Source: Octopus vulgaris (lineage: Eukaryota). Taken from it: 64,000 nt of DNA. Where the stretch lies: NCBI GenBank assembly GCA_951406725.2, contig OX597821.1:77376001-77440000 (forward strand), given 5' to 3'. This document shows positions 1 through 64,000 of the stretch, in pieces (the stretch's first letter is position 1; each line of letters begins with the position of its first letter). The notes under the pieces were generated by a model, which saw only the letters and a program-made list of their open reading frames with translations, was not told where the DNA came from and made no database searches. Position numbers and translations under genes: made by a program.

Positions 1-2
1 AA

Positions 3-63
<61 letters not shown>

Positions 64-300
64 GAAGAAAGAAAGAAAGAAAGAAGGGAAGAAGGGAAGA
101 AAGGGAAGGAAGGAAGGAAGGAAAGAAAGTAAGAAGGGAAGAAGGGAAGGAAGGAAGGAAAAGAAAGGAAGGCGAGAAAAGATAGAATGAAAGGAAGAAA
201 GAAAGAAAGAAAGAAACAAACAAACAAACAAACAATGAAATAATGAAAGAAAGAAAGATGGAAAATGAAAAAGATGTAAAGAAAAGTATTGAAGGAAGAA
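1..300. repeat. (GAAA)n/(GGAA)n purine-rich simple repeat
   Basis: Direct reading of the sequence. Confidence 0.95.
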
Positions 301-2299
301 AACGCCGTAATATTGTTTTTAATAAACTCATGGAAGTCTGATAAGTGTTATTGCACTTTTACTGTTTGGGTTGAATAATCTAACACCTCGGTTCCTCGCC
401 CTTCGTCTAAGCGAGCAAGAGATAGCAAGTGGTATGGTCACATTATTGCTTTACAATATAATTGCAAACAATAACGCCATTACTTAATACGGATGCTTAA
501 CGGAGCCAGTCACCGGTTCACTACATCTATGATGGTGGCGGTGACAGGATCGGAGGGAGGGTGAAACTGTAGGTTTGGTTCGATGAACACAATTCTTTTG
601 TATATTTCTTTTAGTTGAATTGTAGTGGCGTAAACGATAGAAAATAGCAAGCGTGTGAGTATATATGTGTGTGTGTTTTTATGCATATGTTAATAGTATA
701 CGTGTACGTATGATTGTTAAAGCGATATGGCTTGTGCATATTTGAATGTTTGAAAAAGCGGTTAAAGGAAAGAAAGTTGAGAATTATCGTGGCTAGAAGG
801 TTCAAAGAAAGAATATATCTTCCTCTTCTTTTTTCAGGACGGGAAGTCGGGATTCGGTATGCAAAACAAAATCGAAAATGAAAAGATGCCGAGCAGCATG
901 GTCCGATGAGTGCAAGTGACAAACGACAGGTGAGCTGTTATCATGTTAGGCATCATGTCGGATATCTCAGGTGGTCCGTAAATATAACCTGTGACTATTT
1001 GATCTAACGTAAGCTGATCTGCATAATATGAGATTCTTGGAGGTACAGAAGTAAAGGAACGAGATATGGAAAGACTGATTTCAGACAAATAGCTAACAAA
1101 CAGGTTGACATAGTTGAGGGACATTCTACTTCCAGCAGTCAGCAGCTGAGACATATTCATAGATCTCACCGGTAAATATAAAGCTGTGAGGATGAGGATG
1201 AGGATGAGTTTGGCAAGGCGGAGAAGAATGGATGAATTTATACAGAAATATTTTCCGGATTTTCATTTCTGATTTCTCTGGATTACCACTTTTGACTAAA
1301 TTGAATCTATTTAGCAATAATACAAACAAAACCGACTGGATGAGCTTTAAAGTGAAACAACCCCATAGCTTGTCTCAATACGTGAGCATCAGCATAAAAA
1401 TAATGCAACTTGATTGGTTACGGTTAAATGGTTGTCGACTTTGGAATACGAGTTCATTCTCCAGTGCAGTTTAGTTGTGAATCTCCTAAAGATAGTTCCA
1501 TGGAATCGTTTTAGCTTACAATTTCTCTTCAACTGAAGTTAAGGCTTTCGTAATCCATTACTAATACAGCGCTGTTTCCATCGCCATTACACATAAATAC
1601 CCTTGTCACATCTCATCCGCCTCTGATTTGATACCAAAGGATGCTTCTCGAACAAAACAAAATACAACTTTCATTGAAAAAGTTATTTCTAGTAGACAGC
1701 AACAACAATATCATATTTGCTTCTGCAACGAATTTACATACTAACAGCGAATGATATAAACTGTTCTGTCGAATAAAGACATTCTACCTGCTGGGTTTAT
1801 TGCTATGTATATGACATTTGTCTCACATTCTATGTACGAGATAATTTGCTTCGAGATAGCTCTATAAAGATAGACGTTGCACCACTATATTCTATGTTCC
1901 ACGTACTTTTGTGAGCAAAGAGAAACTCTAAATATTCGAAAATCTGTTTAAGTAATGAACTCTGAGACAACTTCTCATGAGTTATCTTCGCGTGATGTCA
2001 CATAAGAAAGAGAACCACATAAATTTACGAGAAACTTAACGAGATATTTACGAGAAAGCTAACGAGAGCCTCCATAAGAAAGACAACGATGAAAGCAGCT
2101 GGAAAAATTAGTTTATTAACGCTCAGAAGAAACCGATATAAACCATAATTTTTTGTAGAAGAAACAAAACGTTTAGAAATGCAGAGAGAAAAGAGAATTC
2201 GCTCAGCTGACATTTACTTTTGCTAGTCTTGGTTTTAACTCGTTTTCTGCAATCATCTTAGGATCAGCCCAGAGAGAGCGTTTTCGTATATGTGTATGT

Positions 2300-2742
<443 letters not shown>

Positions 2743-4009
2743 AAAAGAACGAGATTCAGAGAGCATTAAAATAAAGGAAGCAAGAGGAGTGCTATAATTT
2801 CCTGAAAAATACACATTTTTGAAAGAAATTTTACAGAGATAAGATTTCGATAGATTAGTTTGCGGTTATGTTGAGAAATTTAGAAAAATAATAACATAAT
2901 AAATGAAAAAAATTGTCTTAACTAATTTTATTTCAAAATAAATAATACTCTCTTAAAAATTAGTATTCAATCCACCACTTTATATAAGCAGCAAGAAAGT
3001 TGATAAAAGGTAAATTCCGATTATTGTACGCATGCGCGCTTGAGTGAAAACAGGATATTGTAATCACTCCTCTTTGTTTGCGCGTTTGCAAAATTATTGG
3101 AAAACGGCTGAACGGATTTTCACCAAATTTAGCAGAAATACTCATTGGGTGAGTGGCTCGAAATGATGAACATTTGGTTTATTTCCAAACATACATAAAT
3201 ACATACATAGATATGTGACTCTGTATTATATTGTGTGCGTGTGTGTGTATGAATGCGCGCGTGTGTGTGTGTGTGTGTGTGTACAATGATGGATCCGAGG
3301 GTTTCTTTTATTTACGAATTGATTTCTTAATTTCACCAGAGTATAAATACCTATAATGGTGAAACACTTCTCAAATTCTATGCAATATTTTCTATAAGTA
3401 TTTCATTTTGTTCACTTTCTTTTTCATATGAATCGACCCTCGTCTGCGTGTGTATTGATCATGGTATGCCAATGCGTGTAGACATAGATACATCCATCCA
3501 TCCATACATACATACATACATACATACATACATACATACATACATACATACATACATACATACATACATACATAGACATGCGACTCAGTGTGTGTGTCTA
3601 AAGTGATGGATTCGAGTGTTTTGTTTATTTATGAGTTGATTTCTTGATTTCACTAGAATATAAGTACCTATAATGGCGATACTTATAAAGAAGTTAATTC
3701 AGTTCAATAAAAAAGCAACGCATTGTTAGCCACATAAAATCTGCGGTAAAAGTTTATCTTCAAGCAGGGTAAGCATCTCTGCTTTTTTTTTTTTCATTCT
3801 TTATGTTACCCAAGATATCAAAAGTATATTTCTAAAGTGACCAATCATTTAGTAGATTTATAATAGGAGATTTTCAAAATTAAAAAGAAAATTAAATTTC
3901 ATTCACATTTTTCTTGGCAAAATATTATTTTTTCCAAAAAATAAAATATAGATTTATACTATAAAATGTTCTATAACCAAAAGTAAAAAATTGAATTCTA
4001 ATAATGGAT

Positions 4010-4180
4010 TTAGGCCCGAAATTTTGGGGGATGGGTCCAGTTGATTAAATCGACTCCAGTACGCAACTGGTACTTAATTTACCAACCCGAAAAGATGAAA
4101 GACAAAGTCGACGGCGGAATTTGAACTCAGAACGAAATAACGCTAAGCTTGTTAACGATTCCGCCAGCTCGCCGCCTTCA
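4010..4180 (-). mobile_element. SINE family B copy (tRNA-like head plus MetaSINE-like core)
   Basis: Reverse complement of the GGCGGCGAGCTGGC...GAGTTCAAATTCCG...GTCGACTTTG.CTTTCATC...AAGTACCAGTT family that recurs throughout the window. Confidence 0.8.
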
Positions 4181-4752
4181 ACTTTATATAGACTCCCAAG
4201 TCATATGGAGCTTCGTTTAGAAACACTGGACTAAACTTTTGAAGGTAGTGCCCCAGCATGGCCGCTGACCAATGACTGAAACAAGTAAAAGATAAAATAC
4301 TATCATTTATATTAAATTTAATTCTCATAATTAAAAAAAATATAATAAATTTTCTATGTTTGTTAAGCAGTGTCTGTGATAAGGTGAAACAGCATTTCTC
4401 ATTGAAAACTCGCTCTCAGGTAACGAAAGTGTAATGAAAGGTCTGAGCAAGGTGTGGTGGGCAGATAAAGATCCGGCTGGAATTTTTCCCGATACTCTTT
4501 GAAGCTAACGTTAAAGAGTGTGTCTCCTTGTTCGGTGGTCACGTAGGTAAACTGGACGTCCCCGACACCTCCAGTGCAACCACCACAGTTTGGCTGCTTG
4601 GCTGTCTGAGGGGCAGAGGAAATAGTCTAGCTAGCAGTTGTTTGGATTACCATTATGGCTACTGTTCTACAGTGTACCGAGGGATTAGGCAGAGAAACAG
4701 CTCCCTCGAGCACACACGCTCACTCATTCACTTTCTCTCAATCTCACTCTGT

Positions 4753-4822
<70 letters not shown>

Positions 4823-5196
4823 GCTTTCCGTTCCGTTACTTTCTATTTATCTTTCTCTTGCTCTCTCTCTCTCCTGTTTCTCTCTATCTTCCTCTATAAA
4901 TATATTTCTGTAACTGGAGACTTCTCTCTCTCACTTTCTCTTCCTCTCTTTTCCTCTCTCTCTCTCTCTCTCCCTCTTCTCCCCTCTCTCTCTCTCTCTT
5001 TCTCTCGCTATCTGTATGGATACGTGGTGTGTTTGTGTGTTCTCTCTTTCTCTTTTCCTATCTTAAATATTGTTCATTCACAATAATTATGAGACACAAT
5101 TTAACCAGAGAAAGTTTCATCTAACACACTCTCTCTTCCCTTCAATTTCTCGGTTTATTACCCTTCCTTTCTTCCTCCATTTCTCTCTCTCTCTAC

Positions 5197-5247
<51 letters not shown>

Positions 5248-5648
5248 CCTCTTTCACTCCAAGAAATAAGCATGACTGAAGCGCCCTCTCTTCTAAATAA
5301 TGGTCGTTTGCGGTATTAACATCCACATTCATTTCTATTAGTTCGAGTGTTGCAAGTCTGGGGTCCTTTTAAAACAGACCTTACTTTTTCCTTGTCTTGT
5401 TTTTATTTATATTTATCTGTGTGTTTTCCTTCATTTTTGCATCATTATTTTTTTCTTGCGTTTTCTTTTTTCTTTTTTCGCACTATGGGGCCACAGTCAA
5501 CAAGGAGCAAGTCGATGTGACATATAGTTGTGCGCCTGGATTAGAGACCAATAAATAAAGGGTACCAGAAACAGAAAAAAGGAGCCTGTTGTTGACATTA
5601 CTTGTGTAAGTAGACACTGATGTGCATACGGAGGTGTATGTCTACAGA

Positions 5649-5735
<87 letters not shown>

Positions 5736-5796
5736 ACGCATATATGTATACATGCATATATACATTCATATACGTGTGTGTGTGTATATCTATGCT

Positions 5797-6120
5797 GAGA
5801 CCCCCTTCGGTCATGACTGACCATGGGATTGCACCTTGAAAGTTACCCTCCCAGGCACAAGTCCGGGCAAGGTTGTTTATGGAAGACAATGCATATCGGC
5901 CTCCTGTCTCCACGGCACCAGTGTTATACAAGGGAAAGGCAAAGGGGCCGATAGAGCTTGGTACTTGTGACGTCGCAACTCATTTCTACAGCTGAGTGAA
6001 CTGGAGCAACGTGAAATAAAGTGTCTTGCTCAAGAACACAGCACGCAGCCCGGTCCGGGATTCGAACTCACAACCGCACGATCGTAAGCTCGACGCTCTA
6101 ACCACTGAGCCATGCGACTT
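5797..6120 (-). mobile_element. tRNA-derived SINE (body shared with 20884-21142, different tail)
   Basis: Minus strand has A-box TGGCTCAGTGG and B-box GTTCGAATCCC, then body TGTGTTCTTGAGCAAGACACTTTATTTCACGTTGCTCCAG. Confidence 0.8.
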
Positions 6121-6131
6121 TACTGTGTGTG

Positions 6132-6255
<124 letters not shown>

Positions 6256-6259
6256 AATA

Positions 6260-7146
6260 TTAGGGAGTATAACTCCAAACTTACAGGGATAAATTCAATT
6301 TAGTATTAAATCAAATTTCACAATATTGGGGGATGGGTCCAGTCGATTAAATCGATCCCAGTACGCAACTGGTGCTTAATTTATCGACCCCGAAAAGATG
6401 AAAGACAAAGTCGACCTCGGCGGAATTTGAACTCAGAACGTAAAGAGAAACGAAATAACGTTAAGCATTGTTAACGATTCTCGCCTCCTTCAACTTTATA
6501 TAGACTCCCAAATCATATGGAACTTCGTTTAGAAACACTGGACTAAACTTTTGAAGGCAGTGCCCCAGCATGGTCGCTGTCCAATATGCATATAATAAAT
6601 ATAAATTAGAGCAAAACCACTATTACGTAATTCAAACAATGATAGACATAAACCATATCATATAGAAAAAAATTAAATATATTATAAAACATATATTTAG
6701 ATCACAAAAATTACGAAATAATAAAGAAACATTATATAATAAGTAAAAAGACTACGTACGTTTCGTGGCTATAACTTCAATTCGAATTACAATTAAATTT
6801 AATTTTAATCCAAAACAATTCAATTTAAAAGTATAGTCAAACCTCGGGTCAGCAATAATAACAATAATAGTTAAATAAATACATATTTTTAATACATAAT
6901 GAAATAGAATTAAACAATATTTCTTAAAGAAATAAAAACATGATTCTTCTTATAGAAGAAACTCCGTTAACTAAATTTGAAACTTAAAAAGTAGGACCAG
7001 GTGTCCTACTTTTTAAAAACCTAAGGTAAAAAAATTGAGTAAATAGATAGAAAAATGTATTTTATCTGTGAAGATATATTTTAGCTTTGAGAATAATTTT
7101 AACAAACTATAGTATATCTTTACTGGAAAATATTTTCCAGTAAAGA
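6260..7146 (-). mobile_element. AT-rich Penelope-like relic with degenerate hammerhead, interrupted by a 260-bp insertion
   Basis: Starts with TAGGGAGTATAACTCCAAACTTACAGGGA, as at 30541 and (diverged) 56722. Minus strand retains GAAA-CGTACG-TA at ~6750-6765. Ends in a perfect 30-bp palindrome at 7117-7146. Confidence 0.55.
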
Positions 7147-7816
7147 AAGTAGTGGTGATCCCAGAACGAAGATGCGCGTGCGTATGTATGTGAGAGCGTT
7201 ATGTGCATGTGGTTGGGGATATGCTTATATACACTTAGGTATCCATACGCACATAAGTACAGGTATATGTGCATGTACATGTGTGTGTGTGTGTACTGTC
7301 TACCACATTTAATACCCAAATTAAAGAAAAGCAAGATGAAATATGTCGGATGGGTCATATGTCAGTAAGAAAAACACTCGCTGTTTATATTTCATTTCTT
7401 TATTTCTGTAAGTCAATTGGTTAACCAAACAAAAACAAACTTTTATTATCAAATCAGGCAAAAATATAATCAATATTTTTCATCAAATACATCACCATTA
7501 TCAATTCAAATCTACAAACTGTCTTATAAATATATTGAAATCAATGAAAATCTCAAGTGTTTTGTCTTTTTTTCTGTTGAGTTTTCTGCTATTAGCAGCA
7601 ATTCCATATTGATATTTTGAATTCTCTATAGAAACGGTAAATAAGATATGTTGAAGAATTCATTTAGTGTTTAAAATTCTTTTAATAAAATATAGTTTCT
7701 TTTTTTATTTCATTCAACATTTTTTAATTTTGTCTTCAAATGTAATGTTTACTTTAGTCCCACCAGTGTGCATATGTGTACACACACGCACGCACACACA
7801 CACGCACACACACACA

Positions 7817-7853
<37 letters not shown>

Positions 7854-8580
7854 GACGTAATGACAGACGAAATGCCGCTAAGCATTTTGCAGCCAGCTTG
7901 CCACCTTTGTTCATTACAGAACATGCGACCCTTTTATGTATTACTGGTTCAAGAGAATGTGAATTTTGTATTACAGCAATTTTAAATGTTGGAAGTGGTG
8001 AGTTCTTACAGATGTTTATTCCAGAATTTCCAAATACCAATTAGATAAAATTACTTATATTTTCCACATAATTAATTCGCATTCACTGAAATAGAATCAG
8101 ATATCGAAAAACATTCAATGATTTATAAACGCGAAATCTTCATTTACAATTACCTTACTTTTTAGTGTTATACATAATTGAGAGCGAAAACGAGAAACCG
8201 TCACATGCTCAGCGTAAGTTAAATCAATAAATGAATGTCTACTGGAACTTTTAAAGGCTTTTTGGTAACCAATCAGTTCTTGATGACTAATCGTACATCG
8301 TTGTCTTTGCAAATATTTTTCCTATAGATTGTTACGCTGTTTCGATTATTGAGTTGTTGAGAGATAATCAAAACATCAAGCTCACAGAAACGATTCCAAA
8401 ACATTGTGTGCGTATGTATGTATATATGTGAGAGTGTATGTATACAAATATATGTTCATGCATATATATATATATATATTCGGGATGGTTATTCATTTAT
8501 TTATTTGCCAAATAAATACTTGCACTATATATATTTATTCTTCACTCGTTTATACTGTTCTTATTGTAACTCATGTCTAT

Positions 8581-8625
8581 TGTCCGGAAATCTTTCGTCA
8601 CACATCTGTGACCTCTTCAGCGACA
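8581..8625 (-). ncRNA. Minimal type I hammerhead ribozyme motif (PLE type, slightly degenerate)
   Basis: Minus strand: tgtcg CTGAAGA g gtcaca-gatg-tgtgac GAAA gatt TC cggaca. Helix II is perfect and helix I has one bulge. Confidence 0.6.
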
Positions 8626-8883
8626 CTTTTCGTTTTCATGTGTGTTCTTGCTTCGCTTACTCCTGAGAATGGAGTAAGCGAAGTAAGATTTCCGGACAAT
8701 GGACATGAGTTGGAATAAGAAGAGTAATAAACGAGTGAAGAAAAAATATATAGTGCGTGTGTTTATTTGGCAAAGAAGAAAAAGACCATCATGAAATAGA
8801 ACAATATCGGTTTCGACACACGATTTCTCATCAGGAATTTTTCAACAGGAATTGATAACTGTATATATATATATATATATATA

Positions 8884-9009
8884 TTGACCTGCTCGCTTAG
8901 CCAGCGGGGTGGCGTCATTCAAAGGCTAAAACAATGCGAACGCATTGTGACCAGCGATGTGTAGCAACAACTGATGGTCTGGTCGATCACGTGATCACGT
9001 GATCACGTG

Positions 9010-9010
<1 letters not shown>
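8884..9010 (+). mobile_element. 3' tail fragment of SINE family C ending in (ATCACGTG)n
   Basis: Matches the 3' end of the full copy at 12804-13113. Confidence 0.75.
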
Positions 9011-9047
<37 letters not shown>

Positions 9048-9097
9048 TAACATATATATATATAATGAGATAGATAGATAAATAGATAGATAGATAA

Positions 9098-9175
<78 letters not shown>

Positions 9176-9300
9176 TGATATGCATATTTAGAGAGCAACA
9201 TTCATATGAATATATATAAACGAATATACATCGCATTTCTGTACGCAAACATTTGTGTGTGCGTATACATATACATACATACATACATACATACATACAT

Positions 9301-9365
<65 letters not shown>

Positions 9366-9367
<2 letters not shown>

Positions 9368-9767
9368 CTTACTCTTTTTTTCTCTTTTACTTGTTTCAGT
9401 CATGTGACTGTGGCCATGCTGGAGCACCGCCTTTAATCGAGCAAATTGACCCCAGGACTTATTCTTTGTAAGCTTAGTACTTATTCTATCAGTTCTTTTG
9501 CCGAACCGGTAAGTTACGGGGACTTAAACACACCAGCATCGATGTTGGAGGGACAAACACAGACACACAAACATATACACTCACATACATATATATACAT
9601 ATATACGACGGGCTTCATTCAGTTTCTGTCTCCCAAATCCACTCAAAAGGATTTGGTTGGCCCGAGGCTATAGTAGAAAACACTTACCCAAGGTGCCACG
9701 CAGTGGGACGGAACCCGGAGCAATGTGGTTCGTAAGCAAGCTACTTACTACACAGCCACTCCTACGC

Positions 9768-9768
<1 letters not shown>
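9366..9768 (-). mobile_element. SINE family A, full length
   Basis: Minus strand has head GGCGTAGGAGTGGCTGTGTAGTAAG, B-box-like GGTTCCGTCCC, and tail GGTGCTCCAGCATGGCC...TGACTGAAACAAGTAAAAGAG. Confidence 0.85.
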
Positions 9769-9801
<33 letters not shown>

Positions 9802-10935
9802 GCACATTCATACACATACACGCACACACAGACACACATAAACCATACATATGTATGTGAGAGTATGCTCCAGCGCGCGTGCGCGTGTGTCTGAATTATT
9901 CACTGCTGTTTAAATTAATTTCAAGCTAATCTTGACTCGTCAAAATCTGTCAGTTTCTCCATAATCCTTACTCTGGTTTTTTAAGTCCAAATCGTTACAG
10001 GCTGTGTGAATATCTCTCTTTATTCGTATGAACACGTGTGAGATCACCTGCGTTTGTGTATACGTGGACGTATTTATATGTTTACGCGTGTCCTTTCGTT
10101 CCGGCTCCCGTAGGCCCTGTTTCCATGACGTATAAGGGACTGAGGTTGCAACATTCCCCTTGAAGGGTACACCGATCCGTTGCGAGTTTCAAGGACATAT
10201 ATTTGGTAGGGAGAGGACAAGTCTATTACGTCACTCCCCCCCCCCCCAGTTGTTGCCTGATACTTTATGCTATCATTCCCGAAAGGAAGAACGGCAAAGT
10301 TAACCCTGGCGTGCGGTAACGACTGTGCCAGCTCGCCGCCTCTGTGTCTAACCAAAAGAAATTTTCATAACGTCCGTCTATACGTTCTGAGTTCAAATTC
10401 CGCTGAAGTCGACTTTGCTTTTCATCCATTCGGGAGTCAATAAAATTTAGTACCAGTTGAGTACTAGGGTCGATGCAATCGACTTACCCCTTCCCGAAAT
10501 TGCTGACCTTGTGCCGAATTTTGAAATTAATATAATGTTTGAGAAAGATTATAGGGTAGTATATGACATAATCATTAGAGCAGCGAACGAAATTTCTTTC
10601 AAGATGGTTTGTTCGGATCATTGATGCCTTTCTCTTTCGTTAGGATGAAAATGAAATAAAAAACAATCAAGCAGTGTGGATGATTTAATCAATTATGCCC
10701 TTTCCGCTAATTTGTGACCCGATGACCCAATGTCATAAACCAATATATTGTTCGGGAATGTTGTTGTTTTTACTATTAATCCTTCTTCCCCACCATTCCC
10801 GGTGTTCGAATGACGTTGAACGCTGTGAGTCTTTGCCAATAAAAGGTATTCTTGACATGAACGTATCGTTCCTTTTTTTTTTTATCTAAAATTACATTAC
10901 CTGGCGTGTCCTTCCTTTCACAGATATGGGTACTA

Positions 10936-11170
10936 ATAAGGCGCCGAGCTGACAGAAACGTTAGCGCGTCGGGCGAAATGCTTAGCGGTATTTCGTCTGC
11001 CGTTACGTTCTGAGTTCAAATTCTGCTGAGGTCGACTTTGCCTTTCATCCTTTCGGGGTCGATAAATTAAGTACCAGCTACGCACTGGGGTCGATGTAAT
11101 CGACTTAATCCGTTTGTCTGTCCTTGTTTGTCACCTCTATGTTTAGCCTCTTGTGGGTAGTAAAGAAATA
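10936..11170 (+). mobile_element. SINE family B with 14-bp TSD
   Basis: Flanked by AGATATGGGTACTA at 10922-10935 and 11171-11184. Core GCCTTTCATCCTTTCGGGGTCGATAAATTAAGTACCAG resembles the MetaSINE central domain. Confidence 0.88.
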
Positions 11171-11519
11171 AGATATGGGTACTATTTCTAGAAAGTTGTA
11201 GAGGCTCCTTTGCAGTGAGTGAATCTGAATTCCCAGTTAATTCCCAGATAAAGACGTTCATTTCTCGTAGATCTCTCAATTTTGCGTGCTATCCGTGAGT
11301 CTTCACATGTTTTACATACACGCTGTAAGATTGGTTTTTCTTGCTTTTATTTGAGTTTTTCGATTGCAAGTGTAGAACCACAGTTAGTTGGACAGAATTA
11401 GTGAAGCAGATACCGTTTAGGGCACATTTTTTTAGTTCATTCATTCGGGCTATGGAGATGAACAAGGAAACCTAGAATGGTCAGCTCAATTGTTCAGAGT
11501 AACGCATGTCTTCCTCTCT

Positions 11520-11723
11520 GCCTTAGTCCAATGAAAAATGCCCATACTATATGAGCAGCGTGTCCGCAGATTCAGGACTACAGTTTTCAATGCATCTTCG
11601 CCAATTTCTTATTGTCTCAGAGCTATTGGAACGAGACTATTGGGCGTGGCTGTTTGGACGCTGACGATTTGACGGGACATTGAAGCTATTTTGGTAACTG
11701 CACTTTTGACACCGGAGGTAAAC
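11520..11723 (+). promoter_or_regulatory. Candidate Pol II promoter and short first exon
   Basis: CCAAT/ATTGG at 11528, 11601, 11625 and 11639; GC-box GGGCGTGGC at 11642-11650; GGACTACA (ZNF143/Staf-like) at 11575; donor-like GAG|GTAAAC at 11718. Confidence 0.35.
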
Positions 11724-11751
11724 ACATACGCATGCGTGTGCAGAAATATAC

Positions 11752-12144
11752 ACGTAGGAGTGGCTATGTGGTAAGTAGCTTGCTTACGAACCACATGATT
11801 CCGGGTTCAGTCCCACTGCGTAGCACCTTGAGCACGTGTTTTCTACTATAGCCTCGGGCCGACCAAAGCCTTGTGAGTGGATTTGGTAGACGGAAACTGA
11901 AAGAAGCCCGTCGTATATATATATATGTGGGGGGGGTCTGTGTTTGTCCCCCACCATCATCACTTGACAACCGATGCTGGTGCGTTTACGTCCCCTTCAC
12001 TTAGCAGTTCGGCAAAAGAGACCAATAGGATAAGTACTAGGCTTACAAAGAATAAGTCCTGAGGGTCGATTTGTTCGATTAAAAGGTGGTACTCCATCAT
12101 GGCCGCAGTCAGATGACTGAAACAAGTAAAAGAGTAAAAGAGTA
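11752..12144 (+). mobile_element. SINE family A, full length
   Basis: A-box TGGCTATGTGG, B-box GGTTCAGTCCC, internal (TA)n, and (GTAAAAGA)n tail. Confidence 0.88.
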
Positions 12145-12803
12145 CGGATAAGGGAGAATGAGAGAGAGGTGGGGTGGGGAAAAGGGAGACAATACAATTT
12201 ATTGAAATGGGAGATTCAGTGTGACGGAATGTGAATTACAGGTAATACACGATTTTGCAGTTGCGTTGAGAGAAGCAACGTGAAATAAAGAATCTTACTC
12301 AAGGACACAACACGCCGATGTGAATCGAACACACGACCGTACGGTCGTGAGATGAGTGCCCTAACCACTAAGCCACAGGCCTTCACATATATGTAAAACC
12401 CGGTTATGTAGCGAGCCAAAGATCGAGCTACAACGATATCCCTACGTCAAATAAAAATATCGCTAAAATTACCACGTTGCGCTTTAAGAAAGAAGGATGG
12501 ACGTGTTGGAAAATGTAGTTCAAGGTATATGTCTGAAAGACGTGATGATCGTGGCTGGAACATCTCTTATTGTAGTTCCACTTAATCAATGTTAACCTGA
12601 TTTAAATAATAACAACAAAAACAACTACAATTTAGGCCAGGTTGTCACTAAGTTCTGAAATGAGCGCGAGTCCATGATTTTGTCGATTGTGCGCAGTTGA
12701 GCCAAACAAGAAAATGAAATTGCTTATTAGAAAAACTGCGAGACAAAGCATTATGTGCGCATGTACACACTCGCACACGCACACGTAAGTATGAATTATA
12801 TAT

Positions 12804-13113
12804 ATCACGTAATCACGTGACCGACCAGGCTATCAGATGTTGCTACACATTGCTGGTCACATGCGCTTCGCATTGTTTTAGCCTTCAAATGACGCCAACC
12901 CACTGGCTAAGCGAGCAGGCCAAGAGAAGAAAGAGTGAGAGAAAGTTGCGGCGATAAAGTACAGCAGGGATCGCCACCACCCTCTGCCGGATCCTTCTGG
13001 AGCTTTAGGTATTTTCGCTCAACAAACACTCACAACGCCCGGTCTGGGGATCTAAACCGCGATCCTACGACTGCGAGTCCGCTGCCCTAATCACTGGGCC
13101 ATTGCGCCTCCAC
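12804..13113 (-). mobile_element. tRNA-derived SINE family C, full length
   Basis: Minus strand head GTGGAGGCGCAATGGCCCAGTG...GCGGTTTAGATCCCC; tail ends in CACGTGAT repeats. Confidence 0.82.
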
Positions 13114-13117
13114 ATGC

Positions 13118-13191
<74 letters not shown>

Positions 13192-13206
13192 TATGTATGT
13201 ATGTAT

Positions 13207-13520
13207 TCAATAATCTAGGGTTCAAAGGCCCACAGCTCTGCCACAAAATTAAGAAATCTGCATAAGGTGGAAGTAAATGTCTTCAAAAAGGAATTAGACA
13301 TCCCCCGCTTCACAATACCAGATTAACCAACCGCCCGACATGAGGTGCAGTCGGTGGGCAGCGGAATCAAACTCCCTTATACATTAAAATGTACCTCAAC
13401 TGGGACAAAGGCACATACAGGAGTGGTGATGTGAAACACCCAGACTGAGGAAGTCAGAAAGACCATGGTGGTGCTCCAGCATGACCACAGCTGCATGGCT
13501 GAAACGAGTAAAAGAGTAAG
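13207..13520 (+). mobile_element. 3' end of a CR1/L2-type LINE (degraded ORF2 C-terminus plus 3' UTR)
   Basis: Frameshifted translation NNLGFKGPQL..LRNLHKVEVNVFKKELD..IPD*P..AAESNSLIH matches the typical ORF2 C-terminus pattern F-K-x-x-L-D...I-P-D-x-P...S-N-S-L. Confidence 0.7.
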
Positions 13521-13521
13521 C

Positions 13522-13554
<33 letters not shown>

Positions 13555-13786
13555 TGTATATATATATACATATATACATGTGTGTGTGTATGTATGCATG
13601 CATGCATGTATGTACGTAAAATACAGATACACTCACACACACTTATATATGTATGTGTATGCACCTTCTCTTTCTCACTCATTCTCTCTTTCTCTCTTTC
13701 ACTCTCTCTCTCTCTCTTTATATAATATATATGTGTGTATATACACACACAATATATATATAGCTGTATGTAAATGTACGTATAAA

Positions 13787-14081
13787 GGAGGAAGTGGGGG
13801 GAGGCCACAGCGATAGTGACGAAAAGTAAACTTAACTGGAGGAACTTGTCTTCCTCCAGCACTAGCACCACCGCCACCGCCACCACCACCACCGCCATCG
13901 CCGCCACCGCCGCCACCGCCGCCACCGCCGAAGCTCAGAGGAAGCAGTTTGTATTGAAGCAGAAACGTTAATCTCTTTATAAACACGGAGACATTTTAAA
14001 ACTAAACGATTGAAAGACAAACACACAGCGCGGAATAAGCAATCTCTGTAAAACGATATAGGAATCGTGTGAATGGTGAGT
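13787..14081 (+). other. Candidate 5' exon ending in ATG|GTGAGT
   Basis: GC-rich (CCG/CCA)n tract followed by unique sequence; ATG at 14073-14075 directly precedes a consensus donor GTGAGT at 14076-14081. Confidence 0.3.
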
Positions 14082-14340
14082 AAATGTATCAACAGGCGAC
14101 TTATTTAAACACTTCGGTTGATTTGCTCAGAGATTAGAAGAGACGATGTACTGATGGACATTTCAGATCATACTAGTGCAGAACAGATCACTGGAGATCA
14201 ATTTACGTTACCGGGGATCACTTGTATCGATGAAACCATGATGTTTCGAGCTGTATACAAGGATATGTTATTGATTATCAATGTAATCCTACCAGGTGGT
14301 TTTATCATGGTTCAATGCAATACCGTTGAAACAAAAACAA

Positions 14341-14473
14341 AAACAGTTTGGGAAGGGAGTCCATTAAAAGGGATCCGTATAATATGGTAATATGTGATAT
14401 CCGCCGGAATGGAAATAGGGCAATATATGTGACCCACTGACGAAATGTTTGGAAATACTGTGGTGTATAGATA

Positions 14474-14528
<55 letters not shown>

Positions 14529-14802
14529 CATACATACGACGAGATTTTTTCAGTTTCCGTCTACCAAATCCACTCACAAGGCTTTGGTCGGACTGAGGTT
14601 ATAGTAGAAGACACTTGCCCAAGGTGCCATGCAGTGGAACTGAACACAGAATCAAGTGGTTGGTAAGCAAGCTGCTTACCAAACAGTTTGGGAAGGGAGT
14701 ACATTAAAAGAGATCCGTAATATGTGATATCTGCCGGAATGAAATTCAGTGCAATATATGTGACGCACTGACGAAATGTTTGGAAATACTGTGGTGTATT
14801 GG

Positions 14803-14853
<51 letters not shown>

Positions 14854-14857
14854 CACA

Positions 14858-14889
<32 letters not shown>

Positions 14890-15285
14890 TATATTCTTTT
14901 ATTCTTTTATGTGTTTCATTCATTTTACTGTGGGCCATGCTGGAGCACCGCCTCTAGTCGAGCAAATCGACCCCAAGACTAATTTTTTCTAAGCCTAGTA
15001 TTTATTCTATCAGCCTGTTTTGCCGAACTGCTAAGTTACAGGAACATAAACACACCACCATCGGTTGTCAAGCGATGTTGGGGGAACAAATACAGTCAAA
15101 CATACACACACACATATGTATATATATACGTACGACGAGATTCTTTCAGTTTCCGTCTACCAAATCCACTCACTAGGCTTTGGTCGGCCCGAGGTTATAG
15201 TAGAAGACACTTGCCCGAGGTGCCACGCAGAGGGACTGAACCCGGAACCATGTGGCTGGTAAGCAAGTTGCTTACCACACAGCCA
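14341..15285. repeat. Local tandem duplication of a unique ~135-bp segment plus (CA)n plus SINE A (minus strand)
   Basis: AAACAGTTTGGGAAGGGAGT...GGAAATACTGTGGTGTAT at 14341 and 14681. The first copy has only the SINE head; the second has the whole SINE (14895-15285). Confidence 0.8.
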
Positions 15286-16018
15286 CATATATATATTTAT
15301 ATACAGATGTGCGTGTGTGTGTATGTGTGTGTGTGTGTATGCGTGCGTGAATATATGTATGTATATAAGTTTGCTCATTTAGGCGGCCAACACTGATGAC
15401 GTTATTTTGGATTAGTGGTTAGCACAGTTCTGCAGTTTATGGCAGAAGTGGCGGTCGACATACATAGTTCACACACACACATAATAAATAGATAATATGA
15501 TATAATATAGATAGATAGATAGATAGATAGATAGAGTGAAGAACCTCTTTTCCTCTTTTTCCATCACCGCAATCTCCAAAACTAAGGTTGGCGAATATTT
15601 AACTGTAGATTTATCTACACTATACGTATCTTAGGCATTCTGAATTGCGCTTTGTTCCTTATTTGTGTGTGTGTGTGTGTGTGTGTGTTTATCTGTATAG
15701 ATAGAGACAGAGAGAGAAAGGGAGAGAGAGATAGGTAGGTAGAGAGATAGATACATGCATATCTTTTATCTTTTAACTTACATTTGTTTCGAACATTTGA
15801 CTGGGGCCATGCTCAGCACCATCTTCATGAATTTCTAGTCGAATGACTCGACCGCAGTTTCTTTTTAATACTTATTCTATCGGACGTTTTTGCCGAACCG
15901 GTCAGTTACGGGGATGTAAACACACCAATCACCGGTTGTCAAGCGATGGTCTCTCTCTCTCACACACACACACATACACATACACACACATACACACACA
16001 CACATACACACACATACG

Positions 16019-16076
<58 letters not shown>

Positions 16077-17057
16077 AGCAAACAAACAAAAATACAAACG
16101 CTTCGGATGAATCGAGGCTATAATACAAGCCACTTATCTAAAATGCCATGCAGTGGGACTGAACCTGGAACCATGTGGTTGGGAAGCCAGCTTCTTGCTA
16201 CACAGCCACAAATGAATGTATATTATGATGTATGTATGTATGTATGTATGTATGTATGTATGTATGTATGTATGTACGTATGTATATTTACGTGATTGTG
16301 TGCGTGTCTCTGTATGTATGTACGTTTACGTGATTGTGGTTGTTTTAGAAGGAATTGTTTTAAGTTGTTTATTAGATTATTATTACACATTCTATTTTAT
16401 GTCAGTATGCTTCTTCTTCTTCTTCTTCTTCATCTTCTTCATCTTCTTCATCTTCTTCTTTTTCTTTCTCATCTTCTCCCTCCTCCTCCTCCTCTACTTC
16501 TCCGCCTCCTCTTCCTTTTTTTTCTGACTTACATTTCGAATTCTTTGTATCACTTAACTTTCTGAAGATCTCTTAAGTGCTGTTTTGGATTAAACTCTCA
16601 AGGGACACGGCTAAGATGTGTCACATGAGTGTGATGTTGTAGGGACTACGGCTTTATATGGGTGGATATTTATACGTGTACATATTACCGTCACGCATAC
16701 ATGCACATGCACACACATTTACACACTCACACACTCACACACACACATACACACATATAATTTATGAATGCGCGTATGGTTAAAATCTAAGTTGCGTTCT
16801 CTTGGAGCACATAATGGTGAATAAATAACGTCAAAAAAATTTACAATCTCCTGATTTGATAGGCATGCATGTGTGCATGTATGGGTGGATGGATAGATGG
16901 ATGGCCGGGTGTATGTACGTATGTATAAGCGCGAACCCTGCTAAAGAAAAAGCGTTGACTAAGTCTGTAGTTTAATATCAGATTATTTTCGTTTATAACT
17001 TGACACAGAAACAAACATTAATATATGTATGCGTTCAGATACATTTATGCATACACG

Positions 17058-17098
<41 letters not shown>

Positions 17099-17130
17099 GC
17101 GCGCGCTCATACACACACGCCCACACATAA

Positions 17131-17224
<94 letters not shown>

Positions 17225-17897
17225 CTTGCACTCTGCACCCCAAAATAGTTACTTCAGTCGCCTTCCTCTCCTTTGAAACGCGAACTTTCCTTCTGCAGAG
17301 TCCGCCGGATCCAGTCTTCAAATACATAGATAGGTAAAGCCTAATATGCTAATTAACCCATGGCTGGGGCCTTGACTGATGCTTCTCCTCCAGGTCAGAA
17401 TAGACCAGTGGAAAATAGTGCAAGTAAGGCATCTTGGTCATCCAGCACATCTGTTTCCATCTCTAGTCATCTTGACCTGGTCTTAGGTGAGGGACTGAGG
17501 CCACAGTGTGAAGCTCCTCTTCACTTAACCGCGCAAAACGTCAGTTATCGTTAAGGATGACTTGGGGTTCCTCGTTGCTCCGACGGACGAACACTATGAA
17601 CACCATCGTGACTCTAAGAACACTTTGCTATTGACTGACACTACTATTATCACAACCATTACCGTTACCAACGCAATCACACCATCAACTCTACAGCTGT
17701 AGCCGAAACCATGGACATTACTACACTACCAGCAACGACTGCAACAAAACCACAACTGATTCATTTACAAAAATATCCTTCCTCCTATTAACATGGAATG
17801 AAAACTTCTTATGATTGCATGAAATGCTATCACAAACTTCGTAATCATAGTTAGAACAAAAGAAACCGGTCGACTATGTAAATGGTTTATTTCATTA

Positions 17898-17933
<36 letters not shown>

Positions 17934-18121
17934 TGTATGTATGTATGTATGTATGTATATCTTAGTCCAGCATAAAATTTCTATGATTTTTTCTTTTTAT
18001 ATTTTTCACTACAATTCACCACGGGCAAAATATTTTTTTATCGACCCTTTTCACTATATATACATGTGTGTGTGTGTGCTTGTGTGTGTGTGCCTGCGTG
18101 CGTTTGTGCGTGTGTGTGTGT

Positions 18122-18165
<44 letters not shown>

Positions 18166-18592
18166 TTACGCCTGTTTTTGTCTCATCACCACCACTTCAG
18201 AAATGGTGTTGGCTTATTTACATCTCTGTAACATTGCGCTTCAACCAAAGTAACCAACAAAATAAGCACCAGACTTAAAAAAAAAAAAACATCTACTGAG
18301 ATCGTGTTTTTCGGTTAAAGCCCGTCAATGCGGTGCCCCAGCATGGCCGCAGTCCAATGACTGATACAAGTAAAAGATAAAAGGTAACGGATTCCTATTG
18401 ATGATTGCAGAAACACATTCAAGGCCCATAATTCAAGAGCATTTAGAACTGTTAAGTGTTGCTTTGTTACAGATATGACAAATCGACTGTGTTTTTTTTT
18501 CTAATGGTTTATCTCCTGCTGGTAAATGTGTAAAACAAAGTTGAATCCGCCATTAATTGCTCTCTGAAGTGAATTTAAAATTCCATCTTTCT

Positions 18593-18656
<64 letters not shown>

Positions 18657-19347
18657 GAATGGCAAGCGGGAACTTATGTATGCATGTAATCCAGGTTACT
18701 GAGCCGTTCATGTAGCTGTGATAGTCGTTCGTTTCTTTCTTTTATTTTCTTTTATTTTTCTTTTAATGTTTTGTACTATACATGATATATTGTAGGATGT
18801 TGGTGTCGGTGTTACTTACATTTGAACCAGTCAGGATTAGTTGCGCTAACCTAAGTAATTAAGAAAGAAAAAAGCAGCTTTTCTTTCTTTTTCTTCTTTT
18901 TTTTTTTTTTTTGCTTATTGAACAAATTCGGATGGATGCTGTTGCTGTTGTTATCGTTGCAATGGTGCACTTTTTCATAACCCAAAGTCCAAAATAGTGG
19001 AGAACGCATGATCAAATATGATTCAACTGCGGCCATTCCATCTTTAATCTGGCGTATATTTTAGCATGACTACGTGTCCTTCATTTTAAAAGTGGTAGTG
19101 TGCGATTTGAGGGAGATTTGACTGTTGATTCTAGCAGCTAAAATGGCTGTTTTGAGACTTCCTCGTTCGTTCGTTCATGTTGACTGTAGTGAGATATAAG
19201 TGTTTGTTGGTCGTGATGATGATAGTTATTGTGTTGTTCTTGTAGTTGTTGTTAGTATTATTGCTGCTATTGTCTTCTTCTTCTTCTTCTTCTTCTTCTT
19301 CTTCTTCTTCTCCTTCTTCTTCTTTTTCTCCTTCTTCGTCTTCTTCT

Positions 19348-19379
<32 letters not shown>

Positions 19380-19669
19380 CAACAAGGACTCACGCCATTA
19401 GCCACAAAGAATAATCTCTAATTCGAGCCTACTCTAAGCTACTAAGAATGCGTGTAGCAACTTGAAGATCCACCCACCACACGTGATAGACTGGCGGTTG
19501 CACGGGTGCGAAAGCTACGTTCTTATCCTGATTCCGTAAACGGTAGCTTTTAACGGGTGGATAGCTGAACCATCCTGGGGTACAGAGGATTCGCAATCTA
19601 GACTAGGTTCTGAAAGTTTACCACACCATATTGGGTTACACCATGGTTCCTCTGCTCTGTGGCAGAAGT

Positions 19670-19846
19670 AGGAAGAAAGAGTGAGAGGAAGAGTTCAGCG
19701 GGGTTCACTACCACCCCGCGCCGGAGCCTCGTGGAGCTTAGGTGTTTTTGCTCAATAAACGCTCACAATGCTCGGTCTGGGAATCGAAATCGCGTTCTTA
19801 CGACCGCGAGTCCACTGCCCTAAACACTGGGCCATTGCGCCTCCAC
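19670..19846 (-). mobile_element. SINE family C, 5' half
   Basis: Same head and body as 12804-13113. Confidence 0.75.
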
Positions 19847-20650
19847 TGCTGTTGTTGTTGCGGTTGTTGCTACCGTTGTTCAGTGCCAAGCCAGTGTGCT
19901 GAAAGGCATTCCAGGCATGACATCCAGTCTTTCTAGCAGTGAGTAGTACTACATTACTGGATGACCTTTCGTTCCCAACTTTGAAGGGTGTGATCTTATG
20001 GAGATTTGGCTGCCGCTTCTAACTGGTTGAGTGACTACGCAGAGGCTCCCTCGTTGGTACGTGTAGTGTATCTTGATTGTAGTCGTGCTTGGTTGGTAGG
20101 TATGATGAGGCGGTGCTTGTGATTGTGGTTGTAGCGCTAATAGTGTTGGTCAGGGTGATGGCCGAATCAGCATGTATTTTATTCTGGCGACGATATTGAT
20201 AGTAGCACTGTTGTCGTAATGGTAGCGTTGGAGATGATGATGATGGAGGTCATAGTAGTGGTAGTGACTGTGACCATTGTGTTGTGATGAAGGCAGTAGA
20301 AAATCACGTGATATTCTTATACCAAAAACAACAAACAAATCTCCCTTGAATCACATTCTAAAGGAAGACTGGATACATCAGATGATTTAGTCCAAGATAT
20401 CATTAAATAGAACTCGGGAACGTCGTGATTGGAACGCTTTTGGTCACAGATTTGTTAGATCAGGGTTGGCCTGTAGGTAAACAACGATAGCAGCACCGGT
20501 TCAATACCACTAAGGGTATGTCAGAACGAGATGTTTGGTTCAGCAGGGATGAACGGAAAAAACCTTCGGACGTCAATATGGCGACGTGGTTAAGTGGTTT
20601 GTTTCGTAAACATTGAGTTCCTTTTTATTATATGGGTATATATACATCAA

Positions 20651-20869
20651 TACCATATTTTCTGGCACACAGCTCAATACAGCATATTCTTTAAACATGT
20701 AGAGTAAATAATCAAACACCGTCACTATCTTTCCAAGTCCTGTTGCTTTCCGCGTGCAATTTTTGGCCCTCCAGAATCATCTTGGTGTTATAAGTCCAGT
20801 TGCCTTTTATGGGGCGGGGCAGTAAATTTTGGTCTGAAAAATTCGACTTGTGTGCCAGAAAATATGGTA
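20651..20869. mobile_element. MITE (Tc1/mariner/pogo-type, TA target)
   Basis: Perfect 20-bp inverted ends TACCATATTTTCTGGCACAC (20651-20670) and GTGTGCCAGAAAATATGGTA (20850-20869). Confidence 0.8.
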
Positions 20870-20883
20870 ATGTATTCTCTCTT

Positions 20884-21142
20884 AAATAAATAAATACGCC
20901 CTTTTAAAGCCTATCCAGGCTCATGGGCCCGGTTTCCCGGTTTCAATGGCGTATGTGTTCCCCAGCTGAACGGGACACCAGTCCATCGCAGCGTTACTCA
21001 TTTTTGCCAGCTGAGTGGACTGGAGCAACGTGAAATGAAGTGTTTTGCTCAAGAACACAACGCATCGCCCGGTCCAGGAATCGAAACCACAATCTTACGA
21101 TCAGAATGCTGACACCCTAACCACTAAGCCACGCACCTCCAC
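20884..21142 (-). mobile_element. tRNA-derived SINE with 12-bp TSD
   Basis: GTATTCTCTCTT at 20872-20883 and 21143-21154; A-box TGGCTTAGTGG; B-box GTTTCGATTCC. Confidence 0.88.
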
Positions 21143-21742
21143 GTATTCTCTCTTGCTTCAACTATAATTCAAGACACATCTAAACGTGTATTATAGAAAT
21201 ATAAATCCACTCAATAATTAACCGGCATTTTATTTTAACGACCCTAGAAAATGAAAGGCAAAACCGATTTCTGTGAGATTTGAACTCAGAATGTAAAATA
21301 TCATAGCCAAATGCTGCGAGGCATTCTATTTGGTTCTTTAAAACTTCAACCAGTCTATCGCTAAAAGCATTGGAAAAATTCTTAAGAACCTATAAAACAT
21401 AACTTTATTTCTCTATTTCACTGTGACAGTAATTATAAATCTAATTAAGTTTCTAATACTCAGCAATTAATTATATTTTTAAAACAAGTAATTGCTATTG
21501 ATATGTTTCCACATTAATACACAATACTATTAATCACCATGGTAACACGTTGTTCGTATGGCATATATCTGATTTTTATTGCCAATTTTGAAAAGCTTCA
21601 ATATTTAACTTGTATCGACCTTTGTTGACCTAACGAAGAAATATGAAACAGGTGAGTCGAACCTGCCTTCATATATTTTTTTTATTTCCATTTAATTTAT
21701 TTTATTTTGCCTTTTCATCATTTAAATCTACCGACTAGACGT

Positions 21743-21757
21743 CTGCCCTCTAGTGGC
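21743..21757 (-). promoter_or_regulatory. CTCF-like core motif GCCACTAGAGGGCAG
   Basis: Close match to the bilaterian CTCF core CCACNAGRKGGCR, set in AT-rich, apparently unique sequence. Confidence 0.45.
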
Positions 21758-23381
21758 ATAAATAGAAATTACATGTGGGGTTTTAAATATTTAAAACCAT
21801 ATTCCTATCCACCAACCTTTCAATCAACATTATCCAGAAGGATTACAAGCTATGCGTTTGCTATTTCTCAGCGTTGTAATTAAACAGGTTTTAATACCAA
21901 GTCAGAAGGTTATTGATGGAGAAATGATTGATTCGTTTAGAAAATGAAATAAACAAGTGTCTCTGAGAAAGTTGATTACTAAAAATGATCTCATATAAAA
22001 TAAAATAACGGCAGGAACTGAAGTGGAGTTTAACACATAATTAACAAGCCATGCTCTAAATATGATATACTAGAAGGAGATTAACAAACAAGGCAGAACG
22101 TATTAACAGTGAGAAAGTTATAAATTACAAACAGTATTAGTGGTGATATAATACAGATCCCTCTTGATTTGGCCAACGTTTGCGTATAGAACCGATTGAA
22201 GGGATTCTTGTATACTAATGGTACATATCTTCTGGACAGCGGAGGGAGTTTCGAATAAGGTGGACTCTACGAGACTTAAATGCAGACAGTAGCGAGACAA
22301 AATTAAAAGCTACAAAATAAGAACTGTTTTAGGCAGCCCCTGTGCTTAAATGGAAACCCATGTAGAGACGAAATAATCAATCTTGAACGATCAGCTTGTG
22401 GTCGTAAATGTATATTTTCAACAGACGCCCTGTTGTACTTCTCAGCATCGCATTTCCCTGTTAAATGCAATGGTACTTCGAAATGTCAGAAATGAGTACC
22501 AAAACAAATGGCAGTGGCCGACCATGGGTGGTTGTTTCTTGCATGTTTAAATTAGAGAAACCATTAGCATTCCATTAGACTAACGGCTTTCAATATTTGC
22601 GTTCGTGGTAAGACAGCGAGCTGGAAGAATCTATAGCGCGCCGGACAAAACGCTTCGCGGCATTTCGTCCGTCTTTGCTTTCTGAGATCAGATACCGCCG
22701 GGGTTGACTTACCTTCCATCCTTTAGAGGTCGATGAAATAAGTATCGGTTGAACACTGGAGACGATGTAATCGACTGCCGCCCCTCCCAGTATTTGTGTG
22801 TGTATTTTGTTCGTGACGCAATGGGAATCAAATAAAAAAAATTACTTATGTACTTCACATGGAAAGTTAAAATATATAACAGTTATAGCTTAAAGTAGGA
22901 AAAAAATCAGAAAAATATATAAAATTTTGGATTACATTCTTTTATTAATCATACTTGTATGTAGAAACATCATAAATAATCGTTTTGCAAAATGCAGATT
23001 GATTAGTATGGGTTTTCTCAAGCATTACATACACGTATATTTACATATACATACATACATACATACATGGGTGTGTGTGTATGACAAGGAAACAAGATTC
23101 ACGTAATGTAATTCATAAGCTTACAGCTGTTTCTGCTATTAAAAGCAATGCATACACACACACACACACACATACATACATGGTGAGGCACAACCTTGAG
23201 GAAATTTAGTCGACGGAATCGGCTTCTTTCTTTATTAAGCCTAGTACTTATTCTATCGGCCATTTTGCCCAACCGCTAAGTTACGAGGACGTAAACATAC
23301 CAACAGAGATCGTCAAATGGTGGTGGGGGTCAATTACAGGCACAAAGATACGCGATCGAGCGCACACGCACATACGCATAT

Positions 23382-23426
<45 letters not shown>

Positions 23427-23615
23427 AGTGTTTGTCCACCATCGCTTGACAACCTATGCATGTGTGATTACATCCCCGTAATTTAGTGGTTCGGCAAAAG
23501 AGACCGATAGAATAAGTGCTAGGCTTACAAAGAATATGTCCTGGGGTCGATTTGTCGATTAAAAGTGGTGCTGGAGCATGGCCGTAGTCAAATGACTGAA
23601 GCAAGTAAAAGAATA

Positions 23616-24098
<483 letters not shown>

Positions 24099-24177
24099 GT
24101 ATAATTTTACCCTCATGGGCTATCCTTTACTGGAAAGCAATACTCTCGTATTGCATTACTTTTTTCATATATATATA

Positions 24178-24558
24178 TCTCTCTATATAAACGGCAGTTT
24201 GTCTGTGCGTGTTTCTGTGTGTCTGTTTGCTTGTACCCTCACCCTGACCACGGCTTTCAACCGATTCTGATGAAACTTGACACACACATAGCCCAATGTC
24301 ATAATTCAAAACTAACGCAGCGAAAATTTTGAAAAGTTCCCCCAGTTCTGAAAAAAATCGATAAATTCGACATGGGGTCGAGAATCAGAAACACAAACCG
24401 CAAACTGTCTAGGGGACGCAACTCCACCTTTTATAACTAAAAAAAAAACTTACCATAATTTTTTTCCATTTTTTTGTTATTTTTTGGCTATAACTCTCTA
24501 AAAATGCTTTATAGTTATTTCCCTTACAAACCTGAGCAACGCCGGGCGATACTGCTAG
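24178..24558 (+). mobile_element. Non-autonomous Helitron-like element
   Basis: 5' end A|TCTCTCTATATAAA; 3' GC hairpin CCTGAGCAACGCCGGG followed by CTAG|T (24555-24558); no TSD. Confidence 0.75.
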
Positions 24559-24905
24559 TTTATATATAAAAGTGAAGTTGTGTGTCTGTCTCCTACAATT
24601 TAGATTCCTAACTACTCCCACATTTTCCGGTGCAGTGTAACCAAAAGCGGGTATCTTATAGTCGTGATTCATATCGAGCCCTTCCGGGTATTAGCGCGCG
24701 TCTACGATGAGTCTACGATTTTAAAAAAAATTACCATCATGTTTTTCCATTTTAATGCATTTTTTTCGCTATTATATAAGGGAACTAACTCTCTAAAAAT
24801 GTCTACGATGAATCAACAATTTTTAAAAAATTTACGATAATTTTTTTTTCCAATTTTAATGCATTTTTTTGCTATTTTTTGGCTATAAATCTCTGAAAAT
24901 GCTTA
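24559..24905 (+). mobile_element. Second, 3'-truncated Helitron-like element directly after the first
   Basis: Begins TTTATATATAAAAGTGAAG and shares the TTACCAT..TTTTTCCATTTT..AACTCTCTAAAAATG block with 24178-24558; cut by SINE A. Confidence 0.55.
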
Positions 24906-24918
24906 CATTCTTCTTCTT

Positions 24919-25309
24919 CTTGTTTCAGTCATTTGACTGCGGCCATGCTGGAGCACCGCCTTTAGTCGAGCAAATTGACCCCAGGACTTATTCTTTGTAA
25001 GCCCAGTACTTATTCTATCGGTCTCTTTTGCCGAACCGCTAAGTAACGGGGACGTAACCACACCAGCATCGGTTGTCAAGCAATGCTAGGGGGACAAACA
25101 CAGACACACAAACACACACATATACATATATACGCATACATATATACGACAGGCTTCTTTCAATTTCCGTCTACCAAATCCACTCACAAGTCATTGGTCG
25201 GCCCGGGGCTATAGTAGAAGACACTTGCCCAAGATGTCACGCAGTGGGACTGAACCCCGAACCATGTGGTTGGTTAGCAAGCTACTTACCACACAGCCAC
25301 TCCTGCGCC
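24919..25309 (-). mobile_element. SINE family A, full length
   Basis: Complete head-to-tail match to 11752-12144 in reverse orientation. Confidence 0.88.
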
Positions 25310-25476
25310 ATTATATATATATATTCTTTCCCAATTTCGCAGTGTGTATGTGCATAAATAAATGTATTTACGGTAAATGTATTTACGGTAATTGCTTAGG
25401 TTATAATATTTCATTAATATATGTTTTGATGAACGTCAGATCTGATAACAAGATTGCTTTACACCATTCAAGGCCT

Positions 25477-28400
25477 CAGAGATCAAAGAGGGGTGCCGAC
25501 AGAGATCAAAGAGGGATGCACAGAGATCAAAGAGGGATGCACAGAGATCAAAGGGGGTGCCGACAGAGATCAAAGGGGGTGCCGACAGAGATCAAAGAGG
25601 GGTGCCGACAGAGATCAAAGAGGGTGCCGAAAGAGATCAAAGAGGGGTATCGACAGAGATAAATGAGGGTGCTGACAGAGATCAAAGAGGGTACCGACAG
25701 AGATCAATTGGGGTGCCGACAGAAATCAAAGAGAGGTGCCGACAGAGATCAAAGGGGTGCCGACAGAGATCAAAGGGGGTGCCGACAGAGACCAAAGAGG
25801 GTGCCGACAGAGATCAAAGAGGGGTGCCGACAGAGATCAAAGAGGGGTGCCGACAGAGATCAAAGGGGGTGCCGACAGAGATCAAAGAGGGTGCCGACAG
25901 AGATCAAAGGGGGGTGGCGACAGAGATCAAAGAGGGGTGCCGACAGAGATCAAAGAGGGGTGCCGACAGAGATCAAAGAGGGGTGCCGACAGAGATCAAA
26001 GGGAGTGCCGACAGAGATCAAAGGGGTGCCGACAGAGATCAAAGAGGGGTGCCGACAGAGATCAAAGGGGGTGCCGACAGAGATCAAAGAGGGGTGCCGA
26101 CAGAGATCAAAGAGGGGTGCCGACAGAGATCAAAGGGGGTGCCGACAGAGATCAAAGGGGTGTCGACAGAGATCAAAGGGATGCCGACAGAGATCAAAGA
26201 GGGGTGCCGACAGAGATCAAAGAGGGATGCACAGAGATCAAAGGGGGTGCCGACAGAGATCAAAGAGGGGTGCCGACAGAGATCAAAGAGGGTGCCGATA
26301 GAGATCAAAGAAGGGTGCCGACAGAGATCAAAGAGGGTGCCGACAGAGATCAAAGAGGGGTGCCGACAGAGATCAAGGAGGGATGCACAGAGATCAAAGG
26401 GAGTGCCGACAGAGATCAAAGGGGGTGCCGACAGAGATCAAAGAGGGGTGCCGACAGCAATCAAAGAGGGTGCCGACAGAGATCAAAGAGGGGTACCGAC
26501 AGAGATCAAAGAGGGGTGCCGACAGGAATCAAAGAAGGTGCCGACAGAGATCAAAGAGGGTGCCGACAGAGATCAAAGAGGGGTGCCGACAGAGATCAAA
26601 TGGGGTGCCGACAGAGATCAAAGAGGATGCACAGAGATCAAAGGGGTGCTGACAGAGATCAAAGGGGGTGCCGACAGAGATCAAAGAGGGGTGCCGACAG
26701 AGATCAAAGAGGGGTGCCGACAGAGATCAAAGAGAGGTGCCGACAGAGATCAAAGGGGATGCACAGAGATCAAAGGGGTGCTGACAGAGATCAAAGGGGG
26801 TGCCGACAGAGATCACAGAGGGTGCCGACAGAGATCAAAGACGGGTGCCGACAGAGATCAAAGAGGGTACCGACAGAGATCAATGGGGGTGCCGACAGAA
26901 ATCAAAGAGGTGCCGACAGAGATCAAAGAGGGTGCCGACAGAGATCAAAGAGGGTATCGACAGAGATCAAAGAGGGTGCCGACAGAGATCAAAGAGGGTA
27001 CCGACAGAGATCAATGGGGGTGCCGACAGAAATCAAAGAGAGGTGCCGACAGAGATCAAAGGGGTGCCGACAGAGATCAAAGGGGGTGCCAACAGAGACC
27101 AAAGAGAGTGCCGACAGAGATCAAAGAGGGGTGCCGACAGAGATCAAAAAGGGTGCCGACAGAGATCAAAAAGGGTGCCGACAGAGATCAAAGGGGGTGC
27201 CGACAGAGATCAAAGAGGGATGCCGACAGAGATCAAAGGGGGTGCCGACAGAGATCAAAGAGGGGTGTCGACAGAGATCAAAGAGGGGTGCCGACAGAGA
27301 TAAAAGAGGGGTGCCGACAGAGATCAAAGAAGGGTGCCGACAAGGATCAAAGAGGGTGCCGACAAAGATCAATGGGGTGCCGACAGAGATCAAAGGGAGT
27401 GCCGACAGAGATCAAAGAGGGTGCCGACAGAGATCAAAGGGGGTTCCGACTGAGATCAAAGAGGGGTGCCGACAGAGATCAAAGAGAGGTGCCGACAGAG
27501 ATCAAAAGGGGTGCCGACAGAGATCAAAGGGGTGCCGACAGAGATCAAAGGGGTGCCGACAGAGATCACAGAGGGTGCCGACAGAGATCAAAGACGGGTG
27601 CCGACAGAGATCAAAGAGGGTACCGACAGAGATCAATGGGGGTGCCGACAGAAATCAAAGAGAGGTGCCGACAGAGATCAAAGAGGGTGCCGAAAGAGAT
27701 CAAAGAGGGGTATCGACAGAGATAAAAGAGGGTGCCGACAGAGATCAAAGAGGGTACCGACAGAGATCAAAGGGGGTGCCGACAGAGATCAAAGAGGGGT
27801 GCCGACAGAGATCAAAGAGGGGTGCCGACAGAGATCAAAGGGGGTGCCGACAGAGATCAAAGAGAGTGCCGACATAGATCAAAGAGGGGTGCCGACAGAG
27901 ATCAAAAAGGGTGCCGACAGAGATCAAAGGGGGTGCCGACAGAGATCAAAGGGGTGCCGACAGAGATCAAAGAGGGATGCACAGAGATCAAAGGGGGTGC
28001 CGACAGAGATCAAATGGGGTGTCGACAGAGATCAAAGAGGGGTGCCGAAAGATATCAAAGAGGGGTGCCGATAGAGATCAAAGAAGGGTGCCGACAAGGA
28101 TCAAAGAGGGTGCCGACAAAGATCAATGGGGTGCCGACAGAGATCAAAGGGAGTGCCGACAGAGATCAAAGAGGGTGCCGACAGAGATCAAAGGGGGTTC
28201 CGACTGAGATCAAAGAGGGGTGCCGACAGAGATCAAAGATGGGTGCCGAGTGAGACCAAAGGGTTGCCGAAAGGGATCAAAGAGGGGTGCCGACAGAGAT
28301 CAAAGGAGGTACCGACAGAGATCAAAGGGGATGCCGACATAGATCAAATAGGGGTGCCGACAGAGATCAAAGAGGGGTGCCGACAGAGATCAAAGGGGGT

Positions 28401-28502
28401 GCCGACAGAGATCAAAGAGGGGTGTCGACAGATATCAAAGGGGGTGTCGACAGAGATCAAAGTGTGTGCCTAAAAAGATCAAAGATGGTGCCGAAAGAGA
28501 TC
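25477..28502. repeat. Minisatellite array 1, unit CAGAGATCAAAGAGGGGTGCCGA (19-23 bp variants)
   Basis: Direct reading of the sequence; about 135-140 units, estimated from length. Confidence 0.97.
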
Positions 28503-28629
28503 TTCCCTTACAAACCCGAGCAACGGTAAATGTATTTACGGTAATTGCTTAGGTTATAATATTTCATTAATATATGTTTTGATGAACGTCAGATCTGATA
28601 ACAAGATTGCTTTACACCATTCAAGGCCT

Positions 28630-30455
28630 CAGAGATCAAAGAGGGGTGCCGACAGAGATCAAAGAGGGATGCACAGAGATCAAAGAGGGATGCACAGAGA
28701 TCAAAGGGGGTGCCGACAGAGATCAAAGGGGGTGCCGACAGAGATCAAAGAGGGGTGCCGACAGAGATCAAAGAGGGTGCCGAAAGAGATCAAAGGGGGT
28801 ATCGACAGAGATAAATGAGGGTGCTGACAGAGATCAAAGAGGGTACCGACAGAGATCAATTGGGGTGCCGACAGAAATCAAAGAGAGGTGCCGACAGAGA
28901 GCAAAGGGGTGCCGACATAGATCAAAGAGGGGTGCCGACAGAGATCAAAGGGGGTGCCGACAGAGATCAAAGAGGGGTGCCGACAGAGATCAAAGGGGTG
29001 GCGACAGAGATCAAAGAGGGGTGCCGACAGAGATCAAAGAGGGGTGCCGACAGAGATCAAGGAGGGATGCACAGAGATCAAAGGTAGTGCCGACAGAGAT
29101 CAAAGGGGGTGCCGACAGAGATCAAAGAGGGGTGCCGACAGGAATCAAAGAAGGTGCCGACAGAGATCAAAGAGGGTGCCGACAGAGATCAAAGAGGGTG
29201 CCGACAGAGATCAAAGGGGGTGCCGACAGAGATCAAAGAGGGGTGCCGACAGAGATCAAAGGGATGCCGACAGAGATCAAAGAGGGGTGCCGACAGAGAT
29301 CAAAGAGGGATGCACAGAGATCAAAGGGGGTGCCGACAGAGATCAAAGAGGGGTGCCGAAAGATATCAAAGAGGGGTGCCGACAGAGATCAAAGAAGGGT
29401 GCCGACAAGGATCAAAGAGGGTGCCGACAGAGATCAAAGAGGGGTGCCGACAGAGATCAAGGAGGGATGCACAGAGATCAAAGGGAGTGCCGACAGAGAT
29501 CAAAGGGGGTGCCGACAGAGATCAAAGAGGGGTGCCGACAGCAATCAAAGAGGGTGCCGACAGAGATCAAAGAGGGGTTCCGACAGAGATCAAAGAGGGG
29601 TGCCGACAGGAATCAAAGAGGGTGCCGACAGAGATCAAAGAGGGGTGCCGACAGAGATCAAAGAGGGTGCCGACAGAGATCAAATGGGGTGCCGACAGAG
29701 ATCAAAGAGGATGCACAGAGATCAAAGGGGTGCTGACAGAGATCAAAGGGGGTGCCGACAGAGATCAAAGAGGGGTGCCGACAGAGATCAAAGAGGGGTG
29801 CCGACAGAGATCAAAGAGAGGTGCCGACAGAGATCAAAGGGGATGCACAGAGATCAAAGGGGTGCTGACAGAGATCAAAGGGGGTGCCGACAGAGATCAC
29901 AGAGGGTGCCGACAGAGATCAAAGACGGGTGCCGACAGAGATCAAAGAGGGTACCGACAGAGATCAATGGGGGTGCCGACAGAAATCAAAGAGAGGTGCC
30001 GACAGAGATCAAAGAGGGTGCCGAAAGAGATCAAAGAGGGGTATCGACAGAGATCAAAGAGGGTGCCGACAGAGATCAAAGAGGGTACCGACAGAGATCA
30101 AATGGGGGTGCCGACAGAAATCAAAGAGAGGTGCCGACAGAGATCAAAGAGGGGTGCCGACAGAGACCAAAGGGGTGCCAACAGAGACCAAAGAGAGTGC
30201 CGACAGAGATCAAAGAGGGGTGCCGACAGAGATCAAAAAGTGTGCCGACAGAGATCAAAAAGGGTGCCGACAGAGATCAAAGGGGATGCCGACATAGATC
30301 AAGAGGGGTGCCGACAGAGATCAAAAGGGGTGCCGACAGAGATCAAAGGGGGTGCCGACAGAGATCAAAGAGGGGTGTCGACAGATATCAAAGGGGGTGT
30401 CGACAGAGATCAAAGTGTGTGCCTAAAAAGATCAAAGATGGTGCCGAAAGAGATC
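28630..30455. repeat. Minisatellite array 2, same unit
   Basis: Direct reading of the sequence; about 80-85 units, estimated from length. Opening and closing variants are in the same order as in array 1. Confidence 0.97.
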
Positions 30456-30494
30456 TTCCCTTACAAACCCGAGCAACGCCGGGCGATACTGCTA

Positions 30495-30539
<45 letters not shown>

Positions 30540-30543
<4 letters not shown>

Positions 30544-31700
30544 GGAGTATAACTCCAAACTTACAGGGAAAAATTCTATTTAGTATTAAATCAAATTTCA
30601 CAATATAAATATATAAAATACAAATTAGAGATAAAACCACCTTTTGCAACTCAACAGTGATAGACATAAACCAAAACATAAATAATCAAATATTATATAT
30701 TTTTATAAAATATAAAACTAGATCTCAAAATGTATAAAAATGAATGATCAATATATAATAAGTAAGAAAAACTACGTACATGGCTACAGTTAAATTCGAA
30801 TTACACTTAAGTTTAAATTTAATTGAAATAAATTCGATTTAAAATTATAGTCAATCTTCAGATTAACGATAATAGTTAAATAAATAAGCAAATAGAGTTA
30901 AACAATATTTATTTAAAAAACAAATAAAATAATAATTTTTCTTGTAGAAAAAACTCCATTAACTAAATTTTAAAACTTAAAACATTAGGATTATTTCCTA
31001 CAACCCATTTATTATGTTAAATATTAAATATTTAAGGTAAAGAGAAAAAAAAATAGATAGAAATATGTACTTATCTGTGGAGATATAATTTGGCTTAAAA
31101 AAACATTAATAAACTATCGAATATCTTTAACTCAGTTATACTCCAATATTTAATTACCAAATTATTTAACAAATAATCGCTATTAATATTTTTAGATTTA
31201 AGTTCGCATATAAAAATTATAAAATAATAAATACATAAAATAAATATCTAAATTATAATCAACAAATATAGTAATTAAAAATCTAAAATTTTCTCTATCA
31301 ATAAATGTATAAACATATAACCAAGAAGAGATTAGTCCATTATTACTTACATAAATATTATGGATATCTATAGAATATATTTATAAAATACAATTTAAGA
31401 ATTGAAAAATTCAAATTAAAAACGTATAACCTATCTTTATAATATACTTATTATTTCTTTTATCATCACTATTATCAATAACATTTATACGATCTATATC
31501 ACAACGTGACTAACTAATATCTTAAAATGTACGTTCAGTTATAATAATTATATACTAATAATAATTAAATAAATGTACATATCTAAATTATCATTAACAG
31601 CTAAAATAATTATATATACAAATTCAACAATCAATAGTTATATAGAATACAATGATATTTTTTAAATAAAAAAGTTTACTTATCTCTCAAAAGGCGTATC
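30540..31700 (-). mobile_element. Very AT-rich Penelope-like relic (same family as 6260 and 56722)
   Basis: Alignable with 6260-7120. Minus strand retains CTGAAGA plus a helix II start near 30860, and FICELKSKNIN (~31213-31181), which weakly resembles PLE GIY-YIG YIWELKxKNI. Confidence 0.5.
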
Positions 31701-31723
31701 ACTAAGTTAGTGATACTGAGGGC

Positions 31724-32090
31724 TTATTACCTGCGCTTTCGCTAAGGCAGAGGTATTGTTTTCAGTCGTGTTTGTTTGTCCGTGGACAAGATATCTCAAG
31801 AACCGCTGGATGGATTCGCATGAAACTTTCAGGAATGTTTGGCCTCGTGACTGGCACGAATTGATTAGATTTTGGGATCGATTTGGTACCGGACAAGGAT
31901 TCTGGATTATTTTATCTGTTTTTTTACTTAATTTTTGAGAGCAGTTGGGTTCATTTTTAGTATTCTCATTTGTGAGAGCAGTTGGGCTTATTTCAGATAT
32001 TCTCATTTTAAAGATTATCTCTGGCTAATTGTTGAGAGGACATTGGTGTTGCCTTGACGGAGGTTTGCACTCTCTGAGTGCTCTTGTTTT
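31724..32090 (+). mobile_element. Helentron-associated non-autonomous element (HINE/DINE-1-like)
   Basis: 5' TTATTACCTGCGC..AAGGCAGAGGTA sub-terminal inverted repeat, (GTTT)n, 3' CCTTGACGGAGGT plus hairpin GCACTC-TCT-GAGTGC, and a T-rich end. Confidence 0.7.
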
Positions 32091-32609
32091 GAAACATTTC
32101 CGTTGCCTTTCAAAACGCTAGTCAACAACCGACCTCTTTACTGGGAACATTTAAAAACTTTAATTTTGATACTTTCATTTACTTGCTTCCGTCCTTAGAG
32201 TGTGGCCATGCTAGGCTGCCATCTTGAAGGGTTTTAGTCGAACATAACGATCCCAGAATTTTTTTTATCGGGTTTCTTAAACAAACCACCACCGGTTGTC
32301 AGTTGATGATAGTGGGAGACAAACACAGGTACACACACACACACACACGTAAATAAGTACGACGGGTTTCCACACAGTTTCAATCTGCCAAATCCGTTTA
32401 CAAGACATTGGCCAGCAAGGGCTTACAGTAGAAAACACTTGCGCAAGGTGTCACACAGTAGGACTAAACCCGAAACCACATGTTTGAAAAGCGCACTTCT
32501 TCCCCACATAGCCATACCTGCAACTATTTATGTAATATAATGTGTAACAATGGTCTCCTAACACTAATTCTGACTCTTTATAATAAATTTTGGCAAAATC
32601 CAGACATCT

Positions 32610-32640
<31 letters not shown>

Positions 32641-33744
32641 TTTGTGGATGTGGCTAATAGATTAGATCGACCGCAGGACTCCACCGGTACTTATTTTATC
32701 GGCCCAGAAAGGATGAAATGCAAAGTTAGCTTCAGCGGGATTTGAACTCAGAACGTAAACAGACGTAAGAAACATGAATTTTTATCAAATCACTAGAAAT
32801 AAAAAAAAGAAAAACAATTACCAATTCCCATTGATTCCATCATCTTTCTCTTTTCAATTCCAATTAAAAGACAGTTTAACCGATTCGATTCTTGCGATAG
32901 TCTTCGTGTGAATTATTTCTTTTCACCATTTTAGTCTTAATCAGAACCGGTGCTTCGTTGGTTAGTTCTGGCTGGGCCAGCCTTTCAGAGATTCATTCCT
33001 TGTTGGCAGACTCTAACTAGAAAATATGGGGATTTTTTTCTTTCTCCTTTTGTTTCTTTTTTCTTTTCTTTTTTTTTTTTTTTTTTTTACTTTCTTCTCC
33101 ATTGATATTTCTAAAGCTTAATGTATGTTCTCGGCTTAAATGAAATTAGAAGATTTTCAGATACACGATACCTTGATACTTAAAAAATTATGATTAATTG
33201 AAACAGTATGTCGTTATTTCAAATATATGGACTTCAGTGAATTTAAACTTTGCGAATTAAACATTTCACAACAACCGTTACTTCAATGCAATGTGTGTGT
33301 GTGCGTGCGTGCGTGCGTGTGTGTGCGTGCGTGCGTGTGTGTGAGTGTGTGTAAATTGCGAGTTGTTATTTGTCGAGTCGAAGAGTCAGTAATCAATGAA
33401 TTCAGTCAATAATCCATATATATGCCTGCCATGTAGTAGTGAGTCCGCATCTAAAACGTTTAACTCATACTAGCTCAGTCTACCTGACTGTAAATCATCC
33501 TCAGATAAGAACGTCCTCAAATAAAAATCTAATAGCCGTAGTACTTCTTAAGACCGGTTACTCGATCTTAAGAAGATCCCTTTAAGGTGGCCGATATCTC
33601 ATGTAAGTGACCGATATCCCTTGAACGAAACGCCAATCCGTTGCAGGCTCCAACGTCCACAATTTCGAAAGGAGGTGATAAGTCAATTTAAAGTAAGAAG
33701 CAAAATAAAAGAAATAAGAAAGGAAAGATACCTATTTGTATATA

Positions 33745-34280
33745 CAGGATGTTCAAAAAAGTCTCCCCGCACTAAGTATTTTATTGCAAAATAAATATTT
33801 ATAAGATGCTATAAGACTACAAAAGAATATATTAGACTTTACAAGACTTTAAAAAACTTAATAAGAGGTGTTGAAAATATCGTCCTTCATTTTCACTTCA
33901 TAAGTTGTCTCTTCTACACATGTTTTGAAATACATCTTGGAAAGTCTGACGCGGTATGGACCGTGTGAAGTTTATGATTGCGTCTTTTTAGCTCATTAAT
34001 GGTTTTCGGGAGATTCTTGTACACTGATAATTTACTTGTTTCCCAGAAAAAAAGTCTGGTGTTGTTAAATCAGGTGATCTTGGTGGCCAAAGTCCCTTCG
34101 AAATAATCCGTTCACCGAAAAACTCTTGAAGTAACGCCATGGTGATGCGCGAAGTATGTGCTGTAGTTCCATCTTGCTGAAAGTATTCATTTATTGATTT
34201 CACTTTCAGTGAGTTGGCCAACAAATGGATAGACAATATTTGAACAATACCTCTCGATGTTGATGGTGTCATGCGTAGGA
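33745..34280 (-). mobile_element. Tc1/mariner (DDxD-type) transposase pseudogene, C-terminal half with one TIR
   Basis: YFQQDGTTAHTS...IISKGLWPPRSPDLTTPDFF, then frameshifted WETSKLSVYKNLPKTINELK...FQNMCRR...GRYFQHLL; TA|CAGGATGTTCAAAAAAGT terminus at 33745. Confidence 0.92.
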
Positions 34281-34847
34281 TGAAAAAAATTAACTGCGGA
34301 GATATGGATGTAGAGAATCGTGTGGCTATCACAGAAAGCACTTCTAACGGCTTCAACTAACAGAGTTGAATCGTCGTTGTAACCATGATGTTCGGGTGGT
34401 CTGATGAGCTGGCTTTCTTTATTTGCATTAGTTTGTGAGAGTGCAGTTGTGTTGTATAATGCGTTGTATGTATATTAATACAAACGTGTAAACATAATTT
34501 ATTCCACTACGAAATTTATTGCAACATGAAGATGGCTGCGAAACGGCCGTAATCCTAATGATGTTAAGCAGTTAAATAAATGTATTCACCATTTATACCA
34601 CCTGACTTTTATGGTGTTTATATATATATATGTGGGGGTGTTGTGTGTGTGTGTGGAGAGAGAGAGAGGTGTTTAAATGTGCATTTATATACATATATAT
34701 ATATATGTGAGTATAAATTAAAAATAAGCTCTTTTAGATACATAAAAACAACAAATAAAAACCTCACTATATATATTGAAATTAACGTTTATAATTTTAC
34801 TGACTTAGAATTTATTTTATTTCATTTTCTCTACATATATATAAAGA

Positions 34848-35323
<476 letters not shown>

Positions 35324-36494
35324 AGTTGGGAATAATGCCAACATCCACAGGAAACGTAGCCTCTCTAGGACAAATGACTACCATATCGCATTCTGAATAT
35401 TATGCCTTTGTAATCCAAGAACAAGAGATTGATACACGTGCGTAATTACCAAAGGAGATAGTAAAGATATTGATTACTTGTAGACGTAAGAAAATTCTTG
35501 ACTGCACTCTATTTCTGCGGAGGACATTATATAGCACACTCAGCAACAATCCTACAATCCTATTGATAGTATTATGAAATAGATGCTTCATAAGCCGAGA
35601 TGTTCTAACAATAAATAATGCCATAATTAGTGAAGAATTCCGGGGGTTTAAACCTCAAATATCCTACTGGTGTAATATTTAACTGTATTTTTGAACCCAA
35701 AAGAGTATTGATGGGAGATTCTTATTAGAAAATCTCCAGCGATGAGATACATCTCCAGGTACTGTTGTCTGCGATTTTGTAAAAACAAAATAATAAAGCA
35801 CGCATAGTGCCCTCTGGATGATCATTATCACAAGCGGAAGTAACTATCTCCTGCTCTAAAGGGCCATTAATGTAAGCGTGTGACTGGATTAGAAATTTGA
35901 ATCTGAAAGCAAGGAATATGAAAAAACAGGAAACATGGAAACTATGTCTGTATTCTTTTCGGCTTTTCGGTTTTTTATTCGTTTCGGACATTGGACCGCA
36001 GCCATGCGGGGTACTGCTTTGAAAGGATTTACTCAAGTAAATCGACCCCAGTATGTATTTTTAAGCTTTGTAATTAGACTATTGGTTATCTTTTGCCAAA
36101 CCGCTAGATTACGAGGATGTAGACAAACTAACACCGGTTGTCAAGCAGTGGGGACCAGGAGGACAATGACACCTACTCTCAGATATACAGTGGATTCTCT
36201 CATCAGCTTCGCCCTACGAAGCTCCAACAACCAGTACTACACGTTAGACTAACCACGCAAAAAACTGCTTGTGCGCGACCAGTAGCATTTCTAGGAAATG
36301 CTGATAGCAGAAAATTGATGCAAATGTCTCCCACAAATTCAATGAACATGCTAGTCGATCTGGAGTTTCTCCATCTCTTGGGTTAGTTGACTTTGCTACG
36401 GTTTTAAGTCCAACCTTCCTAAGTAGGACAAATCCGTGCATGGCCACGAAAAACAAGAACTTATAAATCCTTCACACACACATATATGTATATA

Positions 36495-36653
36495 GGCGCA
36501 GAAGTGGCTGTGTGGTAAGAAGCTTGCTCCTAACCATATGGTTTCGGGTTCAGTCCCTTTGCGTGGCACCTTGGGCAGGTGTCTTCTATTTTAGCCTCGG
36601 GCTGATCAAAGCCGTGTGAGTGGTTTTGGTAGGCGGAAACTGAAAGAAGCCAG

Positions 36654-36692
<39 letters not shown>

Positions 36693-36890
36693 GTATGTAT
36701 GTATTTGTATGTCTGTGCTGACCACACCACAAACATCGCTTGACAACCGATGTTGCTGTTTTTCCTTCCCTGTAACTCAGCAGTTCAGCAAAACAGACCG
36801 ATAGAAATAAATCCTGGGATGGATTCTTTTCAACTAAAGGTGGTGCACCTGCATGGCCGCAGTCAAATGACTGGAACAAGTAAAATAATA
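36495..36890 (+). mobile_element. SINE family A, full length
   Basis: A-box TGGCTGTGTGG, B-box GGTTCAGTCCC and the family tail. Confidence 0.85.
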
Positions 36891-36892
36891 GA

Positions 36893-36935
<43 letters not shown>

Positions 36936-37010
36936 CAGTATGCTCTTCCGTGAAGGCAAGATCAACAAAAAGAGTACTCCATCTGGTGAGAAATTACAGT
37001 AAATGTTTTT

Positions 37011-37098
37011 AAGAGCTACTAATAGTTTCATGCGATGAAAACAACTCAGACAGCATTTTATAACACGTCTGGTGCCTTCATGCAATCTTCAGGCCCTT
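37011..37098 (-). ncRNA. Type I hammerhead ribozyme motif (PLE type)
   Basis: Minus strand: aagggc CTGAAGA ttgcatgaaggca...tgttttcatcgcat GAAA cta-t-tag TA gctctt. 6-bp helix I (one G-U), long helix II, GUA triplet. Confidence 0.75.
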
Positions 37099-37790
37099 CT
37101 ATATTCTGTGTTCATTAAATTATATATATATATTATTTATATATATCATGTAATTAGTTGACCGTTGACTCTCTTCTGAGTTCACACACCCTTTAAGTGT
37201 CTGGCTTTTATCCCAACACCCTGACCACTAGGCCGCAGGCCTCAACTGAGTGCGATTCCTCGGTTTTCTTCTGTATTTCTTTCAGTCTTTTTCTCTTTCT
37301 GCTAGAAATCGATTATGGTCAGAAGCGAAAGGAATGGCATTCGTCAGTTCTAAGATTTCTCAAAACACGTCATACATTACGACAACGTCTTGGAGCCTGA
37401 GGCCGCAAGGTAAGGCAATGTATTCAGTTAAGTTACAAAAGGCTTCGGTAATATTCTTCAAAACTTTGTCTTCGAACAAAGAAAAGAAGTAGGGAGTTTC
37501 TTCATAGTCAGTCAATCTGCTAGAAATAACAGCCAAATTTCTTACCCTTTTATCATGCCCCACCATCTTAGAAATCAATGGAATATTGAATTAGATTACG
37601 TGTATGCACCACAGAATAGTGAAAGCAGGGATTCCTTTAATGATAGCTCTTTTCCATCAGACCGAATAGGGAGCCAAACAACAAAAGTAACAACACATCC
37701 AAAGATAATCTGTAGCAGAGTCAATGAATACACGCAGAACTGTTCTAGAGTTTAGTGTATAAATATACATCTACCTACATGTGCGTGTGT

Positions 37791-37835
<45 letters not shown>

Positions 37836-37971
37836 ACGTGTATGTGTATATAGAGTAAGAGGGAGAAAGATAGATCGATAAATAGATATAGATTTAGATA
37901 TACTCATATACATACAGACATATATATATACATATATATGTATATATATATATACATATATATATATATTT

Positions 37972-38058
37972 ATATATATATATATATGCATAAATGTATA
38001 GCAAACACTATGTGTGTGTATATATCTATATGTATATCTATATATACATGTATATATG

Positions 38059-38097
<39 letters not shown>

Positions 38098-38153
38098 ATA
38101 TAGATATACATATAGATATATACACACACATAGTGTTTGCTATACATTTATGC

Positions 38154-38170
<17 letters not shown>
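37972..38170. repeat. Fold-back inverted repeat around a (TA)n centre
   Basis: TGCATAAATGTATAGCAAACACTATG... at 37987 and ...CATAGTGTTTGCTATACATTTATGCA ending at 38154; a third partial copy at 38180-38203. Confidence 0.8.
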
Positions 38171-38190
<20 letters not shown>

Positions 38191-39840
38191 TAGTGTTTGC
38201 TATCAAATGTAAGTACTCGGATTTTTGAGTGCATGCAAGGCCTCTTTCACCCTTCTAGCTAGGAGATGGTTCTCCTTAGCCACAAGCAGGTGCTTCTTCT
38301 GTGGCACTTTTTATGGGATATAAAACACACACACACACAAACACATATATATATATACACATATGTGTATATATGTATGCGTGTGTGTGTTTGTATGCAT
38401 GTTGTGATGTATGTATGTATGTATGTACGAACACTGAAATGTCTTCGTACATGATGTTTTATTGCAATGCACTGATTAAAGTACTGTACTCAAATGTTTG
38501 TGTCTGCGCTTCCCTTGTGGCAAATAAAAGAATGTATATTATTCAACACACTCTTGTGAGTGTGTGCATGCGTGTGTACGCAATACTTGAGCGAATGTAT
38601 GCGTTTTTGTTTATTGTTTCCTCTGTTTGACTGAGGATGGTTGTTGCTTCGGTTTATGTGTTCATGCTTGAGTGTGTGTGTGAATGTGTGTGAATGTGTG
38701 TGTGAATGTGTGTGTGTGAATGTGTGTGTGTGTGTGTGGAAAGCAAGTTTGTGCGATGATATCAGATGTATATATATTTGAAGACAATTGTCTTCGTTAA
38801 GCTGGTTTTATTTTTTGTCTTTTAGATTTTGCTACATTTTTTTTCCTTTTTGTTATTTTTTATTTCTTTTGCTATCAGATAACCTAATTCTTGTAAAACA
38901 TTAATCTAACCCCAGATGATGTCTGCTGTGGAGAAAGAGAAGGAGAGAGAGAAGGAAAGAGAAAATGGCTACGGATAGATAGTAAAATACCTCCACCGAC
39001 AAATTAGGTCAGAAACGGCACCACTTCACCTATATTTCTTAGAACTTTCTTCTCTTGTACTTGAAGATCCATCTTCTGTCTAACCGAGCAACCAACAACA
39101 CACGTGCCAATCTTGAATCTACATCGTCTGTCTTGTGATCGTCTCTTCTATTTTACTCGTCATCTTGAACTGTCTTCATCATCATCATCATCCTCATCAT
39201 CATCATCATCGTCGTCGTCGTCGTCGTCGTCATCATCATCATCATTATTAGCAACAGCAGCATCAACAGCAGCAGTAGCAGAATATTAAAGGATGAGGTA
39301 CAGTTGTTAGAGTTTCGGAAAAAAAAAGCGTTTTGCAGAAATTGTTCCGGTTCTCTAAGTTTCTAGGTTCAAATCCCGCTTGAGGTCGCCTTTGCCATTC
39401 ATTCTTTCGAGATCGATAAAATAAAGTACCTGTCAAGGACTGGTGTCAATGGAGTCGGTTAACCAGTCTCCTCTCACGAAATTATTGGCCTTGTGCCTAA
39501 ATGAAAAAAACCCAGCCGGACAAAATGCCTTGCAATATTTCATCCGTCTTTACGTTCTGAGTTAAAATTCCGCAGAGGTCGACTTTGCATTTCATCCTTT
39601 CGGGATATGTATATGTGTATATGTATGCATGTATGTATGTGTATGTATATGTAAATATATGTGTGTGCATGTATGTATTATGTATGTGTGTATGTATATG
39701 TAAATATGTATATGTATATATGTGTGTGTATGTATTTTGTATATATGTGTGTATGTATATGTAAATATGTATAGGTATATATGTTTGTGTGTGTATGTGT
39801 GTATGCACGTATGTATGCATGTATGTGCATATATATCTAA

Positions 39841-39895
<55 letters not shown>

Positions 39896-40458
39896 TGTGT
39901 GTGTGTGATTAAGAGAATATGTGTTGTCAGAGGAAGAAGGGTAAAAACCCTAAACATTTTCTGGGAATGAAAAAGTTGTTCGGAGAAGAGGAACACATTA
40001 TCCTCAAATTAAAACTTTGGACCGAATGCTTGAAACGCATTCGACTCGGCTAACAATTCTGAAGGATCGAATTCTTGTGTCAAACTAGGGGACAGAGGAA
40101 GTCACCTACGTAAAGCATGTGGGAGAGAGTTTGTTTTGTATATGTATTTAATGGTATAACAGACGCGCGGGCGTATTTGACGCATCCCAATTTCATGAGA
40201 AATGTCTTTCGCGCATTTACGCATGCAGTATAGCTTTAACATTTACGTATAGCATTTACGCATGCAGTATAGCTTTTTTCAAATTTTGATTTATTTATTT
40301 ATTGGCAAAAATGCATTTTATGGATTATCAGATACGATAGGTATAAACCGAGGACATGCATGCATGAGAGAAAGCATGTTCACGTGTGTATATGTAAACA
40401 AATAGAGGGTTAAAAGATGGGCTAGAGAGAGAGTATTTCTGTATGAGTATGAGAGAGC

Positions 40459-40787
40459 GTGGTGGAGCCGCAATGGCACAGTGGTAGCGGACTCGCGGCC
40501 GGAGGATCGCGTTTTCGATTCCCAGACCGGGCGTTGTGTGTGTTTATTGAGCGAAAAATACCTAAAAGCTCCACGGGGCTCCGGCAGGGGGGGGGGTGAC
40601 CCCTGTTGTACTCTTTCGCTCCAACTTTCTCTTACTCTTTCTTCCTGTTTCTTGAGTAACGCTGCGATGGACTGGCGTCCCGTCCAGCCGGGAGAGGGGG
40701 CGGGAAACATACGCCACAGAAACCGGGAAACCGGGCCCATGAGTCTGGCTAGGCTTGAAAAGGGCGCATAAATATTAAAAAAAAATA
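40459..40787 (+). mobile_element. Chimeric tRNA-SINE (family C head/body, tail of the 20884 type) with 10-bp TSD
   Basis: ATGAGAGAGC at 40449-40458 and 40788-40797; tail GAGTAACGCTGCGATGGACTGGCGTCCCGTCCAG...GAAACCGGGAAACCGGGCCCATGAG. Confidence 0.85.
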
Positions 40788-40930
40788 ATGAGAGAGCATG
40801 CGGTTGTTTGCCTGAGTAGCTGTACGTGATTATATAGACATAAGTGTGTGTATAGATACAAGTACACGCAGATATATGAGTTTTGGTGTACCAAGATGTG
40901 TGTACCAAGATGTGTGTGTATGTGTGTGTG

Positions 40931-40962
<32 letters not shown>

Positions 40963-41420
40963 GAGAGGAGAAGGACAGAGCGATGCATGCTTAGCTAGCA
41001 GTAAGGCAAACATTTCTTAGCGATTTCGTGATAAACAACACTCTTGGGTAATTCACCTTGAATAGCATTGACATAAAGATTGTTCTTGCCTGCAACATCT
41101 ATAACTAAGAGATATAACCTGACGCTCGGTATATGCCAAAGATGTACGTGTGTGTGTGTGTGTTTTTGCGTGTGATAAATATATTCATTGTAAAACAAAA
41201 TTACGATGCTGGTCGATGTGGTCCGTATCTGATTGAAATTGTTTGACGGAAATACAGAGCATCGCAAACTAAGTAATTGACCAAACAACTGGTTGGCATA
41301 ATGAGTACAATTACGTTCGTAATTCTGCTGCTGCTGCTGCTGCTGGTGATGGTGATGATGATGATGAGGTTCTGATGGTGGTGGTGTCAATGTTTAAGTG
41401 AAGAAAATAAAAAGATGTTG

Positions 41421-41463
<43 letters not shown>

Positions 41464-41923
41464 ATAAATAATCTATAAACATATGCATATATACATACAT
41501 ATATGTGCATGCTTACATCTATATGTATATATACATGCATATATGGGTACCGGACACACAAAATAAAACGTTGAACACAATGAAAAACGAAAATATAAAA
41601 ACAAAATCATGGAAACGAAGTTTTTTTCAAACAACGAAAAAACAGAGTACAAGACATACAACACAAGGAATATTCCCCTTCTTCAGTTGTCCCTGCTTCG
41701 TCTACTTCGCGTTTCGAAGGTAAGGACAAGACGTGACTTCGTTGAAACAGTCCTTCTTGCAAAGCAAATTTTAAAAAATTTTGGATTTTTTGCGGAGGGG
41801 TAGAAGTGGTAACAAAAACGGGACAGTGAGAACAATACAAATAAAAATAGTAAAAGACAGGACAAGGAGAATAACACAGTAAAAACAAACGATGAGGGCT
41901 GTTAAGCCAAGACGATGGGAAAA

Positions 41924-42145
41924 TTCTTTTGAACGCATTGAGGGGACAGCTTATGAGAAGGGCAGGATAAGCCGTCTTGGGGCTGGCCATATTGGAGCAA
42001 TCTCAAGATTAATCAGCTGAAATTGCGAGGATGATCCGGTTCGCAATTTCAGCTGATTAATCTTGAGATTGCTCCAATATGGCCAGCCCCAAGACGGCTT
42101 ATCCTGCCCTTCTCATAAGCTGTCCCCTCAATGCGTTCCAAAGAA
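41924..42145. repeat. Perfect 98-bp-arm hairpin (12-nt loop)
   Basis: Arms at 41931-42028 and 42041-42138 are exact reverse complements, extendable by 6 bp after one mismatch. Confidence 0.95.
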
Positions 42146-42154
42146 CACACACAC

Positions 42155-42250
<96 letters not shown>

Positions 42251-42383
42251 GCGTGTGTGTATGTATATACCTGCATACATATGTATATATATATAAATAT
42301 ATAACGCTTTGAATGACACAACAATGCACTATAATACAAACAACGGACTATAATAAGTGTTGTAATTTAATCATCCATAGTTT

Positions 42384-42423
42384 GATGTGATATTTCGGAA
42401 TAAAAATTCCTTCTTCAGATATC
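42384..42423 (-). ncRNA. Degenerate minimal hammerhead motif inside a diverged inverted repeat (42308-42540)
   Basis: Minus strand: gatat CTGAAGA a ggaat-tttt-attcc GAAA ta TC acatc. Confidence 0.55.
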
Positions 42424-42587
42424 CCTAGGAATTGGTACATGCGCTTCTATAATCGGTTTTCAGAAAACTCTGGATGATTAAATTGCAATATCACTTATAG
42501 TCCATTGCTTGTATTATAGTACATTGCTGCGTCATTCAAAACATTTATTCTTTACAAACAATACACAATGCTTCAAGCGAACTACAA

Positions 42588-42637
42588 TTATATATATATA
42601 TATTCAAGCGAACTATATATATATATATATATATATA

Positions 42638-42697
<60 letters not shown>

Positions 42698-42735
42698 GCA
42701 TACATATATATATATATATACCTGTATATATATGC

Positions 42736-42805
<70 letters not shown>

Positions 42806-42844
42806 GTATATATATGCATATATATATATATATACCTGTATATA

Positions 42845-42882
<38 letters not shown>

Positions 42883-43028
42883 ATATATATACATATACAT
42901 GTATATATATATGTGTGTGTGTGTGTGTATACACATGTATATACATACACATTTATATATATACATGTATATATATATGTATGTGTGCGTATATATATAT
43001 GTATGCATCTATATATATATATGTATAT

Positions 43029-43078
<50 letters not shown>

Positions 43079-43120
43079 GTATGTATATATCATTCATGCA
43101 TACATACATTCATATACATG
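42588..43120. repeat. Degenerate (TA)n tract
   Basis: Direct reading of the sequence. Confidence 0.95.
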
Positions 43121-43604
43121 TAGCCGTGTGGTAAAAAGCTTAGACACAAACACACACACATTTTTCCCGCCCACCAAATTCACTGAGAACGCATTGGTCG
43201 TCTCAGGGCTAAAATGGCAGTCAGTATGTGACGGTGCCGAGCAATGGGACTGAATTGGAAGCTATGTGATTGCAAACTGATCTTCTGAACCAAAATAAAG
43301 AAAAATAAAATTGTCTGAAACCAAACCCGTAAGCAATGCCACGTTCAAGATTCCAATTAGTAATATCTCTACATTAAATATTTACACATCATTTTTGTAT
43401 TGAGTACTTTCTTCCGTGATGGCTAATTGGAGTAGTAATTAACGTCGCTTATATAATTTACTGCAGACTCGAGGTTCGATCTCTGTAGGCAGGGTTACAA
43501 ATTTTTTACGTCTTCTGTAAATGTTGTGCATGTGTGCGTGCGTGTGTGTGTGTGTGTGTCTGTGTGTGTGTGTGTGTGTGCGTGTATGTAATTATATTAG
43601 TTTT

Positions 43605-44001
43605 AAACTTTTGGTACAAAACCCGCTATTTTCCGGGAAGGGGGTAAATCGATTGCATCGACGCCAGTGCTCAACTGGTATTTATTTAATCGACTCCGAA
43701 AAGATAAAGGGCAAAGTTGACGACCCTGGCGGAATTTGAACTCAGAACATAAAAACAGACAAAATACCTATTTCTTTACTACCCACAAGAGGCTAAACAC
43801 AGAGAGGACAAACAAGGACAGACAAACGGATTAAGTCGATTATATCGACTCCAATGCGTAACTGGTACTTATTTAATCGACCCCGAAAGGATGAAAGGCA
43901 AAGTCGACCCTGCGCGGAATTTGAACTCAGAACGTAACGGCAGACGAAATACCGCTAAGCATTTCACCCGGCGTGCTAACGATTCTGCCAGCTTACCGCC
44001 T
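43605..44001 (-). mobile_element. SINE family B, dimeric form
   Basis: Two consecutive GAATTTGAACTCAGAAC cores joined by the family tail; same arrangement as 55098-55478. Confidence 0.82.
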
Positions 44002-44214
44002 GTATATGTCAGCATATTACAACATGTTGGCTAGTAAACGATAAAAAGAAAGGAAAGCTCCATGTTTATAAATTAAGCACAACTGTAAACAAATTCTACA
44101 AATGCCAACAACAACAAAGCAAAAAAAAATTTTAAATATAAAAAAAGACAATGAAATTTTGTTTGTTGTTTATTTTATTTTCGTTATTGATTATTTCTAA
44201 AGTTGAAATTTTGT

Positions 44215-44649
44215 GATATTGTAATCGTTGCTGTCGTCAACACCGTCATCACTGCCATAGTAATCGTTATCGTCATCGGCATCATCATCAACATCATCAT
44301 CATCATCATCAGCCGCCGTCATCCGCATCGTCGTCGTCGTCGTTGTCGTCGTTATTATCATCATCATAATCTGGAGTGTCATCGTCGTCAACAACATTGT
44401 CGTCATCATCGTTATCATCATCATCATCATCATCATTATCATCATTGCCGTCGTTATCCTCCTCCTCCTCCCCCTCCTCCTCATCATCATCATCGTCGCC
44501 GTCGTTATCATCATCATCATCATCGACGTCGTTATCATCATTATCATCATCATTGACGTCGTTATCATCATCATCATCATCACTGACGTCGTTATCATCA
44601 TCATCATCATCATTGACGTCGTTATCATCATCATCGACGTTGTTATCAA

Positions 44650-44700
<51 letters not shown>

Positions 44701-44711
44701 TATCATCATCG

Positions 44712-44742
<31 letters not shown>

Positions 44743-44783
44743 AATCGCCGTCGTTATCATCATCATCATTATCATCATCGTCG

Positions 44784-44821
<38 letters not shown>

Positions 44822-44955
44822 GCCGTCGTTATCATCATCATCATCATCATCATCATCGCCGTCGTTATCATCATCATCATCATCATCATCATCGTTATCA
44901 TCATCATCGCCGTCGTTATCATCATCATCACCATCGTCATCATCATCATCCATCA
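44215..44955. repeat. (ATC)n trinucleotide array with recurring GCCGTCGTT/GACGTCGTT interruptions
   Basis: Direct reading of the sequence. Confidence 0.95.
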
Positions 44956-45269
44956 GCAAAACTAAGAGACCCAGCTGTTGGTTCAAAACATGCTCTTAAT
45001 TATTCCATGAATATTGCTTATACACAACACGTGAAGGCGATTACGCATACACACAGACTAGCACACACACACACACACACACAATATATGAATACATATA
45101 AACAAATTGGGTAATGTGTTATACTAATATCAACATACACACACACACACTTACATACAAGCACACAGACTCACACTCATGTGAGCAAATATTTGTACCG
45201 TATATTAACATTATTTCTTTTTATATACATTTGTATACTTATGTTTGTGTGTATGTGTATACACACATA

Positions 45270-45272
45270 CAC

Positions 45273-45311
<39 letters not shown>

Positions 45312-45642
45312 GCATGTATGTTTATATATTTATGTATGTATGAATATTTATATGTGTGCTTTGGTGTGTGTATATATATATAAATGTATATATATGTATA
45401 TATATATATGTATATATATATTTATGTATATATATATGTGTATGTATATATATATCATATGTATATATATATATGTATATATATGTATATATATAGTATA
45501 TGCATATATATATATATATATATATGTAGTATATGTATATATTTGTATATATAATATATATATATATATGTATATATGTATATATATATATAATATATGT
45601 ATATATGTATATATATATATGTATGTATATATATATATATAA

Positions 45643-45684
<42 letters not shown>

Positions 45685-46444
45685 GTATTTATATAATATA
45701 CATATATGTATATATGTATATATATGTATAATATGTATATATGTATATATATATATATATACATACATGGATCTATGTAAAAATGTTAGCATATATGGGT
45801 ATAGATATATATATATACATATATATAATATATACATATATAAATATAAATATATATACACACACATCTATAAATACAAATATATATACGTGTGTATGTG
45901 TATTTGTACATGCATATATACATACGTACATACATATATGCATATCCATGTGTATATATGTGTGTGTGTGTGTGTGTGTGTCTATGTATGTGTATGTGTG
46001 TGTGTGTATGTGTGTACATATACACGAATATCCATACATACATATAAATATATACATATACACATATACCCATAGCCATAGTCAGCACATTTCTAATGGT
46101 TCTCTATATTTGCTAAAAGTCTAAGAATTAAGCGTGCGCTAACCTAAATTTCTTCCTCAAGAACCATTTAAGATGCGATTTAGTTTGGAGCGGGAAGGGA
46201 TGTTATGGTTGGGTGTTTGTTTGTGTGGTTGTTTATTTTGCTTTTATACTTGACAGATGAATAAAAACATTACATATATGCATACATACATGCACACACA
46301 CACATAGATACATACATTACATACATACACACAGATATACAAACATATAGCCATACATATACACATTCGTATATGTATGTACTTATATATATATATATAC
46401 ATATATATATATACATATATATATATATACATATATATATATAC

Positions 46445-46475
<31 letters not shown>

Positions 46476-46510
46476 CATATATATGTACATATATATATAT
46501 ACATATATAC

Positions 46511-46584
<74 letters not shown>

Positions 46585-46600
46585 TGTATATGTGTGTGTA
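45270..46600. repeat. Long degenerate (TA)n/(TATG)n region
   Basis: Direct reading of the sequence, with a short unique interruption at ~46070-46260. Confidence 0.9.
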
Positions 46601-47344
46601 TACACTCACTTTCACCACCATCTTCCCAGCACACACACATACACACACACGTGCAAATATATAAAAGTAATATAGACAATATAAATGATATAAACATTTT
46701 GTCCTTATAACGTATATGTTGAGGTAAGTGTGTGTATGTGTGTGTGTGTGTGTGTCTGTATGTATGTATGTGTGTCTGTCTGCATGTGTGTGTACGTGAG
46801 TGAACATACAGTGATGCTTAATGTCCTGCTGTTAGATGTAATTAATTGTCTTCCAAACAAATTTCCATTTCCCACTTTTATATATGACCAAACTAGTTGC
46901 TTCTTTTATTTTTTTATCCATTTTTTCTAGTATTTATTTCATACGAGAACACTTAAGCGAACGCTTATGCTTATGTGCCTATATGTATACTGCAGGAAAA
47001 ACAGACTATACATTCGTATGAATATGACCATGTATATATATACATATATATATATATATACCAACCGCTGGCAATGTATAAAATTTGCTATCCTACAATA
47101 TATACTAAGAAATCTATGTATGAATGAACTCCTACATTTTTTTCTGGACGTATACGTATATGTATATATCTATAACTATATATAAACACACATGCTTATA
47201 TATATTCCGGCGCATACAAAAGCATCACACACACACGTGTGTGTGTGTGTGTGTGTTCATATAAACCTAAATGTACATATATGTATGTATATATGTATGT
47301 ATACATATGTATATATTTATATATGTATGAAACATATAGCTATC

Positions 47345-47731
<387 letters not shown>

Positions 47732-48063
47732 ATTTATAAGTATGGGTATATTTATATATGAGTATATTTGAATATATCCATGTATATATTATTGTTGTTG
47801 TTGCTGTTGTTGCTATTATTATAAAAACCCCAATAAGAGCTGTGTGTAATTTCTGTTTGAAATTTTCATTTATGCTGTTCATCAAACTGATGAAAGCAAA
47901 ACGGTTTATCAACTGCGTTCGATGTAATCGAAGTGTGAATGAGCAGCACGCAGATTTAGAAAAGAGACGGAGAGCAATGAAGGGGAGATAATTAACTGAA
48001 CGGGAAATAATAAGTTGTGCTTTACGAGTATGAAAAAATTGCATAAACTAACGCTGGAATGAG

Positions 48064-48390
48064 TTATGGTGAGTTTCGATAGTTCGCTGAGATATATTTT
48101 GCAAAATGTGGACATGGTGAAAAAATCTCGTTTCTGGTATTTATACAGTCCCAGGAGGATCTTAAGTTTTTTTTTAAATATAGTTTTTCAAGCGAGCATA
48201 TAGAGCATCATTTTTGACCTGTTAATATAAGGTTTTGTCTTACAAAGAATCTTCTATTTGATGCTGTAGGTGATGTTCTCGTTCTTAAGTCTCCAGATTA
48301 ATGCTGAGAGAGCTGTTGCATGTTTCTTCTCGAGGTGTGTAAAGGTAGAAAGATAGTAGTTGAATCTTGAATCTTCCTCCCATCTAGTTT
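48064..48390 (-). mobile_element. Penelope-like element GIY-YIG endonuclease C-terminal pseudogene fragment
   Basis: Minus-strand translation across a stop and frameshifts: RFNYYLSTFTHLEKKHATALSALIWRLKNENITYSIK*KILCKTKPYINRSKM/CSICSLEKLY...NTRNEIFSPCPH. This matches the PLE pattern T-x-LS-x-x-IW-x-LK...W-x-I...CxxC-x-x-EK...N-x-R-x-E-I-x-x-x-C-x-H. Confidence 0.82.
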
Positions 48391-48878
48391 GTAAGAAAAG
48401 GTCTCGCAATATTTCATCGTTCTACACTCCTTCCTCCTTGAAAGTTAAGAAAAGATAGAGGCTAAAGATTCTTACTCTTACACACAAACGCGCGCACGCA
48501 CATATATATATGGATGTATGTGTGTATGTAGGTATTTATGTATATCCAAGTATGTACACACACATACATATATATACATGCACACACACATAAATATATA
48601 TATGTATATGTGTGTGTATAGGCGCAGAAGTGGCTACGTGCTAAGTACCTTCCTTACTAGCCATATGGTTCCTGGTTCAGTCCCACAGTGTGGCACCTTG
48701 CGCAAGTGTCTTCTACTATAGCCTCGGTCCGACCAAAGCCTTGTGGGTGGATTTGGTAGACGGAAACAGAAAGAAGCCTGTCGTATTTATACATGCATAT
48801 ATATATATATATATATATAGGTGTTTGTGTCAGGCGGAACTCAGAGTGGCAAGAAGCTAATTCGACAAGAATAAAAAC

Positions 48879-48926
<48 letters not shown>

Positions 48927-48936
48927 CGTGCGTGCA

Positions 48937-49009
<73 letters not shown>

Positions 49010-49529
49010 TAGCGCGCGTTTGAATATATTTTTTTAAAGCCAAAACAGTGTAAGTTGAAAAAAATACAGGTCCATGGTTAGTACTATTACCTGCTATTTC
49101 AATATTTTTAATTTTTTAACTTACATCGTTTTGGCTTTAAAATATATATATATATATTTAAAGCATTTATATATATTATCATGCTATGAGTCTTCCATGG
49201 TAGCTTTTTCTCCGTAACTTACAAAGTTTTTCTGGTCTGTTTACAAATATCATATGTAGTATTAGACAGTTTAAGTATATATTGGCCGAAACTGATGAGT
49301 GAGTGTCTGGCCCAATCGGATGCGCAAGGAGTCATGTTAGCGTTGATGTGTGGGTTCGATTCTGGTTAGGGTTAGCTCATCATTTTTCGGTCATTTGTTT
49401 TGTATTTAAAATTTGTCGCTTCAAATCGGAGAATATATATTATTATGATGTATTATTATACAGTTATTATTATACTATGAGTCTTCCATAGTAGCTGCCT
49501 TACAAAGCCTTTCTGGTTTGATTATAAAT

Positions 49530-49601
<72 letters not shown>

Positions 49602-49604
49602 GTT

Positions 49605-49795
49605 AATGTAATATGTGACAATTATTCGATAGCCATGATAAAACTCCGAGTTTCGGATGCCGAGGTGGAAATCCACGCCGCCATCTCTTTTCCCGATGGC
49701 CAGACAACTGAAGAGATGGCGGCGTGGATTTCCACCTCGGCATCCGAAACTCGGAGTTTTATCATGGCTATCGAATAATTGTCACATATTACATT
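49605..49795. repeat. Perfect 85-bp-arm inverted repeat (21-nt loop)
   Basis: Arms at 49605-49689 and 49711-49795; follows a (TA)n tract. Confidence 0.95.
49703..49763 (+). ncRNA. Type I hammerhead ribozyme motif overlapping the loop and right arm
   Basis: gacaa CTGAAGA gatg..gtgga-tt-tccac..catc c GAAA ctc-g-gag TT ttatc. Helix I has one mismatch; the triplet is GUU. Confidence 0.65.
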
Positions 49796-49869
49796 TACAG
49801 ATAAATTCCTCTATTTACATAATATCGCGGTCCCTTTCTTTCTTTTGTTGTCCTACCAGTTTTATCAAC

Positions 49870-49980
<111 letters not shown>

Positions 49981-50129
49981 ATTATTCATTTCTGCTCTAC
50001 CTTCGTCCATCCTCACCTTGAATACTGTTGCCCGCTGTCGACTCTCTGCACAAAATAAAATACAATTAAAACCAAGGTACCTCAGAGATCAATCACAAAA
50101 TCACTTGTCAAGTCTTGATTATTAAAATC

Positions 50130-50410
50130 GATTGGAGAAGTTCAGATTTTATTCCTTGCAACACTGCTGTGAGCGATACACCATTTGTATGATATGGAAA
50201 ATAATAATGATATCAATGGTTTTGATATCAACTTTAAAATTCACTCAAGGCTTGGTCTTCGTGCCGTTCATCCTCTACATCATGTCAAGGATGGAACCCT
50301 CCCAAAAATTCCAGATAAACCACCTACACCCGCATATATCTCGGCAAACAACAACTCTTTACTCAAATGTGTTATGGTGTCCAAAGAATGACTGTAATGT
50401 GCAACATTAT
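50130..50410 (+). mobile_element. Highly degraded LINE reverse-transcriptase fragment
   Basis: FTQGLVFVPFILYI (compare PQGSVLGPLLFILYI) followed in another frame by YISANNNSLLKCV (compare YADDTxL). Confidence 0.4.
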
Positions 50411-50450
50411 TAAATGTCTTTTTTCCAGGTGGTGCTATTAAGTTGGTCAT

Positions 50451-50748
50451 TGTTTTGTTGTTTGTTCCTTCTCGAGTCAGGTCTGGCTCATAAGGGCCGG
50501 TTTCCCGGTTTCCTTAGCGTATAGGTTCCCCACCTGGACGGGACGCCGGTCCGTCGCAGGTGAGCTGCTAGATGCAAGAGGAAAGAGTGAGAGAAAGTTG
50601 TAGCGAAAGAGTCAGCAGAGTTCTGCCGGAGCCGCGTGGAGCTTAGGTGTTTTGCTCATAAACACATACATCGCCCGGTCTGAGATTCGAACCCGCGATC
50701 CGTCGACCGCGAGTCCGCTTCTCTAACCACTAGGCCATGTGTCTCCAC
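50451..50748 (-). mobile_element. tRNA-SINE (family C-like head, variant tail) with near-perfect 11-bp TSD
   Basis: AAGTTGGTCAT at 50440-50450 and AAGTTAGTCAT at 50749-50759; A-box TGGCCTAGTGG; B-box GGTTCGAATCT. Confidence 0.82.
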
Positions 50749-51401
50749 AAGTTAGTCATGGCCAAGGCCATTTCTGGCCGAAACTCATCTAAGTATCTAA
50801 GCATATATGCATGCACGCACGCACGCACACACACGCGCGCGCGCGCGCGCATAAAGATTGCAATAATTAATGTGATGTCAGTTGCAAATATGCTATCTTT
50901 AAGATAGTGAGTTCGCACTTGAGTATAAAATAATATTATATCTATCATTGTATAATTGTGACAACTGTAAGGAGAATGCTGAATTTTTAACAATAAGCTC
51001 CATCATATAGATAATGGTTTAATCATTTCTTTTTTTTTTTATGTAGATAATGGTTTATTCATATTTCGAAAGTCTTGAATCCTACCCGTGAGAAGAGAAG
51101 CTGGATGAGTAGCTGTAGAACAGATGCAGAGCCAATACAACCTGACAGTAATATAAGCGGAGAACTAGATGTGAGGCCCTGATAAAAACTGCATTTATCA
51201 CGTGACAACGCAAAAATTTCAAAATAGCGCCTCCTACTTCACTCTTGAGAAAATCTCTTGGTAAAATCCCGTGTCGGGAGACAGAGAGAGAGAGGGAGTA
51301 GAGAGGGGGTGAGAGTGGGTTAGGAGAGGGAGATATTAAATGACAGAGTGAGTGAGTGAGTGAGTGAGTGGGAGCTAAGAAATATTTTCAAATTCTATAT
51401 A

Positions 51402-51725
51402 GGCGCAGGCATGGCTGTGTGGTAAGAAGTTTACTTCCCAACCTCATGGTTCCGAGTTCAGTCCTACTGTGTGGAAACATGGGCAAGTGTCATCTACTAT
51501 AGCCCTGACCTGACCAAAACCTTGTGAGCGGATTTGGTAGGCGGAAACTGAAAAAGAACCGTCATGTGTGTCTTCCATCACCGCTTGGCGGCCGGTATTG
51601 GATAGTTTACGTTCCTGTAACTTAGCGTTTCGGTAAAATAACCCGATAGAATAAGAATAAAGCCCCTCAAGGCGGTGCCCCAGAATGGCCACATTCTAAT
51701 GACTAAAACAAGTAAAAGAGAAAAA
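51402..51725 (+). mobile_element. SINE family A, diverged copy (an inverted 5' half follows at 51808-51963)
   Basis: Family head and tail are recognisable. Confidence 0.8.
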
Positions 51726-51981
51726 ATAAAAATGGATTTGATATCTGGACATCAAATTGTTAATATAATTCTTGGATTGTGTGTGTGGGTATATATATAC
51801 ACATATATACGACAGGCTTCTTTCAGTTTCCGTCTACCAAACCCACTAACAAGGCTTTGGTTGGCCCGAGGCTATAGTAGAAGACACTTGCCCAAGGTGC
51901 CACGCAGTGGGACTGGACTTGAAACCATGTAGTACGTAAGTAAGCTACTTACCACACAGCCACTACACACACTCACACACA

Positions 51982-52034
<53 letters not shown>

Positions 52035-52038
<4 letters not shown>

Positions 52039-52187
52039 GTGGCCAAAAGTTTGGAACATAGGTCTGAAAACAAGAATTTTCATATTAAATGCTCAGATAT
52101 ATACGTTGTATATATTTGAATCGAATTGTACTTGGGCATAACAATTTTAACTTTTAAAAGAAATGTTCCAAACTTTTGGCCACGTCT
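52035..52187. mobile_element. Small Tc1-type MITE
   Basis: Perfect 21-bp inverted repeats GTGGCCAAAAGTTTGGAACAT at 52039-52059 and 52163-52183. Confidence 0.75.
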
Positions 52188-52531
52188 TTGAGTAATAATA
52201 TATTTGTGTATATATATATATGTTTGTGTGTGTGTGTGTGTGCGTGTGTGTGTATGCATAGTCAATTCAATGAACAAACAATTCAAAAACCGAATAAAAA
52301 ACGAAAAGAGGGGAAAAAACGAACGTGGGGACGTACACAAGAATTATATTAGTTTTACGCTCGGTGAAAGCAGAGGGTTTTTTAATGCTTTGAGCATTGG
52401 CTCTTTGTCGGAAAGGAGAAAGGGAAAAGTCTAAAGAAGGAGAAAGCGAATCTCCACCGGCTCACGTGGGAATACATGTGGGCTAACGCAAGAATCTTTA
52501 TTATTATTTTTATTGAAATCAAATTCTCCAA

Positions 52532-52725
52532 AGGCGGCGAGCTGGCGGAATCGTTAGCACGCCGGGCGAAAATGCTTAGCGGTATTTCAAATTCCGTCGA
52601 GGTCGACTTTGCCTTTCATCTTTTCAGGGTCGATAAATTAAGTACCAGTAAACACTGGGGTCGATGTAATCGACTAGTCCCCTCCCCACAAACTTCAGGC
52701 CTTGTGCCATTACTAGAAAGGATAT
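52532..52725 (+). mobile_element. SINE family B
   Basis: GGCGGCGAGCTGGCGGAATCGTTAGC head and MetaSINE-like core. Confidence 0.82.
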
Positions 52726-52909
52726 TAAATACTCCAGGAAACCTATTTGGTTAAAGGTATTGTATTTAGAATAATCCTACGGAATATATCTGTAAATTCA
52801 TATGAAAGAAAATTATTACTGGATTTATAAACTAATCGTTGAATAACCTGTTTTAAGTACTTAGCTGTGAGCAAACTAGTAAACCTTTGGAGAAATCCCT
52901 GACTAATTA

Positions 52910-52971
<62 letters not shown>

Positions 52972-53069
52972 TGTATGATTAATTTATGGAATGAAGTTCT
53001 ACAAAATCCAATCATATTTGTCAAAAATGGAGGAGATAAGATGTTAAAAAGTTGTATGAAGTGTATTCA

Positions 53070-53143
53070 TGTATACAATTGTTTCGTACATAGATATAAA
53101 TTTCTATTTGAATTTGAAAATTATCAGAGTACTCATCAGTGCA
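53070..53143 (-). ncRNA. Type I hammerhead ribozyme motif (PLE type)
   Basis: Minus strand: tgca CTGATGA gtac...gtac GAAA caattg TA taca. Palindromic helix III, GUA triplet, one mismatch in helix I. Confidence 0.7.
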
Positions 53144-54924
53144 GAGAGAAAATAATAATAGGAACTTAAAAAAAGAGTAGAGAAGTTGAATCTACGACTT
53201 TCCTGTTTGTCTGTTCCTCTCTATGTGAGATAGTGTGTGTGTGTGCACGACTGGCTTCCACAATTTCCGTCGACCAAATTTACTCACAAGGGATCACTTA
53301 GCCCGTGACTATAGCAGAAGGTACTTGCCCAAGCTGTTGTATTCAAAGCGAGCTTCCTAACAACACCAGTTTTGTATAATATTATAAAATGGTTACTTTT
53401 GTTTTTAATCAAAATTAGTGGGATCCAAGTATATTGAAGTTGTTATTACATGCTCTGCTTAATGTTATCAGCAAATTGTTATTAATTAAACGTTTGCGTT
53501 TCAAAGTGATAACCAGAAGCAGCCTCTGTTCTGTTCGCATCCACATTTCGAGCGATTCCATTTTTGATCTTCATAAGGTGCCTTATTTCTGGATGCTTAT
53601 ATACCCACAGACCGGAATCGAATTCGAAACCTTAATTTGTAAGCTAAGCCTATTAAGGTCGAGCAGATGTATTAGGTCACTAAGGTATATGTCTGTGTAA
53701 GAGATAGACATGCTAGGAGGCGAATTGACAAATCTGTTCGAATGCAGAAGAAAATGTCTTACGATATTCGTTTTAAGGCGCTGCGCTCTGACTTCAGATT
53801 CCACCGGGGTCATCTTTTTGATTCAATACTTCAACACATTGTTGACTTTTTGCCTCCTCAATAGGCAGGATATGATTTGTTATTAAAAATGTTATCAGAT
53901 TCAATAAAATGTTTAATTTTTTCAGTTTTCATGTTTATTAAATTTTTCATTTTTTGTATTGTTTTTTGTCTGTTTTATTGCGGGTTAAACACTTTTTTTA
54001 GTTGAGGGAGATAACCAAAATCACCGATATTTTTCATAAAACGGGGTGAGATAACCCAATTTTTTAATGGAGGTGACATAACGAAAAGTACCGAAATTAA
54101 AGCTGTCTTAATTAAGTCAATGAAAATTAGCCTTCTTTATCCGGGACACAGGAATACGAAATATAGGCATTTTATAGACATGGTCAGTCAAGGAAAAGAA
54201 GCAGTAGTTAAAAGAAATTGCATAAGAACATTATTTTTGGAACAGACTTTTAGATCAAAGAAACGCTCATCGCCAGGAGGCGTTTGTCTGGCTTACTTCG
54301 CTATTAATCCAGATGGATAAACCTAAAGACAAAAAGAAAAATGAAAAGAACTCAACAAAGTCAAAGAAGAAAGGATCCTTTAAAAGCGAACGATATTCTT
54401 GATAAAGCAGTTCACTGGAGTTGTTTCAGTCTGTGATTTTTGACTGTTCTGTTTTGCAACGCTTCACTGATTTTGTCCAGCCCTTGCGTATTAAACCCCG
54501 ACTGAGCATATCATAGATTATACAGCTGTTGGAATAACAGCTGAGCGGTTTTTTTCCCCTCTCCACTTCCCCGTTTTTCCTCTTTTACACAATCTACGAG
54601 ATGGACAGCTTAACGAGCATTCCCGCTGCACGTCACACTGGCTGCTTCTCTACAGGTTATTCATCCTAAGCAGTTTGCAGTCGTTTCTGTGTAACAGACA
54701 CAGCAATAGATTTATATTTTTACACAGGCACAAGACCAAATGCTTTTCCAAAAACTAAGAAGTGACAATATTTCATTCATTTGGCCTCGGCATGTTAATC
54801 CTAATTATTTCATCGACCCGTACGGTGATGAAAAGTAACTTCAACTCTAAAGATAGCAGACATTGGGGTTAGAAGAACGTGACAAAAATAATTATTTAAT
54901 CAGGCGCTTTATAATTTTGTTTCT

Positions 54925-55815
<891 letters not shown>

Positions 55816-56119
55816 TGTTGTTGTTGTTGTTGTTGTTATTTTATCACTTTTCCATCGATGAACTATGCTGTCAGATGTTATCTCAAGAATGTCCACTGAA
55901 GGTATTACACTGTGGCCATGCTGGGGCCACAGAGATAGTCAATTGCATTGAATACAATTGTTTCACCGTCTTTAGAAAGATGAAGGGCAACAAGTGCGTG
56001 GGTAAGATTCGAGTTTTTATTGGACGTAAACGAATACTATAAGAAGGGATCTTTTTCAACGCTCTCCCGACTCTGCCATCCAGCGGACTTTTGCCTCAGT
56101 GATGAAGCTAACATTTTAA

Positions 56120-56460
56120 GCGCAGGCAGGCGTGGCTCTGTGGTAAGAGGTTTGCTTCCCAAACACATGGTTCCAGGTTCAGTTCCACTGCATGGCGCCT
56201 CGGGCAAATGTTTTTTGGTAAGGCCACTGGTCGACGGAAACTGAGAGAAATCCGTCGAATGTGAGTTTATGTGTGTTTGTGTGTATTATGTGTGTGTGTG
56301 TGTGTGTACGTCTGTGTGTCTGCATTTATCCCCCGCCACTGCTTCATAATGGTGCTAGTGTATTTACGTCCGTGTAACTTAGCGGTTCAGCAAGAGAGAC
56401 CGATAGAAAACATACTAGACTTTAAAAGAAAATAAGTTGTTGGGTCGATTCATTCTGCTT
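56120..56460 (+). mobile_element. SINE family A, diverged
   Basis: Family head and body are recognisable. Confidence 0.72.
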
Positions 56461-56521
56461 CGACCACAAAACTGTGCCCCGGTTGTCAAGCAGTGGCGGA
56501 AACAACAGAGATAATACCCCC

Positions 56522-56563
<42 letters not shown>

Positions 56564-56578
56564 ATATATATTATAATA

Positions 56579-56629
<51 letters not shown>

Positions 56630-56639
56630 TGATGATAAT

Positions 56640-56721
<82 letters not shown>

Positions 56722-56724
<3 letters not shown>

Positions 56725-57000
56725 GGGAATATAATTCCAAACTTACAAGGAAAAATTCAATTTAGCAATTCCAAATCAAATTTCACAAAATATTTAAATT
56801 ATGTATATAATTAAGAGAAATAACCTCTATTAATTAATTCAATAGTGAAAGACTTTATATTATATAGAAAAAAAATTAATATACTATAATAAATATTATT
56901 CAAAAAATCACTAAATTAAATAAACATGTTTATTTAATTTAGTGATTTTTTTAATAATATTTATTATATTTAAATTTTTCTATATGATATAAAGTCTTTC
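56722..57000. mobile_element. Truncated copy of the 6260/30540 family ending in a ~150-bp imperfect palindrome
   Basis: TAGGGAATATAATTCCAAACTTACAAGG start; palindrome 56847-57000 centred on AACATGTT at 56923-56930. Confidence 0.65.
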
Positions 57001-57734
57001 CGAATTGAATTTCCGTGAACCATATCAACTCACAAAGCTTTGGTCAACCCAAAACTATAGTAGAACTGGACAAACTGCCACGCAGTAGGACCGCAACCGA
57101 AACCGCGTATTTGGAAAGCAGACTTCTTACCACACAGCCACGCTTGCACCTGTAAGTCTAAAATTTTTGGCGGAAGGGGACTACCCGATTACATCGACCG
57201 CAGGGCACAACTGGTACTTATTTCATTGGCTCCAAAAAGATGAAAGGTAACGGCAACCTAGAACGAAGTCTGAACTCAGAACGTTAAACCTAAAGAAATG
57301 CCGCGAAGCATTTTGTCCAACTTGCTAATGTTTCTGCCAGCTCTCCGCCTAATTTGGTCCAACTAATAGGGTTAGGCGAGGCATGAACATCACAGCTTCA
57401 TATTTCCCTTCCCCTTTAATTCCACTCTTTTGTACTGAGTTGAAACAAATCGGAAAATATCTTTAATCTTATTTTTCGTTGTTGCTTTCTTATGTTTTTT
57501 GTTGTATTTACTTTCTGTGTTAAAACAACAACAAAAAGAAATATCTTTTCATCTCATATCTCCCTCTCTCTCTCTCTCTCTCTCTCTCCCTCCCTCTCTC
57601 TCCCTCTCTCCGTCTCGCTTTTTCTCTCTTTTTCTCAATATATATTTTCTCTCTCTCTTTCTCTTCTTCTCTCTCGCCCTGTCTCTTCTCTCTTTCTCTG
57701 TATATATTCATTATACGCATATACATAAATACAG

Positions 57735-57769
<35 letters not shown>

Positions 57770-57933
57770 TATTTACCGACACATATATGGGTGCCTGCAT
57801 GTATACGTGTATGCATGTATAGCACATACATTTGCATATATACATACACGCATATATATATATATATATATACATACACACAATCACGCACACACACATA
57901 TTGTACATGTACATATACATACATATACACACA

Positions 57934-57978
<45 letters not shown>

Positions 57979-58218
57979 ATATTATATATATTATATAACA
58001 CATACATAACATATATATATATTATAACACATATATACATAAATATTCATGCACACACATACACAAGCGCATGCACTCACACACACAGACACACACACAT
58101 ACACACATATATTGTACATGTACATTTATTTATATACACATACAGACATATATATATATATTATAACACACATATATATACATACATATTCATGCACACA
58201 CATACACAAGCGCATGCA

Positions 58219-58262
<44 letters not shown>

Positions 58263-58689
58263 TTATATGCAAAAAAAAAAATTTTTTTTTAATGCCTCAA
58301 AACAATTGTCTTCGACTTGACGTTTGTGTTCGTAGTGAAAGACCACCTGGTCCTCTGGTTTCTCACAGGCGCTACTGGAGATTTCAAATTGAAAACCTTA
58401 TTGATTTATCATTCTGACTATCTCGCCCGTAAATGACATGCCACATCAGGGCTTTCAAGTGAAACCGGGGTTAGCCCTCAAATATTCTTTAACTTTCATC
58501 ACCAAACAGCAGTTATACGACTTGCAAGTTTAACGTTTCTGCAATCTGAACACGACACACAGACAGACAGACAACCGTAGCGTGTAGTGCAGTAAAGAAG
58601 AGCGACGTAGGGTTAGATAAAGCGAGGGCGATGGGTTGGGAGTGAAGGTCTTTTCTTTCAAGGCGTACTTCCTGCATAAAAAATACAAC

Positions 58690-58751
<62 letters not shown>

Positions 58752-58885
58752 TAATAAAGTGACTGCTTTCTGAAGATGGCATATCCATTAGAGAATTCTG
58801 TTGTAATTATTATATCATAAAAACGGCGAGGACTACAACTGTTATTGGAGAAGAAAGAGGAAAGAGGCCCTCTGTGTGTGTGTGT

Positions 58886-58941
<56 letters not shown>

Positions 58942-59337
58942 GTGTGTGTGTGTGAAGTACATTAGCAGTGTGCAATAAAAGAAACAACCATCCAAACCAA
59001 CCAACCAGCTAGCCAGCCACAACTTTAACGTAGCATTATAAATGATTTTGTTTATATAAAGTTTGTATAACTCGGCTTCTAAACGACATTATGTAACCTA
59101 TATGAGAGACAAACAGACGGACATACAGACAGACAGACACAGAAGGTGAACTTATCATAAGCTATTAAGACCACAATATGGTATTCGGTTCAAAAGTACT
59201 TTAGAAACACGAAGAAATTCTATGCCATCGATACAAGCAATGTAATATCCCACTTGGTTGTGAGTTCTGTAAAGCAAGACGTACGATTCAGATAAACGAA
59301 GATTGTGACCAGAATTCAATGTCTCGTTGTAACTACA

Positions 59338-59592
59338 GACATTCTACGCGTTACGGAAGCGTTGTGTTTCTGAAAACCTTGCCGTAACGTTGAATTGTGT
59401 AACGCAAAACCGATTTCTCCGTTGACTTCCACGTTATGTCTTGTAACGAAGAAATCACTGGGGTAAATAGACTGAAAGCTAGGAGCTTCCAGGTTATAGC
59501 GAAGTCAATGAGAAAATTGGTTTCATAATTCGGAATCCTACATTACGGTAAAATTTTGAGAAACGCGACGCTTCCCCTTACAACAGGGATGT
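59338..59592. mobile_element. Old fold-back element (MITE-like)
   Basis: GGAAGCGTTGTGTTTCTGAAAACCTTGCCGTAA versus TTACGGTAAAATTTTGAGAAACGCGACGCTTCC, and AAACCGATTTCTCCGTTGACTTC versus GAAGTCAATGAGAAAATTGGTTT. Confidence 0.55.
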
Positions 59593-59634
59593 TTCTATTT
59601 CATTTCAGACTACTTACATCATTAATATAATTTC

Positions 59635-59975
59635 AAATTTTTGGCCCAGCACCAGCAGTTTCGGGGGAGGGGGTAAGTCCATTACATAGATCTCAGTATT
59701 TCACTGGTACTTATTTCACCGATCCCCGAAAGGATGAAAGGCACTGTGCACCTCAGCGGAGTTTGAACTAAGAATGTGAAGACGGACGAAATGCTGCTAA
59801 GCATTCTTTTCTGCTCTAGGCATACGAAATTTCGACTCCAGTACGTAGCTGGTACTTTATTTATCGACTCTGAAAAGTCGACCGCGGCGGAATTTGAACT
59901 CAGAACATAAAGACGAACAAAAATACCGCTAAGCACTCCGCCCGGAGTGCTAACGATTCTGCCAGCTTGCGGCCT
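59635..59975 (-). mobile_element. SINE family B, two partial copies
   Basis: Reverse-complement family cores. Confidence 0.75.
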
Positions 59976-60813
59976 TACTCATTAATGTCAAAACACAAAA
60001 TTAAAAGAATAATAGAATTGGTAAAGGTACGGTCAGAATTTAGTTATTTGTGGGTTCAAATCCCGCTGGGAACTTGGTTGCTTTCATCCTTCTGGGGTTG
60101 ATTTATAATTGTCCATACAGTCTCCCAAATTTTATAATTTTGTGCTACAAAGTTAGACATCAATATTAAAAAAAGACACGAATACGGACGATCGTGTGGC
60201 AGAATTGGTAAATCGTACAACAAAAATAATTTACATGACGTAATTATTTAATTACAATCATAAGCATTCTACGTTCAAATCCTGCCAGAAGTGGAATTCC
60301 TTTTATCTTTTGCGGGTATCGATAATACCATGTAGCATCAGTTAAGATTGGAACTGATTGTATTCATCTCACCAAATATATAACCTTTTATCTATGTTAA
60401 ATATCGAAGAGAAATGAATTCCTCAAACAGATTATTTCTCTCTTCCAGCAAAGTAAATCTACACCTTTCCTTCCTTCTTCGACTCATTATGGACATTCGA
60501 CTCCTCATAAACTACTTTCATTTGAAATCTAAATAAACATTTAAAAATAAAGAGAATCAGAGTTTGTTATTACACTAAACACAGACGGTGTAGATGTGTT
60601 TAGTTTTAATTATATGTGTTTGTTACGCATTTTATTTATTCTTCGCGAATATTTGTGGTTTGTTTTTATTACAATTTGTAACTTGTTCCATTATATATTT
60701 ATTTATAATATAACGTCTTTCACCCCAAACCCTTTTTCTTTGTATAATTTGTCTATTCTCTCCCACACGCTTGTGTAAGACCCTGTTTGATGTTCTTAGG
60801 GGCTAATAAAAAA

Positions 60814-60847
<34 letters not shown>

Positions 60848-61142
60848 GAAGGTGGTGAGCAGGTAGAATCGTTAGCGCACCGGAAAAAATGCTCAGCGGC
60901 ATTTCGTCCGTCTTTACGTTCTGGGATCAAATTCGACGAGGTCGACTTTGCTTTTCATCATTCCGGTGTTGATAAAAATAGTACCAGTTGAGCACTGGGG
61001 TCGATGTTACTGGCCTTGTGCCAAAATTTGAAATATTTTGCGCATTATAGAAGTATAACCAAGTTCGTTCCCACGGGCATATGGCGTAGTGCGGGCTACT
61101 AACCCCAAGATTCCAAGTTCGATTCCAAGCAGTGACCTGAAC

Positions 61143-61189
<47 letters not shown>

Positions 61190-61215
61190 CAACAATAATG
61201 ATAATAATAATGATG

Positions 61216-61250
<35 letters not shown>

Positions 61251-61492
61251 TTATTTTCCTACGCAAGAAGATAGTATTTTCCTACGCAAAATACTCTCTA
61301 TGTAATCCCAAGGTTTAAAACAAACTTCTTCTTTTTTATGTATTAGACATTCACTAGTACAACACCAAAAAACCCCAAATATATGGAACACTAGGCATAA
61401 CAACAACATGCACTTCCAACCTGTTGTCTCTTGAGGTCTCTGGGTTAGACTTGGAGCCAACTTGTATAGACATAAAACAAAAGTCAAACATA

Positions 61493-61493
<1 letters not shown>
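61251..61493 (+). mobile_element. 5'-truncated LINE 3' end (R4/Dong-like) nested in (AAT)n
   Basis: Ends an ORF with LRKILSM* (61282-61305; compare the restriction-like-endonuclease LINE C-terminus GTAHILRKxLS), followed by a UTR, and is flanked on both sides by (AAT)n. Confidence 0.5.
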
Positions 61494-61563
<70 letters not shown>

Positions 61564-61611
61564 TCGAAAAATACTTTAGGAATGAGAACCCAGGTTCGAA
61601 ATTTCCCCAAG

Positions 61612-61655
61612 GTACCTGAAGAAGGCTGGAGGGTATATCAGCCGAAACGTTGTAT
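61612..61655 (+). ncRNA. Minimal type I hammerhead motif
   Basis: gtac CTGAAGA a ggctgg-agggtata-tcagcc GAAA cg TT gtat. Helix III is reduced to the palindrome AACGTT. Confidence 0.6.
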
Positions 61656-62208
61656 TAACAACAAACAAGATGAGGGCAAATATCCGTCAAATGTAAATAA
61701 TGTAAATAATTTAAATAATTCCTCATCTCTTAAATATAGAACTGTATAACCAAGTTATTGCACATAAATTTTAACAGCAAAATCTTACGTGGACCCTCAA
61801 GCGCAATATAGACCCTGGGTGAGAATCACTGATATAAGACAATGGAAACAGCGAGACGAACACTTTCCAAATAACAGTGGGACCGTGAAATAACCGTAGA
61901 AACCATGTCGATGACTAGGTCACAATTGGTGCGACGAAAAATTTTGGCACCAAATATATGTCTAAGTCAAGTGAAAACGTTTTGTATTTTGAATGGCTAA
62001 TCTGTCGTCCATGTTTTAATAGTTTTGGTTTCAACACATTGTCAGTCACAGATTATATCATTTTCCAGACTAATATATCTCCGAAATTCCGAGGGCTTCA
62101 TCCTGGCTACCAAAATCACGAAGAATTCTGTTACTTGTTGCTTGAACAAAATAACAATTATGCCGCAATTTCACTTCATAAAACATTGCATCACTGAGAA
62201 TTTACCCA

Positions 62209-62975
62209 AGCGTGGCTGCATGGTAAGAAGCTTGCTTTCCTACCTCATGGTTCCCAGTTCAGTCCCACTGCGTGGCACCTTGGGCAAGTGTCTTCTACTA
62301 TAACCTTGGGCAACCAAAGCCTTGTGAGTGGATTTCGTAGACGGAAACTGAAAAAAATGTGTGTGTTTGTGAGTGCGCGCGCGCGTGTGTGTGTGCACTG
62401 TCACGCCCACCGCTTGACAACCAGTGTTGGTGTGTTTACGTTCCCGCAACTTATCAGATCGGCAAAAGGGTCCGATATAATACGTACCATACTTCGAATA
62501 AATTAGCATTCGGGTCGATTCATTCGACGAAAAATTCTTCGAGGCGATGCCCCAGCATGGCCGCAGTCAAATGACTGAAACAAACGAACGATAAAGAGGT
62601 TTTGCAATTTTTTTTCTATAGACGTAGGAGTGGCTGTGTGGTAAGTAGCTTTCTTACCAACCACATGATACCAGGTTCAGTCCCAGTGCTTGGCACCTTG
62701 GGCAAGTGTCTTCTACTATAGCTTCGAGTCGACCAAAGCCTTGTGAGTGGATTTGGTCGTATATATATTTGTGTGTCTGTGTTCACCCCCACACACCCAC
62801 ATCACTTGATGTTGGTGTGTTTACGTCCCCGTAACTTAGCGGTTCGGCAAGAGAGACCGATAGAATAAGTACTAGGCTTACAAAGAATGAGTTGTGGGGT
62901 CGATTTCTTCGACTAAAGGCGGTGCTCCAGCATGGTGCTCCACAGTCGAATGACTGAAACAAATAAAAGAATAAG
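62209..62975 (+). mobile_element. Two tandem SINE family A copies (62209-62600, 62620-62975)
   Basis: Each copy has A/B boxes and the CCAGCATGG...TGACTGAAACAA tail. Confidence 0.85.
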
Positions 62976-63327
62976 GGAATAGATGTTAAATCAAGAATTA
63001 TGTGAAAGAGGGAAAGAAGAATATGTTTGTACATCTCTTGTCAATGACAACCTGGAAACGAAACAGTAAAAAGTCATGTAATAACAGCGAGGCGATGAGT
63101 GAACTTTGAAAATAACATAATATTACAGAAGGGCGAAACGAGAAAAAAATGTTACGAAAAGACAACGGAAAAAAGGGTGATAAAACATATTTTGTAGATT
63201 TAGACAAGAAAGTAGACCACCTTTTAAAGCAAGAACATACAAGCACTCCCCACCACCACACATGTATGCTGACACGTAAGCTCATACATACTGACATATA
63301 TAACAACACATATAGAAATACACACGG

Positions 63328-63364
<37 letters not shown>

Positions 63365-63390
63365 TATATATATATATGCGAATATAAACA

Positions 63391-63706
63391 AAAAGGGTAA
63401 TAATATAGATTACTACCAGTGGCTCAGCACAAAAGACGAATTAGTCATTAAACAAAATATTATTCATATAGAAAAATATTATTCATGTAGAAATATAATT
63501 AAGGGCTCCTAAATAAGGATGCCAAGTGCTGGGAACACAAAAAGGAGATAAATTTATCGAGAGTGAAAATCAAAAACATTTACCGATAACTTTATATGAA
63601 AGTTATTTCTACATGAATAATATTTTTCTATATGAATAATATTTTGTCTAATGACTAATTCGTCTTTTGTGCTGAGCCACTGGTAGTAATCTATATTATT
63701 ACCCTT

Positions 63707-63708
<2 letters not shown>
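63391..63708. repeat. 105-bp-arm inverted repeat (1 mismatch), 108-bp spacer
   Basis: Arms at 63391-63495 and 63604-63708; abuts a (TA)n tract. Confidence 0.92.
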
Positions 63709-63765
<57 letters not shown>

Positions 63766-64000
63766 TTGTTTATATCTCAAGAATTTAGAAGCTTTCGAGA
63801 GAACGTGGAAATATTTTTTCTGGGAATTGGATCTCGAAGTACACAAATGATAGCATGGAAATATGCAAATATTGGGTTGAAAAGCCCCTTTTGGAGAGAA
63901 AATGTCCCACGGGCAACTTTCGACGTTTTATATCCAAAAGTCTTTTTCAACTGAATATTTACATGGTGTTATTTATATCTCTATATGTACAATAATCTCT

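Follow-up and report, generated by a model that had tools for sequence, protein, structure and literature searches.

Tandem arrays of signalling-factor sites inside a transposon raise the question of whether they act where they lie or are merely carried. We addressed this for an array of TCF/LEF-like sites in a 64,000-nucleotide stretch of octopus DNA (hereafter the window), which an earlier note had described as a minisatellite of about 220 bipartite Wnt-response sites within a Helitron, possibly a super-enhancer. The array in the window belongs to a 22/23-bp minisatellite that occurs genome-wide and has a TCF/LEF consensus site in its monomer. Our overall reading, to which we give a probability of roughly 60%, is that this TCF-site minisatellite was probably captured by a Helitron and is probably passive at this locus, and that TCF binding has probably shaped the wider family.

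Array architecture and its Helitron carrier

Positions 25477-30455 form a tandem array with a TRF period of 22 and 137 plus 83 unit anchors, from which alignment recovered 216 complete units of 20-23 bp. The array is tandem as described, in two blocks separated by a 127-bp duplication junction (Table 1). AGATCAAAG occurs exactly 161 times inside the array and once in the remaining 59 kb of the window. CTTTGATC of the array fits the Wnt response element consensus CTTTGWWS (PMC4267635), which supports its identity as a TCF site. The full AGATCAAAGG is found at only 57 of the 161 sites and AGATCAAAGA at 102. WWCAAAG is intact in 83% of the 216 units and the minimal Helper RCCG is present in 81%, with 147 units having an intact WWCAAAG followed by RCCG. 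The Helper reported beside the TCF site exists in minimal form, as GCCGAC (155 occurrences) and never as GCCGCC. On the CTTTG strand, a reversed Helper-like 7-mer with one mismatch directly follows each site, which is the KK0 arrangement of PMC4154663, and a further Helper-like 7-mer lies 3-5 bp ahead of each site, which would correspond, judging from the wording of that paper, to its AK3-5 arrangement; AK0-6 pairs are described there as enriched in TCF-bound fly chromatin. Units also vary in spacer length within an A/G run.

The presence of a host TCF with a C-clamp was supported in the genome. A PF00505 profile search returned 26 HMG-box matches and located the host TCF, whose HMG box and C-clamp we take, from their protein motifs, to be encoded by exons in L129, L136 and L138; the PF08347 profile matched neither the genome nor the controls. 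Long ORFs over the array (up to 758 aa) were rejected as a by-product of repeats with few stops, because units of 20-23 bp shift the reading frame. None of the 138 ORFs of the window passed the Pfam cut-off in a search limited to ORFs rather than short exons, and no target gene was recognisable among them.

Table 1. Features of the array-bearing element, in window coordinates
Feature	Position	Strand	Details
Composite non-autonomous Helitron with array	24178..30495	+	TC start after A, CTAG end before T; 15 genomic places, flanks differ
First Helitron-type module	24178..24558	+	Own hairpin and CTAG end at 24558, read through; common to copies
Second, interrupted Helitron-type module (putative)	24559..24919	+	From sequence; high-copy in reads
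High-copy repeat, presumed SINE-like, captured together with leader	24920..25309	+	Read-depth jump; loose ends at 24919/24920 and 25309
Low-copy leader	25310..25476	+	Donor-like locus without array exists (L017, C14)
Minisatellite block 1	25477..28502	+	~136 units, 20-23 bp; TCF core GATCAAAG, A/G spacer, GCCGAC
Duplication junction	28503..28629	+	Truncated Helitron 3' piece, 3-bp microhomology, second copy of leader (25373-25476)
Minisatellite block 2	28630..30455	+	~82 units; exact 105-329-bp stretches in common with block 1
Helitron 3' end	30456..30495	+	Predicted GC-rich hairpin, terminal CTAG

Non-autonomous Helitrons are recognised by a 5' TC, a 3' CTAG, a target between A and T, captured fragments and internal tandem repeats. 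The element around the array has such ends, target and captured fragments, as well as locally clustered copies (12 on C8 and 3 on C6, with distinct flanks), which bears out its description as a Helitron; it differs from known non-autonomous Helitrons in that its cargo is a factor-site satellite residing mostly elsewhere. All 15 copies have the 3' CTAG, an instance of the Helitron-type CTRR end, followed by T, and TC after A was found in 10 of the 14 copies whose 5' end could be placed (that of L021 was not located), the other 4 merging into (TA)n. The 5' parts of 14 copies are 97.0-99.1% identical and array length ranges from 54 to 241 units. The predicted folding energy of the 3' hairpin is -4.5 kcal/mol, and 42 of 200 shuffles were equally stable. 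At L022 and L023 the second Helitron-type module picks up again beyond the array. L017 matches window positions 24908-25472 at 93.5% and diverges thereafter. In other runs, contigs of X1 and X7 extend past the leader-array junction by 29 and 21 letters, too few for the bridging threshold, and X3 and X11 contigs depart from the window at this point; we do not count these as evidence of the junction. The array-bearing Helitron is young and non-autonomous.

A dispersed repeat family and its companions

Mapping of the repeat across the genome by pattern search gave 6,223 matches, and a control pattern gave 0. The 15 Helitron copies hold 742 of these matches (~12%) and, because ~88% lie outside, the view of the array as a property of the Helitron is not supported. 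The Helitron is only a late carrier of the repeat and likely captured an existing satellite. Arrays outside the Helitron have unrelated flanks, and neither a common carrier, beyond scattered shared flanks, nor, for 17 of these arrays, a collinear empty-site pair was found. The TCF arrays seen measure 0.1-8 kb and none is megabase-scale, although assembly gaps could conceal longer ones. A role in telomere replacement was rejected, as none of 20 contig ends, which do not appear telomere-complete, had a TCF array and TTAGGG was found at one. No RNA run was present among the public runs listed with the repeat.

Outside the Helitron, the TCF repeat frequently occurs interleaved with further minisatellites, the monomers of which resemble TEAD, Grainyhead, MEF2, STAT and CRE sites; the names Grainyhead, MEF2, STAT, CRE and E2F are our own assumed assignments, for which a literature search on five motif strings gave no useful hit. 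Of the 11 places identified with the TEAD-like 9-mer on its own, 6 have the TCF repeat within ~5 kb; the corresponding figures are 1 of 18 for a STAT-like 52-mer and 0 of 2 for a MEF2-like 13-mer, and the repeat is absent from 56 unrelated loci (262 kb). L079 contains a repeated TEAD-like/Grainyhead-like/TCF module, and L163 has monomers of 13, 18 and 20 bp that all include CTA(W)4TAG, presumably a MEF2-type motif. The 9-bp period of the TEAD-like repeat generates CATTCC-NNN-CATTCC, the spacing of a functional TEAD double motif (PMC4546604). A panel motif occurs in 9 of 12 patchwork families, for which the chance is 2.5e-5 in a universe of 100 motifs and 0.024 in one of 300, with a panel picked after the repeats had been seen and an estimated value for the 59-mer; the remaining 3 families match no nameable motif. 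One unassigned 13-mer array exceeds 32 kb, dispersed arrays being otherwise mostly 0.1-8 kb. A short TCF-TEAD junction pattern was found at three places (L082, L084 and L086) with no array at any of them, and a control matched equally often. Interpreting the 52-mer as NF-kB-like (P=0.02, post hoc) is doubtful because the half concerned can also be taken for a second STAT-type site. Around the patchworks we found neither a shared terminus nor a coding region. Some non-repeat flanks are common to distant patchworks, and array junctions are inverted at L035, L044, L079 and L087.

Variation at the motif positions

We compared variation at the motif positions in 21 non-Helitron arrays comprising 2,162 units, of which L076 and L077 are in fact a single array, with arrays of fewer than 20 units dropped and most arrays found by a pattern that contains the core twice. 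In each of the 21 arrays, G/C positions of the core vary less than those outside it, and among all 22 possible 8-bp windows positions 4-11 (GATCAAAG) have the lowest variation (P=3e-5 by permutation within AT/GC class). Alleles common in at least 3 arrays number 2/24 in the core versus 22/42 outside (P=4e-4). Amplified variants per position amount to 3.1 in the core versus 12.9 elsewhere and singletons to 12.4 versus 11.0, a comparison whose Fisher P values overstate significance because arrays share ancestry. Together, these patterns of sequence variation support the view that the TCF core has been selectively kept over the wider family, outside the Helitron.

The Helitron copies, including that in the window, lack this core constraint. 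Substitution at G/C positions of the window array amounts to 5.1% for the core, 4.9% for the Helper and 4.3% elsewhere; the outcome that the earlier note itself named as refuting, motifs varying no less than the spacer, thus holds for this copy, and of the remark that much of the variation falls in the spacer only the variable spacer length stands. Core variation is below background in 7 of the 15 Helitron copies. The Helper, which the earlier note had considered kept, is below background in none and exceeds it in all 15, i.e., it shows no constraint. Among the companions, the fixed STAT positions of the 52-mer show no constraint (P=0.53), the central base alone being highly variable, and ~40% of Grainyhead-like units have a non-consensus base. 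For the TEAD-like 9-mer the comparison says little either way: its core consists largely of A/T, and near-invariance of A positions is also seen in an unassigned 13-mer.

It is unlikely, in our view, that these are neutral minisatellites with factor motifs by chance, their low GATCAAAG variation arising from sequence context or few ancestral subtypes. Short repeats can match some motif (P(>=9/12) = 0.024 with 300 motifs), and both the negative STAT test and the unconstrained Helitron copies would agree with such an origin, but the lowest-variation window is exactly the TCF core specified beforehand, where singletons are not reduced, and the TEAD double-motif spacing and the several MEF2-type monomers also argue against it. 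Somewhat less probable still is a role of the window copy as a Helitron-borne Wnt super-enhancer or Groucho silencer acting on a neighbouring gene. The 147 intact core-plus-RCCG units, the KK0- and AK3-5-like Helper placement (PMC4154663) and the precedent of Helitron-borne heat-shock elements (HSEs) in C. elegans (PMC6927752) are in its favour; against this, neither the window copy nor its 14 sisters show motif constraint, Helper variation exceeds background in every copy, GCCGCC is absent, the insertion is young and differs widely in unit number among copies, and no window ORF reaches the Pfam cut-off. A Wnt super-enhancer at the window locus is unsupported, and the array is likely passive cargo of the Helitron.

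The kept core could instead be bound by a different protein, such as a transposase, a C2H2 zinc-finger or another HMG protein, with the patchworks as subterminal repeats of a foldback-like element. The inverted junctions, the shared flanks of distant patchworks and the 26 HMG-box matches would fit, but the failure to find a shared terminus or coding region, and the many unrelated host-factor-like monomers that a single transposase leaves unexplained, make this quite improbable. Vector contamination or an assembly artefact, brought to mind by the unit's likeness to TOPflash-type reporter repeats, is hardly credible given 15 insertions each with distinct flanks, the occurrence of the repeat in public sequencing runs from 11 studies (at least half of the words in 7 rows) and in runs under four organism labels, and 0 matches among 72,556 records of natural plasmids, as opposed to cloning vectors.

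A putative mobile satellite of factor sites

On sequence grounds, the repeats are best read as a transcription-factor-site satellite, similar to the human HSat3-TEAD case yet modular and mobile. Human Satellite 3 is a TEAD/YAP platform of multi-megabase arrays with demonstrated binding (PMC11526998); the octopus repeats are likewise tandem DNA with very many signalling-factor motifs, TEAD-type included, but comprise numerous distinct monomers, each similar to one or two factor sites, in dispersed arrays that interleave and move. In Caenorhabditis, Helitrons hold most HSEs, and occupancy by HSF-1 and Pol II as well as induction of genes are shown (PMC6927752). Here, too, a Helitron takes repeated signal-responsive sites to new loci, although it holds only ~12% of an apparently captured satellite. 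The bipartite HMG-Helper modules described in PMC4154663 consist of a few pairs with GCCGCCR. The array shares with them an HMG site that fits CTTTGWWS (PMC4267635) and a minimal RCCG at permitted spacing, and differs in its ~216 units with GCCGAC, its non-conserved Helper and the lack of a known promoter.

Where an array is accessible, TCF would bind many units simultaneously, and units with an intact core may be preferentially amplified or retained in source arrays. Spread could be selfish, with factor binding maintaining arrays in an open or transcribed state in the germ line, and template switching copying them into each other and into new sites; we slightly favour this over selection by the host at a small number of master loci. 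For the host, the arrays are predicted to serve as a TCF/beta-catenin binding platform or sink and to act as enhancers only when a copy inserts close to a promoter. It is tempting to speculate, if only tentatively, that separate Wnt/TCF, Hippo/TEAD, Grainyhead, MEF2, JAK-STAT and CRE monomers form a mobile kit that spreads via factor binding and recombines into multi-input, reporter-like patchworks, which Helitron capture may redeploy as ready-made enhancers or sinks.

If the factors bind, the large number of monomers and of dispersed arrays, together with their length polymorphism, would provide a natural experiment on transcription-factor binding as a driver of satellite evolution, and the HSat3-TEAD idea would widen from a single satellite in humans to a set that is modular and mobile. 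The Helitron family carries more than 2,000 TCF-like units, enough for a sink or for bringing new genes under Wnt control, and may thus represent a testable source of regulatory change for cephalopod-type genomes.

The array and its Helitron carrier

The earlier note had placed a tandem array of some 220 units, a figure estimated from length, at 25477-30455. The array lies exactly there, with 137 + 83 units in two blocks by anchoring and 216 complete units by wrap-around alignment. Within it AGATCAAAG occurs 161 times, as against once in the remainder of the window, and is followed by G at 57 and by A at 102 of these sites; the Helper-like GCCGAC is present 155 times and the full GCCGCC not at all. 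Because exact stretches of 105-329 bp are common to both blocks and a truncated Helitron end is joined to a second copy of the leader (the low-copy stretch directly 5' of the array), block 2 likely arose by internal duplication.

The carrier is mobile. Sixteen instances of its leader-array junction are spread over 15 places (12 on contig C8, 3 on C6); the copies at these places have different flanks and arrays of 54-241 units. All 15 end 3' in CTAG followed by T, and the 5' boundary falls between A and TC in 10 of the 14 copies with a located 5' end; identity over the 5' part is 97.0-99.1% for 14 copies. Folding predicted a terminal hairpin, no stronger than in shuffled sequences. One locus (L017) carries SINE and leader without the array, as would be expected of a capture donor. 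Contamination, which according to the earlier note a match to vector sequence would indicate, is excluded since the repeat recurs in public sequencing runs of 11 studies and under four organism labels.

Features located in the window and in fetched loci (L-numbers) of the genome assembly G000, with contigs C6, C8 and C17
Feature	Position	Description
Helitron	24178-30495	two Helitron-type modules, SINE-like repeat and low-copy leader, array, 40-bp 3' end
Duplication junction	28503-28629	127 bp, truncated Helitron end to second leader copy
Inverted repeats	23711-24103	84-nt arms, 99% complementarity, 225-nt gap; immediately upstream of Helitron; MITE-like
ATC tract	44269-44955	degenerate trinucleotide, ~228 copies
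Helitron copies	L022, L023 (C6:36.80 and 36.89 Mb)	different 3' junction, array rejoining mid second Helitron module; sequence suggests template switching
TCF gene segments	L135, L136 (C6:42.75-42.77 Mb, - strand)	two similar open segments covering second HMG half plus basic tail; these may be mutually exclusive exons that could alter DNA binding
9-mer		tandem period yields CATTCC-NNN-CATTCC, TEAD double motif
59-mer		TEAD-type sites, inverted
Higher-order module	L079 2380-8460	TEAD-like 9-mers, Grainyhead-like 10-mers and TCF 22-mers, many repeats; inversion around 5700; layout like that of a synthetic enhancer with three inputs
13-bp satellite	L078, L100-L102 (C8:86.77-86.80 Mb); L043, L088-L089, L093-L094	arrays of 17 kb and >32 kb adjoining interleaved patchworks; no motif assigned; candidate major satellite
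MEF2-type monomers	L163 2027-9901; L164; L085 1-393, 3335-3618	13, 18 and 20 bp side by side; in L085 LINE-like sequence between two 13-mer blocks
52-bp repeat	L145-L162	dispersed genome-wide family, two STAT-type halves
34-bp satellite	L095-L096, L154, L156	E2F-like and other motif-like words; adjoins 13-mer or 52-mer arrays
84-bp repeat	L060 (C8:1-4000)	47.6 copies, 99% identical; resembles a C2H2 zinc-finger array
Contig-end repeats	L064 3138-4000 (C17 start)	15-bp repeats, then TTAGGG array, then 5-bp array

The wider repeat family and its companions

A 30-letter repeat pattern gave 6,223 matches in the assembly and a control pattern 0; by regex count 742 of the matches (~12%) fall in the 15 Helitron copies. 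Dividing the remainder by ~45 matches per fetched array gives, as a rough estimate, at least on the order of 100 further arrays outside the Helitron. The fetched examples have unrelated flanks, boundaries at arbitrary unit positions and, in some cases, inverted orientation.

At the fetched loci, stretches of other minisatellites often lie interspersed with the TCF arrays. Besides the TEAD-type monomers, we take a 10-mer with AACCGGTT to hold a Grainyhead-type site, 13-, 18- and 19/20-mers with CTA(W)4TAG a MEF2-type site, a 52-mer with TTCCNGGAA a STAT-type site, a 25-mer with TGACGT a CRE-type site and a 34-mer with TTTGGCGG an E2F-type site; no factor motif could be matched to three further interleaved monomers. 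Pattern matches across the assembly numbered 259 (9-mer), 1,797 (13-mer) and 146 (52-mer). A TCF array lay within ~5 kb at 6 of 11 places located via the 9-mer alone (excluding another two that the TCF repeat had already led to), at 1/18 via the 52-mer, 0/2 via the 13-mer and 0/56 unrelated loci. Among the one-mismatch 52-mer matches listed, the commonest mismatch (27/78) is the central base of the first STAT-type site. The CATTCC-NNN-CATTCC type of TEAD double motif is functional according to PMC4546604.

Core constraint and possible recognition by TCF

We compared variation in 21 non-Helitron arrays of at least 20 units each (2,162 units in all), which are related by ancestry, so that independent events are fewer than the counts suggest. 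Singleton variants are evenly spread (12.4 per core position vs 11.0 elsewhere); amplified variants are rare in GATCAAAG (3.1 vs 12.9). Variability is reduced at G/C core positions in 21/21 arrays and at A/T core positions in 13/21, and positions 4-11 form the least variable 8-bp window after base-class normalisation (permutation P=3e-5). Of alleles in the core 2/24 are common in at least three arrays, vs 22/42 outside. Helper amplified variants are background-like (14.5 per position), and the mean Helper variation rate lies below background in 16/21 arrays. The proposal that both motifs are kept while the spacer varies thus holds for the core outside the Helitron and fails for amplified Helper variants, as it does for the core in the 15 Helitron copies, window copy included, where no constraint was found (core 5.2% vs 4.9%, Helper 6.9%). 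STAT positions of the 52-mer likewise showed none (654 units, P=0.53), and for the TEAD- and Grainyhead-type repeats the comparison pointed neither way.

The host TCF gene on C6, recognised by sequence, has HMG, basic-tail and C-clamp exons. On the CTTTG strand a reversed Helper-like 7-mer directly follows each TCF-type site and matches, with one mismatch, the KK0 arrangement, described along with AK in the text of PMC4154663. A second Helper-like 7-mer precedes the site by 3, 4 or 5 bp in 8, 50 and 55 units, which we read, following that text, as AK3-5. Since it also states that full activation needs all seven Helper bases, GCCGAC is by analogy likely a weak Helper. A Pfam scan of the 138 longest non-repetitive window ORFs (of 227 candidates) gave none above cut-off and 7 weak hits; it covered long ORFs rather than short exons, and an intronic position of the array is possible.

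Proposed selfish amplification and its rivals

Beyond the observed anatomy, mobility and interleaving, and the core constraint observed in the wider family, we infer that TCF binds the units and that bound units may be favoured during amplification or retention. Host selection on single units across ~100 scattered arrays is implausible, and constraint is therefore probably exerted on the source arrays or on the copying process. The route we prefer is that arrays which are bound and open would amplify selfishly; the window Helitron would be a secondary vehicle of recent date, and the window copy its cargo. We give the overall reading a probability of about 0.6.

Ranked after it, and improbable beside the depleted core variants, is the chance presence of factor motifs in minisatellites: a panel motif is present in 9/12 families, for which scaled shuffle rates give P=2.5e-5 (100-motif universe) or 0.024 (300-motif universe) with a panel picked after the data were seen. 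A functional enhancer at the window locus, where TCF-type sites abound and their core is unconstrained, is slightly less probable again.

The closest known cases are HSat3-TEAD (PMC11526998) and Helitron-borne HSEs (PMC6927752). A literature search, with most subscription papers outside its reach, showed no account of factor-site minisatellites in cephalopods among the papers listed; the accessible main text of a recent octopus repeat annotation (PMC13282606) does not mention satellite, motif, enhancer or transcription factor, and its supplements may list the present repeats. The interest lies mainly in the wider repeat family, and less in the window copy.
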